Source of the DNA: Nitrospirota bacterium
Lineage (GTDB): Bacteria; Nitrospirota; Thermodesulfovibrionia; Thermodesulfovibrionales; UBA9159
Length of the DNA stretch: 64,000 nt
NCBI GenBank assembly: GCA_963699545.1
Contig: CAVOUE010000006.1
Span: forward strand, 384,001 to 448,000
Direction of reading: 5' to 3'
A program made the translations under genes and the position numbers. Positions 1-64,000 of the stretch are shown in pieces (the stretch's first letter is position 1; the number at the start of each line of letters is the position of its first letter). The notes under the pieces were generated by a model. It was not told the origin of the DNA, did no database searches, and saw only the letters and a list, made by a program, of their open reading frames with translations.

Positions 1-62
1 GGTCCGATCAGGAGTGCCGCCAGAAAAAATAGTGCGAATGAAAAGATTTCCTTTTTTGGCAT
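1..62 (-). CDS. N-terminus of an exported or membrane protein running off the window edge
   Basis: ATG at 62 reads MPKKEIFSFALFFLAALLIG, a basic then hydrophobic signal-peptide pattern. Confidence 0.5.
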   Translation of the reverse strand, partial: MPKKEIFSFALFFLAALLIG

Positions 63-130
63 GATGCAGGCCTTTTATAAAGATTACCATTTTTTCGGTA
101 AGAGCGGAGAGCCCCTCCCTGAGCATTGTG

Positions 131-159
131 TTGACGTCTTACCCGACATCTGATAGATT
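131..159 (+). promoter_or_regulatory. sigma70-type promoter
   Basis: TTGACG-17 bp-TAGATT upstream of ORF 178. Confidence 0.55.
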
Positions 160-177
160 ATTTACAGAGCGGGGGTT

Positions 178-657
178 ATGAGAAAAGGTGCATTCCCATT
201 ACAGGACATGATATCGCGCGTCAACAAGAATAGCATTTTCATCCTTCTCTTTTCTATTTACTTCCTTTCTTATGCGGTCTCGCCGCTCTCCTATAGTCTT
301 ACGGAACAGAACGCCAGTGAGAATATCTCCTCAGCCGGGAAGGCCCCTTGGCCCGCAAAAAATATTCGTATTTTCTTATGGGAACTTATCTGCGCACAAT
401 TTTCTGTAGCAGAGGATGATACCAGCACACATTCAACTTTCAGGATCCTTGTTAAGAAAGCACGGGCGGTCATACCTCAGAACACCCTTGCGAAATTGAC
501 ACCGTCGGTGGAAAGTGCAATCACGATCGGCATTTGTCTTTTTCTGCTTCTGTTGTCCCTATCTCCTCTTCAAAACAGATACAATTCACGAACTCGAAAG
601 GGGTTCTCTCCCCTTTATCGGGATCGTTCTCCCCCTTATCGGCAGTTCCGCATATGA
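178..657 (+). CDS. Hypothetical membrane protein ending in an RSPP motif (candidate regulatory leader/arrest peptide)
   Basis: N-terminal hydrophobic segment, second hydrophobic segment, RSPP at codons 625-636; alternative start at 208. Confidence 0.6.
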   Translation: MRKGAFPLQDMISRVNKNSIFILLFSIYFLSYAVSPLSYSLTEQNASENISSAGKAPWPAKNIRIFLWELICAQFSVAEDDTSTHSTFRILVKKARAVIPQNTLAKLTPSVESAITIGICLFLLLLSLSPLQNRYNSRTRKGFSPLYRDRSPPYRQFRI

Positions 658-735
658 AGCTTCTCTCTCACGTTACAAGACATTTCGCGTGCGTGTGACG
701 CGAGTCTTATTCTTTTCCGAAAGGGGGTGAGAACC

Positions 736-1017
736 GTGCAAAAGATTGTGTTTCTCCTGGCAACACTCAGCATTTTAATGATTTCTTCTTACGGGTGCGC
801 CTCGAAAGAATATGTGAAACAGCAGATTGATCCGCTCGTAGACAGGATCAGCAAACTCGAGGCAATGACCGAAGGCTTGAAGGATTGCTGCAACAAGGCA
901 GATGCCGCAGCTCAAAGGGCAGAAGCTGCTGCAAGGGAGGCGCAGGCCGCTGCAAAGAAGGCTGAGGCCGCAGCTGAAAAGTCAGCAAAGTCTTTCGACT
1001 TACACCAGAAGAAATAG
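736..1017 (+). CDS. Lpp/OprI-like alanine-zipper lipoprotein
   Basis: Lipobox SYG-C, Ala-rich coiled coil, C-terminal KK; AAGGGGG SD at 721-727 favours the GTG at 736 (ORF track starts at 727). Confidence 0.85.
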   Translation: MQKIVFLLATLSILMISSYGCASKEYVKQQIDPLVDRISKLEAMTEGLKDCCNKADAAAQRAEAAAREAQAAAKKAEAAAEKSAKSFDLHQKK

Positions 1018-1022
1018 TACCT

Positions 1023-1064
1023 CAGCTGACAAGCCCGTTCCTCCCTGAATGGGCTTGTCAGCTG
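1023..1064 (+). terminator. Hairpin terminator after the lipoprotein gene
   Basis: 18-bp stem cagctgacaagcccgttc / gaatgggcttgtcagctg with one G-U pair and a 6-nt loop; weak U-tract. Confidence 0.65.
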
Positions 1065-1266
1065 TCTCTCAGTGAACGGACTGACCGTATGTCCCAGGGT
1101 ATCCGAATAACGAGATGGATGAACACATGCCTTTTGTCCTGGTGCCGCAGATCCTCTCCCTCATTCGAAACGATATGCCCTGCCATGAGGGGAACCTGTG
1201 GATATGCATTGATTGGGAAACCGGAGGAGATGCGCGCGCCCCGGTCATACGGTAGTCTTTCCGGGG

Positions 1267-1674
1267 CTATTCCGTCGGGGGAAGTGTCAGACTTGCAAAG
1301 TGTCTCTTACTCAACATCTTCTCCACCTGTTTCCTCACCTCAACCCAGACAGGATGAATAGTGCACGTTCCGCTTAACCTGCACATCTTCTTATCGAGGG
1401 CGCATATGTTCATCACAACGGGTCCCTGCACCGCCTCGATGACATCGAGGAGGTTAATTTGTCTCGGCTTTCTCGCGAGCCGGAACCCTCCCTTCACCCC
1501 CCGATAAGACTTCACGATGTTCGCCCTGGCAAGCTTCTGCAGAATCTTTGCGAGAAAGCTTTTCGGCGTATCCATGTTTCGTGCAATCTCATCCACCATG
1601 GTCACCTCATCTTCCTTGCCGGCAAGGTAGAAAACACAGCGGATCGCATAGTCTGTTTCACGCGTTATCTGCAT
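1267..1674 (-). CDS. Rrf2-family transcriptional regulator
   Basis: TRETDYAIR start, SYRGVKGGFRLAR wing motif, three C-terminal Cys (C-x6-C-x5-C). Confidence 0.92.
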   Translation of the reverse strand: MQITRETDYAIRCVFYLAGKEDEVTMVDEIARNMDTPKSFLAKILQKLARANIVKSYRGVKGGFRLARKPRQINLLDVIEAVQGPVVMNICALDKKMCRLSGTCTIHPVWVEVRKQVEKMLSKRHFASLTLPPTE

Positions 1675-2011
1675 GGATCATGCCTTTCCTTTGAGCGTTC
1701 GCCTCCAGCCGAGGGTCTCCCCGGCAATAAGGCGTACCATCAATATGATTCTTTCTCTCCCTGTATGTCAAGTCGAGCAGTAGTATGCCGGAAAACCGTG
1801 CACATCCGGATCCGCCGGGAGACTGTTGCGCGACTGTCACGTGCATCCTTCCTGACTATCCACGCTGCTTCGTTCGTGGTATTCTTTATATAATGAATTC
1901 AGGCTTATCTGTTCTTGGACTTTGGGAATCGCGTCTTGCCAAAAAAAAGGAGGCGTGGTTGCGCGTGAACATACCCTCTGTGGATGGTGGCAGGCATGAG
2001 GAAGTCCCCTC

Positions 2012-4699
2012 ATGTCAATAAAGAACCTTGAGGTCTTTTTCAATCCAAAAAGGATAGCGGTCATCGGGGCCAGCGAGGACCCTGATTCCACGGGATATTT
2101 CATCCTCCGGAATATGATCGGCAAGGGTTTTAAGGGAGTCGTGTATCCGGTCAATCCCCTGTCAGAATCAGTACAGGGCGTCGAGGCGTACAGGACCATC
2201 TCGGATATCCCCCATGCAGTGGATCTGGCCATCCTTGCCAGGCCCTTTGAAGAGATCCCTGCAGCACTTGAAGAATGCGGAAAGAAAGGCGTCAAAGGGA
2301 TCTCGATCATCTGTCCCGACTTCGAACCTTCCGTGGAGGACAGGCGGTTCTTTCCCCGGATACAACAGCTCTCTTCAAAATACGAGTTCAGGCTCCTGGG
2401 GCCTAACACGCTGGGCTTTATACGGCCCAGCATCAATCTCAACGCCAGTCTTTTCCCGAAGATGCCGAAAAGCGGGTCCACTGCCTTCATTTCCCAGAGC
2501 GCTACTCTCACCACTGCGCTTCTGGACAGGGCCATAGACAAGAACTTCGGGTTCAGCTATATCATTTCCCTGGGGACAAAAATGGATCTCGGTTTTTCCG
2601 ACCTCATCGATTTTCTTGGCGTTGATCCGAAAACAAGGGCGATCATCCTCTATATCGAACACATTTCGAGAGGCCGCACATTCATGGCTGCCGTGCGGAG
2701 CTTTGCAAGGAGCAAGCCCATCGTCGTAGTGAAGTCCGGCACGTCCGATATCTCCGCCCGGGTGGCATTGACCCATTCAGGGGTCCTGGCGGGAGAAGAC
2801 AAGGTCTATGATGCGGTTTTTAAAAGAGCGGGCGCGGTAAGGATTGATGAGATCCTCGATCTCTTCTACCTTGCCGAGACCCTTTCCCAGGAGAGGAGGC
2901 CAAAGGGAAAGCGTCTCGCCATCATTACCAATGCCGACGCACCGTCCATCATCGCGGTGGACACCCTCCTGCGGCTGGAGGGGGAGCTCTCGACCCTGGG
3001 CGAGGATACCATAAGAAATCTGCGCGAAAGCATCCCGGCGGTAAGACAGGTCCGGAACCCTGTCAATCTCATCACCAATGCCTCTCCTGCCGACTATAAG
3101 ATTGCCGTGGAGAACTGCTTGAAAGATCCCAATGTGGACGGGATTCTCGTGATCCATGTTCCTAACTTTGGCGCACAGCCCCAGAAGACAGCAGAAGCCA
3201 TTGTTTCAGCAAAACACGACAATCCCGCGGTACCCCTCTTCACCGTCTGGATGGGAGGCGGGCTTGTGCAGTCTGCCAGGGAGTTCCTGAACAGCAAGGC
3301 GATGCCGACCTTTGTCACTCCCGAACAGGCGGTAAGGAGTTTTATCTATCTGTACCGCTATGACTATAATCTTCAGCTTCTCCAGGAAACACCGGAAACC
3401 ATCCTGAGGGACTTCTCTCCTGACAGAGATAAGGCAAGGAAGGCCGTGAAGGAGGCCCTGGATCAAAAGAGGCTCGTGCTGCACATGAACGAAGTCAAAG
3501 AGATCCTCCAGGCCTATGGTATCCCGGTAATCGCCACGGAAAGGGCAGAGAGCGAAGATGAAGCTGTTCGTTTTTCTGAAGAGATCGGTTACCCTGTTGT
3601 TCTGAAGGTCGAATCGGAAATGACCTTCCACAAAAGAGAAATCGGTGGGCTCATCTTTAATCTGAAAAACGAGGGCTCGGTCCGGAAAGCGTTCAAGAAA
3701 CTCAAGAACCCGGCCGTTTCCAAAGGAGATCCCGAAGCCTATGTCCTGGTCCAGCCGATGATCACGCAGCACGGTCATGAACTGGTCATAGGGGCGAGAA
3801 AGGATCCCGCCTTCGGTTCGGTCATAGTCTTCGGTACAGCCGGCGAACTCCTTGAGACCTTCGGCGATTACGCGGTGGGATTGCCGCCTCTCAACCAGAC
3901 ACTGGCGAGGCGGCTGATGGAGGAGACAAAGGTCGGCAAATTCCTGCTCACCCAGGACCACCACGAGGACACCCTGAGACTGCTGGAGGAGATGCTGGTA
4001 CGCTTTTCCTATCTTCTCGTGGATTTCCCCGGCATTAAAGAGATCGATATCAACCCGTTCTTCGTCACCAGGGGGAAGGGTTTTGCACTTGACGCGGGAA
4101 TCATACTCGAAAAAGAAGTATCCCAGGATATGGCAGGGTTCAAAGGATATCTCTGTCCGCCCCACCTCTCCATCTGTCCGTACCCGTTTCAATATGTCCG
4201 GGAGATCTCCCTCGACAACGGGGTCCCTGCCCTTATACGCCCGATACGTCCTGAAGATGAACCGCTTATCTATGACCTCTTCAGAACACTGTCAGAGGAG
4301 AGTATCGTATCCAGGTTCAATCAGCGCCTTACCGATATACCCCACGAGCGACTCGCCCGATACTGCCAACTGGATTACGAAAGAGAGCTGGCCTTCGTAG
4401 CAGCGATCAAGGAAAGCCCCGGAAAGGAGCAGGTCATCGCTGATGTGAGGATGCTGAAAATGCCGGATCTCGAGACAGCAGAGCTGGCGATCCTCGTGAC
4501 CGATGAGTGGCAGGGCCACGGCATCGGCACGGTGCTTATTGATTACTGCATCAAGATCGCACGGGAACTGGAGATCCGGACGCTCTGGATGGAAATCCTG
4601 AGGACAAACGCAAAGATGCTGCACCTCGCAAAGGGCTCGGGCTTCAAAGAGGCCCACACGGACGACGATATGGTGCGGGTAGTTCTCGAACTCGAGTAA
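2012..4699 (+). CDS. Pat/Pka-type fusion of an ADP-forming acyl-CoA synthetase-like domain and a C-terminal GNAT acetyltransferase
   Basis: FNPKRIAVIGAS CoA-binding start, GPNTLG, ATP-grasp GYPVVLK, GNAT motif WQGHGIG. Confidence 0.9.
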   Translation: MSIKNLEVFFNPKRIAVIGASEDPDSTGYFILRNMIGKGFKGVVYPVNPLSESVQGVEAYRTISDIPHAVDLAILARPFEEIPAALEECGKKGVKGISIICPDFEPSVEDRRFFPRIQQLSSKYEFRLLGPNTLGFIRPSINLNASLFPKMPKSGSTAFISQSATLTTALLDRAIDKNFGFSYIISLGTKMDLGFSDLIDFLGVDPKTRAIILYIEHISRGRTFMAAVRSFARSKPIVVVKSGTSDISARVALTHSGVLAGEDKVYDAVFKRAGAVRIDEILDLFYLAETLSQERRPKGKRLAIITNADAPSIIAVDTLLRLEGELSTLGEDTIRNLRESIPAVRQVRNPVNLITNASPADYKIAVENCLKDPNVDGILVIHVPNFGAQPQKTAEAIVSAKHDNPAVPLFTVWMGGGLVQSAREFLNSKAMPTFVTPEQAVRSFIYLYRYDYNLQLLQETPETILRDFSPDRDKARKAVKEALDQKRLVLHMNEVKEILQAYGIPVIATERAESEDEAVRFSEEIGYPVVLKVESEMTFHKREIGGLIFNLKNEGSVRKAFKKLKNPAVSKGDPEAYVLVQPMITQHGHELVIGARKDPAFGSVIVFGTAGELLETFGDYAVGLPPLNQTLARRLMEETKVGKFLLTQDHHEDTLRLLEEMLVRFSYLLVDFPGIKEIDINPFFVTRGKGFALDAGIILEKEVSQDMAGFKGYLCPPHLSICPYPFQYVREISLDNGVPALIRPIRPEDEPLIYDLFRTLSEESIVSRFNQRLTDIPHERLARYCQLDYERELAFVAAIKESPGKEQVIADVRMLKMPDLETAELAILVTDEWQGHGIGTVLIDYCIKIARELEIRTLWMEILRTNAKMLHLAKGSGFKEAHTDDDMVRVVLELE

Positions 4700-4733
4700 T
4701 ACCCTTGCCTCGTCTCATGTCAGGGGACAGGCG

Positions 4734-5654
4734 TCACCCGACTTTCAGCATCTCCCCAATGGTGATCCCTACCGATTCAGCGAGGGACTCCAGATCATAT
4801 CCGCCTTCGAGGACGAATACCATGGGACAGGACGACGAGGTGAGAATGCCCCGCACGATGCCCCATATGCCCTCGCTGGTGATCTTGATCTCCGCGTGCG
4901 GATCGTTCACGTGAATATCATAGCCGGCGGAAACAAGAATGAGGTCAGGCCTGAACCTTCTCACAAGGTCGGGGAGAATGTCCTGATAAATGATGAGATA
5001 ATCCTTGTTCCCGGAGCCTTTCAATACCGGAACGTTATAGGTATATCCGGTTCCTCTCCCCTTCCCCCGCTCCATGTCCTTTCCGGTATCTGGATAATAG
5101 GGATACTGGTGCGTGCTGAAATAGAAGACCGTATCGTCCTCTTCAAATATATGCTCAGTGCCATTACCGTGATGTGCGTCAAAATCGGCAATAAACACTC
5201 TTTCATATCCCGTCTTTTGCGCATGCCGTGCACCTATGGCGACGTTGTTAAAGAGGCAGAAACCCATTCCCCCGTCAGCCTCTGCATGATGCCCGGGAGG
5301 ACGCACAGCACAAAACGCCCTGGTTATCTCGCCGTCCCTGCATTTTTCGATCGCCCCCATGACCGAACCGACCGCATACAAAGCCGCTTCCAGACTCCCT
5401 GCTGAAGTGTAGGTATCCGGGTCCAGGCACCCTTCGCCGAAGGTCCTCATCTTCTCGACGTATTCCGGGGTATGGACAAGGGCGATGTCCTGAAAACCGG
5501 CCTTGGGGGGGTTGATGCGGATGAGATTGTCCCATAAGCCTGTATTCTTTAAGCTTTCACGTATACAGACCAGGCGGGCTTTCCTATCGGGATGCCACGG
5601 CGGAGGTTCATGCTTCAGCATGACATCGTCATAGAGGAATCCGACCCTGTGCAT
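4734..5654 (-). CDS. Zn-dependent histone deacetylase-family protein
   Basis: RPPGHHA, GFCLFNN, DAHHGNG, SAGYD and LEGGY motifs. Confidence 0.95.
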   Translation of the reverse strand: MHRVGFLYDDVMLKHEPPPWHPDRKARLVCIRESLKNTGLWDNLIRINPPKAGFQDIALVHTPEYVEKMRTFGEGCLDPDTYTSAGSLEAALYAVGSVMGAIEKCRDGEITRAFCAVRPPGHHAEADGGMGFCLFNNVAIGARHAQKTGYERVFIADFDAHHGNGTEHIFEEDDTVFYFSTHQYPYYPDTGKDMERGKGRGTGYTYNVPVLKGSGNKDYLIIYQDILPDLVRRFRPDLILVSAGYDIHVNDPHAEIKITSEGIWGIVRGILTSSSCPMVFVLEGGYDLESLAESVGITIGEMLKVG

Positions 5655-5700
5655 ATCTGATTATACCTGAAAGAGGATGAGCTTCCAAAGGGAACGGGGC

Positions 5701-8407
5701 TTACGCCCTTGCTATCAGCTCCCGCAGCACGCAAGGGAGAATCCCTCCGTGCCGGTAGTAGTCCACTTCGATGGCGGTGTCGATACGGGACAGGAGCGTC
5801 ACTTCTTTCCTGCTACCGTCCCTGCGCCTGATCACCAGGGTGATGTCCTGCTGCGGCCTGAGGTCTTCCAGTCCTCGGATGTCGAATTCCTCATCTCCCT
5901 TGATAGCGAGGGATTGAACCGAATCATCGCCCTTGAACTGGAGCGGCAGCACTCCCATGCCCACGAGGTTGGAGCGGTGGATACGTTCGAAGCTCTTCGC
6001 TATCACCGCTCTGATACCGAGGAGTTGCGTGCCTTTGGCCGCCCAGTCACGGGAAGAGCCGGTACCGTATTCATCGCCGCCGAAAACCACGGTCGGAGTG
6101 CCCTGGGCCACGTATTTCATCGCAGCGTCATATATGAACATCTGCTCTGCCGGATGGCTGAAAGAGTGTGAGGCCGCCCTCTGCACGTGTGCCGTCACCT
6201 TTTGGAGGCAGCATGAGGTTCTTGATGCGCACATTGGCGAACGTGCCACGGATCATGACCTCATGGTTGCCTCTGCGGGTACCGTAGCTCTGGAAGTCGG
6301 CCTTTGCCACGCCGTTCTCCAGCAGATACGTTCCTGCAGGAGAGGTCTCCTTGATCGTGCCTGCAGGACTGATATGGTCGGTGGTAACGGAATCTCCAAA
6401 AATCCCCAGAGCCCGGGCGCCGGTGATCTCACGTATTGTGCCCGACTGCATACTGAAATTCTCGAAAAAAGGAGGCTCCGCGATGTACGTGGATCTCGGC
6501 CAGTTGTACACCTTGCCCGAAGAGAAGGCACGGCGTTCCACAATGGATGGTCTTTGGTAAGATCCGAGTAAAGTCTCCGGAAGGTATCCGGGTCAGTGGC
6601 ATATTTCATCACAGCTGCGACTTCAGCGCTGGCGGGCCATACGTCCCTCAGATAGACCGGACGTCCATCTTTACCGGTGCCAAGAGGGTCCTCCTCCATA
6701 TTCCTGAGCACAGTTCCGGCGAGGGCAAAGGCCACAACAAGAGGAGGGCTCATCAGGAAGTTGGCACGGAGGTGAGGATGGATGCGAGCCTCAAAGTTGC
6801 GGTTGCCGGAAAGGACTGCAGCACAGACGAGATCGTTCCGGACAATCGTCTCTTCTATCCCCTCATCCAGCGGTCCTGCATTGCCGATGCAGGTGGTGCA
6901 GCCATACGCGGCAAGGTAAAAGCCGAGCTTTTCGAGGTAGGGCAGGAGACCGGCCTTCTTCAGATACTCGGTCACGACCCGTGAACCCGGCGCGAGGGAG
7001 GTCTTGACATGCTTCTTCACCGTGAGGCCCTTTTCGACCGCCTTCTTTGCCAGCAGACCGGCGGCAAGGAGCACAGCCGGGTTAGAGGTATTGGTACAGG
7101 AAGTAATGGCTGCGATGACCACATCTCCTGAACCTATGTCAATGCCATCCCTGGTCGTGAAGCGCTTTGGAAGATCCTCCGTTTTACTGCCAAAGCCGTT
7201 TTCTGCCGCCGGTTTGGTGAACAAATCAGCGAACGTGTCCCCGAGGTCGGAAAGGTCGATGCGGTCCTGGGGTCGCCTTGGACCTGCCACAGACGGCTTT
7301 ATGCCAGAGAGGTCCACTTCCAGGACTCTTCGAGTAGTCGATCTCTCCAGCCCTTGGTATGCCATACATTCCCTGGGCCTTGAAGTATGCCCGGAACGCC
7401 GAGATCTCATCATCGGTGCGGCCGCTGCTTCGGAAAAAATCCACGGTGACATCGTCCACCGGAAAGAAGCCCATGGTCGCGCCGTATTCCGGCGCCATAT
7501 TGGCAACAGTGGCCCGGTCAGGCAGCGCCAAGGGAAGAAGTCGCCCTCTCCGAAGAACTCCACAAACTTTCCGACCACTTTTTCCCTGCGGAGCATTTCG
7601 GTGATCGAAAGGACCAGGTCTGTGGCGGTTACCCCCTCCTTCAGTCTACCCTTGAGATTCACGCCCACGACGTCGGGAGTAAGGAAATAGACCGGCTGGC
7701 CGAGCATTCCCGCCTCCGCCTCGATGCCGCCTACCCCCCATCCCACAACGCCGATACCGTTGATCATGGTGGTGTGGCTGTCAGTGCCCACAAGGGTATC
7801 AGGGTAATACACGCCTCCTTTGTGGTGCACACCCCGGGCCAGGTATTCAAGGTTGACCTGGTGGACAATGCCGATACCCGGAGGCACCACCCTGAAGGTC
7901 TCGAAGGCGTTCATGCCCCATTTCAGAAACTGGTAGCGCTCCCTGTTGCGGGTGAACTCCATTTCCATGTTCTTCCGGAGCGCATCGGGTTCCCCGTAAC
8001 AATCGATCTGGACTGAGTGGTCCACGACCAGATCCACGGGAACCAGGGGCTCGATGATCCCGGGATCTTTCCCCATCGTGTGATGCAACGCCGCGCATGG
8101 CCGCCAGATCGCAGAGGAGGGGAACACCGGTGAAGTCCTGGAGAACGATGCGCGCCACCACAAAGGGGATCTCTTCGGTGCGTGACGCAGTGGGGCTCCA
8201 GCCGGCAAGCTGCTTCACATGTTCTTCAGTGATCTTTTTGCCGTCAAAATTCCGCAGAACCGATTCCAGCACGATACGGATGGATACGGGCAAACGGGAG
8301 ATCCTGCCGATCCCCGCCCGCTCCAGAGCAGGAAGGGAATAGAACTTCCCTTTCCTGCCATTGCCTGGGTCGAATTCCTGGAATGCGTTGAAAAGGTTAT
8401 GGCTCAT
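5701..8407 (-). CDS. acnA: Aconitate hydratase AcnA family (probable 2-methylisocitrate dehydratase role), broken by several frameshifts
   Basis: Fragments in alternating frames carry [52 protein letters not shown]; shifts near 8085, 7530, 7325, 6530 and 6150. Confidence 0.9.
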
Positions 8408-8442
8408 GGTGCTTTCCTGCAATAACAAATTAAGAGTTTCTA

Positions 8443-9895
8443 TCATATGACGAACATGTCGACGAATTCATTCACCGGCATCGCCTTCCAGTCCAGCCTG
8501 GTCCAGACAGACATCGAGGATCGCCTTCTGCTGCTTTGCCGGGAAGCGGCGGGCAAGGTTCGTCTTGAACTTCTCCACCAGCACCGGCATGCCTTCCTTG
8601 CGGCGGCGGCGGTGGCCGATGGGATATTCCACCACCACTTCCGGCAGCCTGGTGCCGTCCTTCAGCTCCACTGTGAGGCCATTGGCGATGGAGCGCTTCT
8701 CAGGATCATGGTAGTCCCTGGTGAACTGCGGGTCCTCGACGCACTCGATCTTGTCGCGCAGCGCATCGATGCGCGGGTCGGCAGCCACGTTGTCCTCGTA
8801 GTCGGCAGCGGTGAGTCGTCCGAAGATGAGGGGCACGGCGACCATGTACTGTATGCAGTGGTCCCGGTCCGCGGGATTGTTGAGCGGGCCCTTCTTGTCG
8901 ATGATGCGGATTGCCGCCTCGTGGGTGCGGATGGTGATCTTCTTGATGTCATCCGTGCTCCTGCCCATCTCCTTGAGCTTGCCGTGCAGCGTCATGGCGC
9001 ACTCCACAGCCGTCTGGGAATGGAACTCGGCCGGGAAGGATATCTTGAAGAGCACATGCTCCATGACATAGGAGCCGTAGGGCCTCTGGAACTTGAATTC
9101 ATTGCCCTTGAAGAGGACATCGTAGAAGCCCCAGGTCTTGGCCGTCAGCGCAGAAGGATAGCCCATCTCGCCCTTCAGTGCCATGAGCGCCAGTCTCACA
9201 CCGCGGGCCGTGGCATCGCCTGCTGCCCAGGATTTTCGGGAGCCGGTGTTCGGGGCATGGCGGTAGGTTCTGAGGGACTGGCCGTCTATCCATGCATTGG
9301 AGAGCGCGTTGATCACCTCTTCCTTGCTGCCGCCCAGCATCCTGGTAACGACCGCGGTCGTGGCGACCTTCACCAGGACGACGTGGTCGAGACCGACACG
9401 GTTAAAGGAGTTTTCCAGGGCGATCACTCCCTGGATCTCGTGCGCCTTGATCATGGCGGTCAACACGTCCTTCATCAGCATCGGCTTCTTTCCCTCTGCA
9501 ACGGCCTTGCGTGAAAGGTAATCCGCCGTCGCAAGGATGCCTCCCAGATTGTCCGAGGGATGGCCCCATTCTGCAGCCAGCCAGGTGTCGTTGAAGTCCA
9601 GCCAGCGGATCATGGCGCCGATGTTGAAGGCCGCCTGCACAGGGTCGAGCTGGAACTGCGTGCCCGGGACCTTTGCGCCGTTGGGGACAACGGTGCCCGG
9701 AACGATGGGACCCAGGAGCTTTGTGCAGGCCGGATACCCTAACGCCTCAAGTCCGCAGCCCAGGGTGTCGATGAGACAGTTACGGGCGGTGTCATAGGCC
9801 TCATCAGATTTGATCTCATAGTCGCAGACATAGTCCGCGATATCCACCAGGACCTTGTCAGGATCAGGGCGGACATTGGAGATGTGTGAACCCAT
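8443..9895 (-). CDS. prpD: 2-methylcitrate dehydratase (frameshift near the C-terminus)
   Basis: [21 protein letters not shown] motif; alternate-frame tail [13 protein letters not shown] ends at 8443. Confidence 0.95.
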
Positions 9896-10083
9896 AGTTC
9901 TACCTCTTCCTTTTCCTTAGAATTGTTCAAAGCAAAAAATCGCAGCGGAACGCGGGCTTCACCGGTCCGTTTGCATCAGGCGGTCCGGGAGATAAGGGCA
10001 CGAGCCCCTGTTCCGACCATCATTCCCGGTGCCGTTCAGATGCGGCTGGCATTTTACCTTTTTCAGCGCAGCAACAGCAAGCA

Positions 10084-11256
10084 CTATGCTGTTCCGGCCT
10101 TATTCCTGTCCTTTATCGGCACATATCTCCGGTCTTCCTCGCCGATGTAATTGGCGGAAGGCCGGATGATCTTGTTGTCCAGGCGCTGCTCGATGACATG
10201 TGCTCCCCAGCCGGTGGTCCGCGAGATCACAAAGATGGGAGTGAACATGGCGGTCGGAACGCCCAGCATGTGATACGACACCGCGGAATACCAGTCCAGG
10301 TTGGCGAACATGTTCTTCTCCCTCTTCATGACCGCCTCGATGCGGTCGGCGACGGCAAAGAGATTCATGTTGTCGCCGTCGCTGCAGAGGTTCTTTGCGA
10401 GTTCCTTGATGATGGGGTTCCTCGGGTCACTCACCGTATATACCGGATGTCCGAAGCCGATGATGATCTCCTTGTTGGCGACCCGCGCCCTGATGTCGGC
10501 CTCAGCTTCGTCAGCAGTGCGGTAACGTCTCTGGATCTCGTGGGCCGCTTCGTTGGCGCCGCCGTGCTTCGGCCCGCGGAGGGCGCCGATGGCGCCGGTG
10601 ATGGCGGAATACACATCAGAGAGCGTCCCGGTGATCACGCGCGCAGCAAAGGTGGATGCGGTGAACTCGTGCTCTGCGTAGAGGATCAGGGACTGGTCAA
10701 GGGCCTTCTCATGGAGAGGCGAAGGCTTCCTGCCGTGCAGCAGGTGCAGGAAATGGCCTGCCACCGAGTCGTCGTCCGTTTCGACCTCGATCCTGCGGCC
10801 GTTCTGGCTGTAATGCCACCAGTAGAGGAGCATGGAACCGAAGGACGCCACCAGCCGGTCTATGATGTCCCGCGCGCCCTGAATATTGCGGTCGTCCTTC
10901 TCGGGAAGCACAGTGCCGAGGACGGAACATCCGGTGCGGAGCACGTCCATGGGATGGGCTGCAGCAGGAATGTGTTCCAGCACCGTCTTCACCTGGGCCG
11001 GCAGACCGCGCAGGCTCTTCAGTTTCTTTACGTAGTCCTTCAGTTCCGACTGAGTGGGCAGATTGCCGTGGACGAGGAGATAGGCAACCTCTTCAAAGGT
11101 CGATCTCCTCGCAAGCTCAACGATGTCATAGCCCCGGTAGTGCAGGTCATTTCCGGTACGCCCCACGGTGCAGACCGCGGTATTGCCGGCGATCACGCCG
11201 GAGAGGGCAACGGATTTTTTCACTTTTGTCGCGATGACTTCTGTGTTATTGCTCAT
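10084..11256 (-). CDS. prpC: 2-methylcitrate synthase
   Basis: KKSVALSG start, [16 protein letters not shown]; lies between prpB and prpD. Confidence 0.95.
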
Positions 11257-12140
11257 TACTTTTCCTCCTTGGAAAAGATTGTATCAAGTTTTTGTTCAAA
11301 GGCATGGTAATCAAGATAATCGTAAAGTTCTGCCCGGGTCTGCATGAGATCAACCACATTCTTCTGGGTCCCTTCCTTGCGGATCGCGCCGTATACCGAG
11401 AGCGCGGCCTTGCTCATGGCACGGAATGCCGAGAGGGGATAGAGTACAAGGGAGACATCCGCCTTGCGCAGTTCTTCCACCGTATACAGTGGAGTTGAGC
11501 CGAACTCGGTGATATTGGCCAGGATCGGCACTTTCACCGCGCGGGCGAATTTCTTGTACATGGAGAGTTCTGTTATGGCCTCGGGAAAGATCATGTCGGC
11601 CCCGGCTTCAACACAGGCACCGGCCCGGTCGATGGCGGCCTGAAGACCTTCCACGGCAAGGGCATCGGTCCTTGCCATGATGACAAAGTCGGGGTCGGTC
11701 TTTGCGTCGACCGCCGCCTTGATGCGGTCCACCATCTCGTCCTTGCTCACGATGGCCTTTCCCGGACGGTGGCCGCAGCGTTTTGCCTGGACCTGGTCCT
11801 CGATATGCACCGCTGCCGCGCCGAACTTTATCATGGACCTGATAGTACGCGCGATGTTGAAGGCGCCGCCCCATCCGGTGTCGATGTCCACCAGCACCGG
11901 CAGATCGGTGATGTCGGTGATGCGCCGGACATCGGTGAGCACATCGTCCATGGTGCTGATCCCGAGGTCAGGGACACCGAGGGAACTCGCGGCAACACCG
12001 CCGCCGGAAACGTAGAGGGCCTTGAACCCCACGCGTTCGGCAAGACGTGCCGCGTAGGCGTTGATCGCTCCCACTACCTGCAAGGGCTTTTCCTCCCGCA
12101 CCGCAGTCCTGAAACGTGTCCCAGGTGATAACCGATTCAT
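11256..12140 (-). CDS. prpB: Methylisocitrate lyase
   Basis: KRCGH catalytic loop, DIDTG, MARTDA. Confidence 0.95.
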
Positions 12141-12629
12141 GATTGAGTCCTCCTATGGAACATAAAAGTCACACCTCATCCTTTGTACGCTTATACTGCC
12201 CGCCGATATTTTTCGCGGCTTCGGTTGTCCATTCCCGACGATGCCTTCGCTGTTTCAGTTGATAAGGCTGACCGTGCGCATCACAAAGCCCGAAGTGAAG
12301 GCAAAACTAATTCATTATACACTATGCAATGGGTGTTCAACCGACATGGTTATCACAAAATATGCCAGGTTCTCGATGGGGGGAAGGATGATCGACAAAT
12401 TAAGATAGAAGAAGAGGCAAAGACTTGTAAAATAACGTAAACCATCATATTTCTGATTTGAGTTTCTGAGTTGGCAGTGACTCGGGCGGAGGAAGAATTT
12501 CGTGCAATGCATTGCATCAATGGGCAATTTATTGCATGCATCCTCCTGCCAGAGAGGAGGGGGAATCTATTCACTTTACGGCCATCGAAAGAATGCAGGG
12601 CAAGGCGATACGCTCATTAAGGATTAAGT

Positions 12630-12705
12630 TGGCTCCTGGGGAGGGATTCGAACCCCCGACCAAGTGGTTAACAGCCACCCGCTCTGCCAGCTGAGCTACC
12701 CAGGA
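12630..12705 (-). tRNA. tRNA-Asn(GTT)
   Basis: TCCTGGG...CCCAGGA acceptor stem, GTT anticodon loop, GGTTCGAATCC T-arm, encoded CCA. Confidence 0.97.
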
Positions 12706-12747
12706 ACGAAAGATATTATATATCAAAAGAAAGTTTCAGGGCAATAT

Positions 12748-14442
12748 TTACTTCTTCTGTGATCTTTCGATCTTTGCCCAGGTATCTTTTAACGTCACTG
12801 TCCTGTTGAATACAAGCTTTTTGTCCGAAGAGTCGGGGTCGACGCAGAAATAGCCCTGTCTCTCAAACTGGAACCGGCCTCCCGGCGCCACGCCTGCAAG
12901 ACCGGGTTCAACAAAGCACGATGTCAGTTTCTCGACGGATCCGGGATTCAGATGGGCCTTGAAATCCTCGCCTTCTTCCACATCACCGGGGTCTGCCTTT
13001 GCGAAGAGATGGTCATACAGCCGCACCTCTGCTTCGACCGCGTGTGACGCGGAAACCCAGTGCAGTGTTGCCTTGACCTTGCGTCCGTCAGGGGAGTCGC
13101 CGCCCCGCGTTGCAGGATCATACACGCAGTGAAGCTCCACCGGCTCCCCGGTCCATGCGTCCTTCACCACGCCCACGCATTTGATGAAATAGGCATATCG
13201 CAGCCTCACCTCGCGGTCCGGCGCAAGACGGAAGAATTCCTTGGGAGGCTTCTCGCGAAAATCATCCTGTTCTATATAAAGCACTCTGGAAAAGGGGACC
13301 TTCCGTGTTCCCATGGCGGGGTCTTCCGGATTATTTACGGCATCCAGCTCCTCCACCTTTCCCTCAGGATAGTTATCGATCACTACTTTGAGAGGCCGCA
13401 GCACCGCCATAGCGCGCTGCGCACGCTTGTTCAGATCTTCACGGATACAGTGTTCGAGCAGGGCGATATCCACCGTGCTGTCCCTCTTCGCCACACCGAT
13501 ACGTTCGCAGAAGTTCCGTATGGATTCCGGAGTGTACCCCCGTCTCTTCAATCCCGATATGGTGGGCATGCGTGGGTCGTCCCATCCTGCCACATGTCCC
13601 TCCTGCACCAGTTGTATAAGCTTCCGCTTGCTCAATACGGTATGGCTGAGGTTGAGGCGGGCGAATTCGATCTGCTGCGGACGATAGACCTTCGCCTCCT
13701 CAAGGAACCAGTCATACAGAGGGCGGTGGTCCTCAAACTCCAGGGTGCAGATGGAATGGGTGATCCCCTCGATTGAATCCGAGAAACAGTGGGCAAAGTC
13801 ATACATGGGATAGATGCACCATTTTTCGCCTGTCCTGTGATGGGATGCATGAAGGATACGGTAGATGACCGGGTCCCGCATATTGATATTGCCTGACGAC
13901 ATGTCGATCCTCGTCCTGAGGGTACGGGAGCCGTCAGGGAATTCCCCTGCCCTCATACGGGCAAACAGATCGAGGTTATCTTCCACGGACCGGCTCCGGT
14001 AGGGACTTTCTCTGCCCGGCTCGGTCAACGTGCCCCGGTATTCCCTCATTTCGTCGGCGCTCAGATCGCAGACGTATGCCTTGCCCGTCCTGATCAGCTT
14101 CACCGCATACCCGTAAAGCTGTTCAAAGTAGTCCGATGCATAGAAGAGCCGGTCATCCCAGTCAAACCCGACCCAGCGTACGTCCGCCTTTATGGATTCC
14201 ACATATTCGACTTCCTCCTTGGTGGGATTGGTGTCGTCCATGCGCAGGTTGCAAAGCCCCCTGAATTCTGCTGCGATCCCGAAATTCAGGCAGATGGACT
14301 TGGCATGTCCTATGTGGAGATATCCGTTCGGTTCAGGAGGGAAGCGGGTATGTACGCGGCCGTCGTACTTGTTGGTCTCCAGATCGGCAGCAACGATCTC
14401 ACGGATAAAGTCGTAGGGTTTTTCAGCACCGTTCGCAGTCAT
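12748..14442 (-). CDS. glnS: Glutamine--tRNA ligase
   Basis: [33 protein letters not shown]. Confidence 0.97.
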
Positions 14443-14444
14443 GG

Positions 14445-15869
14445 TCACCCCTCCTTCCTCTCAGCGCCTTCAATGGTCTTTATGGCCTTCTCCAGCCTCT
14501 TCAGTGTCTTTTCTTTTCCGACGATCCCGAGCACTTCAAATATGCCGGGGCTTTCGGTCCCCCCGGTGATCGCAACGCGGACCGGTTGAGCAAGGTTGCC
14601 GAGCTTTATGCCGTGCCTCTCCACGAGCGCCTTGAATACCTTTTCCAGTTCCGGGGCAGAAAAATCCTCAAGGTGAACAAGGTCCTGCTTCAACTCCGTC
14701 AAATAGGGCAGGCTCTTCTCATTGAGGAATTTTGTTCGTGCCTTTTCGTCGTAGTCTACGTCTTCAGCAATATAATAGCGCAGGGAGACCGCAAGTTCCA
14801 CCAGCGTCTTTGCCCGCTCTCTCAACGTCATGATCGCTTTTGAGAGCCACTGTGTGTCCAGCGCCTGGCCTTCATGTATGATCTTTTCCCTTTCCAGAAA
14901 AGGGATGACGAGTTCAGCCAGTCTCAGGGGATCTGAGTTCATGATGTACTGGCTATTGAGCCAGAGGAGTTTCTCCGGGTTGAATACCGCAGAGGACTTC
15001 CCGACGGTCTCAAAGGAAAAGTATTGTATCAACTCTTCCCGTGTGAACACTTCCTGGTCTCCGTAGGACCACCCAAGGCGGACGAGGTAGTTCACAAGGG
15101 CATCGGGAAGATACCCCATCTCCTTATACGCCATGACCGAGGTCGCCCCGTGTCTCTTGCTCAGTCTCGCCTTGTCGGAGCCGAGGATCATGGGGAGGTG
15201 CGCAAACGCCGGTATCTCATACCCCAAAGCCTTATAGATATGGATCTGTTTCGGGGTGTTGTTCAGGTGGTCGTCGCCCCTGATGACATGGGTTATCTTC
15301 ATGTCCACATCATCCACCACCACAACGAAATTATACGTGGGGGCGCCGTCGGACCTCATAATGATCAGGTCATCGAGCTGGCTGTTCTCGAACACCACGC
15401 TTCCCTTGATCATGTCGTTCACCACGGTCTGCCCTTCCTGGGGCATTTTGAACCGTACCACCGGCTCTCTGCCTGCCACGGGTTGTTTCAGGTCCCGGCA
15501 TCTGCCGTCATATTTCGGCGTCTTTCCCCGGGCCAGGGCCTCCTGCCTCCGCTGCTCCAGCTCTTCAGCGGAACAATAGCAGCGATATGCTTTGCCTGCC
15601 TTTATCAGTCTTTCAATATACCCCCTGTATACATCGAACCTTTCGGTTTGCCTGAAGGGCCCCTCGTCCCAGTCGAGGTTGAGCCACTTCATCCCCTCGA
15701 TGATGGCCTCGATATATTCATCCGTGGAGCGACTCGTGTCGGTGTCCTCTATCCTCAGAATGAAGGTGCCCCCCTCATGCCGCGCAAAAAGCCAGTTGAA
15801 AAGGGCGGTCCTCGCCCCGCCTATGTGCAGATGGCCCGTGGGACTGGGTGCAAAACGAACACGTACCAT
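14445..15869 (-). CDS. gltX: Glutamate--tRNA ligase
   Basis: [14 protein letters not shown] and LSKRHG motifs. Confidence 0.97.
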
Positions 15870-16089
15870 TACCTCTGTATCCTCCTCATTTGCGGATATT
15901 ATACCCTAAAAAATACATTAAGCAGGGATATGGATGACTGAAAAGTCTTTTGCAGCGACACCTTTTTAGATGACATAATGGAATTCTTGATGAGCATAGG
16001 ATTGTCCGTATAACTTCCAGAATTACATCATGTCATATGGTAAGATCAAGTCGAAATTAAAAGACTTTGAAGGCATTCGTGTCCCTGCT

Positions 16090-17481
16090 TCACAGCTTCC
16101 TCTTAAACTCCAGCTTCAGGAACCTCTTTGTCCCCTCAGTTACCTTGAACCTCTCATCTCCCCTGTAGCCGGCGATCCAGACGATGTTGCCACCCGATAC
16201 AATGATCGGTATCGCATCCCGTTCATCTCTCGGCACCTTCTCATCCACAAAAAAGTCCTGGAGTTTCTTTTTTTTCCCGAATCCCAGAGGATAAAAGACG
16301 TCGCCCTTTTCCCTTGGTCTGACCGTAAGGAGGGCTCCCGCTTTATCTGCATCGAAAACCGCTTTGGTCTTTCCGTCCCCGGAGCTGTCAACTCTTTCCT
16401 CTGCGGACGCTACGATCGTAGCCCTGATCTCCTTCAAAACAACCTCTCCCGGCACGGTGAGAGTCAAGGCCTTCAGCCTTTGAGGAGGCTCCGATGTCAT
16501 CACCAAAGTCGAATAGGTCTTTACGACCCTCAACCCCTTTGGCAGGGAGAGCCTGTCTCCGTGCCTTCCTTTTTTTATCAGGTCGATTATGCCTTCAATG
16601 TGAATGAATTCCATGCCCCGAAGGCCCTTTGTCTCATCAATGGCCCGTCTCAAAACCCTTCTGAGGATGACCTTTTCCATCGACTCCATTGGTGTGAGAA
16701 AGAGTTCAATGCGGAGTTCAGTCTTTCTTGAAATCAGTTTCATAAGGGTCATCGTGACGATGAGATCAAAATATTTTTCCTCCTCCCTCAGCACGTCCAT
16801 GGTCCTTGATACCGTCCGGACGATACCCGGATTCATCTTCCTGATCACAGGCATTACCAGCAGCCTGAGCTTGTTCCTGAGGTAATCTTCCTTCACGTTC
16901 GACGAATCGACCATGAAATTGATTTGCTCTTCATCAAGAAAGGCCTCTATTTGGCTTCGCTCAATTTCTATGAGAGGCCTGATAATTCTCGCTCTCACCG
17001 GAGGTATGCCGCCGAGGCCCACGGGTCCCGATCCCCTGAAAAATCTCATAAGGAACGTCTCGACCTGGTCATCCGCGGTATGTCCCATGGCCAGACGGCT
17101 GGCCTTCAGGTCCGCGAAAACCTCATCGAATGCCTTATAACGCAGTTCCCGCGCAGCCTCCTGCTTGTTCATGCCCTGTTCCTTCGCATACGCCTTCACG
17201 TCAATGGATCGAACGATAAGGGGCACGGACAATCCATCGCAGAGTTTTCTGCAGAACGCTATCTCGTCAGGGGTCTCCCCGGGCCGTAACCCGTGATCTA
17301 CATACACGGCATGGAGCTTCGAGTGAAATTCATCCTTCAGCTTATGAAGGACGGTGAGGAGGCAGACGGAATCCGGCCCTCCCGAGAGGCCTACCAGGAC
17401 CATATCTCCCCTGGAGAGCATCGAGTACTTCGCGATCGTTGTTCTTACCTTTTCGATGAATGTATGTTTTTCCTGGGTCAT
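16090..17481 (-). CDS. tilS: tRNA(Ile)-lysidine synthetase
   Basis: SGGPDS PP-loop, HTADDQVET, YLRNKLR, C-terminal KKLQDFF domain. Confidence 0.95.
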   Translation of the reverse strand: MTQEKHTFIEKVRTTIAKYSMLSRGDMVLVGLSGGPDSVCLLTVLHKLKDEFHSKLHAVYVDHGLRPGETPDEIAFCRKLCDGLSVPLIVRSIDVKAYAKEQGMNKQEAARELRYKAFDEVFADLKASRLAMGHTADDQVETFLMRFFRGSGPVGLGGIPPVRARIIRPLIEIERSQIEAFLDEEQINFMVDSSNVKEDYLRNKLRLLVMPVIRKMNPGIVRTVSRTMDVLREEEKYFDLIVTMTLMKLISRKTELRIELFLTPMESMEKVILRRVLRRAIDETKGLRGMEFIHIEGIIDLIKKGRHGDRLSLPKGLRVVKTYSTLVMTSEPPQRLKALTLTVPGEVVLKEIRATIVASAEERVDSSGDGKTKAVFDADKAGALLTVRPREKGDVFYPLGFGKKKKLQDFFVDEKVPRDERDAIPIIVSGGNIVWIAGYRGDERFKVTEGTKRFLKLEFKRKL

Positions 17482-17517
17482 AAGGGTCAGAAGAAAATAA
17501 TATGCATCATAATTAAT

Positions 17518-17551
17518 TCATAAATTATATCGCACGCGACATAATTTATGA
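17518..17551. promoter_or_regulatory. 16-bp inverted repeat, probable operator
   Basis: tcataaattatatcgc-ac-gcgacataatttatga, one mismatch. Confidence 0.5.
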
Positions 17552-17608
17552 TAAGAAATTAATCTCTTTATCTTTCAATTGGTTAAATGAGGGCCAACTG
17601 CGATATTC

Positions 17609-17637
17609 TTGACACATCCTTCGAATTCCCCTAAAAT
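17609..17637 (+). promoter_or_regulatory. Strong sigma70 promoter, Pc-like for the cassette array
   Basis: TTGACA-17 bp-TAAAAT. Confidence 0.75.
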
Positions 17638-17659
17638 CATCACAAAAAGACGTATGCGG

Positions 17660-17679
17660 CTCAAAAAAGAATGTTGCAC
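17660..17679 (+). other. attI-like recombination point at the start of the array
   Basis: A-rich AAAAAAGAAT followed by GTTGCAC (17673-17679), the exact complement of the first cassette's R'' GTGCAAC. Confidence 0.55.
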
Positions 17680-17716
17680 GTAAATAAAATTAACTGCATA
17701 TAAAGACAAATAGAAA

Positions 17717-18226
17717 ATGAAGCCAATAAAGATGACCAAGGCAATGCTGCCAAATCTTCCTAATGAAGTTTTCGACATGTTTATCACACAAATAAATGAC
17801 ACCGACTCAAGCCCCTTTGATTCCATGCTCGGTGGCAGATGGTTTTACTATTTTGGAGAACTTACTATTGAGGCGTTCAATCAACTCCGGTGGATAAGAA
17901 CCACGCTTTCCTTCAAGGAGGCAATCTTTCATCCAACTTCGGGTAGCGACATCGATAGACTTGTCCATTATTGCAAACTTGAGGGCAAGCCGATAGCCAG
18001 GGCACTTTATCCAGGGTATCCCCCGGATTCCCCAGCCCGTCTCGCTGGGATCAAAGAAGTTATTATGAATACAGGACGGCTCCCTGCACCCATTGTAGCC
18101 ATAAGGACAGACAACGGCATCAGGGTTCTTGACGGTTGCCACAGGCTTGCCGCTGCTGTGTCTTGTCCGAACCCAGAAGATATACCTCTTGATGTATGGA
18201 TAGGCGAAAGACCAGAAAATAAATGA
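17717..18226 (+). CDS. Cassette ORF with a ParB/sulfiredoxin-like domain
   Basis: PAPIVAIRTDNGIRVLDGCHRLAAA matches the PI-x-V...DGxHR signature. Confidence 0.7.
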   Translation: MKPIKMTKAMLPNLPNEVFDMFITQINDTDSSPFDSMLGGRWFYYFGELTIEAFNQLRWIRTTLSFKEAIFHPTSGSDIDRLVHYCKLEGKPIARALYPGYPPDSPARLAGIKEVIMNTGRLPAPIVAIRTDNGIRVLDGCHRLAAAVSCPNPEDIPLDVWIGERPENK

Positions 18227-18232
18227 AAGACC

Positions 18233-18320
18233 GTGCAACAAGAGGCTCGACCCGACTGTCGATAGCCCTGTGGCTTTCAGGTTACGCTTATTCTTCAGCG
18301 GGTCAGCCTTGGCGTTGTGG
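18233..18320 (+). other. attC site
   Basis: R'' GTGCAAC, 5-nt spacer, L'' GCTCGACC (extra C), L' GGTCAGC, 6-nt spacer, R' GTTGTGG. Confidence 0.9.
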
Positions 18321-18383
18321 CGACAATATATTTAAATAACCTCCGGCAATACGTTATAATTTGGTCATAGCGGAGGTAAAAAT

Positions 18384-18587
18384 ATGAAGACAGAATTTAC
18401 TGCAATAATGAAACAGGCTGGAGAATGGTGGATCGAAGAAATTCCAGGCGTAAACTGTCAGGAACGTACACGTGAAGACTTAATTGAAACCCTTCGTCTT
18501 ACGCTTAAGGAAGCACTCGAATTTAACCGTCAAGACGCTATCGCCGCCGTAGGCTCAGGATACACAGAAGAAACAATCGCAGTATGA
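18384..18587 (+). CDS. hicB: HicB-family antitoxin
   Basis: IEEIPGVNCQERTREDLIETL motif; stop overlaps the hicA-like start. Confidence 0.8.
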   Translation: MKTEFTAIMKQAGEWWIEEIPGVNCQERTREDLIETLRLTLKEALEFNRQDAIAAVGSGYTEETIAV

Positions 18588-18676
18588 AACGCAGTGACCT
18601 GCTGAAATATCTGCGGTCACAAGGCTGTGAATTTATCAGAGAAGGTAGCCGTCACTCTTGGATGCTTTTTTGGTAA
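18584..18676 (+). pseudogene. hicA: Truncated HicA-family toxin
   Basis: MKRSDLLKYLRSQGCEFIREGSRHSW then an early stop after 30 aa. Confidence 0.75.
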
Positions 18677-18690
18677 GCTGCCGGTTCCCC

Positions 18691-18713
18691 GCCGCTGAGT
18701 TCTCTCGTTAATA
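18691..18713 (+). other. Right half of an attC site (left half deleted)
   Basis: L' GCTGAGT, 6-nt spacer TCTCTC, R' GTTAATA; the GTTAA pairs with the next cassette's R'' GCTTAAC. Confidence 0.65.
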
Positions 18714-18731
18714 CCTACCCATACTTTTATA

Positions 18732-18769
18732 TTGCTATCATTACATAGCTTTGGTATATTATAGCTATG
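18732..18769 (+). promoter_or_regulatory. Cassette-internal promoter and operator for brnTA
   Basis: TTGCTA-17 bp-TATATT with inverted repeat CATAGCT...AGCTATG. Confidence 0.55.
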
Positions 18770-19054
18770 AAGAAGACACGCTTCGAATGGGACGATGAGA
18801 AAGATAAAGAAAATCAAATTAAACATACTGTTTCGTTTGCATTGGCTCAACGTGCTTTTCTCGATCCTCATCGTGTCATAGCGGAAGACGTCAGCCATAG
18901 CAGCGATGAAAAGAGATTTTACTGTATCGGTCGTGTCAGCGAAGGCATTATGACCGTCAGGTTTACTTATAGAGGAAATATCATCCGCATCTATGGTGCC
19001 GGATATTGGAGAAAAGGGAGGAAACTATATGAAGAGCAAAACAAAATATACTGA
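18767..19054 (+). CDS. BrnT-family toxin
   Basis: FEWDDEKDKENQIKH start, EKRFYCIG, IRIYGA. Confidence 0.9.
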   Translation: MKKTRFEWDDEKDKENQIKHTVSFALAQRAFLDPHRVIAEDVSHSSDEKRFYCIGRVSEGIMTVRFTYRGNIIRIYGAGYWRKGRKLYEEQNKIY

Positions 19055-19268
19055 TGAGCCGATGGGCAAGCTGAAAGTAATTAAAGACTTTCTTCCACCT
19101 CCGGAACAACTCGTCATGAAAGAAGAAAATGTAAAGGTGACCATTGCATTGAACAAATCAAGCATCGAGTTTTTCAAAAGAGAGGCGCAGCGTTACCATA
19201 CCTCGTATCAAAAAATGATTCGGCGGCTGATAGATTTATATGCCTCACACCATAAAAAGAGCGCTTAA
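19029..19268 (+). CDS. BrnA/CopG-like ribbon-helix-helix antitoxin
   Basis: DFLPPPEQL, KVTIAL...FFK...YQKMIR; overlaps brnT. Confidence 0.85.
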   Translation: MKSKTKYTDEPMGKLKVIKDFLPPPEQLVMKEENVKVTIALNKSSIEFFKREAQRYHTSYQKMIRRLIDLYASHHKKSA

Positions 19269-19285
19269 CACTTATAAGGCCCCCC

Positions 19286-19800
19286 GCTGTCAAGAGAAAA
19301 AGCGTTCCTAATCGGAAATCAGAATAAAGACATTTCCTTAATGTTCTTCAGATTGCCGGTGAGTTCCGACTTGGTTTCCGAAAGCGGCGTCAGATCAATA
19401 TCTGCACCAAACACTTATCGAGGCTCGATAGCCGGTCAGCACGGAACAATGTATCAATTCCGTACTGCCGACGACAGTGGAGAGACCAATCGGTCTTGTT
19501 CTCCACGGCCTGGAAACAATTCAGAACCCTTATACCGTCCTCATCAAAGGTCTGGTTCATCCCGACTAATCGGGATCCTCCAGTTAGTATCAGGCTCGGG
19601 TAAGGGGCAGAACCTGTAACAATCTTTTATGTCTTATAGAGACCGGGCGTCCTAATCAAAAAAGATAGGCGCCGGGTATCGCATTCCATGATGCCCTATC
19701 CATGATCGAAGCCATATACAAAGGCATGTTCTAAAGAGCATCCGTCGGACTTAACCCTAATGGCGCCAGTTAGACGCAACAGGCTCACCCGGTCCCAGCC
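19286..19800 (-). ncRNA. Predicted bridge/seek RNA region of the IS (exact ends unknown)
   Basis: Hairpin-rich and contains short matches to both strands of the attC target and to the IS-end junction. Confidence 0.7.
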
Positions 19801-20844
19801 TTATTTCGCAAAGAAGACTTCTGGATGAAACACCTCTTTTCTTTTCAGGATATGATAGGCAGCCCTCGCAAGCTTATGTGCCAAAATGGTCAGGGACTTC
19901 GCCTTGCCGTGCTTCCTTGCCAGTTTGTCCCGATACTTTACCGCTTCGGGGTTTCTCCTGAGGAAAAGAACGGCTGCTTCTGAGAAGGCCCATTTAAGAT
20001 GTGCATTGCCGATCTTCTTGCCCGAGGTGCCGAGTTTCTTGCCTGCCGACTCCTTGGCGGATTTAACAAGTCTGCAGTATGAGACGAAATCCTGCACTCT
20101 GGGGAAGCGGTCGATATCGTGAATCTCATAGAGAATGACCAGGCCGAGGATTCTTCCTATACCGGGTATGGAGCGAAGACGGAAATAGGAATCGGCATCA
20201 TCGACCTTTGCGATAAGGGATATCTCATGTTCAACACGGTGAAGCAGTTGATCATAGTGGTCTATGAGGCCAAGATCCAGTTCGATGCTCTTTTGGACAC
20301 TCATGTCGGTGAACCGTTCGGCCAAGCCTTCGCGGTTGCCTTTCTTTCCGATATTCTTCCCTATCTCCGGAAGGTTGTATTGATGATTGGTGTTTTGCAC
20401 ATGGGCAAGGAGTTCGGCCCGCTTGCGGACAAGGTGCAACCTTCTTCTCAAGAGATCCCTCGTGGACCGCATTTCGGAAGGGTAGACATACGCCATAGGC
20501 ATCATGCCGCCCCTTAGCAGCACCGCTATCTTATGAGCGTCTACCTTGTCGTTTTTGGCTTTGCCTCCGTGGATGGCTTTCATGTACAGGGCATGGCCCA
20601 GGACAAACGGGATATTCTCCTTATTGCAGAGATCGGCGATCCAGTACCAGGTGAAGATGCATTCTACGGCCACGACAATGTCCTCACGATACGGCGCGAT
20701 AGTCTTAAGGAAGATGTCGGGATTTGTTTTGATGTCCCGGTGCAGAACGATTCTTCCCTCCTGATTGAGGATGCAAAGGTACATGGTCTTGGCATGCAGA
20801 TCGATTCCGCAAGAAAATTTGTGCTGCTTGGTGTAAAATCTCAT
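19801..20844 (-). CDS. IS110-family DEDD recombinase/transposase
   Basis: GIDLH, VAVE, KNDKVDA (DEDD), SIPGIG, ESAGK serine region; AGGAGG SD before ATG 20844. Confidence 0.95.
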   Translation of the reverse strand: MRFYTKQHKFSCGIDLHAKTMYLCILNQEGRIVLHRDIKTNPDIFLKTIAPYREDIVVAVECIFTWYWIADLCNKENIPFVLGHALYMKAIHGGKAKNDKVDAHKIAVLLRGGMMPMAYVYPSEMRSTRDLLRRRLHLVRKRAELLAHVQNTNHQYNLPEIGKNIGKKGNREGLAERFTDMSVQKSIELDLGLIDHYDQLLHRVEHEISLIAKVDDADSYFRLRSIPGIGRILGLVILYEIHDIDRFPRVQDFVSYCRLVKSAKESAGKKLGTSGKKIGNAHLKWAFSEAAVLFLRRNPEAVKYRDKLARKHGKAKSLTILAHKLARAAYHILKRKEVFHPEVFFAK

Positions 20845-21026
20845 TTGAGGCCTCCTATGGGAAAAGGTTTTGGGTCCCTGAATCATACCTGCTTCGGGTA
20901 TGGTTCAGGGGGGCCTTAATGAGTATCAATTAAATCCGCGGGACGGGCAATGGCCCGCCCGTGATTTAACGCGTTGGACGGAACTGGGAAAAGAAAGGAG
21001 AACAGAAGACCCAGTGCACGTGTTGG

Positions 21027-21062
21027 TCTGATACAAACTCTGATACAAACTCTGAAACAAAC
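21027..21062 (+). repeat. Three copies of a 12-bp tandem repeat
   Basis: tctgatacaaac twice, then tctgaaacaaac. Confidence 0.85.
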
Positions 21063-21076
21063 AAGGAGGTGAACAA

Positions 21077-21427
21077 ATGATATCAAAGCCAATGATACAG
21101 GATGCTATTGTAACAGATGGGGATAAGTATTCGGTTGTTCTGGAAAACGAACGCGTTAGGGTGCTCAGATACCACGATACGCCGGGGGACAGAACTTCGC
21201 AACACGCTCACCCCGACTACGTATTGTACGCGGAGTCTTCTTTCAAGCGGCGTTTGACATTTCCTGATGGTCAGAAGCGTGAGGTCGACGTCAAAGCGGG
21301 GAGTGTCGTTTGGATGAAAGGGCATACACACATCGGCGAGAACATAGGAGATACGAATACTGACGTAGTAATTGTGGAACTGAAAGAGAACAGAACGTTA
21401 GACAAGACGGAGAAGAATCTGAAATAA
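21077..21427 (+). CDS. Small cupin-domain protein (cassette ORF)
   Basis: LENERVRVL, HAHP, GHTHIGENIG, VELK; AGGAGG SD. Confidence 0.85.
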   Translation: MISKPMIQDAIVTDGDKYSVVLENERVRVLRYHDTPGDRTSQHAHPDYVLYAESSFKRRLTFPDGQKREVDVKAGSVVWMKGHTHIGENIGDTNTDVVIVELKENRTLDKTEKNLK

Positions 21428-21452
21428 GCGCGTCAGGCAACTAAACGCTACG

Positions 21453-22415
21453 TTAGCCCACTTCAAGGCCATACTGCCTTATCAGTCTCAGGTCGTCATC
21501 ATAGGGCGTTCCCGCTGTTGTGAGATAATTTCCGGTCAGCAGTGAATCGGCCCCTGCCATGAAGACCATTGAATTGAACTCTCCAAGCGTTTGCCTCCTC
21601 CCTCCGCACACCCGTATCTCCTTTTGAGGGAGTGCGAACCGGTAAAGGCTGATGATCTTCAGGGCATCAAAGGGATGCAAGGGAACCCTGTCCTCCATCG
21701 CTGTTCCCTTGACCGCGATGAGAAAATTAATGGGGACGGAATCCACATCAAGCTCTCTCAGCGCCTGCGCCATCTCTATCCTGTCCTGCCACGACTCACC
21801 GATGCCGAATATACCCCCGGAGCAGAGGGAAAGACCAATGGATTTTGCAGCCATGATCGTCCTTGTCTTGTCCGCATAGGTGTGGGTCGAACAGATCTCA
21901 GGGAAGAACCTCTCCGAAGCTTCAAGGTTATGGTGATACCGCACCAGACCGCTGTCCCTGAGCATCGACAGTTCATCCTTCTCGAGAAGGCCGAGGGTCG
22001 CGCAGGGAAGGAGACCGAGCCCCCGGACCTTTCCGATCATCGAAGCTATCTCCTTCAGCTCTCCCTTGCCCGCCTTCCTTCCGCTGGTGACGATGCAGAA
22101 CCTCTTCACCCCGGCCTCTTTCGCTTCTCTGGCTTTTTCCAATACAGCGCTTTCATTCACAAGGGGATGCACGGGGACATCGGCTTTGCTCTTTGATGAC
22201 TGTGCACAATAGGAACAGTCTTCGGAACATGCGCCCGATTTGGCGTTTATGATGGAGCAGAGATCAACGCTGCTTCCCCTGTATCTTTCCCGTATTTTGC
22301 AGGCCGCGGCAAAGAGCTGAAAGAGCTCACTGCCTGCGAGGGAAGCAATGTGGGACAGGTCGCCTCCGGAAGGCACGTCGCCTGCCAATACTTTCTCTGT
22401 GAGCCTGTCTATCAT
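21453..22415 (-). CDS. bioB: Biotin synthase
   Basis: CSEDCSYCAQS radical-SAM motif, YHHNLE, VPINFL, TGNYLTT. Confidence 0.95.
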   Translation of the reverse strand: MIDRLTEKVLAGDVPSGGDLSHIASLAGSELFQLFAAACKIRERYRGSSVDLCSIINAKSGACSEDCSYCAQSSKSKADVPVHPLVNESAVLEKAREAKEAGVKRFCIVTSGRKAGKGELKEIASMIGKVRGLGLLPCATLGLLEKDELSMLRDSGLVRYHHNLEASERFFPEICSTHTYADKTRTIMAAKSIGLSLCSGGIFGIGESWQDRIEMAQALRELDVDSVPINFLIAVKGTAMEDRVPLHPFDALKIISLYRFALPQKEIRVCGGRRQTLGEFNSMVFMAGADSLLTGNYLTTAGTPYDDDLRLIRQYGLEVG

Positions 22416-22418
22416 TAT

Positions 22419-23495
22419 TCAGTCGTTGACAGACTCAATGATCCTGGCTTTATCGGTGACTTCCCTGACAGTCACGGACCCTATCTTCTGAGGGAGGATA
22501 AACTTCAACTTTCCCGCCACCGCCTTCTTGTCGAGACGCATCGAGGAAAGGACCCCCTCTGCATCAACGTCCGACCGTATCTCTGAAGGCAGTCCATACG
22601 CCGCTATGAGGGAACGCACCCGCTCTACCTCTCCCCCGTCCATATAGCCAAGGTGCGAAGAGAGCCTTGCCTCGAGATACATCCCTATGGCCACGGCCTC
22701 CCCGTGCAGATACGTTGTGTATCCGGTGGCCGTTTCCAGCGCATGGCCTATCGTATGGCCGTAATTCAGGATCGCCCTCAGCCCACCCTCTCTTTCGTCC
22801 CTGGAGACGATCTCCGACTTGATCTCACAGGAACGCTTGATGATATGCTCTAGGGCATGCCGGTCAAGGTTCAGTATCTTTTCCCTGTTCTCCTCAAGGA
22901 ACCGGAAAAGCTCCTCGTCCCATATGACGCCGTACTTGATGACTTCGGCCATCCCGGCAATGAACTGACGCTTCGGCAGTGATGCAAGCGTGCTAATATC
23001 CGCCCATACGAGCCCCGGCTGATAGAACGTCCCTATCATGTTCTTCCCGAGAGGATGGTTCACCCCGGTCTTTCCGCCTACGGAGCTGTCCACTTGGGCA
23101 AGAAGGGTCGTGGGGACCTGAATGAACGGGATCCCTCTCATATAGGCTGAGGCGACGAACCCGGTGATATCGCCGATCACGCCGCCGCCAAGGGCGATCA
23201 ACGCAGACGCCCTGTCGAACCTCTGTTTAAGAAGTTCTCCGAAGAGGTAATAAGCCCAGAGGAGCTCCTTGTACCCCTCACCGTCAGGGATGAGGATCAC
23301 GGGCGCATCGAACCCGGCCTTGCTCAGGGAATCGGAAACCCTGGCGCCGTAGAACCCGTGAACGGTCGGATTGCTGATAACGGCCACGCGGCTGGGATGA
23401 AGCCCCTTCACCTTTTCGCCAAGGTCCCTGAGCGTGTCAGCGCCGATAAAGATGCCGTAACTCCTCTCTCCGAGCTCAACCCTTATCTCCTGCAT
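22419..23495 (-). CDS. aroB: 3-dehydroquinate synthase
   Basis: GGGVIGD, TTLLAQVDSSVGGKT, LNYGHTIGHA. Confidence 0.97.
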   Translation of the reverse strand: MQEIRVELGERSYGIFIGADTLRDLGEKVKGLHPSRVAVISNPTVHGFYGARVSDSLSKAGFDAPVILIPDGEGYKELLWAYYLFGELLKQRFDRASALIALGGGVIGDITGFVASAYMRGIPFIQVPTTLLAQVDSSVGGKTGVNHPLGKNMIGTFYQPGLVWADISTLASLPKRQFIAGMAEVIKYGVIWDEELFRFLEENREKILNLDRHALEHIIKRSCEIKSEIVSRDEREGGLRAILNYGHTIGHALETATGYTTYLHGEAVAIGMYLEARLSSHLGYMDGGEVERVRSLIAAYGLPSEIRSDVDAEGVLSSMRLDKKAVAGKLKFILPQKIGSVTVREVTDKARIIESVND

Positions 23496-23993
23496 CCCAT
23501 CCTCTCCAGTATCTCCTTTGCGACAAGAAAGGGAGACTTCTCATCGGTTTCGATCATGATATCCGCCTTCTCGTAAAAGGGCTTCCTGAATTCCAGAAGC
23601 TCTTTAATCTTTTTGAGCGGGTCCTTCACCTGGAGAAGGGGTCTTTCATCGTTGCCCCTGGTCCTTCCGAGGACCGTCTCCCGGACTTGCCCAGAGACAT
23701 ACGATAACCCCATGCTCTCTGAGGATATCCATGTTCTCCTGCCGGAGGACCGCTCCGCCGCCCGTGGAGATGATCACGCTCCGGTCCTGCGAAACTTTCC
23801 TTATCATCCCGGTCTCTATATCCCTGAAGGCGGGTTCCCCGAGCGTGCTGAAGATCTCATGTATGGTCATGTTCCGGGCCTTGACGATCTCATCGTCCAC
23901 ATCGATGATCTTCCACCCAAGGATCCGGGAAAGCTCTCTTCCCACCGCCGTCTTGCCCGCACCCATGAAACCGGTAAGAACAATGTTCTTCAT
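23483..23993 (-). CDS. aroK: Shikimate kinase (one frameshift near 23675)
   Basis: GFMGAGKT, STGGGAV; C-terminal RPLL...RKPFYEKAD lies in the other frame. Confidence 0.9.
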
Positions 23994-24031
23994 TTATGAG
24001 CTAACCTTCTTGATTCAGCCTTCGATTCTTG

Positions 24032-24195
24032 CCACAGAGGCACTGAGACACAGAGATAAACCTAAAAAGACTGAACGTTTCATGCTTCATCGATTCCTTG
24101 AGATTCAAAACCCTCCGAGCCTGATCCAAAAAAATCTTGACGTAATCTTGAGGCTGAAATGCGCTTGTCTTCTCCGTGCCTCGGTGTCTCTGTGG
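24032..24195. repeat. 25-bp imperfect inverted repeats built of 8-mers, enclosing about 115 bp
   Basis: ccacagaggcactgagacacagaga (24032-24056) and tctccgtgcctcggtgtctctgtgg (24171-24195). Confidence 0.8.
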
Positions 24196-24209
24196 TTAAT
24201 TGTCTTTTG

Positions 24210-25459
24210 TCAGAATTGTTTTACATATTCCGTGTACGACCTATAGTTCCTCATAACCTCTTCCATGTCGTCTCCGCCGAACTTCTCGAGAAAGGCATCA
24301 GCAATGACCAGGGCAGTCATCGCTTCACCGACTACCGCTGCCGCCGGCACCGCGCAGACGTCAGAACGCTCGTAGGCAGCCTCGATCGGCTCCTTGCTGA
24401 CCATATCCACAGAATTGAGGGGTCTCCTCAACGTAGGGATCGGCTTCATGCCCGCCCTGATGGTAACGGGCATTCCGTTCGTCATGCCTCCCTCGATCCC
24501 GCCTGCGTTGTTGGTCTTCCGGTAAAAACCAGGGCGTAACGTGTAACGTGCAGCGTGTGGAGAACCCGGGGTGTTGACCTTTGACTTCCGACTTCTCGCT
24601 TCTGGCTTCTGCTCGTAGAATATCTCATCCATAACCTCGGAACCGGACCTGCCCGACATCTCAAATCCGAGGCCGACCTCCACCGCCTTGATCGCCTGAA
24701 CGGACATCAGCGCCCGGGCGAGTCTTCCGTCCAATCTTCTGTCCCACTGGATGTAGCTTCCCACCCCAGGCGGAACGCCTGTCACAAATACCTCGAAAAC
24801 ACCCCCGAGGGAGTTACCCTCCTTCATGGCGCTCTTAATGACCGAGACCATTTTCTTGGAAGCATCCGCATCAGGACACCTCACCGACGAGGTCTCAGCT
24901 TTCTCAAACATTTCGAAAAGTTCTTTTTCCTTAAGCTGACTGCTGACCGCTGACCGCTGACTGCCTATCTGTATCACATAACTTCCGACCCTGATACCGA
25001 ATTCGGAGAGGAATCTCTTTGCCACAGCCCCCAGGGCGACCCTCATGGCGGTTTCCCTCGCACTTGACCGCTCCAGGATGTTCCGTATGTCGTCCTGGTG
25101 ATACTTTATGGCCCCTGACAGGTCCGCATGCCCCGGCCTCGGCTTTGTTACCGGAGGTATCGAGCCCTTGAACCCGGCATCTTCGGACATGCCCTCAGCC
25201 CAGTTCTTGTGATCCCTGTTCTCTATCAGAAGGGCGATGGGAGAACCGATGGTCTTGCCCCAGCGGACCCCGGAGAGGATCTCGGCATGGTCCGACTCAA
25301 TCTTCATCCTTCCCCCCTGCCGAAGCCGGACTGTCTTCTTTTCAGTTCGACGTCGATATCAGAGGAAGAAAGGGCAAGGTTTGCCGGAACGCCTTCCAGA
25401 ATCCCGGTGAGGGCCTTTCCATGGGATTCCCCTGCGGTAAGAAATCTAAGGCTTGACAT
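24210..25459 (-). CDS. aroC: Chorismate synthase (frameshift near 25320; repeat-derived in-frame insertions)
   Basis: [14 protein letters not shown] start, [32 protein letters not shown]. Confidence 0.95.
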
Positions 25460-25493
25460 GGCACATTGTGTCCAATCCTCTCCGGTCTCCGGC

Positions 25494-27605
25494 CTATTCC
25501 CTGCGTCTCAGAATCGCCGCAAGCAGGAGGGGCATCAGCATCACCGCAAAGTCAGCCACCGCCGTGGGGGTGTTCTGACGTGCGCCGACAGAGCAGCCGC
25601 CTCCTCCTCCCCCGCCACTGCTGCTGCCGCCCCCGTCTCCTGAACTCTGGGTTGTTGCGGAGGCTTCATTGGAATAGAGGGAATTCCCTGCTGCTGCACT
25701 GAAGGCCCTGACCCTGTGAGTAAAAGAGGTGCCGGGGGGAAGCCCTGACTGCGTGAACGTCGTGGTGTTCGGCCCCACAGTTGCTGTCTGGACAAAGCCA
25801 CCTGCATCCTTCCTTTCAATGGCATATCCCTCTTCACTCTGTGAGTTGTCTGTCCATGTAAGCATTATCTGCGTTGTGGATATCCCGGTAGCGGTGAGCC
25901 CGGTGGGAGGGTTCAGGGGTGTTGTGACGGACGCCTCACCGGAATAAGAAGAATCTCCCTCTATGAGAGCACCCCCTGGAGGATTGGGGAGGGAGTTAAA
26001 TGCCCTCACTCTGTATGTCGATGTCGTGCCGTCAGCAAGACCATTGTCGGTAAATGTGGTCACGTTCGCAGCGAGTGTTGTTATCTCGCTGAAAGAGCCT
26101 CCTCCAGTTTTCTTCTCAACTTTGTACCCGTCCTCACCTGTAGCGTTGTCCGTCCACGTGAGACCGATCTGGGTCGCGGATGTTGCTGAGGCAGTAAGGT
26201 TGGTCGGTGTCAGCAGGGATGACAATGCCTTGTATGCATTGATCCTTCCTCCTGTCATTATCTTGCCATTGAGCGTTGGCAATACATCGACGTACCTTAG
26301 GATTGTCCCGCGTATCTGGGAATAGGTGAAGTTCGTGTAGTAACTGTATAGCAATCCCGCCAGGCCCGAGACAAAAGGGGTCGACATGGAAGTGCCGGAT
26401 ATGAAACCGTACGTACTCGGCAGAAGGGTACTCAGAATGCTTACCCCCGGCGCCGCAACATGAACCGAGTTGCCGAAATTCGAAAAAAACGCCAGGCTGT
26501 CGCCCTGGTCCGTGGCGGTAACGGATATTATATTCGGCAAACTGTAATTCGCCGGATAATTCGGCGCCTGATCATTACTTGTTCCGTCATTGCCGGCAGC
26601 GGCCATGAGGAGAACCCCTGCACTGTTCGCGGCGCTCACTGCAGCAAGCTCGGACTGCGCAACACCACCACCCGCAAAACTCGCATTCATCGCCTTTATA
26701 TTCACTCCCCTGTTCTTCATCATCACCGCGTAGTCAATGGCAGCGACCTCATCTCCAATGGACCCGTCACCATCTGCATTGAGGAACTTCAACGGCATGA
26801 GCTTCACATTCCACACCACACCGGCAACGCCTGTCCCGTTATTTCCAACTGCGCCCACAATCCCGGACACATGGGTTCCATGGCCCTCGCTGTCGTTATC
26901 CATGGGGTTGTTCCCCGGTAATTTTGGGATAATGCAGGCGAACGTCGATTGATTAAACTCTGCGCACGTAGTGAAATCCCATCCTCTACAGTCGTTAATA
27001 AACCCATTGCCGTCATGATCGATGCCGTCAGTACAAGTCTCCCCCGGATTTGTCCATATATTCTGCGTCAAATCAGGATGATTAAGATCGATCCCCGTAT
27101 CCACGACCGCAATAACAACGGTGCTGTTCCCCGTGCTGATATCCCACGCCTGGGGCGCATTTATCTTCGGGAGTGCATATTGCTGGCTGAAAAACGGATC
27201 ATTGGGCGTCACCGAAGCCCGTCTTATATAATTAGGCTCGGCATATTCCACGGTCGGGTCTGACATATATTTGATAATTCCATCTCTTACCGAAAGGCCC
27301 TGGGGAAGCTTCACGTGTTCAAGATTGGGGACAAGAGCATACCTCCGGAGCGATGTCGCGCCCAACGCCTGGTGTGTCTTCAGAGAGGAAGCGGCCAGGA
27401 CTCCTCCCCTGAACTTCACAAGAAGTTCTCCTTCCCTGTATTTCCCCCTTTCCATAGTGGATAAAACAGACTGAACCGAGACCCGGGAAGAGCTGACCTC
27501 GTTCGACGCAGCTGAAATGGGAGAATCCGAAGAAAGCCCAGGGGTCTTATCGCTCCCGCAGGATACCAGGAACAGGAACAGGAAAGTGTAAACAATTCTC
27601 TTCAT
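25494..27605 (-). CDS. S8 subtilisin-like lipoprotein with two FN3 domains and a C-terminal GGC-TM-RRR sorting signal
   Basis: Lipobox [19 protein letters not shown] triad; tail [11 protein letters not shown]...[11 protein letters not shown]. Confidence 0.92.
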
Positions 27606-27638
27606 TTTTTCCCCTCACGTGGAACTTTTTGTTTACCG

Positions 27639-28142
27639 TTAGAGTATATCATAAACTCCCAAAAACACAATATTTGAGGCGAAATGAAAGATGGCGGACG
27701 GCAGGACATTTGATGTCCGACAATAGAGAAAGCCCATCACCAGGGAAGGGAAGAACGTCAATAACGCATAGGGGTCACGGTAGATAACAAACTGAGGAAG
27801 ATGCACGAGAGCGAACAGGAGACTCACCACGACGACTCCCTTCATCGTGTTGCCCAGCCTCTCCTGGAGGAATCCCCTGAAATAGACCTCCTCAGGGAGG
27901 GAGACACCGAGGAGCTGAAAGATCACGGCGCTCACAGGTAATACCATAAAAGGTCTTCCCGGCTGGGAAGCGAAATACCAGAAGGGTAACAACACTGCGG
28001 CGGATACGGCAATGCCCGTTGCCGCGTCCCTCACCGAGAATCTGAGATGGAGAGTTCGCTGGAAGAGAACCGGCGCACCAAGAAGATAGAGCGGGATCAG
28101 GTACTTGAAGAGGGGCCGGGGAAAGGCGTGATATGCACACAC
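27639..28142 (-). CDS. CPBP-family glutamic intramembrane protease, myxosortase-like (true start may be upstream across a frameshift)
   Basis: EEVYFRG, FALVH, TFFPSL, FHFASN motifs. Confidence 0.88.
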   Translation of the reverse strand: MCAYHAFPRPLFKYLIPLYLLGAPVLFQRTLHLRFSVRDAATGIAVSAAVLLPFWYFASQPGRPFMVLPVSAVIFQLLGVSLPEEVYFRGFLQERLGNTMKGVVVVSLLFALVHLPQFVIYRDPYALLTFFPSLVMGFLYCRTSNVLPSAIFHFASNIVFLGVYDIL

Positions 28143-28216
28143 CAGTACGAACAGTATCAGGTATGTAGAGAGTGTCTTTCCCCTCCGGATATCCAGTCTA
28201 ACCCTTATCCCTCAAA

Positions 28217-29992
28217 TTATCTCTTGCGCCTTAATAGTGCTGCGAGCAGTAACGGCGTCAGCAGCACGGCGAGGTCGGCCATTGCCGTTGGAGCATTCTG
28301 TTTTGCACTTATGGAACAGCCACCGCCGGAAGAGGATTGCTGGGGCTCTGGTGAAGGTGTCGGCAGCGTCGTTGCGGATGCCTCGTTCGAGTAGGCAGAA
28401 TCCGCGGGGATTGTATTGAACGCCCTCACCCTGTATGTGTAGCTCGTGTTTGCGACCAGACCGCCATCCGTAAACGTATACGCCACCGGAGGCTGAGGAA
28501 TGACATTCGGCCTCGATATCGGCGCGATCGTTGTTATCTGGACATAGGCACCGTTCCCCAACTTTCTCTCTATCTTGTACCCATCTTCACCTGTGGCATT
28601 CCCTGCCCATGCAAGCGAAATCTCTGTTGAGGAGGTAGCGTTGGCGGTAAGGCCTGTCGGTTGCTGCAGGGATGATACCGCCCTATACGCATTGATCCTC
28701 GCTCTTGTCTGAACCAGGACATTATTGTCCGGCAGCAGATCGGCATATCTCAGAATCGTTGCCCGAACCTGAGAGTAGGTGAAATCGGAGTAGTAGCTGA
28801 AGAGCAATCCCGCAAGCCCCGAGACGTGAGGGGCAGCCATGGAAGTGCCGTCACAAAAATCATAGCTCACGACAAAAGAATTGCTGCAGAGAGATCTAAA
28901 ACTCCCTGCTACACCGGTCGCGGGCACCGTGCTCAGGATGTACACGCCGGGCGCGGTGACATGGACCGAATTGAGACCGAAGTTGCTAAATGTCGCCATC
29001 TTGTCAGTCTGGTCAGTGGCAGCAACGGAGATGATATTGGGCAGCGGGTAACTTGCGGGATATACCGGATTCACATCATTGTTGTTCGAATCATTCCCCG
29101 CAGCAGCGACCACCAGCGCTCCCGCATTCCTTGCGAAATCGATGGCATCAAGCACGGTCTGGGAAAAACCAAATCCGCCGAGGCTCAGATTGATCACTTT
29201 CGCTCCGTTTGAAGCGGCAAAGGTGATGCCGGACGCTACGGCGCTTATCGGACACGCATCGGAAGCACATACCTTTACCGGCATCAAACGCGCATTCCAG
29301 ATCACTCCGCTGGTTCCTAACCCGTTATTCCCGAGCGCGCCGATAATACCTGCCACATGGGTCCCGTGCCCGTCAATGTCGGAGGTGTCCGCATTGTCGT
29401 CAATGAAATTAAAGCCTGGGATAACATTATTCAGCAGGTCGACGTGGTTCGGGTCCACGCCCGAATCAGCCACCGCCACGATCACATTGCTGTTCTTCAC
29501 TATATCCCATGCCCACGGCGCCCTTATGTCCGCACCTTCCTTGCCGCTTGCGAATTGGCCGGTATTGTAAAGCCCCCACTGCTGCGGGAAAAAATATGTG
29601 TCATTCGGAAGAATGAAGGGATGCATCACGTAGTTAGGCTCGGCATACGCCACGCCGGGATCCGACATGTACCGGATGATCGCATCTTTCACCGAAAGAC
29701 CCTGCGGAAGCCTGACGTGATCGACATTTATGAGGGCGATCTTTCTTACAGGCGCCGCGCCGACGGACTGATGAGTCTGCAATGAAGCTGCCGTGAGCAC
29801 CCCCGGCTTGAACTTCACAAGAAGCTCTCCTTCTTTATACCTTCCCTTTTCCATAGTGGATAAAATAGACTGAACGGTGACCTTTGGGGCGCTGACCTCC
29901 TTTGACGCATCCGGGGCAAGGCTTGAGGTAGTGCCGCTCCCGCAGGATACCAACAAAAGAACCATAAAAAGATAGATAATCTTATTCTTCAT
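28217..29992 (-). CDS. S8 subtilisin-like lipoprotein with an FN3 domain and a C-terminal GGC-TM-RRKR sorting signal
   Basis: Lipobox LVS-C; DSG, HGTHVAG, GTSMAAP; tail GGGCSISAKQN...LLLAALLRRKR. Confidence 0.92.
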   Translation of the reverse strand: MKNKIIYLFMVLLLVSCGSGTTSSLAPDASKEVSAPKVTVQSILSTMEKGRYKEGELLVKFKPGVLTAASLQTHQSVGAAPVRKIALINVDHVRLPQGLSVKDAIIRYMSDPGVAYAEPNYVMHPFILPNDTYFFPQQWGLYNTGQFASGKEGADIRAPWAWDIVKNSNVIVAVADSGVDPNHVDLLNNVIPGFNFIDDNADTSDIDGHGTHVAGIIGALGNNGLGTSGVIWNARLMPVKVCASDACPISAVASGITFAASNGAKVINLSLGGFGFSQTVLDAIDFARNAGALVVAAAGNDSNNNDVNPVYPASYPLPNIISVAATDQTDKMATFSNFGLNSVHVTAPGVYILSTVPATGVAGSFRSLCSNSFVVSYDFCDGTSMAAPHVSGLAGLLFSYYSDFTYSQVRATILRYADLLPDNNVLVQTRARINAYRAVSSLQQPTGLTANATSSTEISLAWAGNATGEDGYKIERKLGNGAYVQITTIAPISRPNVIPQPPVAYTFTDGGLVANTSYTYRVRAFNTIPADSAYSNEASATTLPTPSPEPQQSSSGGGCSISAKQNAPTAMADLAVLLTPLLLAALLRRKR

Positions 29993-30253
29993 CTTGTCCT
30001 CTCCTTAAATTAAAAGAGTTTTTATCTATTCCACCTTAAATTGAAGCACATTAATTCTTTATTGTCAAGTATTTTTAGACTTTTATTAGAGTTTTTTGTT
30101 AAGAAATATTGCTTTATTTTATAAAGGGATAAGGGAGGAGTTCCTGAACCGAATATTTTTTGATACCGGCATCAGATGCCAGATATATTTCGATGTCGGG
30201 GGCGAACTCCACAAGCAATGTATCGACGTCGGCAGGAACCATCGTTGTTGCAG

Positions 30254-30329
30254 GCGGTCAGCTATCAGTTGTCAGCGGTCAGCAAGAAAGACTAAAAGGC
30301 TTAGAGCTAATGGCTGAAAGCTGATTGCT
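30254..30329. repeat. Heptamer-repeat inverted hairpin
   Basis: gcggtca gctatca gttgtca gcggtca facing gctaatg gctgaaa gctgatt. Confidence 0.7.
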
Positions 30330-30332
30330 CTC

Positions 30333-31064
30333 TTAGTAATTCATTATCTCGAGCAGGTCTTCCATGTCCTTTTCGTCGTCGCCCCTGAGAAGCAGCTTCT
30401 TTTCTCTCATATCGCTCATCGCCTTTTCCCTGTTCCCCCGGTAAGAAGGATCCATGTCCACAGCCTTTTTCAGGGCGGTGGCGGCATCCCCGTATCTTCC
30501 CAAAGCGTTATAACAGAGGGCAAGCCCGTAATAGGGCTGATGAAAATCGGAATTTCTCTTTGCCGCCTCCCGATAGGCATCCATTGACTCATCATATCTC
30601 TTTATCCTGTAGTATGCCCTGCCCAGATTGTTGAAAGCCCTGTCCGTGTTCCGGTACAGGGGATTCGCGATCGCAGCCTTGTAGGAACTCACCGCGTCAT
30701 CGTACTTCCCCAGTTTCTCATAGGCGCCCCCCAGATTGTTTGACGCCTCAGAGAAGCTCTTGTCCACCTTGAGGGCCCTCTGGAAATACTCTATCGCCCT
30801 GGGATAGTCTTCGAGTTTCATAAGGTAGATGACACCGATGCCGTTGAGGACCTCCTTGTCCATGGGGTTAAGCTCAAGGGCCTTCTGGAACTCCACAAAG
30901 GCCGGCTGGATATTGTTGTCATTAAGGTAGGATAGGCCCAACTGGCGGTGGGCTGATGCCTTCTGCGCCTTTTCCTCATTGGACGTCGTCGCACAGGCCC
31001 CCACCAGGAGAACGGGCATCAGGGTCAGAGCGACCAGTACACAGACGAATTTCTGTCTTACCAT
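30333..31064 (-). CDS. TPR-repeat lipoprotein, PilF/PilW-like
   Basis: ATG 31064, lipobox VGA-C, multiple TPRs, AIANPLY motif. Confidence 0.85.
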   Translation of the reverse strand: MVRQKFVCVLVALTLMPVLLVGACATTSNEEKAQKASAHRQLGLSYLNDNNIQPAFVEFQKALELNPMDKEVLNGIGVIYLMKLEDYPRAIEYFQRALKVDKSFSEASNNLGGAYEKLGKYDDAVSSYKAAIANPLYRNTDRAFNNLGRAYYRIKRYDESMDAYREAAKRNSDFHQPYYGLALCYNALGRYGDAATALKKAVDMDPSYRGNREKAMSDMREKKLLLRGDDEKDMEDLLEIMNY

Positions 31065-31488
31065 ATCGATCACTAAAATTATCAGAAAGGTCTCGTACAT
31101 GTAAAGAACAAATTTTGCCTCTGTGCGCATCAAGGGACCACTTCCACTCCCTGATTCCCCCGCAGTATTGCGTCCTGTCCTCATCAAATACTTTTCTTGG
31201 GGGGGAGGGAATTCATATGGATGGCAGTCTTGAATAGAGTATAACTGGTGGACTGGACCAATGACGTCATGGCACGGCTCCAATGGCGAAAGAACGCATA
31301 ATTTGTCATTATACGCTGCCATTTTTTGCTCATCACTCTTGACCCCACTTCTTCCTTCTTCAACAAATACTTTTAATTTCGTCAGTTATAGCACGGGGAG
31401 CATTCAAAATATCAGGCATGTTGATTGCATATTTTTTTTGAAGCCCAGTAGTACCACAATGACCAAGGAAGATAAGAGGAGATCCGAT

Positions 31489-34400
31489 ATGCTCACCAAC
31501 AAGAGGAATAGTGCTCACTTGAGGGTTGATCTTAATGATATCCTCTTTCGAAGAACGATCATGTGGTTCACTGTGCTCTTATTGATCATGGTATTTCTTA
31601 ATGGGGGAGTATCCTATGCCCAGAATTTGCCTGAGCTGTTCCATCAGACAGCCGGTGAGAGGACAGCGCGGGGGGTCCCTCTACTCCCCGGCGAAAGGAT
31701 AACCGGCTCGATCGATCTTTCTCTGATACACCCTGACAATGACTCAACGCCCAGAATGATGTCAGCCGTCCCTGGAAAGACGCTCGTTCTCGTGAGAGAC
31801 AGGGTCGAGACACGGAGAGAGGGCAATTACACCTGGGTTGGGACAGTTGAGGGAAGTGAACTGAGTACCGTTGTTATTTCGGTAGTGGATGGTTCCCTTC
31901 ATGGGCATATAGACATGGATGGAGAGACCTATTCCATAAGACCGGAAAGCGGTGCATATGTGGTGACCAAGCACGACCCTGCGATGGTGCGCCCCTTTGA
32001 GGACGATGTCATGGTCCCCACCACAATGTCAGAGACCCTCAGGAAGACGAACGCCGTAGCGGCATATCAGGCCCAGGAAGACGGTTCCGTTATCGATGTC
32101 CTCGTGCTCTATACACAGCAGATGCAGACCAAGTACGGGTCCAACCTGAACTCCAGGATACAGAATTTTATCGACCTTGCAAATACAGCCTATACGCAGA
32201 GCGGTGTGGACACGAGGCTGAGACTGGCCGGTGCAGCGCTTTACAATACGGCCAGCGCAGCAGAAGGCGTTACCATCAGCAACGCCCTCACGTTCATTAC
32301 CTCAGACGGCCAGCTGGCGAGTTTGAGGGACACGTATAAGGCCGACCTGGTCTCACTCATACGGGTATATGACGGCGTCAGTTCATCGTGTGGAATTGCG
32401 TGGCTAATGACCGACGTGAGCCCCGCATTTGAAGGCAATGCCTTCTCCGTGGTTGAGGTGCGTTCTGCCTCAGAGGCTATTCCCCCCTACTATTATTATT
32501 GTGACGACAGGAGCTTTGCACACGAACTCGGACACAACATGGGATGTCATCATGACCGGGCCCATGCAGGGGGAGGCACCGGCGCTTTTCCTTTCTCATA
32601 TGGATATGACAGTGCAGGCGTGTTCGGGACCATCATGAGCTATGTCGGCCCGCGGATCACGTATTTCTCAACACCGTTCGTATCGTACAGCGGAATACCC
32701 ATTGGAGTGGATGTGGACCAGCCCTATCCAGCCTTTAATGCGCTCACGATAAATGAGACGCGGGTCACGGTCGCCAACTTCAGACTCGCCGGCTGCAGTA
32801 TTCTCATCAGCCCCGCCAGTGCCTCTTATGGTCCGTCTGAAGGGACAGGCTCCGTAACTATTGCTGCTGATAGCAGCTGCGCCTGGACAGCTACAAGCAA
32901 TGTGCCGTGGATCACGATCACCTCCGGCGACGGCGGGGCAGGGAACGGAACTGTTGAGTATTCTGTTTCTAATAATACCGGGGGCCAGAGGACAGGCACG
33001 TTGTCGATCGCCGGACAGACCTTCACCGTTATTCAGGGGAAGGAGATCACCCCTCCAACCGCTTCACCAGCCATCAATGGAGGGGCTCTTGCCACGAGGT
33101 CCACCGCTGTCACCCTTGCACTGAATGCTACGGATACAAGCGGGGTGTCCCAGATGTGCATCAGCAATACCCTTACCTGCACCTCGTGGACATCCTACAC
33201 ACCCACAAGATCATGGACGCTGCCTTCAGGGGACGGAACAAAGACCGTCTATGCATGGTTCAGGGACATATGGGGCAACCAGAATACCACACCTTTTTCG
33301 GCTTCGATCATCCTTGACACCACCGCACCGGTCAACGGCGTGCTCACCCCATCGGTGGGCAATGCCCAGGTAACATTAAACTGGTCAGGGTTTACCGATG
33401 CGGGAAGCGGGGTGGCAAGCTATAAACTTGTATACAGAACAGGCTCTGCTCCCTCCTCCTGTTCAAGCGGAACTGCCATCTATACCGGTGCAGACACCTC
33501 ATATCCCCACACAGGGCTCGTCAACGGCACGACATACTATTACAGGCTCTGCGCTATTGACCGGCTGGGGAACACCTCCTCCGGCGCTGCTGCAAGCGCT
33601 CGCCCTGTCCCTGAGACCGCCCCTCCTGTCGGTCCTCCCATCGGCGCTCTTGTGCTTATCAACGGTGGTGCGGACTTTACGAAGTCCACCTCCGTCACCC
33701 TTGGGCTGAATGCTACGGATACAAGCGGGGTGTCCCAGATGTGCATCAGCAATACCCTTACCTGCACCTCGTGGACATCCTACACACCCACAAGATCATG
33801 GACACTGTCTTCAGGGGACGGAACAAAGACCGTCTATGCATGGTTCAGGGACATATGGGGCAACCAGAATACCACACCTTTTTCGGCTTCGATCATCCTT
33901 GACACTACCGCACCGGTCAACGGCGTGCTCACCCCATCGGTGGGCAATGCCCAGGTAACATTGAACTGGTCAGGGTTTACCGATGCGGGAAGTGGGCTGG
34001 CAAGCTATAAACTTGTATACAGAACAGGCTCTGCTCCCTCCTCCTGTTCAAGCGGAACTGCCATCTATACCGGTGCAGACACCTCATATCCCCACACAGG
34101 GCTCGTCAACGGCACGACATACTATTACAGGCTCTGCGCAATTGACCGGCTGGGGAACACCTCCTCCGGCGCTGCTGCAAGCGCTCGCCCTGTCCCTGAG
34201 ACCGCCCCTCCTGTCGGTCCTCCCATCGGCGCTCTTGTGCTTATCAACGGTGGTGCGGACTTTACGAGGTCCACCGCTGTCACCCTTGCACTGAATGCTA
34301 CGGATACGAGCGGGGTGTCCCAGATGTGCATCAGCAATACCCTTACCTGCACCTCGTGGACATCCTACACACCCACAAGATCATGGACGCTGCCTTCAGG

Positions 34401-34791
34401 GGACGGAACAAAGACCGTCTATGCATGGTTCAGGGACATATGGGGCAACCAGAATACCACACCTTTTTCGGCTTCGATCATCCTTGACACTACCGCACCG
34501 GTCAACGGGGTGCTCACCCCATCGGTGGGCAATGCCCAGGTAACATTGAACTGGTCAGGGTTTACCGATGCGGGAAGCGGGCTGGCAAGCTATAAACTTG
34601 TATACAGAACAGGCTCTGCTCCCTCCTCCTGTTCAAGCGGAACTGCCATCTATACCGGTGCAGACACCTCATATCCCCACACAGGGCTCGTCAACGGCAC
34701 GACATACTATTACAGGCTCTGCGCTATTGACCGGCTGGGGAACACCTCCTCCGGCGCCGCTGCAAGCGCACGGCCGGTGCAGACTCCTTAA
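31489..34791 (+). CDS. Secreted reprolysin/M12B-like zinc metalloprotease with a BACON domain and three FN3-containing repeats
   Basis: HELGHNMGCHH zinc motif, GTIMSY Met-turn, WTATSNVPWITI; start at 31489 or 31561. Confidence 0.88.
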   Translation: MLTNKRNSAHLRVDLNDILFRRTIMWFTVLLLIMVFLNGGVSYAQNLPELFHQTAGERTARGVPLLPGERITGSIDLSLIHPDNDSTPRMMSAVPGKTLVLVRDRVETRREGNYTWVGTVEGSELSTVVISVVDGSLHGHIDMDGETYSIRPESGAYVVTKHDPAMVRPFEDDVMVPTTMSETLRKTNAVAAYQAQEDGSVIDVLVLYTQQMQTKYGSNLNSRIQNFIDLANTAYTQSGVDTRLRLAGAALYNTASAAEGVTISNALTFITSDGQLASLRDTYKADLVSLIRVYDGVSSSCGIAWLMTDVSPAFEGNAFSVVEVRSASEAIPPYYYYCDDRSFAHELGHNMGCHHDRAHAGGGTGAFPFSYGYDSAGVFGTIMSYVGPRITYFSTPFVSYSGIPIGVDVDQPYPAFNALTINETRVTVANFRLAGCSILISPASASYGPSEGTGSVTIAADSSCAWTATSNVPWITITSGDGGAGNGTVEYSVSNNTGGQRTGTLSIAGQTFTVIQGKEITPPTASPAINGGALATRSTAVTLALNATDTSGVSQMCISNTLTCTSWTSYTPTRSWTLPSGDGTKTVYAWFRDIWGNQNTTPFSASIILDTTAPVNGVLTPSVGNAQVTLNWSGFTDAGSGVASYKLVYRTGSAPSSCSSGTAIYTGADTSYPHTGLVNGTTYYYRLCAIDRLGNTSSGAAASARPVPETAPPVGPPIGALVLINGGADFTKSTSVTLGLNATDTSGVSQMCISNTLTCTSWTSYTPTRSWTLSSGDGTKTVYAWFRDIWGNQNTTPFSASIILDTTAPVNGVLTPSVGNAQVTLNWSGFTDAGSGLASYKLVYRTGSAPSSCSSGTAIYTGADTSYPHTGLVNGTTYYYRLCAIDRLGNTSSGAAASARPVPETAPPVGPPIGALVLINGGADFTRSTAVTLALNATDTSGVSQMCISNTLTCTSWTSYTPTRSWTLPSGDGTKTVYAWFRDIWGNQNTTPFSASIILDTTAPVNGVLTPSVGNAQVTLNWSGFTDAGSGLASYKLVYRTGSAPSSCSSGTAIYTGADTSYPHTGLVNGTTYYYRLCAIDRLGNTSSGAAASARPVQTP
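33073..34770 (+). repeat. Three near-identical 585-bp intragenic tandem repeats
   Basis: Marker tgaatgctacggatac at 33122, 33707 and 34292. Confidence 0.97.
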
Positions 34792-34811
34792 GGTGAATTT
34801 GGGAGACCGGC

Positions 34812-37800
34812 CTAGCTTAATCTCTTCATCACATCATATGAGACTGAGAGAGAATCACCTTTTTTCATAAGTCCCTTAAGATCGAGCTCAAAACCATCCT
34901 TATGGAACCGGATACCGTGGAATGTTTGCTGAAGGGCCAGCACCTTTTCTGCTGCAACAGGAGCAGTCTTTGAAAACACCAATCGTATCTTCCTGTCAAT
35001 CTCCGAGATTCTCGAAATGGAAAGCCTTCTCGCCATGATCTTCAGCCTCATGATCTCAAGGAGATTGCCGACCTCATCCGGCAGATCCCCAAAGCGGTCC
35101 TTCATCTCTGATCCCATATCTTCAAGATCCTCCGTGTTCTTTGCGTTGGCTATCCGCCTGTACACACTTAACCTGACCGTCATGTCCTCGATATAGCTTT
35201 CCGGAATCAGGGCCGCCGCCTGCAATGTGATGGACGGTTCTATCTCCTCTTTCACCTCCATACCCTTCAGCTCAGCAACGGCATTTTCGAGCATCTCCAC
35301 ATACATATCGAATCCCACAGCATGGATGTGTCCTGACTGTTCAGCACCAAGGAGGTTCCCCGCCCCCCTCATCTCGAGGTCCTTCATGGCCAGCCTGAAC
35401 CCTGCCCCGAGATAGCTCATCTCCCGGATCGCCTGGAGCCTCTTTTTCGCTTCCTCGGTGATAACATCCATTCCCGGTACAAGGAAATATGCATACGCCC
35501 TCACATTGCTCCTTCCCACCCTCCCCCTGAGCTGATAAAGGTCTGAGAGCCCTATTTTGTCAGCCCGGTCCATGATAATGGTGTTGGCGGTGGGAATGTC
35601 GATACCGGACCCGATGATCGTTGTCGAAACCAGCACATCGATCTCCCTGTTGATAAATTTCAGCATAACCTCTTCGAGCCTCTTCTCCGCCATCTGGCCG
35701 TGGCCAACGGCGAATCGGGCATCCGGCAGAAGCCGCTTTAAAAGAGCAGACACCTTTTCAATGTCATGCACCGTGTTGTGTACAAAGAGGACCTGACCGC
35801 TCCGCTGGAGTTCCCTTTCCATGGCCTCCTTTATCAGCGCCTCATCAAAAACCGCAACAACGCTCCTCACTGCAAGCCTTTCTTCAGGGGGTGTCTCGAT
35901 AATGCTCATTCCCCTGATCCCCGAAAGGGCCATGTGGAGCGTCCGCGGGATGGGAGTGGCGGTCATGCTCAGGACATCCACGCCTTTCTTGATCTCTTTG
36001 ATCTTCTCCTTCTGGCCGACACCGAACCTGTGCTCCTCGTCAATGATCAGAAGGCCGAGACCGCTGAAGGAGATATCCCGCCGGAGAAGCCCGTGAGTGC
36101 CGATGATGATATCGGTCTCGCCCTTCGCCAGCGACTGTATCGTCAGGGCCTGCTCCTTCCTTGATTTGAACCTGCTCAGGTAGTCTATCTTTACCGGAAA
36201 TCCCGAGAACCTGCTCTTGAACGTGAGATAATGCTGCTCGCACAAAATGGTGGTGGGCACCAGGACCGCAACCTGCTTGCCATCATACACCGCCTTAAAT
36301 GCTGCCCGCATGGCCACTTCGGTCTTTCCATACCCGACATCCCCGCATAAGAGCCTGTCCATAGGCCTTTCAGTCTCCATGTCACGGCCGATCTCCTCTA
36401 TTGCCTTTATCTGGTCAGGCGTCTCCTCATAGGGGAAGAATTCATAGAACTCCCTGTGAAGTTCTGTATCACCGCTGAAAGAGACGCTGTTCGTCACCTC
36501 CCTTTCCGCATAGAGCCTGAGGAGCTTCTCCGCCATCTCTTTCACGGCCTTCCTAACTTTTTCCCTCCTCCTCTGCCACGCCTTCCCGCCGAGCCGGTCC
36601 AGGGAAGGGGACACCCCTTCCGCTGCACTGTATTTCTTTATCCTGTCGATGTTGTAAAGAGGAATGTAGAGCCTGTCACCGCCGGCATATTCAAGGACCA
36701 TAAGGTCCCCACCCGCATCACTTGTCTCCTCTTTGCTGATGCCGATGAACCTTCCTATGCCGTGGTCCCTGTGAACCACAAAATCACCCGAGGTGATGTC
36801 GTCCATGGAAGTGAGCAGATGAGACACCCTTGATTTCTTCAGCGACCTGTACAGGGGCCTTTCACCGAAGATCTCTTTCTCCGTCAGAACCAGAAAGCCG
36901 GGAAGGAAAAAGCCCGATGAGAGCTTCCCTTTTGTGATGGCAAGTGCACCTTCGTACTTCACGAGTTCTCCACTGCCTATTATGGGTGCGATGACGCCGC
37001 CATCAAAAAGGATATCCTTAACCCTCTCTGCCTGTCCCTCCGACGACGAAACAATGATCACCCTGTTGTCCCTGCTGAGGGATGATATCGCATGAGCGAC
37101 GTCGCTCAGAGGATCTTCTTTCGTCAGGGTATATCCCGAGTCCGCTCAGGGAGAGCAGTCCCGCATCATGCCCCTCCCCTTTAATGTCAAACCGGGAGAG
37201 ATGAATGGCATTGACCCTGCCCGAGGGTTCACCTCTCTGTGAATCCACCAGAAAGAGGCCGGCATCCGTAAACAAGGTGATGGTCTCTGCAGTGGAAGGA
37301 GGCGCTGCGGGAAAGACAAGGGGTTTTTCGACCTCGCCGATGGAGCGCTGGGAGTCAATGTCAAAGGACTTGATCCGCTCAATTTCATCCCCAAAAAATT
37401 CTATTCGCAGGGGATATTCTGCCGTCGAAGGGAAGATGTCCAGCAACCATCCCTTTGCGCTGTATTCCCCCTTTTCCAGTACGATCGAAACCCTCCGGTA
37501 CCCGAGCGCTCGCAAACGGTTCTCTATGACGTCCCGTTCCATTTCCCTTCCCGTTTCAAAACGAAGGGATCTCCTTTCCAGTTCTTCCGGAAGCCATACA
37601 GGCGCATTCACTCCGTTGACAGAGGTTACGATGGAATCTTGTCCCGTGAGCTCATGGACAACCTGGGCTCTCTTTCCCGAAGCTTCCGGTCCATTGGGTT
37701 CAGGGAGGAAGTGTATTTTCCTCGCACCATTATGCAGCATTGCCAGGAAGAACCGGATATCCTCAAACAGACCTGATGCAGCTTCTTCTGTCTGCTCGGC

Positions 37801-37935
37801 CACAATAAAGGGCTCCTCCTGCAGGCTCAGGAGCAGGGCCAGAGAGGAACCCGACAGGTTGCAGATGCGGGAAATACCCGGCGGTACGCTGAAGAAATGC
37901 CTGATGTCGGAAATTGATACCATTTTGTTCCCCAT
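34812..37935 (-). CDS. mfd: Transcription-repair coupling factor (frameshift near 37100)
   Basis: RIEFFGDEIE, CGDVGYGKTEVA, DEEHRFG, QLRGRVGR, TRCF C-terminus. Confidence 0.95.
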
Positions 37936-38188
37936 GTGCCTTAGCCGTTCAAAAGAAATTCACCCGGGGTTTCTTGCTCATCACCATACAACCTGGATGG
38001 CCGATTGCAGACGATCAAACCGTAAATTTTTCGATGCCGACTATTGTAAATTTCTTGAGAAGGGCTAGGGCACATAATGATTCCTGTGGATTTATGATTC
38101 TTGTCAAGCCCACAAATGAAAAACGTCGCGTTTAAAAGCTTTGAAACCAGATATACCAGAGGATCGATGACCTATTTTCCACGAAAAA

Positions 38189-38650
38189 TCAGGCTCGAAG
38201 CTTCTTTATCTTCTCTATGATTTCCGTAGTCGATATCCCTCTGATGTACGGCAGACTGCGCGTGTCGGGAACGACATCGGAGCCGACGATCTCTTCTCTT
38301 TGCCAGTCGCCTCCCTTCACCAGCACATCAGGTCTCAGGAGCTTGACCAGCTCATAGGGCGTATCTTCCCCGAACATCGTGACATAATCCACCATCTCCA
38401 GACTCGCGACCACTTCCGCCCGCTGCGCCTCAGGGATTACCGGTCGTCCCGGTTTGATCCCCGACACGGAACGGTCCGTGTTCAGCGCCACAACGAGAAC
38501 ATCACCGAGACCCCGTGCTTCCCTCAAGTACCTCACATGGCCGATGTGGATGATATCAAAACAGCCGTTGGTAAAGACCACCCTTTTGCCTGCGGCCTTT
38601 ACAGTATCGACAGCCTGCTTCAACTCATTCCATTCAAGAATTATACCCAT
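38189..38650 (-). CDS. rfaE2: D-glycero-beta-D-manno-heptose 1-phosphate adenylyltransferase
   Basis: FTNGCFDIIHIGH, PDVLVKGGDW, STTEII. Confidence 0.92.
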   Translation of the reverse strand: MGIILEWNELKQAVDTVKAAGKRVVFTNGCFDIIHIGHVRYLREARGLGDVLVVALNTDRSVSGIKPGRPVIPEAQRAEVVASLEMVDYVTMFGEDTPYELVKLLRPDVLVKGGDWQREEIVGSDVVPDTRSLPYIRGISTTEIIEKIKKLRA

Positions 38651-38764
38651 ATTCGGATCTGCATACATTGTTCAGAACAACGGTTCAAACCATCCGCAAA
38701 CTCAGTTGTCGCATTTAACAGTTTCGAACGCGACGTCCCGACGCGGATGAGATCGGGACGCGGG

Positions 38765-39205
38765 TCACAATACTGAGAGCATCTCCTTTGCCTTCCGGAC
38801 GATCTCCCTGTCACCCTTGTAGCTCACCCTGCTCAGAGCCTCTTCCAGGGGAAACCACTCCGCCGCGTCCACCTCCCAGTTGTGGTCTGATGTGCTACCG
38901 CTTACATACTCGATCAGATAGAAGTGCACCGTTTTCCTGCACTTTGCATTATCCTCCTTAATGTAGTACCAGTAGGAGATATCCCCTATCCTTTCCACGA
39001 TCCTGCCGGAAAGACCCGTCTCTTCCCTCACTTCCCTCACCGCGGTGTCCTGGGTTTCTTCTCCCTTTTCGACGATCCCCTTGGGCAAGGACCAGACCCT
39101 GCCGTCCTTCACCGCAACAAGAGCGATCTCCAGGGTATTTTCCGGAGTCTTCCTGAATATCACTCCTCCCGAGGAGACCTGTGTTTTTATGGTTGCCGGT
39201 CTCAT
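38765..39205 (-). CDS. NUDIX hydrolase
   Basis: LPKG...AVREVREETG Nudix box. Confidence 0.93.
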   Translation of the reverse strand: MRPATIKTQVSSGGVIFRKTPENTLEIALVAVKDGRVWSLPKGIVEKGEETQDTAVREVREETGLSGRIVERIGDISYWYYIKEDNAKCRKTVHFYLIEYVSGSTSDHNWEVDAAEWFPLEEALSRVSYKGDREIVRKAKEMLSVL

Positions 39206-40548
39206 TACGGGATCAGCTTCCCCGTGATGAGCCTCATGATATCGTTATAGAAGGCAAAGACCATGAGGGTGATGATTGCCGCCAGCCCCGCCCTCTGGGC
39301 GATCATGATCACCTTTTCACTCACGGGTTTCCTTCGCACCGCTTCGATCAGGAGGAACAGCACATGACCTCCGTCGAGCATCGGGATGGGGAGGAGGTTC
39401 AGCACGCCGAGATTGATACTGATAACAGCAAGAAACGTGAAGAAGCTCAATGCACCGTGGGCCGCCTGCTGCCCTGCCATCTGGAAAATGAGTATGGGCC
39501 CGCCTATCGTTTCCGCAGGGATGACGCGCTGGATGAGCTTTACGATCGAAACCACCGTGAGCACCGAAACGTCCCATGTCCTCATCACTCCAAAGCGGAT
39601 GGCCTCCACAGGACCATACCTCTTCATGAAATCGTTTCCGAGAGGCCTCACGCCGATGAGGCCGATCTCTTTCTTCTCTCCGCCGGGGACAGTAAAGGCA
39701 CTCTTTTCAGGAGTGATGGTGACCTCAGTGAGACGCTCGCCCCTCTTTATCCTGAACTTCAGAGCTTTTCCGGGACTCTCGTGGATGATTGCGGTCATGT
39801 CCTGCCACGTCTTCAGGGCAGTGTCCTCTATCGCCACAATCCTGTCGCCTTTCTGAAGGCCCGCCTTCTCAGCAGGAGAGCCTTTCGTGACTTCCCCGAC
39901 GTCAGGATAAAGAAGTGGGGAAATGCCGATATTCCAGACCTCCCTGTTCTCTCCGAAGATATCCTTCTCAACCTTCTTCTCCGGCGTTACGGAAAGCTCT
40001 TTGACCGCTTCTCCTCTCTTTATCGTAAAGAGAAGTGTCTTCCCCTGACTGCTGTTCATGAACGACTCTATTTCATCCCAGCTTCTCACTGCGCCTCCGT
40101 CGATCGTCATAACCCGGTCACCCGTCATCAGACCTGACCTGGCAGCAGGGGAGCTGTCAGCAATCTTTCCGATGTCAGGGTACGGTACGGGAACGCCTGA
40201 AGCAGATATGAGAGCGAATACAAAAGCGGCGAAGAGAATGTTAAAGAGAGGGCCCGAGAGCACAATGAGGACCCGCTTTCCCACCGGCTGAGCGTTATAT
40301 GCCCTCGCCCTGTCATCGTCCGTGATCTCATCCCCTGACTCTTCCCCCAGCATCTTCACGTATCCGCCCAGAGGGACTGCGGAGATCAGATATTCGGTCT
40401 CTCCGTATTTTTTCCCCACGACCCTGGGACCAAATCCCAGGGAAAACTTCAGGACCTTCACATTCGCCAGTTTTGCGAAGAGAAAATGGCCCAGCTCATG
40501 GACAAAGATAAGAATGCCCAGAAGTATGAGTGCGTAAAAAATCGTCAT
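39205..40548 (-). CDS. rseP: RIP metalloprotease RseP
   Basis: HELGH, two PDZ domains, NLLPIPMLDGG. Confidence 0.96.
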   Translation of the reverse strand: MTIFYALILLGILIFVHELGHFLFAKLANVKVLKFSLGFGPRVVGKKYGETEYLISAVPLGGYVKMLGEESGDEITDDDRARAYNAQPVGKRVLIVLSGPLFNILFAAFVFALISASGVPVPYPDIGKIADSSPAARSGLMTGDRVMTIDGGAVRSWDEIESFMNSSQGKTLLFTIKRGEAVKELSVTPEKKVEKDIFGENREVWNIGISPLLYPDVGEVTKGSPAEKAGLQKGDRIVAIEDTALKTWQDMTAIIHESPGKALKFRIKRGERLTEVTITPEKSAFTVPGGEKKEIGLIGVRPLGNDFMKRYGPVEAIRFGVMRTWDVSVLTVVSIVKLIQRVIPAETIGGPILIFQMAGQQAAHGALSFFTFLAVISINLGVLNLLPIPMLDGGHVLFLLIEAVRRKPVSEKVIMIAQRAGLAAIITLMVFAFYNDIMRLITGKLIP

Positions 40549-40632
40549 TGTGTTTCCTTATCCTATGAAGCGTAATTCGGCAAGCGGTATTCAGCCGGGT
40601 CGTCAGACCCTCCACTCCTCACGCATAGCGTC

Positions 40633-41784
40633 TCACATCTTCTTTATATATTCCTCGGCCTTTTCCCGCGCCCACCGGTCCGCATCGATCACGACATCCA
40701 GTTCTGCCGCCTTCTGCGTCTTGTGGGAATGCATTGTCCTCTTAATTATAACAGGGATGTGGGTAAATGATATCCTTCCTTTGAGGAAGGCATTGACCAT
40801 CACCTCGTTGGCAGCATTGAGAACTGCGGGCATCGTTCCCCCTTCCCTCAGGGCATCGTAGGCAAAGCCCAGACAGGGAAAGCTCTCTGAATCAGGCCTC
40901 TCAAAGGTGAGTTTGCCGATGGCGTCAAGCTCCAGGGGCGGCACCGTATTGTCCAGTCTCTGCGGATACGAAAGGGCATAGGCGATGGGTCCTCTCATAT
41001 CGGGCATGGATATCTGGGCCAGCAGGCCTCCGTCAGTGAACTCCACCATCGAATGCACAATGCTCTGGGGATGTACGAGCACATCAATACGGTCGGCATC
41101 GAGAGCGAAAAGATGGGAAGCCTCGATCACTTCAAGGCCTTTGTTCATCAGGGTCGCGGAGTCGATGGTGACTTTCTTCCCCATCTTCCACTTCGGGTGT
41201 TTCAGGGCATCTTCCGGGGTAACTCCTTTCAATTCCTCAAGGGTCCTCCCCATGAAGGGACCTCCCGATGCAGTGAGGATCACTCTCCTCACATACCTTC
41301 GATCGTGACCTTCAATGCATTGAAAGATTGCGCTGTGCTCACTGTCAACGGGCAGGATTACAACCCCGTGGCCCTTTGCTTCCTCCATGACGATAGTGCC
41401 CGCGATGACGAGCGTTTCCTTGTTGGCAAGTCCTATCGCCTTGCCTGCTCTGATGGCATGAAGCGTCGGTATCAATCCGCTGAAACCGACAAGGGCGGAA
41501 AGCACAAAGTCAGCTCGGTCATATGACGCGACCGCATTTATTCCCTCCCCGCCGGCGAGGACCTCCGGCCTCGGTCCAAGTCTTTTCCTGAGCTCTTGCG
41601 CATCGCCCTCTCCCGCCACCGCCACGATCTCGGGCTGGAAGGTGTTCACCTGGCTTTCCAGGAGATCAATATTTCTCCCCGCCACGAGTCCGGCCACGGC
41701 AAACCTGTCCCTGCTCCGTGAGATCACCTCAAGGGCCATTCTGCCGATGGACCCGGTAGAACCGAGGATCACTATCCGTTTCAT
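40633..41784 (-). CDS. dxr: 1-deoxy-D-xylulose-5-phosphate reductoisomerase
   Basis: LGSTGSIG, LANKE, LPVDSEH, NKGLEVIE. Confidence 0.97.
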   Translation of the reverse strand: MKRIVILGSTGSIGRMALEVISRSRDRFAVAGLVAGRNIDLLESQVNTFQPEIVAVAGEGDAQELRKRLGPRPEVLAGGEGINAVASYDRADFVLSALVGFSGLIPTLHAIRAGKAIGLANKETLVIAGTIVMEEAKGHGVVILPVDSEHSAIFQCIEGHDRRYVRRVILTASGGPFMGRTLEELKGVTPEDALKHPKWKMGKKVTIDSATLMNKGLEVIEASHLFALDADRIDVLVHPQSIVHSMVEFTDGGLLAQISMPDMRGPIAYALSYPQRLDNTVPPLELDAIGKLTFERPDSESFPCLGFAYDALREGGTMPAVLNAANEVMVNAFLKGRISFTHIPVIIKRTMHSHKTQKAAELDVVIDADRWAREKAEEYIKKM

Positions 41785-42572
41785 TTCGCCAGGCCTGCAG
41801 CGAGACAGACCCAATAGAGGACAGGCCCCGCAAAAAGCACTCCGTCTATTTTATCAAGGACGCCCCCGTGCCCGGGGATTAAAGCGCTGGAATCCTTGAC
41901 CCCGGCATCCCGCTTGAACATCGACTCCACGAGGTCGCCGACTATTGTGGTCGCCCCTATGATGATGCCGATCACGAGCGATTCGAACAGGGTCATGGAA
42001 TGCATCAGGAGGAGGTTCAGCAGGTACCCTGAAAAGGCTCCCCCGGTCAGGGAACCCACAGCTCCCGCAACGGTCTTGTTCGGGCTCACTTCCCTATAGA
42101 GCCTCCTCCTGCCAAGAGTCTTGCCCACATAGAACGCGAAACTGTCAGAAGCCCACACGCATCCGTAAAGGAAGATTATCCATTCGGGGCCCATACCCCT
42201 CAGCGAGAGCTGGGACGCAAGAAGCCCAGGGATATAGAACAGTGCAAGCAGCGAAGGCGAAAGATCGCGAAGAGATGAGGCGGGATCCCTCTTGCCGAAA
42301 AGCCTGACCGCCGCAGTCGCCATAACGGAGAACACAAGAACGTGGGGGAAGAGGTTCTCCGAGACATACGCGGACCCGAACAGAAGGACACCGAAGAGTA
42401 TCCCCGAATTCTTCATAAGCCCGTCAACACGATACATCGTGTAGAACTCCCATTGGGCAATAATAGACACGGTGAGAAGGAGGACAAAGAAAGCGACGTC
42501 GGGAAGTCTCATGACGAAGAGGTAGAAGACGGGAAGGAGGATGACCGCAACGAGCAGTCTCTTGGCGTGCAT
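41781..42572 (-). CDS. cdsA: Phosphatidate cytidylyltransferase
   Basis: SPNKT, KRDAGVKDS...PGHGGVLD. Confidence 0.96.
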   Translation of the reverse strand: MHAKRLLVAVILLPVFYLFVMRLPDVAFFVLLLTVSIIAQWEFYTMYRVDGLMKNSGILFGVLLFGSAYVSENLFPHVLVFSVMATAAVRLFGKRDPASSLRDLSPSLLALFYIPGLLASQLSLRGMGPEWIIFLYGCVWASDSFAFYVGKTLGRRRLYREVSPNKTVAGAVGSLTGGAFSGYLLNLLLMHSMTLFESLVIGIIIGATTIVGDLVESMFKRDAGVKDSSALIPGHGGVLDKIDGVLFAGPVLYWVCLAAGLAK

Positions 42573-42573
42573 G

Positions 42574-43290
42574 TCAGCGTTCTGCCCTTGTCTTGACGGT
42601 GCCGAATCTCCTCTCTCTCAGCTGGTAGTCATGCAGGGCGAGGAAAAACTCTTCCCGTGTGAAATCAGGCCACAGGGTATCGGTAAAATGCAGCTCCGCA
42701 TATGCAGCCTGCCAGAGGAGGAAATTGCTGATCCGCTTCTCACCGCTGGTTCTGATGATAAGGTCCGGAGCGGGAAGACCCGATGTGTCAAGGAGTGAAT
42801 CAAAAAATGCTTCGCTCATGTCCTCGGGCTTCATCCCCAGACCGATCGCTTTCTTCACTGCCCGTATGATTTCATTCCTGCCGCTGTAACTCAGGGCAAG
42901 GACGAGGTTCAGCCCTTTATTGTGAAGGGACTTTTCTTCCGCCTCTTTCAGGAGGACCTGTATACTTTCCGGCAGCCTCCATATCTCCCCGACGGTCCTG
43001 AACACGATTCCCCCCTTTATCAGCTCACTGAATTCCTTTTTCAGATAGAATTCCAGGAGTTTCATCAGCATGGACACCTCGTCACCCGGTCTCTTCCAGT
43101 TCTCAAGGGAGAACGCATAGAGCGTAAGGGTGCCGACACCAACTTCCCTCGCAGCTTCAATAATCTCCCTCGTCCTCTCAGCGCCCCGCTTGTGACCCTC
43201 GATCCTCGGAAGGCCCCGCATCTCCGCCCATCGTCCGTTGCCGTCCATGATAATGGCCACATGCGCCGGTATTCTCCCGGATAAGAGCAT
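42574..43290 (-). CDS. uppS: Undecaprenyl diphosphate synthase
   Basis: HVAIIMDGNGRWA, FSLENWKRP, IRTSGE. Confidence 0.97.
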   Translation of the reverse strand: MLLSGRIPAHVAIIMDGNGRWAEMRGLPRIEGHKRGAERTREIIEAAREVGVGTLTLYAFSLENWKRPGDEVSMLMKLLEFYLKKEFSELIKGGIVFRTVGEIWRLPESIQVLLKEAEEKSLHNKGLNLVLALSYSGRNEIIRAVKKAIGLGMKPEDMSEAFFDSLLDTSGLPAPDLIIRTSGEKRISNFLLWQAAYAELHFTDTLWPDFTREEFFLALHDYQLRERRFGTVKTRAER

Positions 43291-43301
43291 CTCCTCTCCC
43301 G

Positions 43302-45027
43302 CTATCTTCCCTTGAGAGAGTATATGTAGAGCATGCTTCCCATGGGGCTCTCGCCCTTCAGGATATTCTTCGGCTTAAACCCGAACAGGGGGTTGCTGAG
43401 GACGACGAGTTTATCCTGCATAAATGTGTAATCCATAACCCCCCCCGATATTCCGTCGATCAGTACGTTCTCTTCCATGGAAAGTCCGGTCCACCAGACG
43501 GTCTTTATCTGGGAGCCTTTGAATCCCAGCCCCCTTGCCATGTCTGTCAGGGGGATCCTCTTCACCACGAAGGACTCCCTGCTTCGCATAAACAACCTGT
43601 CCTTTACCGACCACTCGCCCCTGTCGACCATAACAGTGGGAGCTTTCTTCGTGAAGGTCTGCCGGAAGCCCTGATAGCCTTCCTTGCTCTGCCACACCCT
43701 CAGTCCGTCATCATTATAAAGATTCAGGTGTCCGGTACTGTCATAGGCCAGGGTATACTGCGCGCCGTCAGGTCCGGTCATATACGTGAAATCATAGATA
43801 TTCACTCCGGCGGGAAGCTTTAGCGCGTCTCCCTTTGTGAAACCGCCGGAGGCAGTGTCCATCTTAAAGACACGGCCTCCAAAGCCTTCGCCTTCGTCAT
43901 AATACTGGCCGACGAGCCCCAAACCGGGAAGTGCCCTCATGAAAACGTTTCCTTTCCAGAGCAATGAAAATTCAGAACCTTTGCGCTCATAGATATACGA
44001 GACCACTTTCCCTTCGTCTTTTATGACCGGCTTCATGGTATCACCCGTAGTATCAACCTGCCTTCCCCTCATCGCCGTCACGATGATCTCGTCCTTCCCG
44101 TCTCCGTTGACATCCATCGTATCGATCCAGATGTAATCATCACTGGCCGGTCCCTTATGCTCGTAAAGGGGCTTAAGGGTACCGCCGAGGAGAATATACC
44201 CTTATTTCACGCCCGAAACCGATGATCATTTCCCTGTTGCCATCCCCCTCCAGATCTCCTGATGCAACGAGACTAGCGCTGAAGGGGAGATCAAAGAAGA
44301 GGAGCACATCTCCAGCCGAAGCCAGCGGCATAAGCATGTTCCGGCCAGCCCTGAACTCCTTCACAACAGCCATATCCACCCTGACCTCCTGGTCAGCAAG
44401 ACCTGCCGAATCCTCGGCCCAGAGGATTCTCTGCCTGAGGAGTATCTCCTTTTCCGACTCCTTTGCCGTAAGGATAAGGGCCGCCTCTGCGTTAAGCCTT
44501 TTCGCCTCGGCGATGATCTGCCCATCATCAGCAGAGTCAAGGGACGTATCCATTAACTCCAGCCGCCCGCTCTCCTTCAACGCCTGGTAATAGGCCTCTG
44601 CAAGGTTCCAGTCGACATTTTTGTCCTGATAAAAGAGGACCCTTGCCTTCATCTCCGAAACCCTCAGGATGTCACCCGTCCCGGCGTTGCCCTTGATGAT
44701 CTCCAGAGTGGATTGGTCAGAGCTCACATCCTTTACTTCAGCCTTTCCTTCGGGAGTTTCGACGCGACCCATGGGCTCCTTGGTGACAGGATGAAGGAAA
44801 GGCGTTCCCTCTTTGAAGATCGTGAACCTCATGCCCTTCTTTACCCCCGCTGGAACGCCCAGATCAGATGTGACGACATTGCCGCTCACGGAAACCACTG
44901 TGCCTTTCAGGGGCCGAAAGTACGAAACGGTCTCCTCCTTGAGCTGACTGATCGCGTCGTCGGCATATGCAGTGCCCGATAACAAAATCGCACCGAGAAA
45001 CAGTATAAAGCGGCATCTTTGCCTCAT
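43302..45027 (-). CDS. Exported FG-GAP/VCBS-repeat protein (frameshift near 44175)
   Basis: Signal peptide; GDLEGDGNRE and DVNGDGKDEI repeats in two consecutive ORFs. Confidence 0.75.
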
Positions 45028-45227
45028 TTGGCCTCCTGGAAATACCTGTTAAACCCTAACCTCTTACGTCCATGAAAATCAAGTCTATAGAATAATTCCA
45101 CCTTCATGCACATTTCGCACACACTTTGTGCAAACAAAATTATACCACACCGGCAGGTCTAAACCTCAAGCACGGAGGAACCGGGCAGCAGCCTATTGTT
45201 TTAACAGGTGTGATAGAATAGAATCCC

Positions 45228-46079
45228 ATGAAGGTCTCACTCATAATACCCACGCTGAATGCCGGTTCCGATATCGAAACCCTCCTCGCCGGGGTCTCGA
45301 CCCAGGACGTGAAGCCGCACGAGACAATCATCATCGATTCCTCCTCAGATGACACTACGGTAGAGATCGCGCAGCGGTTCGGTGCAAAGACAGTGGTGAT
45401 CCCCAGACGGGTGTTTAACCACGGAAGGACGAGAAATGTTGCGGCCAGGGAGGCTGAGGGAGATGTTCTCGTCTTCATGACACAGGACGCCTTGCCCTTC
45501 GACAAGGAGCTCCTCGGAAATTTGACCGCTCCCCTGGCGGAGGATGATATCGCCGGGGCATATGGAAGGCATGTGCCCCGTCACAACGCGTCACCGCCTG
45601 AGATCTTTGCAAGGCAGTTCAATTATCCGGAGTCGTCCACGGTAAAATCGATGAGCGACCTCAGCACGTGCGGCATCAAGACCTTTTTCTTCAGCAATGT
45701 GTGTTCTGCGGTCAAGAGAGAGCTATTCTTCAGGGTCGGGATGTTTCCTGAAGGGGTGAGGTCCAATGAAGACATGCTCCTGGCTGCTCGGCTTATCCTC
45801 AGCGGGCAGAAGGTGGCATACGTTCCCACTGCGAGGGTTATTCATTCTCATACGTATTCGCTTTTTCGGCTGTTTACGCGGTATTATAATATCGGGTCGT
45901 CCCTGAAGAGCAATGAGTGGGTGCTGAAGTATGCTTGTTCCGAGCGGGAAGGGTTGAGGTTCCTTAAGGAGGAGCTTCGTTTTCTTCTTACCGGGAAGCG
46001 ATACAGATGGATCCCGTATATTCTTCTGGAAGCCCTGTCAAAATATGCGGGATACAGGATCGGTTTGATTTCAGGATGA
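45228..46079 (+). CDS. Family 2 glycosyltransferase (rhamnosyltransferase-like)
   Basis: IIPTLN, IDSSSDD, FNHGRTRN, TQDA, NED, HSH. Confidence 0.9.
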   Translation: MKVSLIIPTLNAGSDIETLLAGVSTQDVKPHETIIIDSSSDDTTVEIAQRFGAKTVVIPRRVFNHGRTRNVAAREAEGDVLVFMTQDALPFDKELLGNLTAPLAEDDIAGAYGRHVPRHNASPPEIFARQFNYPESSTVKSMSDLSTCGIKTFFFSNVCSAVKRELFFRVGMFPEGVRSNEDMLLAARLILSGQKVAYVPTARVIHSHTYSLFRLFTRYYNIGSSLKSNEWVLKYACSEREGLRFLKEELRFLLTGKRYRWIPYILLEALSKYAGYRIGLISG

Positions 46080-47524
46080 GTGAAATCATCAAGGTATTAA
46101 GAGGGTTTCTTAAGGTCATCTGCTTTGTCATCATAGACCTCCTTGCGTTCTACACTTCCCTTTTTGCCGCATGGGTGCTGAGGTCAAAGATCCTGTCCTC
46201 GTTCGTACGTGACCTTCCGGCATTTGACCAGTTCTCCTATTCTTATTTCCTGTCATTGTGGTGGATACCTGCTCTCTTTATATTCTTTATCTTTTACGAA
46301 GGCCTCTACGACAGGAACCAGCCCTTCTGGGACGAGGCGAGGGTGATGGTAAAGGCCGTATTCCTCGCAACCCTCACGGTGATGGCCATCGTCACCCTGG
46401 GGAAGATGCAGGACAGGATATCCCGCCTGGTCCTCCTGGGGATGTGGACTGCGTCCCTCTTCGCCTTCCCTCTCTTCAGGCTCTGGGGAAAGCGGCTGTT
46501 CTACCGCGCAGGCATCTGGAGGGAGAGGACCCTGATATTGGGAGCGGGGAACGCAGGGAGGCTGGTCATGGAAGGTCTCCAGAGAGAGACACACATGGGA
46601 TATGAGGTCATCGGGTTCTTGGACGATGATGAAAAGAAATGGGGAGAGATCATCAGCGGGAAGAAGGTGTTCGGACGGGTCAGGCACTTCCCGAGATTCA
46701 TCAGGGACCTGCGGATCGTCACCATCATCATCGCCATGCCCTCCCTCCCGCCGGAACGGCTCGCTGCCCTTACCGCCAGCGTCCAGAATCACGCCGCCAA
46801 TACCTTGGTGATTCCTGATCTCAGGGGCATTGCGCTCCTGAACACAGGACTCCTTCATCTTTTCTATGAAGAGATATTCCTGATGAACATACGGAACAAC
46901 CTCAAATCCGCTGTCAACAGGTTCGTCAAGAGACTCTTCGATGTCACTTTTGGGATCACCGCCATGCCCCTCCTCTTGCCGCTCATCGGGATCATCGGCC
47001 TGGTGATACGCCTGGAGACGCCGGGACCTGCGATCTATGCCCATGACAGGATCGGAAAAGGGGGAAAGACCTTCCGCTGCTACAAATTCAGGACCATGCT
47101 GCGTGATGCGGAAGAGCGGCTAAGGGAGATCCTCGAAAACAACGACGGGATCCGCAGTGAGTGGGAAAAGAACTGGAAGCTGAAGGATGATCCGCGGATC
47201 ACCAAAATCGGCCGTTTCCTCAGGAAGACATCCCTTGATGAGCTTCCCCAGATATTCAATGTCCTCAAAGGGGAAATGAGCTTCGTCGGACCGAGACCAT
47301 ATCTCCTGAGAGAACGGAATGTTCTTGAAGAACAGCTCCCGGTCATCTGCAGTACCAAGCCCGGCATCACCGGATTATGGCAGGTTTCGGGAAGGAGCGA
47401 CACCGGCCGCGAGTACCGTCTGAAACTTGATGCGTGGTACGTAATGAACTGGTCCCTGTGGTTTGACATCGCCATACTGTTCAAGACGATACGGGTAGTT
47501 GCAAAGATGGAGGGTGCATACTGA
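46076..47524 (+). CDS. wbaP: Undecaprenyl-phosphate sugar phosphotransferase, WbaP family
   Basis: N-terminal TM helices, KRLFD, KFRTM, DELPQ, VGPRP, PGITGLWQV. Confidence 0.9.
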   Translation: MSEIIKVLRGFLKVICFVIIDLLAFYTSLFAAWVLRSKILSSFVRDLPAFDQFSYSYFLSLWWIPALFIFFIFYEGLYDRNQPFWDEARVMVKAVFLATLTVMAIVTLGKMQDRISRLVLLGMWTASLFAFPLFRLWGKRLFYRAGIWRERTLILGAGNAGRLVMEGLQRETHMGYEVIGFLDDDEKKWGEIISGKKVFGRVRHFPRFIRDLRIVTIIIAMPSLPPERLAALTASVQNHAANTLVIPDLRGIALLNTGLLHLFYEEIFLMNIRNNLKSAVNRFVKRLFDVTFGITAMPLLLPLIGIIGLVIRLETPGPAIYAHDRIGKGGKTFRCYKFRTMLRDAEERLREILENNDGIRSEWEKNWKLKDDPRITKIGRFLRKTSLDELPQIFNVLKGEMSFVGPRPYLLRERNVLEEQLPVICSTKPGITGLWQVSGRSDTGREYRLKLDAWYVMNWSLWFDIAILFKTIRVVAKMEGAY

Positions 47525-47572
47525 CCCTATAGTCCGGAACGGAGCGATGCACCGCGTTTGTGATATAATAAT

Positions 47573-49133
47573 GTGCACATTATCTCTGAGGAGCGTGTAA
47601 AAGTGATCAAAGAGATTCCGTATCTTACTGCTGATGACCTTCCCAAGGTCCCTTTTGTCCTCGAGGGCATATCATCCCGTTTTATCCGTGAATACATGGT
47701 GGTCCCGCTTGAACTGAAGAACAATGTTCTGAAGGTGGTTATGGCGAACCCTGAGGACAGGGAAACCATCGATGCCCTCAGAGTGGCCACTCGGCCGATA
47801 TAGCTGTCTTACGGAGCCAGCGCAGAGGTCATCGAATGAGTACATATCCAAGTTCTATGGCCAGGAATCGCAGAACATAAACAGGATCATTGAGGACATC
47901 GGCGAAAAAGGCCTCGAGTTCGTCAGGGAAGAGGAAGAGGACGTCGGCCATCTCAAGGACCTCGCCTCGGAGGCGCCCATCATAAAACTCGTCAACCTTC
48001 TCATTACGAGGGCGGTGGAGGGCAGGGCAAGCGATATACATATCGAGCCCTTCGAGGATGAATTGAAGGTGACGATACCGCATCGACGGCGTGCTGCACG
48101 ATATGGAATCCACACCAAAGAAGCTGCAGGCAGCGATCGTGTCGAGAATAAAGATCATGGCGAAACTGAACATCGCCGAGCGGAGACTGCCCCAGGACGG
48201 CCGCATCAGGCTCAAGGTCGGTGAGAAGGAGATAGACCTCAGGGTATCCACCATCCCCGTACTCCACGGCGAAAGCGTCGTCATGAGGATCCTCCGTAAA
48301 GGAAGGCATCGTGATAGACCTCGACGTGCTTGGATTTCCTGCAGACACCCTTTCCGGCTTTCAACCAGCTCATCACAAAACCGAACGGCATCATGCTCGT
48401 TACCGGCCCGACAGGAAGCGGAAAGACCACCACCCTTTACGGCGCACTCGACAAGATAAATTCCCCTGACAAAAAGATCATCACGGTGGAGGACCCCGTC
48501 GAGTACCAGCTCAAGGGGGTGAACCAGATACAGGTCAAGCCCCAGATCGGTCTGAATTTTGCCAATACGCTGCGGCATATCGTCAGGCAGGACCCCGACA
48601 TCATCATGATCGGCGAGATCAGGGACCTTGAAACAGCGGAGATCGCCATACAGTCGGCCCTGACCGGCCATCTTGTCTTTTCGACACTCCATACCAACGA
48701 CGCACCGAGCGCCATCACACGACTCCTCGATATGGGGGTCGAGAATTTCCTCCTCTCTTCCACCGTTCGCGGTATCCTCGCGCAGAGGCTCGTGAGGATG
48801 ATCTGCCCTGTCCTGCAGGGAAGTGGATCCGCTCGCGGCAGACAAGGAAGAACTTGCCGTCTTCGGCATCGGAAGCGATATCACCCTCTATACGGGGAAG
48901 GGGTGCGACGAATGCGCCTATACGGGCTATTACGGCAGGTCGGGGATATTCGAACTGCTCATGGTGGATGACGAAATACGGAAGCTGATCCTCAAGAGCG
49001 CCGATGCGAACCAGCTGAGGGAGATGGCGCGAGGCAGCGCGGCATGAAGACCCTGCTCGAAGACGGTGCGGAAAAGATAAAGGCAGGCATCACCACCCTG
49101 AGCGAGGTCCTCAGGGTGACCCAGGAGGCTTAA
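47573..49133 (+). CDS. gspE: Type II secretion ATPase GspE (multiple frameshifts)
   Basis: [40 protein letters not shown] across fragments. Confidence 0.9.
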
Positions 49134-50327
49134 GTGGCCATTTTTTCTTACAGGGCAACCACCATGGAAGGCACAATCGTCGAAGGCGTCATCGAGGCGC
49201 CAGACGAAAAGAGTGCCATCGAAAAGCTGAGGAACAGCGGCGTCATCCCCTTAAAGATCGCCGCCCCGAGGGAAGGCATCGGAAGGAAATTCACGCTGAG
49301 GTCTTCCAAGGGTGACCTCCTCACGTTCACGACAGAGCTCTCGGCCCTGCTCGGAGCGGGGTTGCCCCTCGACAGGAGCCTTAATATCCTCTCCGATATC
49401 TCGGAAAGCAAAGAGATGAAGAGTATCATCCATTCCATCCTCAAGTCGATCAGGGAGGGAAGCTCCTTTTCTGACGCACTGCAGCAACATCCGAAGGTCT
49501 TCCCCAAACTTTATGTAAACATGATACGGGCGGGCGAGGCAGGCGGTGTGCTCGATGTGGTGCTGGATAAACTGAATGAGTTCCTCGAAACCTCCAAGGA
49601 ACTGAAGGACACCATAGTTTCAGCAATGATCTATCCCACCATACTGATCGTGACCGGCGGGATATCGATCATTGTTCTGCTCACCTATGTGCTCCCGAAA
49701 TTCTCGGTGATATTTTCAGAACTGGGAAGTGCGTTGCCCCTCTCCACACAGATCGTTCTGGGGTTCAGCAATTTTCTCAAGACATACTGGTGGATTGCTC
49801 TGTTGCTGGTAATCGGCGGATGGTTCATTTTCAGAATGTATGTGAAATCTCCCGCGGGCAGATATCAGTGGGACTCCTTTAAGCTGAAGCTGATGGGTGA
49901 AGTCATAACGAAGATCGAGACGGCACGGTTTTCACGGACCCTGGGAACGCTCCTGAAAAGCGGGGTTCCCCTCCTGCAGGCGCTGAACAACTCAAAGGAC
50001 GTGATCAGCAACCAGGTCATCGCCTCTGCTATCGACAGGGTCTCAAAAGGCGCAAAGGAAGGGAAAGGCATAGCGGTCCCTTTGTCTGATGCCGACGTCT
50101 TCCCTCCCCTTGCCCTCTCCATGATCAAGGTCGGAGAAGAGACCGGCCAGCTCGACACCATGCTGATGAAGGTCGCATCCACGTATGAGAAGAGCCTGAG
50201 GCTTGCCGTAAAGAGATTTGTGAGCATCCTTGAACCAGCAATGATTCTCGGTATGGGCTTGATCATCGGTTTTATCGTGGTCTCGATGCTCATGGCCATC
50301 TTCAGCATAACCGAACTGCCGTTCTGA
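49134..50327 (+). CDS. gspF: Type II secretion inner-membrane protein GspF
   Basis: AGEAGG, AMIYP, GEETGQLD, LEPAMI. Confidence 0.93.
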   Translation: MAIFSYRATTMEGTIVEGVIEAPDEKSAIEKLRNSGVIPLKIAAPREGIGRKFTLRSSKGDLLTFTTELSALLGAGLPLDRSLNILSDISESKEMKSIIHSILKSIREGSSFSDALQQHPKVFPKLYVNMIRAGEAGGVLDVVLDKLNEFLETSKELKDTIVSAMIYPTILIVTGGISIIVLLTYVLPKFSVIFSELGSALPLSTQIVLGFSNFLKTYWWIALLLVIGGWFIFRMYVKSPAGRYQWDSFKLKLMGEVITKIETARFSRTLGTLLKSGVPLLQALNNSKDVISNQVIASAIDRVSKGAKEGKGIAVPLSDADVFPPLALSMIKVGEETGQLDTMLMKVASTYEKSLRLAVKRFVSILEPAMILGMGLIIGFIVVSMLMAIFSITELPF

Positions 50328-50331
50328 ACAA

Positions 50332-50880
50332 ATGGTCTTTTCAAAAAACTATTCCGACCGCAAAACACGCAGAGATGAGAAATCAACACACAATTTGATA
50401 TCCCGCATACGTAGAAATTGTTCTCTACATACTCTGCAGCCGGTACGCGCTGGGGAATCCGGTTTCACGCTACTGGAGATGCTCATCGTACTGTTCCTCG
50501 CGGTCCTTATGGTAATGCTCGCTGCTGTGCTCCTGACAAACACCCTTGCTTCCAGCAGGCTCAATGCCACTGCCAGGGAGATATCCGCGTCCATACGACA
50601 TGCCAGAACCCTTGCGCAGATCCACGGAGAACGGCAGACCCTCACGATAGACCTTGATGCAAAACAGTACGGGATAGAAGGCCGCACCTCAAGAAGCATA
50701 CCTCCGAACATCGATATAAAGGTGACCGACCCCTTTTCCGGGGACGTCTACTCAGGCAAGTACCTTATCGTGGCGAGCGCCACCGGCATGGTGAGCGGTG
50801 GGACCATCTTTTTGTGGAATAAGAAGAGGGCGGTGACTATCCAGCTGGATCCCATAGTTGGAGCGGTGGTGACAAAATGA
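50332..50880 (+). CDS. gspH: GspH/FimT-like minor pseudopilin
   Basis: G-FTLLE prepilin site and operon position; start uncertain. Confidence 0.75.
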   Translation: MVFSKNYSDRKTRRDEKSTHNLISRIRRNCSLHTLQPVRAGESGFTLLEMLIVLFLAVLMVMLAAVLLTNTLASSRLNATAREISASIRHARTLAQIHGERQTLTIDLDAKQYGIEGRTSRSIPPNIDIKVTDPFSGDVYSGKYLIVASATGMVSGGTIFLWNKKRAVTIQLDPIVGAVVTK

Positions 50881-51356
50881 CGGGGAGATTCGGGGACCCG
50901 GAGACGCGGAGAACAGAAAAGGCGGCGAACGGGAGAAGTCCCCGGTTCCCCGATTCCCCGGCTCCCCGGCTGATCTCTGAACAGAGAGGCTTCACCCTCC
51001 TCGAGGTGCTCGTGGCGGTGGCCGTCCTCGGCATTGCAATAGCGGTGATCCTGCAGCTCTTCTCCGCTGGTCTGAGAGCCATATCAGCATCCGGGAATTA
51101 TATTGAGGCCTCTGCAAAGGCAGAGGCGAAGATGAGGGAGGTGCTCGATGACGACGCGCTCACGGAACGCTCCCTCAGCGAAACGACCAACGACGGATAC
51201 CGATTCGATATCTCGGTCACCAGGGCTTTGGGGAACAAAACAGAGAATCTGCCTGTGATACTTCTTGATATATCTCTTACGGTACACTGGACAAAGGGAA
51301 CAAAAGAGAGAGCACTCAACCTGAGAACGATGAAGATGGTGATCAAACAGATTTGA
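50877..51356 (+). CDS. gspI: GspI-like minor pseudopilin with a repeat-derived leader
   Basis: RG-FTLLEVLVA prepilin site. Confidence 0.8.
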   Translation: MTGRFGDPETRRTEKAANGRSPRFPDSPAPRLISEQRGFTLLEVLVAVAVLGIAIAVILQLFSAGLRAISASGNYIEASAKAEAKMREVLDDDALTERSLSETTNDGYRFDISVTRALGNKTENLPVILLDISLTVHWTKGTKERALNLRTMKMVIKQI

Positions 51357-51368
51357 CAGGGAGATGAG

Positions 51369-52046
51369 ATGACGGGATCGTACAGAAAAGCATTCATGAT
51401 GCGGGAAAGCACCGCCGGCTTCACTCTCCTCGAACTGGTTATATGCATCACCATCATAGGTATTATCGTCCTGATCATTGCCGGCGCTACGCGGCTCGGG
51501 TTCCGCTCCGTAGACGCTGGAGAGAAGAAGATCGAGCTCTTTGAGAGGATCAGGTCGTCTCTGTCGCTCATCAATTCCCAGATCCAGTCGGAAATCCCTC
51601 TGACGTTCGACGAAGACGGTTCCCGGAAGTATTATTTTAAGGGAAGCAGGGATTTTCTGCAGTTTCCCACCAACTATTCCCTCGCAGGCGGGGAGAGGGG
51701 CTATGTTCTTGCTGCTTACAGGGTAGTTCCGGGGGATCGCGGAAAGCCGGTCCTCTCTCTGACCGAGAGCGGCATCGGCATAACCGGCGGGATCGAGACA
51801 AGATTGCTGGATAGCTTTGACGAGATCTCTTTCGAGTACTTTTACAAAGAGCCCACGGCCGAGCAGGGAAACTGGGTCCAGCAGTGGACCGACGAGACCA
51901 CTATACCTGAAAAGATACGCGTACATTTTGTGGAAGGGAGAAAGGATCTCGCCCTCATCATTCCCATGAGGTCCAGGGGTTCCTTGGCGCAGAAACCGTC
52001 GGTAACGCAAGGAACCGGCGCCGCCTCCCAGAAGCCGGTCAAGTGA
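51369..52046 (+). CDS. gspJ: GspJ-like minor pseudopilin
   Basis: AG-FTLLELV prepilin site; W...W...P C-terminus. Confidence 0.8.
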   Translation: MTGSYRKAFMMRESTAGFTLLELVICITIIGIIVLIIAGATRLGFRSVDAGEKKIELFERIRSSLSLINSQIQSEIPLTFDEDGSRKYYFKGSRDFLQFPTNYSLAGGERGYVLAAYRVVPGDRGKPVLSLTESGIGITGGIETRLLDSFDEISFEYFYKEPTAEQGNWVQQWTDETTIPEKIRVHFVEGRKDLALIIPMRSRGSLAQKPSVTQGTGAASQKPVK

Positions 52047-53038
52047 GGCGGAACGGGTTCATGGGGATGCTCCCTGACCGTGTAGCAGCGGGATCCTTTT
52101 CGGAAAAAGGGGTCGCTCTTCTGATGGTGCTGTGGGTTCTCACCGTCCTCATGGTGATCGCTCTCTCTTTTTCATTTATGACGAAGACAGAAACCCTTGC
52201 CACGCTATCATTCAAGGAAGGCATAGAAAAGAAGTTCCTTGCAGAGGCCGGGATAGAACGGGGGATGATGGAGATGCTTTACAGAAGGCAAAATCTGAAT
52301 TCCGGAGACAGCGAGCTGTGGAAGGCCAATGGCACACCATACAGCGACCAGTTGGGTGACGGAAAGTATACGGTCAGGATTATGGACGAATCAGGAAAGC
52401 TCAATATCAACATGCTCGATGACAGTTCTGTTATAATACTAAAGAATTTACTGATACAATCGGGAGTAAAGGCAGAGGACGCTGATACCATTGCGGATTC
52501 CGTGCTTGACTGGAGAGATGCAGATGACCTTCACCGCCTTAACGGGGCTGAGAGCGATTACTACATGTCTCTGCCAAACCCTTACAAGGCAAAGAACGCA
52601 GATTTTGATACGGTAGAGGAACTTCTCATGGTGAAGGGTATGACACGCGAGATACTGTACGGGACCGAAGAAAAGAAAGGGATCATCGGCTTTCTTACGG
52701 TGAATTCAAATGTGGCCTCGATCAACCTGAATGCTGCCCCCAGGGAGCTCCTGCTGGGGCTGCCTGGCATGACCGCGGAAATAGCTGACACTATAATAAG
52801 CATCAGGGAGGAAAAGGAGATGCCGGGTCCTCAGGATTTTCAGGCCGCCCTTGGAGCAAGCTACGCCCTTCTGGCCCAATACGTCGGTTCCGCAGTTTCC
52901 AATGCATTTACGATCGATTCCGTCGGGTATAAGGACAGTGAGAAAAAGGGATATTCCATCAGGGCAACCGTCATTATCCAGCCCGACAACAAATTCAGAT
53001 ACGTATACTATAAAAGCCCGATGAATGTGACCCAATGA
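52043..53038 (+). CDS. gspK: GspK pseudopilin
   Basis: GVALLMVLW, DESGKLNIN, LDWRDAD, INLNAAP. Confidence 0.92.
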   Translation: MRRNGFMGMLPDRVAAGSFSEKGVALLMVLWVLTVLMVIALSFSFMTKTETLATLSFKEGIEKKFLAEAGIERGMMEMLYRRQNLNSGDSELWKANGTPYSDQLGDGKYTVRIMDESGKLNINMLDDSSVIILKNLLIQSGVKAEDADTIADSVLDWRDADDLHRLNGAESDYYMSLPNPYKAKNADFDTVEELLMVKGMTREILYGTEEKKGIIGFLTVNSNVASINLNAAPRELLLGLPGMTAEIADTIISIREEKEMPGPQDFQAALGASYALLAQYVGSAVSNAFTIDSVGYKDSEKKGYSIRATVIIQPDNKFRYVYYKSPMNVTQ

Positions 53039-54588
53039 CAGAGAACGCAGCATTGAAGAAAGTGACGTCCATCATGTCCGGCTTCCTCGCACGACTGAGG
53101 GCGGTGGGAGAACCTCTCCAGAGGGTCCTCACCTTCAGTCTTGCTGACGATTCCCTTGCGCCCGCGAAAAGCGTCTGTGTTGCGGTCGAGAAGGGACATC
53201 TGTCCGTAGCCTACGCTTCACGAATGCTGTCGCGCATTACCCTCGAAGGATGCAAGCTCTACCCCGTGGAGGAAAAATATCCGACCCCCGAGGCCCTGGC
53301 TTCATCCGTAGCGCTTACGCTCAGTACGATGGGCGTCTCAAGAAAAGCTGAGATAACGCTGAGCCTTCCCAAGGCATGGACGGTCATTAAGAGCACGGAT
53401 CTTCCCTCTACGGTCAGAGATAACCTCCCTGACGTGCTTTCCTACGAGATGGACCGTCTCACACCCTTCGCTTCCGGAGAGGCATTCTTCGATTTTAGGA
53501 TTGTGAGGGAGGACAGTGAGAAACTCACATTACTAGTAGTTGCGGTGAAGACCGATCTTATCAGCCCCTATCTTAAAGCGCTGGCGGAAAAGGGCTGCAA
53601 CGTTAGCAGGGTTACCGTAAACCTTTCCGCTACGGGCACCCTCTGCCGGTACACAGACACATGCCCCGACTCCCTCTTTATCAGGATTGGCGAAAAGGAA
53701 TACGAAGGTGCGCTTTTTGAGAGCGGTTTTATGACCACTGCCTTCGCAGGTTCCTTCGGGGCTGGCAATGACAGGGAAAAACTGAATACGGTGACGGCAG
53801 AACTGGAACCCCTTCTGGAAGGTGTAAGAAAAGAGGGGAAATCACCACAGGTTATTGTATCGGGAAAAGACGGGAACACGGCCCTCGTGGAAATGATGAA
53901 ATTGAGCATGACCGTTCCCATCAAGATACTTGAGGAGACCGACATGCGGTTGGGTCTCTCAATGAAAAATATCTCCTATGGGGCCGTGGGAGGAGTGATC
54001 GAATCCTTATGGCCCCGGGCAAGGGGATTGAACCTGCTGGAAAAGGGCCAGCGGACAAAGAAAAAAACTTCGATAGCCCTAACGGCTATCCTGGCCATTG
54101 CAGTCGTTGCACTGTGGGCCATCTCCCTCGTTGCCCCTGTCAAAAGTGAAGGGAACAGGCTCAGAGAAATGGATCGGCAGATCGCAATGAGAAAAGACGA
54201 GGTCAAGAAGGTCGAGGCGCTGAAAAAGGACGTTGCTGCGATGGAGAGTGATATTGCAGCCATCAATAATTTCAAGGAGAACAGACCGATGGCATTGAAT
54301 ATTCTTAAGGAACTCACGAACGTTATTCCGAAAACTGCATGGCTGACACGGACAAAGATTACCGAGACGACGGTGGACATCGACGGCTATGCAGCTTCAG
54401 CCACCGAGCTCATACCGAAACTGGAGGCCTCACCCCATTTCAGAAAAACGGAATTTGCGTCTCCTACGTTCAGGGACCAAAAACTAAATGCGGACAGGTT
54501 CACGATCAAGATGGAGATTGAAGGCGTGAAAAAGACCGAAGGGGAAAAAACCGTCGGGAAAGAAAAACAGAAAAATGAAAAGAAGTAG
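53035..54588 (+). CDS. gspL: GspL/PilM-PilN-like protein
   Basis: Cytoplasmic domain, NLL motif before one TM helix, PilN-like C-terminus. Confidence 0.78.
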   Translation: MTENAALKKVTSIMSGFLARLRAVGEPLQRVLTFSLADDSLAPAKSVCVAVEKGHLSVAYASRMLSRITLEGCKLYPVEEKYPTPEALASSVALTLSTMGVSRKAEITLSLPKAWTVIKSTDLPSTVRDNLPDVLSYEMDRLTPFASGEAFFDFRIVREDSEKLTLLVVAVKTDLISPYLKALAEKGCNVSRVTVNLSATGTLCRYTDTCPDSLFIRIGEKEYEGALFESGFMTTAFAGSFGAGNDREKLNTVTAELEPLLEGVRKEGKSPQVIVSGKDGNTALVEMMKLSMTVPIKILEETDMRLGLSMKNISYGAVGGVIESLWPRARGLNLLEKGQRTKKKTSIALTAILAIAVVALWAISLVAPVKSEGNRLREMDRQIAMRKDEVKKVEALKKDVAAMESDIAAINNFKENRPMALNILKELTNVIPKTAWLTRTKITETTVDIDGYAASATELIPKLEASPHFRKTEFASPTFRDQKLNADRFTIKMEIEGVKKTEGEKTVGKEKQKNEKK

Positions 54589-55126
54589 AACGCTTATCAT
54601 TTCCATCCCGTTGATGGTCCTTCTGCTGGGGTTTGTTACCTATCGGTACGGGTATGTCAAGATCAGGGGAGATATCCAGTCCATCAGAGAAGACCAGGCG
54701 ATAAGGGCGAAGACCCTTCAGAGATATATTGAACTCATTGCGGAAAAATCCCCTCTGGAGAAGAAGTTTACTGTGCTCACAGAGGAGCGGAAGGCCGACA
54801 CTTCAAAGCTCATCGAAGGGCAAACCCTTGCCCTTGCTGCAGCGACTCTGCAGGACATGGTAAAAGGCATTATCAGCAGCAGAGGCGGGGCGATATCCAG
54901 CGAACGAGTGGGCAAGCCCGAAGATCTCGGAAAGTTCAGGGTAATCACGGTGACCATTGACGCTGTTGTTCCCGATTCTCGGGCATTGAGCGATATCCTT
55001 TACTCCGTAGAGACCCGGACCCCACATCTTGTGGTGAAAGAACTTGACATAAGGGTCCGGGATTTCAGAAACCCCAAGGAGCTCATGGTGAAGCTGGATG
55101 TTTCCGCTTTGACTACCGGGAAATAG
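54575..55126 (+). CDS. gspM: GspM-like protein
   Basis: N-terminal TM helix, coiled coil, ferredoxin-like tail; follows gspL. Confidence 0.72.
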   Translation: MKRSRTLIISIPLMVLLLGFVTYRYGYVKIRGDIQSIREDQAIRAKTLQRYIELIAEKSPLEKKFTVLTEERKADTSKLIEGQTLALAAATLQDMVKGIISSRGGAISSERVGKPEDLGKFRVITVTIDAVVPDSRALSDILYSVETRTPHLVVKELDIRVRDFRNPKELMVKLDVSALTTGK

Positions 55127-55301
55127 AGTCTCCCGGGCGATCTGAAGAGGGTATGTTTCACCATTCAATCACAATGCCATCCCTCATTTTTTTTATTGTC
55201 GCCATTCGGGTCCGCCTAAAGCGGACGACCCGGAATCCATTATCTTTGTTGTGTCTGGATCGCCGCGTTCGCGGGAATGACATGCCAAGGTGAGCCGATC
55301 G

Positions 55302-56562
55302 ATGGACAAACTGCATATAACCGGCGGCAAGAGACTCAAAGGCGAAGTGACCATCAGCGGCGCAAAGAATGCAGCCCTGCCCATCATGGTATCCTCCATA
55401 CTTGCTTCGGGTGAAAGTACCATACACAGGGTTCCGGAATTGATGGATGTCATGACCATGGGCAAGCTCCTGGACAACCTCGGCGCCGGCTTTCATTATG
55501 AACCGGGTACGGCCGTTATCAATACGGAGCACATTGACAACCACGTGGCGCCCTATGACCTTGTAAAGACCATGCGCGCATCGGTTCTGGTCCTCGGTCC
55601 GCTTCTCGCCCGCACCGGAAAGGCAAGAGTCTCTCTGCCGGGAGGATGTGCCATCGGTGCACGGCCCATCAACCTTCATCTCATTGGTCTGGAGAAGATG
55701 GGGGCAACTATTGAGCTGGACAGGGGATATGTGAATGCCAGTACAAAAGGCTTGAGAGGCTCGGCAATACGTCTCGATATGCCCACGGTCACAGGTACCG
55801 AGAACCTCCTGATGGCAGCGTCGCTTGCGAAGGGCACGACAGTGATCGAAAATGCCGCAAAGGAGCCAGAGGTCGTTGATCTCGCTGATGCCCTCTCGTC
55901 CATGGGCGCCAGAATAAGCGGCGCGGGTGAGAGTACCATCGAGGTGGAAGGAGTGGATGAGCTCAGGCCGCTGCACTATTCGATCATCCCGGACAGGGTG
56001 GAGAACGGGCACTTTCATGACCATTGCAGGCATAACAGGAGGCGAGATCTTCATCAAGGGGTGCAGGCCGGACCACTCCGAGGCCTTGATTACGAGATTA
56101 AGGGAAGCAGGCCTCAAAATCGACATTGAGGGTGCCGGGATGCTGGTCACAGGTCCCGACCGGCCCGGAGCAAAAGATATCAAGACAATGCCCTACCCTG
56201 GATTTCCCACGGATATGCAGGCCCAGTTCATGGCGCTGATGGCCGTGGCTGAGGGAACAAGTGTCATACGTGAAACCATCTTCGAAAACAGGTTCATGCA
56301 CGTGGCCGAACTGAGAAGGATGGGCGCTGATATCGAGATCGAAGGAGGAGTGGCGACAGTGCGAGGGGTGACGAAACTGAAAGGCGCTGACGTTATGGCC
56401 ACGGATCTCAGGGCCAGTGCTTCACTCATTGTTGCAGGTCTGGGGGCAGAGGGGAGAACGATCATTCACCGGCTTTATCATCTGGACAGGGGGTATGAAC
56501 AGATAGAAGAGAAACTGAAGGGGCTCGGTGCTACTGTGGAGCGGATGAAAGATGTCCGATGA
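55302..56562 (+). CDS. murA: UDP-N-acetylglucosamine 1-carboxyvinyltransferase (frameshift near 56005)
   Basis: [38 protein letters not shown]. Confidence 0.95.
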
Positions 56563-57376
56563 GCATCCCAAGGGTTTCCTTAAGGTCTTTCCTGTCGACC
56601 ACCATATCGATCATCCCGTGTTCGAGACAGAATTCTGCCCTCTGAAAGTTTTCGGGCAGTTGCTGTTTGATCGTCTGTTCGATCACTCTTTGCCCCGCAA
56701 ATCCTATGAGGCTCTTTGGCTCTGCAATGACGATGTCCCCGAGCATGGCAAAGCTCGCCGTAACACCTCCGAAGGTCGGATCTGAAAGAATTGATATATA
56801 GAGTATCCCTGCCTCCTTCAGCCTTCCAATCGCAGCAGCGGTCTTTGCCATTTGCATGAGAGAGAAGATTCCCTCCTGCATCCTCGCACCTCCTGAGGAC
56901 GCAACGGTGACAAGGGGGGTCTTCTTCTCCATTGCCAGCTCAGCCGCCCTTACGATTTTCTCGCCAACGGCAGAGCCCATGCTCCCCCCATGAAAGGAAA
57001 AATCCATAACCGCGATCACAACGGGGTATCCGTTGATGAGGGCATCTCCTGTGATGACCGCCTCCCTGAGTCCGCTCCTCTTTTGATACTCTTTGACCCT
57101 TTCCCTGTAGGGGACGGTATCCTGAAAACCAAGGGGGTCGCCGGAGGTCACTCCCGCCTCCGTCTCGACGAAACTCCCCTCATCCAGGATGAGGTCCAGA
57201 CGCTCCGCGGCACCGATCCTGAAGTGGTAGTTACACTTCGGGCAGACCTTAAGGTTCTTTTCGATCTCCTTTTTATAGACGATCTCCTTGCAGTTCTCGC
57301 ACTTCACCCACAACCCCTCGGGGATCTTAACTTTCTTGTCGATCTTCTGTTCTCTTGTCTTCTTAAACCATGCCAT
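56531..57376 (-). CDS. accD: Acetyl-CoA carboxylase carboxyltransferase beta subunit
   Basis: C4 zinc finger, [14 protein letters not shown]. Confidence 0.96.
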
Positions 57377-57445
57377 AATTCAGTACACGGCAATCAGCGC
57401 TCAGTGAACAGTCAGCCTGTCTTCGCTCATCACTCTTCACCGTCG

Positions 57446-58219
57446 TTAAATTGCCCTCCTCAGCTGAGACATAAATTCGTCAAGGCCTTCGGGTGACTCA
57501 TGGAGCTTTTTCACGATGGCACTGCCGATGATTACGCCATCAGCAGACTCGGACACTGCCCCGGCTTCCTCGGGAGTCGAAACACCAAAACCCACCGCAA
57601 CGGGTTTCTTCGTGATTCCACGAATGACGCTCAACGATTCACGGATCGGACTGTCAAGGGAGAGTTTTGACCCTGTAATCCCCGTCATTGAGACATAGTA
57701 GATAAAACCCGTTGATGCCCTGGCGATCTTCTTCATTCTTTCTTCTGTCGATGTCGGCGCCATGAGGAATATAGTGGCAAGATGTCTTCCACCGGCGAAA
57801 CGGAGCAGTTCCCCTGCCTCCTCAGGGGGCAGGTCCGGGATGATCACGCCATCCACTCCCGCATCAACAGCGTCTCTCACAAACCCTTCCACTCCATATT
57901 TGAAAACCGGGTTATAGTATGTCATAAGGACAATGGGTATCTGACTCTGCTGCCTCAGATGCCTCACGAGGCCAATAACCTTCTTCAAATGCACGCCGGA
58001 ATCAAGAGCCCTCTCCGCCGCCCTCTGGATGGTCGGCCCATCGGCAAGGGGGTCTGAAAAGGGCACGCCCAACTCGACAATGTCAGCGCCTGCCCTCTCA
58101 AATAAAAGCACCGTCTCCCTCGTCTTCTCAAGGGAGGGGTCCCCCGCCATGATATAAGGGATGAATGCCTTCTTGCGCTGAGCCCTCAGTTTCCTGAAAG
58201 TCTTGTCGATCCTGTTCAT
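57446..58219 (-). CDS. trpA: Tryptophan synthase alpha chain
   Basis: ELGVPFSDPLADGPTIQ, VGFGVS, GSAIV. Confidence 0.97.
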   Translation of the reverse strand: MNRIDKTFRKLRAQRKKAFIPYIMAGDPSLEKTRETVLLFERAGADIVELGVPFSDPLADGPTIQRAAERALDSGVHLKKVIGLVRHLRQQSQIPIVLMTYYNPVFKYGVEGFVRDAVDAGVDGVIIPDLPPEEAGELLRFAGGRHLATIFLMAPTSTEERMKKIARASTGFIYYVSMTGITGSKLSLDSPIRESLSVIRGITKKPVAVGFGVSTPEEAGAVSESADGVIIGSAIVKKLHESPEGLDEFMSQLRRAI

Positions 58220-58229
58220 AGCGGTCTCA

Positions 58230-59417
58230 TCATTCTATCCCCTTGATCTCTGCGACCTGCTGCACATCCTTATCGCCACGGCCTGATAGGTTCACCACAA
58301 TGACCTCGTCACGCGCCAGCTTCGGCGCACGTTTCACCGCTTCTGCCAGCGCATGGGCTGATTCGAGGGCAGGGATGATCCCCTCTGTTCTGCTCAGGAG
58401 TTCGAAAGCAGACAGCGCCTCTTCATCAGTGGCATACGTGTATTCGACACGGCCGAGGTCCTTCAAATAGGGATGCTCGGGACCCACAGCAGCATAGTCC
58501 AGTCCTGCCGAAACGGAATGGGTACCAAGGACATTCCCCACTTCATCCTGAAGGAGATAGGTCTTTGTCCCCTGGAAAACCCCAAGGGATCCTCCCGCAA
58601 ACCTTGCAGCATGTTCACCACCCTCGATCCCCCTGCCGCCTGCCTCCACCCCGACCATCTTCACCCCGTCATCCAGAAAAGCATGGAAAAGCCCCATGGC
58701 ATTGCTTCCACCGCCGATGCATGCAATAAGATGCCCGGGCAGCTTGCCTTCCGTAGTGAGGATCTGTTTCCTTGCCTCCCTGCCGATGACAGACTGAAAA
58801 TCCCTGACCATCACGGGAAAGGGATGGGGCCCGAACACTGTTCCCAGGACATAGTGAGTGCTCCGCACGTTGGTAGTCCAATCCCTCAGCGCCTCGTTTA
58901 TGGCATCCTTCAGTGTCCTGGAGCCTATAGGCACCTCCGTGACCCTGGCGCCAAGGAGTCTCATCCTGAAGACGTTCAACGCCTGTCTCTTCATATCAAC
59001 AGAGCCCATATAAATCTCGCACGCCAGCCCCACCAGAGCGGCGCCTGTTGCCGTGGCAACTCCGTGCTGTCCGGCGCCTGTCTCTGCAATGAGCCTTTTC
59101 TTTCCCATTTTTTTTGCAAGTAATGCCTGGCCAAGGGCGTTGTTTATCTTGTGGGCCCCGGTGTGTGCAAGGTCCTCCCGCTTAAGGTAGACCTTCGCTC
59201 CCCCGAGGTGTTCGGTAAAACGCTTTGCAAAGTACAACGGCGTCGGTCTTCCGATATACGTCCTCTGGAGGCGGACCAGCTCTTTCTGAAATTCTCCGTC
59301 GGTCCTTGACCTGAGATACACAGCCTCAAGCTCCGTGAGGGCAGGCATCAGCGTTTCGGGGACGAACCGGCCGCCATATTGGCCGAAATAGCCTCTTTTA
59401 TCAGGTACCTTCTTAAT
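58230..59417 (-). CDS. trpB: Tryptophan synthase beta chain (apparent ATT start)
   Basis: [39 protein letters not shown]. Confidence 0.95.
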
Positions 59418-59518
59418 GATTCTCCTCCGGAATGAGAGTGTAATAAGGTGTTATTATAGCATAATTGAAAGGGGAGTCAGGCGGGACATTTAAGGAAGGG
59501 ACTGACAAGGATATTTTA

Positions 59519-59935
59519 TCAGCCGATTGTAATGGCCAGAAATTCTTCCGGGGTAAGGATGGGCAGGACGTCCATTTTGTAGTCACCCTTGTTTCTGGTA
59601 ATGAGGCACTCTGACTTTGCCTGGACGGCCGAATAATACTGCACGGCATCTTCGAAATCCCTGAAACTCGACGTGAGGGCGAGATCGATCACCCGCTCGT
59701 CGACTGTTGCAACATTAAAGACGATTCTGACCTTTTCAAGTATCTTTATTGCCTTTTCCTGCCTCAGTTCTTTCGAAAGCAGGTAATAGAGTGTCGGAAA
59801 ACTGAGGGCGCAGAGATAGCCCTTCAACTTCTTTTCCTCGATCATTTTGAATATTGTTGCAGCGGGAGCATAAAAAGGTTCGCGTTTCAAAAAAATATCG
59901 AGAAAAAAATTGATATCACAGAGAACAGATTTCAA
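59519..59935 (-). CDS. PIN-domain toxin
   Basis: DINFFLD, DFEDAVQ, ITRNKGDY. Confidence 0.9.
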   Translation of the reverse strand: MKSVLCDINFFLDIFLKREPFYAPAATIFKMIEEKKLKGYLCALSFPTLYYLLSKELRQEKAIKILEKVRIVFNVATVDERVIDLALTSSFRDFEDAVQYYSAVQAKSECLITRNKGDYKMDVLPILTPEEFLAITIG

Positions 59936-60180
59936 CGATACTTTTCCTGAAGGTGCTTTCTGTATTCCGCTCGAAGCTTCCTCGTACCCATTCCGGTCGA
60001 AAGAACGCCGGATATTTCCGACAACACCGGCGATTCAGGTGCTTCCTTTTCTTTCCGAATGGAGAGGGATCTGAAATAGTCCTCCACTATTCGAGAGAGG
60101 CTGACGCCTTTGGATCGCGCCGTTTCCTTTGCCTGCCTGATGACTTTATCGTCCAAACGTAGAGTGAGCTTTGTAGTCAT
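59932..60180 (-). CDS. DUF6364-like ribbon-helix-helix antitoxin
   Basis: TKLTLRLD...AK...SLSRIVEDYF; overlaps the PIN gene. Confidence 0.85.
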   Translation of the reverse strand: MTTKLTLRLDDKVIRQAKETARSKGVSLSRIVEDYFRSLSIRKEKEAPESPVLSEISGVLSTGMGTRKLRAEYRKHLQEKYR

Positions 60181-60194
60181 AAAAATACCTCCTT

Positions 60195-60232
60195 GACGTA
60201 TTTATTTTATTTTATTGTACGTCTAATGTCAA
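60195..60232 (-). promoter_or_regulatory. Toxin-antitoxin promoter with operator repeat
   Basis: TTGACA-17 bp-TAAAAT with GACGTA...TACGTC inverted repeat. Confidence 0.7.
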
Positions 60233-60902
60233 GAGGTGACAACAAGGGATATTTCCCGGTTGTTTTATTTCATCTCCTTGGTTCTCCCGGAGCGTTTCCT
60301 CAGCGGCAGGAGGAAGGGATACATAACCGTCCTAGATGTTGTGGTTATCTTATGGCCTGGCAGACCATATCAAGCAGCCCAAACACAGAAGTCCACCGAC
60401 CAGTCAACACCCACGCTCTTTTGACGAGGCGATGATTTCCATTTCAAGTCCTCGCTCTGTGCGCACGTTCATAGGCGGCGTACTTCGTCCCGAAGTATGC
60501 GCCGATCAAAATTCCCAGTGAACGCAAACCTCCACATAGTAGTGCTCACTGTAAGGCCCCGCAGAAATTTGAAGATTTCCGGAAAACGTCGCGGTTCAAA
60601 AGCAATGCAAATTGCGAGGAGTTCAACTGATAATTCTCATACCAAAAATCCCACAATCTTACGTAAATAGCTGCAAACTTTCCAAGCCTTTTACAGCTTT
60701 CTATTAAAGCGCTTTCTTGTTTCAGTGTGCCGGAATCAATTAGCAGGCAAAATAACCTACGCGTTCCTGCCCATTTCAAATACCAATCGGGCGCTGAGAA
60801 TCCAAGACGTTCATGCAGCTTGCTATACCGTTGCGATAGCGCGCTGAGAGTGTCGAGTTGCCGAGCAACAACCTCACTTTTCGTGCGGTTACCACCCAGG
60901 CA

Positions 60903-61361
60903 TCATCGATTTCTTGGAGAGACCTCCTGCATTCTCAATTCGTCGCGGCACGCATTGCTGAAATCGCGCACGGGGTCCAGCACGCCGCCTTTCAGATCGT
61001 CCGCTACTACATCGCGAATCGACTTGTTCGGACCCTGGTACGTTTCGACGATCCTTATCATGATCCTGTCCGCCTGGTCGATAACTACCTGCGACGAAAA
61101 GATACGCATCTGGCTGACGAGGCTGTAGAGGTGGACGAGTTTCGGGACATCCGCCGTATCGTGTTCAAAGGCGTCCGCATAGGATTTAGACGACTCTTCG
61201 ATAAAGTCCTTGTATAAGTCTATTCGTCTGCTGATATCATGCGCGAGCACCTGGGCGCTGAACTGCACGCGCTGCGTCAGCCACGATGCTCCTAAGGATG
61301 TGAGACCGCCGACCACAGATCCGGCCAATGCGGCAAGTGCGGAAAGATATTCTGTCTCCAT
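60903..61361 (-). CDS. Hypothetical protein with an N-terminal TM helix
   Basis: AGGAGA SD then METEYLSALAALAGSVVGGLTS. Confidence 0.7.
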   Translation of the reverse strand: METEYLSALAALAGSVVGGLTSLGASWLTQRVQFSAQVLAHDISRRIDLYKDFIEESSKSYADAFEHDTADVPKLVHLYSLVSQMRIFSSQVVIDQADRIMIRIVETYQGPNKSIRDVVADDLKGGVLDPVRDFSNACRDELRMQEVSPRNR

Positions 61362-61597
61362 AGTTCTCCTTTCGTGGATTCGACCATAGCGTCCGGTCAC
61401 TCCACTACTGAATACCCGATCAACATGACCATTGTCGGAGTAAGAGCGTGCAATCGAAATGCCATGCCGAGAAACAGAGCCGCCGGAAGACGCATCTCCC
61501 AACGCAAGCCGACTCCTCTGCTCGGCATCAAAATGATGACCTTTCCCGCCCTGAAATCCAATGCAAGGGTCATTCCGGGCTCTGAAATACAAAATAG

Positions 61598-62248
61598 CTA
61601 AAACTGCCATCCTCCCGTTTGCTCCTTCTGGAAAACAGACCTGATCCCGCCAGCGATGTCTCGGCTCAACTTCTCAAGAGCACTACTCATCGAGGCAACG
61701 AGCGCCTCATAACTGCTGCCATTTATCTGCTCTCTGATGATCGATTCGCTTGCCAGAAGCAAACTTCTATTGCGGGCGAATACTTGCCATTGGACCTTCA
61801 GCAGCACTGAATCACCAAGGGTTCCTTCGAATCGGTCCACAAGCACTTGGACTCTGCACGAAGCAGGCACTTGACTCTCCAGATAGGATGTCCAACGCAC
61901 CACGGAAAAACGATCGGCAGGCAGAAGGCTGGAGATGTCCTCTACGAGGACACGGGTGACATCGCTCTCAAGAGAACCGGCCCATCGGTCGAATTCCGAA
62001 AGTTTGAGTTCGTTCTTGCCGGCGCGGGTCACTATCTGAGGCCGGTCAAGATAGTCGGGTATGCGAACGGGACCTATGGCAATTATTTGGTTTTGTTCAG
62101 GGAAAGCATCAGGGGTGATCGAGGTCCTGTTCTGCAAAGGGTTCAACTGATAGAACTTCGAAGAAGGCGAACCGGCACATCCGGCCAGGATTACCACTAA
62201 CAGTCCAAGGGCAATGAGGGGACGCTGACCCAAACGAATAGTTTTCAT
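61598..62248 (-). CDS. PqiC-family ABC auxiliary lipoprotein
   Basis: Lipobox LAG-C, GPVRIPDYLDRPQIV, RWA. Confidence 0.9.
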   Translation of the reverse strand: MKTIRLGQRPLIALGLLVVILAGCAGSPSSKFYQLNPLQNRTSITPDAFPEQNQIIAIGPVRIPDYLDRPQIVTRAGKNELKLSEFDRWAGSLESDVTRVLVEDISSLLPADRFSVVRWTSYLESQVPASCRVQVLVDRFEGTLGDSVLLKVQWQVFARNRSLLLASESIIREQINGSSYEALVASMSSALEKLSRDIAGGIRSVFQKEQTGGWQF

Positions 62249-62249
62249 T

Positions 62250-63251
62250 TCATTCTCCTTTAGCGGGGCTCTTCCCTCTCAGCAATGCCTCAGGGTGGCG
62301 TTCAAGGTAATCCGCCAGAACACGGATGGAACGGGAGAGCTCGGCGATCTGCTCAAGCGTCCTGCCTATCTCATATCCGAGATTTGCATTCTGCACGGCG
62401 ATCACGTTGATATTTTCGACTGTTTTGGTTGTTTCCTTCAGGGTATCTTGGGCTGACGACAGAGTCTCCTTGATGCTCGATGCAATCTGTCCGGGTGCAC
62501 CTTCATCGAACCTGAGTGTTTTTTCGGCTTGAGCAAAAGCTGCACGGGCGGCATCCGTTGTTCCCTTGATGTCTGAAGCTATGGGCCCGACCTTAGAATT
62601 TAGATTCTTCACGAGTATATCACCGTCCTTGAGCAACTGATTCAACGAGCCGATGCTTGCCTGCAGGTCGCGGGAATTGACGAGCTTACTTATTCCTGCA
62701 AGGGTTTCGTTTAATCTGTCGGCGATTTCGTTGAGCGGCAGCTCCTCAATTTTTTTTGTTAGTTGTTCCATACCCGAAGGGACGGTGGGAACCTCAGGGT
62801 ACCGCTTTTCGAGGCCGACAAGCCTGATCGGAGTATTCGGATAGAAATCGAGATTGACCATGAGCTGGCCGGTGACAAGACTCTGCAACTGGAGCTGGGC
62901 TCTCAGTCCTTTCTCTATCAAGGCCTGAAGATACTGTTGGTCATAGCCATGATCTCCCTCTATTGGCACGATTTTTTTCGGATAGATTTCTACGTAAACC
63001 GGGATAAAAGCGGTGAGATCTCTTGCATTCATTTTCACGATGACATCGGTCACTTGCCCTATCCGTGCGCCATGAAACACTACCGGCGCTCCGATCTGGA
63101 GCCCTTTCACCGAACCCTCAAAGAACATCACACTCTTTTTGGCCTCTGTGAATAACTTGCCTGAACCGAAAACGACTATGCCTGCAACGACGAGAAAAAT
63201 AGCGCCAAGAACAAACGCTCCGATGAGACTCTTGCTCGCCTGCTTACTCAT
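62250..63251 (-). CDS. MCE/MlaD-family protein
   Basis: GLQIGAPV...IGQV, LVTGQ, LERHPEALLRG. Confidence 0.92.
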   Translation of the reverse strand: MSKQASKSLIGAFVLGAIFLVVAGIVVFGSGKLFTEAKKSVMFFEGSVKGLQIGAPVVFHGARIGQVTDVIVKMNARDLTAFIPVYVEIYPKKIVPIEGDHGYDQQYLQALIEKGLRAQLQLQSLVTGQLMVNLDFYPNTPIRLVGLEKRYPEVPTVPSGMEQLTKKIEELPLNEIADRLNETLAGISKLVNSRDLQASIGSLNQLLKDGDILVKNLNSKVGPIASDIKGTTDAARAAFAQAEKTLRFDEGAPGQIASSIKETLSSAQDTLKETTKTVENINVIAVQNANLGYEIGRTLEQIAELSRSIRVLADYLERHPEALLRGKSPAKGE

Positions 63252-64000
63252 TGTTTTCCCCCTCTATCCATTGATTTCCACCTCGCTGCTTTCTCTGCTT
63301 GCCCCTCTCCGCGGGTCAAAAAGTTGATCACTTTGGGGTCTTTTGATTCGGCGAGAAGTCTTCTGGGATCTCCGGCTGCGATCATTGTCTTCGTATCGGC
63401 ATCGAGGAAGACCGAGTTGTTTCCGATCGCGAAGATACTCGCCAGCTCATGGGTCACGACGACTACCGTAGAGCCGAGACTATTTCTCAGCTCGATGATC
63501 AGCTTGTCAAGGAGATGTGCGCTGATCGGATCGAGTCCAGCAGACGGCTCATCGAAGAAGAGGATTTCAGGGTCTAACGCCATGGCGCGGGCAAGTCCGG
63601 CGCGCTTCTTCATACCGCCGCTGATCTCAGAGGGATAATAGTCCTCGAAACCGGAAAGCCCGACGAGTGAAAGCTTCAGAGAGACGATTTCATTGATCTG
63701 AGCCGGATCCAGATCCGTGTATTGCTGGAGCGGGAGGGCGACGTTTTCGGCGAGAGTGAGGGAACTCCAGAGGGCCCCGCTCTGATAGAGTATGCCAAAT
63801 TTCCTCATGATGCTCTTCTGCTCTTCGGGCCCAACGGACCAGAAACTCAGGCCGTCGTAAAGGATATGTCCTTTTGCCGGCTGGAGGAGTCCGACCATAC
63901 TTCGCAAAACGGTGCTCTTGCCTCCCCCGCTTCCTCCCATAATTATGAAAATGTCGCCCCTGTTAATGGTAAAGGTGAGGTCGTGCAGGATCACATTGCT
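63248..64000 (-). CDS. MlaF-like ABC ATP-binding protein (start outside the window)
   Basis: GGSGGGKS, ISGGMKKR, FDEPSAGLDP. Confidence 0.93.
   Translation of the reverse strand, partial: SNVILHDLTFTINRGDIFIIMGGSGGGKSTVLRSMVGLLQPAKGHILYDGLSFWSVGPEEQKSIMRKFGILYQSGALWSSLTLAENVALPLQQYTDLDPAQINEIVSLKLSLVGLSGFEDYYPSEISGGMKKRAGLARAMALDPEILFFDEPSAGLDPISAHLLDKLIIELRNSLGSTVVVVTHELASIFAIGNNSVFLDADTKTMIAAGDPRRLLAESKDPKVINFLTRGEGQAEKAARWKSMDRGGKQ

Follow-up and report, generated by a model that had tools for sequence, protein, structure and literature searches.

The 3' non-coding end of an intact IS1111-type insertion sequence, at positions 19286-19800 of the window (the whole stretch of DNA that was analysed, 64,000 nucleotides), is quite probably the gene of a guide RNA (seekRNA or bridge RNA) belonging to an active element. 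As read from the sequences of this element and its relatives, the RNA would comprise a target loop (module A), an auxiliary loop that does not specify the site (module B), and a region carrying the left-donor guide (module C). RNA-guided targeting by IS1111 elements, including those that target attC, was published in 2024 (PMC11187229); a literature search of article texts returned no three-module 534-nt end, no family-wide second target-type loop and no insertion point in the R'' box. RNA-guided IS110/IS1111 recombinases are under development as genome-writing tools, and the guide RNAs described have one target loop. A structurally conserved second target-type loop is carried here by a large natural family, which includes members on plasmids of culturable Vibrio, Alteromonas and Pseudoalteromonas, and the family offers a testable case for the role of an extra loop, be it excision control, synapsis, site capture, or nothing.

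The insertion sequence and its ends

The insertion sequence is intact and 1663 bp long (Table 1). A search of the same genome with positions 19200-21100 recovered a second copy on a different contig, 100% identical and spanning exactly 19267-20929, and the element boundaries were set by this exact span. In the predicted 347-aa recombinase, both Pfam matches exceed the curated cut-offs and correspond to the DEDD (RuvC-like) N-terminal domain and the Transposase_20 C-terminal domain. The subterminal inverted repeats, TT-GATACTCA-TTAAGGCCCCCC on the left and GGGGGGCCTTA-TAAGTG-TT on the right, are kept in relatives, and the non-coding DNA amounts to 534 nt downstream of the transposase gene as against 85 nt upstream. 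The Pfam domains, the subterminal repeats and the long 3' non-coding end are characteristic of the IS1111 group, whose guide RNAs are encoded downstream of the gene (PMC11187229; PMC11208160).

Table 1. Features of the IS1111-type element and of its predicted guide RNA, in window coordinates
Feature	Positions	Strand	Basis
Complete IS1111-type insertion sequence	19267..20929	-	Identical second copy; ends TTGATACTCATTAAGGCC... and ...GGCCTTATAAGTGTT common to relatives
Transposase/recombinase gene, 347 aa	19801..20844	-	PF01548 DEDD_Tnp_IS110, E 1.7e-14; PF02371 Transposase_20, E 1.3e-19
Left end, 85 nt, with core TT at 20929-20928 and subterminal repeat TTAAGGCCCCCC	20845..20929	-	Read from sequence
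Left flank: attC-like hairpin, imperfect, that reaches up to the insertion point	20930..20985	-	Read from sequence
Module A, long stem with internal loop, predicted target-binding loop	19639..19796	-	Covariance model R2, matching 97/100 sources
A 5' loop strand UUGCGUCUAA, predicted right-target guide, would pair the top strand of core TT and right flank	19770..19779	-	Covariation with flanks
A 3' loop strand UAUCUUUUUU + GAU, predicted left-target guide, in the sense of left flank and core, then first 3 nt of left IS end	19655..19667	-	Covariation
Module B, second target-type loop paralogous to A, with a short hairpin where A has its 100-nt arm	19527..19610	-	Covariance model R1
B 5' loop strand AUACUAA + C	19583..19590	-	CUAA-C kept as in A; without right-flank covariation
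B 3' loop strand ACCUUU + GAU	19543..19551	-	UU|GAW register; tracks left flank -2, -3
Conserved hairpin between B and C	19477..19506	-	RNAalifold columns 344-373; compensatory changes in 3/9 sequences, at several pairs
Module C, multi-hairpin, predicted donor-binding region	19295..19437	-	Conserved blocks in distant relatives
C 5' strand GAUAAGUGUU, predicted left-donor guide, identical to right IS end and core	19410..19419	-	Covariation with IS end
Right end: TTGACA (19293-19288), subterminal repeat GGGGGGCCTTA, terminal TAAGTG and core TT	19267..19293	-	Sequence, relatives

Insertion is orientation- and site-specific and produces no target duplication: about 60 flank pairs were read in one orientation as ...GTCnGCTGCAGCGnn|TT|AGRC..., with only the 2-nt core in common. 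Among relatives, the left end begins with a variable base (T/A/G/C), as expected where the target supplies the left copy of the core, and the right end almost always finishes with GTT. In IS621, the left junction keeps the core of the target and the top strand is exchanged downstream of the core (PMC11208158); the variable left-end base and the near-constant GTT right end fit an exchange of this kind.

The genomic setting of this copy was also inspected. The element adjoins a BrnT-like toxin gene (PF04365, E 7.7e-20) and a weak BrnA-like antitoxin match below the cut-off (18767-19268, plus strand); the BrnA-like ORF ends in a stop codon TAA (19266-19268) that overlaps the IS core, an arrangement resembling that of a gene cassette whose attC begins at the stop codon. 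Upstream of the transposase start, the left end holds a 14-nt inverted repeat (20876-20910; 93% complementary, arms separated by 7 nt) that may form a hairpin in the 5' UTR. The hexamer TTGACA near the right end is conserved in the family. In the circular form it could supply a junction promoter with its -35 box, but the resulting distance of 21 nt to the GATACT of the left end is long. No sigma-70-type promoter was found inside the 534-nt non-coding end, and the guide RNA would probably be cotranscribed with the transposase gene.

Relatives of the element

Relatives were confirmed by tblastn in 304/344 candidate stretches from one-genome-per-species contigs and in 560/595 from metagenome contigs. 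The family thus has at least 864 relatives in many phyla, nearly all of which, where examined, possess the three modules A, B and C. The family analysis used the best 80 of the 304 and the best 80 of the 560 relatives (protein identity 59-96%); the ends of their elements were placed via conserved terminal motifs, and the flanks were then read. Nine close relatives could be aligned over the entire 3' end, with a mean column identity of 76%. Members at 51-55% identity occur on plasmids of Vibrio campbellii, Alteromonas and Pseudoalteromonas, and beyond the family's own clade the best plasmid matches show about 33% identity. Insertion sequences are nested on the Vibrio campbellii plasmid (L086, 1068-3544), where the family member directly follows another IS110-family transposase gene and an IS4 transposase. 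Part of the non-coding end is repeated in the right flank of another relative (L009, 4069-4130), which points to a second element there, in tandem or truncated.

Three modules in the 3' non-coding end

Alignment of the close relatives, together with RNAalifold, delineated three similarly built units. Module A reads GAGCCUG - UUGCGUCUAA - CUGG...(arm of about 100 nt)... - UAUCUUUUUU - GAUUAGGAC, module B reads GAGCCUG - AUACUAA - CUGG...(short hairpin)... - ACCUUU - GAUGAGGAC, and module C reads GAGCCUC - GAUAAGUGUU - UGG..., followed by several hairpins. The repeated build GAGCCUG - guide - CUGG ... UU-GAW-UAGGAC exceeds chance. The covariance model of module B recovers one copy per element, in 79/81 and 75/82 sources. 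Compensatory changes were seen at 40/42 pairs of module A, in which 90.9% of cells are paired, compared with 67.9% after shuffling and 37-43% after sliding, and at 18/21 pairs of module B (87.6% versus 75.9% shuffled and 27-55% slid); the alignments were fitted to the covariance models, which biases these figures somewhat towards the modelled structure. The 534-nt end folds at -197.9 kcal/mol, compared with -165.3 +/- 7.1 for 100 shuffles (z -4.6), and the minimum-energy fold recovers module A. An Rfam scan of positions 17000-23000 of the window gave 0 matches at E up to 1. The model of module B recovers neither A nor C at default filters, and the homology of A and B therefore rests on their common motifs and layout. 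Long-range helices between the flanks of B and module C were also proposed by RNAalifold; they have no compensatory support and are not claimed.

An IS1111-type guide RNA on the transposase strand had been proposed in an initial annotation of this region, and the family data agree with it. All motifs listed there were located on the minus strand within the 534-nt end, namely GAGCCTG (19786-19780), GTCTAACTGG (19775-19766), GATTGTTA (19624-19617) and CAGG (19616-19613) for a first domain, GAGCCTG (19597-19591), ACTAACTGG (19588-19580) and GAATTGTT (19522-19515) for a second domain, and, further on, TGATAC (19456-19451), GAGCCT (19426-19421) and ATAAGTG (19418-19412). Among these, ATAAGTG(TT) and both CUAAC strings are genuine parts of guides. 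It is most improbable that the conserved blocks are instead DNA signals, such as recombinase sites or parts of a promoter, with no RNA involved. The conservation of TTGACA near the right end would suit such signals, but two-sided changes preserve pairing in 58/63 tested pairs of A and B, as expected of RNA, and the guide strands co-vary strand-specifically with flanks and ends, as expected of RNA guides; moreover, guide RNAs have been shown experimentally in relatives of the group (PMC11187229).

Module A, the predicted target loop

Judged by covariation with insertion sites, module A is a working target-binding loop and explains where the elements land. The loop strands, held in register, were compared with each element's own flanks and with permuted flanks (5000 permutations, which leave some relatedness among elements uncorrected), using 74-121 independent insertions. 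The 5' strand agrees with the complement of the core and right flank at 3.36 of 6 positions for own flanks and 2.90 for permuted ones (z 6.3, 0/5000; 112 distinct pairs), with signal at right-flank positions r1-r6. The 3' strand is identical to the left flank and core at 2.41 of 6 positions, compared with 1.63 for permuted flanks (z 8.2, 0/5000; 120 distinct pairs), with signal at flank positions -1 to -4. Both tests remain at 0/5000 when similar sites are clustered (86) and when one insertion is kept per guide pair (74). Individual elements illustrate the match: guides of module A ending in GCCGAA stand beside TTCGGC flanks in three relatives (L146, L125, L127), a CACAA guide accompanies a TTGTGC flank in L006, and the 3' strand matches at 11/12 positions in L066. 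In the copy studied here, the U-rich 3' strand fits both of its own insertion sites poorly (1-2 of 7), and a scan of its own 87%-complete genome for the composite target of module A found no site better than shuffled controls.

The 5' strand (...GCGUCUAA) would thus pair with the top strand of the core TT and right flank, while the 3' strand (...UU) would pair with the bottom strand of the left flank and core. The order of the two guides is that published for IS1111 seekRNAs, in which the segment matching the top strand lies 5' (PMC11187229). Two further features of the loop concern the IS ends: the invariant C after AA (19769) has no conserved target base to pair with and could pair with the G of the IS end AAGTG|TT, and the left IS end opens with the bases of the GAU that follows UU. 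By analogy with IS621, both are likely to be handshake-type extensions, and they would fit the IS ends that strand exchange joins to the target.

The second guide segment of each domain had been placed at GATTGTTA (19617-19624) and GAATTGTT (19515-19522), and this placement does not hold. Both strings lie outside the loops, are invariant among close relatives that have different targets, and are unconserved in distant relatives, where they are replaced by ...GATGnnTTTCTAGG.... The second segment is instead the 3' strand of the internal loop (...UU|GAU), as shown for module A.

Module C, with the predicted left-donor guide

The 5' strand of module C reproduces exactly the final 9-10 nt of the right end, core included, and it follows the end when the end changes. 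Variant IS ends matched by the guide of C include ATAGGTGTT (6 distinct pairs), ATACGTGTT (2) and ATAGATGTT (2), and in a Vibrio relative ATATGTGTT appears in both the guide and the IS end. In total, 18/43 distinct pairs are identical over 9 nt, and most others differ at position -4 alone, where the guide has T and the end has G. Since the guide tracks variant IS ends, module C can be assigned the left-donor guide; its 5' strand would pair with the right IS end and core, on their bottom strand. This accords with the earlier proposal of a donor domain after two target-type domains, in which ATAAGTGTT copies the IS end and, as found here, co-varies with it. Donor-binding bases in multi-loops have been described for IS1111 RNAs by Durrant et al. 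(PMC11208160).

A right-donor guide, that is, a complement of TTGATACTC in the left IS end, was found neither by scanning the 534-nt non-coding end nor by reading the alignments. The string TGATAC, formerly listed as a match to the other end, sits in a variable stretch of the alignment and is not a donor guide.

At position -4 of the right end, copies of the same element have either T or G (AAGTGTT/AAGGGTT), as seen in L039, L040 and L041, in the two copies of L037, and in L014, L016, L018 and L065. The donor guide always has U at the equivalent position. In addition, the DNA of the 3' stem of module B reads ATAAGGGTT, which is the G variant of the right end.

Module B, a second target-type loop

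Module B shares its closing motifs and its UU|GAW register with A, and its loop retains CUAA-C, with guide base n1 = U in 108/127 and n2 = C in 112/127 distinct pairs. Two tandem target domains had been read as a natural array by which one recombinase covers a degenerate family of attC sites. As an architecture, the tandem arrangement holds, whereas the widening of target range is contradicted by the sampled insertions. Covariation of guides with insertion sites, which had been proposed as a check, is present for both strands of A (0/5000) and is absent for the 5' strand of B, which agrees with the right flank at 2.03 of 6 positions for own and 2.06 for permuted flanks (z -0.3 in the clustered retest). 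The third guide base of B is complementary to the target in only 11% of cases, which is below random and would suit a loop in which extended pairing is avoided or not made.

It is therefore improbable that A and B are independent full target loops for different attC R'' variants. Such loops might be suspected because B is structurally paralogous to A and shares its core-contacting bases, because the 5' strands of A and B specify different r1r2 in 25/112 distinct cases, which makes different sites addressable in principle, and because the 3' strand of B weakly follows the left flank. However, where A and B disagree, the flanks side with A (11/11 at r1, 13/16 at r2 and 17/25 at r1r2) and hardly with B (0, 2 and 1, respectively). 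No insertion scored above 7 of 14 against B, and no site of the B type was found in the flanks, in the IS interior, or in the own genome (87% complete), where its composite target scored no better than shuffled arms.

Other DNA partners of module B were searched for and rejected. As a donor loop or reader of IS ends, B gave only low-identity peaks of 2-3 of 8 in a +/-40 nt scan of both ends. For the other arm of the target hairpin, its composite target compared with flanks of 150-160 nt gave 8.29-8.61 of 14 for own and 8.38-8.50 for cross comparisons, with a single suggestive case (L017, 12 of 14, on the opposite strand). Inside the IS, nothing was found except self-matches.

The 3' strand of B nevertheless tracks the left flank weakly, at -2 (0.35 versus 0.23) and -3 (0.455 versus 0.33; z 4.5, 0/5000), and it resembles the 3' strand of A (z 4.0). 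Base n1 of B also changes together with n1 of A (5/4/6/112; Fisher p 2e-4, uncorrected for phylogeny). These observations bear on whether B might be a relic duplicate that has no DNA contacts and serves as a scaffold for protein binding or folding, for example by loading a second recombinase dimer or by shaping the long RNA. A scaffold would be in keeping with the strong conservation of B's stems alongside drift at most loop positions, with a third guide base that is anti-complementary to the targets, and with the failure to find a DNA partner in the IS ends, flanks or IS interior; yet a pure scaffold would need neither a 3' strand that follows flank positions -2 and -3 nor an n1 that follows that of A, and CUAA-C and UU|GAW are kept in most relatives. 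We consider a scaffold unlikely, though less so than a second full target loop.

From the shared layout, the retained core bases and the weak left-flank signal, we take module B to be an old duplicate of A, kept family-wide as a short-footprint auxiliary loop that does not set specificity. It would keep only the core contacts and two to three neighbouring guide bases per side, and it may hold a target half-site at the junction or during synapsis. More tentatively, B is possibly a working second DNA-binding loop, such that one RNA would hold the target through A, the donor end through C and a second half-site through B; this half-site could be one of the two IS-flank junctions during excision, or else the attC hairpin's other arm. 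If true, this would be a natural three-loop bridge RNA in which a specificity loop and a short-footprint loop divide the labour.

The target as an attC-like end

The left flank reads ...GTCnGCTGCAGCGnn and is followed by the core TT, and the right flank is AGRC, GGGC or AAGC. On the opposite strand, the flank consensus reads RYYY|AA|n - spacer - CAGCnGAC, which is the R''-L'' side of attC. Rebuilt targets fold at -36.5 kcal/mol, compared with -30.7 for shuffled sequences, and the equivalent right-side window folds at -27.0. In 56/71 rebuilt targets, the junction bases pair with sequence a median of 76 nt upstream, which is an attC-like size. An integron integrase was found above the NCBIfam cut-off in the host genomes of 3/4 relatives. 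The flank consensus, the folding and the integrase neighbourhood in relatives suggest that the target is the R''-side end of attC-like hairpins, as the initial annotation had proposed when it aimed the RNA at attC R'' variants. Modules A and C together would place the element at ...GTCnGCTGCAGCGnn|TT|AGRC..., which corresponds to the R'' end of these hairpins on the opposite strand.

In the own genome (87% complete), no integron integrase exceeded the cut-off, and an inverted-repeat scan of positions 15000-26000 of the window found no series of attC-like hairpins. In one relative (L030, 1-4100; G002:C1, about 1155265-1161600), two tandem copies of the family abut an integron-integrase fragment that contains stop codons. 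A scan of 100 kb around these copies with the target weight matrix gave 44 matches versus 30 in shuffled sequence, with no visible array. At G001:C4:148772-151187, two separate stretches match the integron integrase (residues 1-178 and 238-315), and the gap of about 1.65 kb that divides them is the size of the IS.

Comparison with known RNA-guided elements

ISKpn4, ISPst6 and ISPa25 are IS1111 elements that target attC and have seekRNAs (Siddiquee et al. 2024, PMC11187229). As described there, they share with the present family a DEDD recombinase, a guide RNA encoded downstream, a top-strand match 5' of the bottom-strand match, a target at one end of attC, and a guide containing CUAAC that is read against GTTAG of the R'' side. 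Their RNAs are given as 82-86 nt, or 148-151 nt in the long forms, and are described with a single target region, whereas the present element has a 534-nt end with two target-type loops. Moreover, the tabulated insertion point of ISKpn4 and ISPst6, GAA*CGAATTGTTAG, falls between the R'' box and L'' (PMC13604230), whereas the present family inserts inside the box, at RYYY|AA|N. As these published insertion points set the family apart, it can be regarded as a separate solution to hitting the same attC end, a few bases from the point used by ISKpn4 and ISPst6. The family would accordingly add a second, independent route by which IS1111 elements strike integron cassette boundaries.

The seekRNA of ISEc11, also of the IS1111 family, is similar in its essential 3' non-coding region, its short and long RNAs, its programmable target matches and its subterminal repeats. 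Its non-coding region is reported as about 270 bp with a long RNA of 154 nt, and the published account describes no second target-type loop, in contrast to the 534-nt end examined here. The bridge RNA of IS621, of the IS110 group (Durrant 2024, PMC11208160; Hiraizumi 2024, PMC11208158), likewise has internal loops whose strands read opposite DNA strands around a 2-nt core, a separate donor loop and handshake-type extension bases, and in that system, too, the left junction keeps the target core. It differs in being a 177-nt RNA with two loops encoded upstream, whereas in the present family the order of the guides is reversed, three loops are present and one donor guide strand was found. In the description of IS1111 RNAs given by Durrant et al. 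(PMC11208160), no second target loop is noted.

In addition, the family forms a natural data set on the guide rules of IS1111 elements, as it points to pairing of about 6 nt with the right flank and about 4 nt with the left flank, a likely 1-nt handshake, and retention of the target's core at the left junction. Multi-module RNAs may be wider in the IS1111 group, as suggested by an IS110-family element of 33% identity from a plasmid of Pseudomonas aeruginosa (L085, 3500-3910), whose 3' end shows the string AGCC...ACTGG three times and repeats the element's own right-end bases, ATGGGTG.
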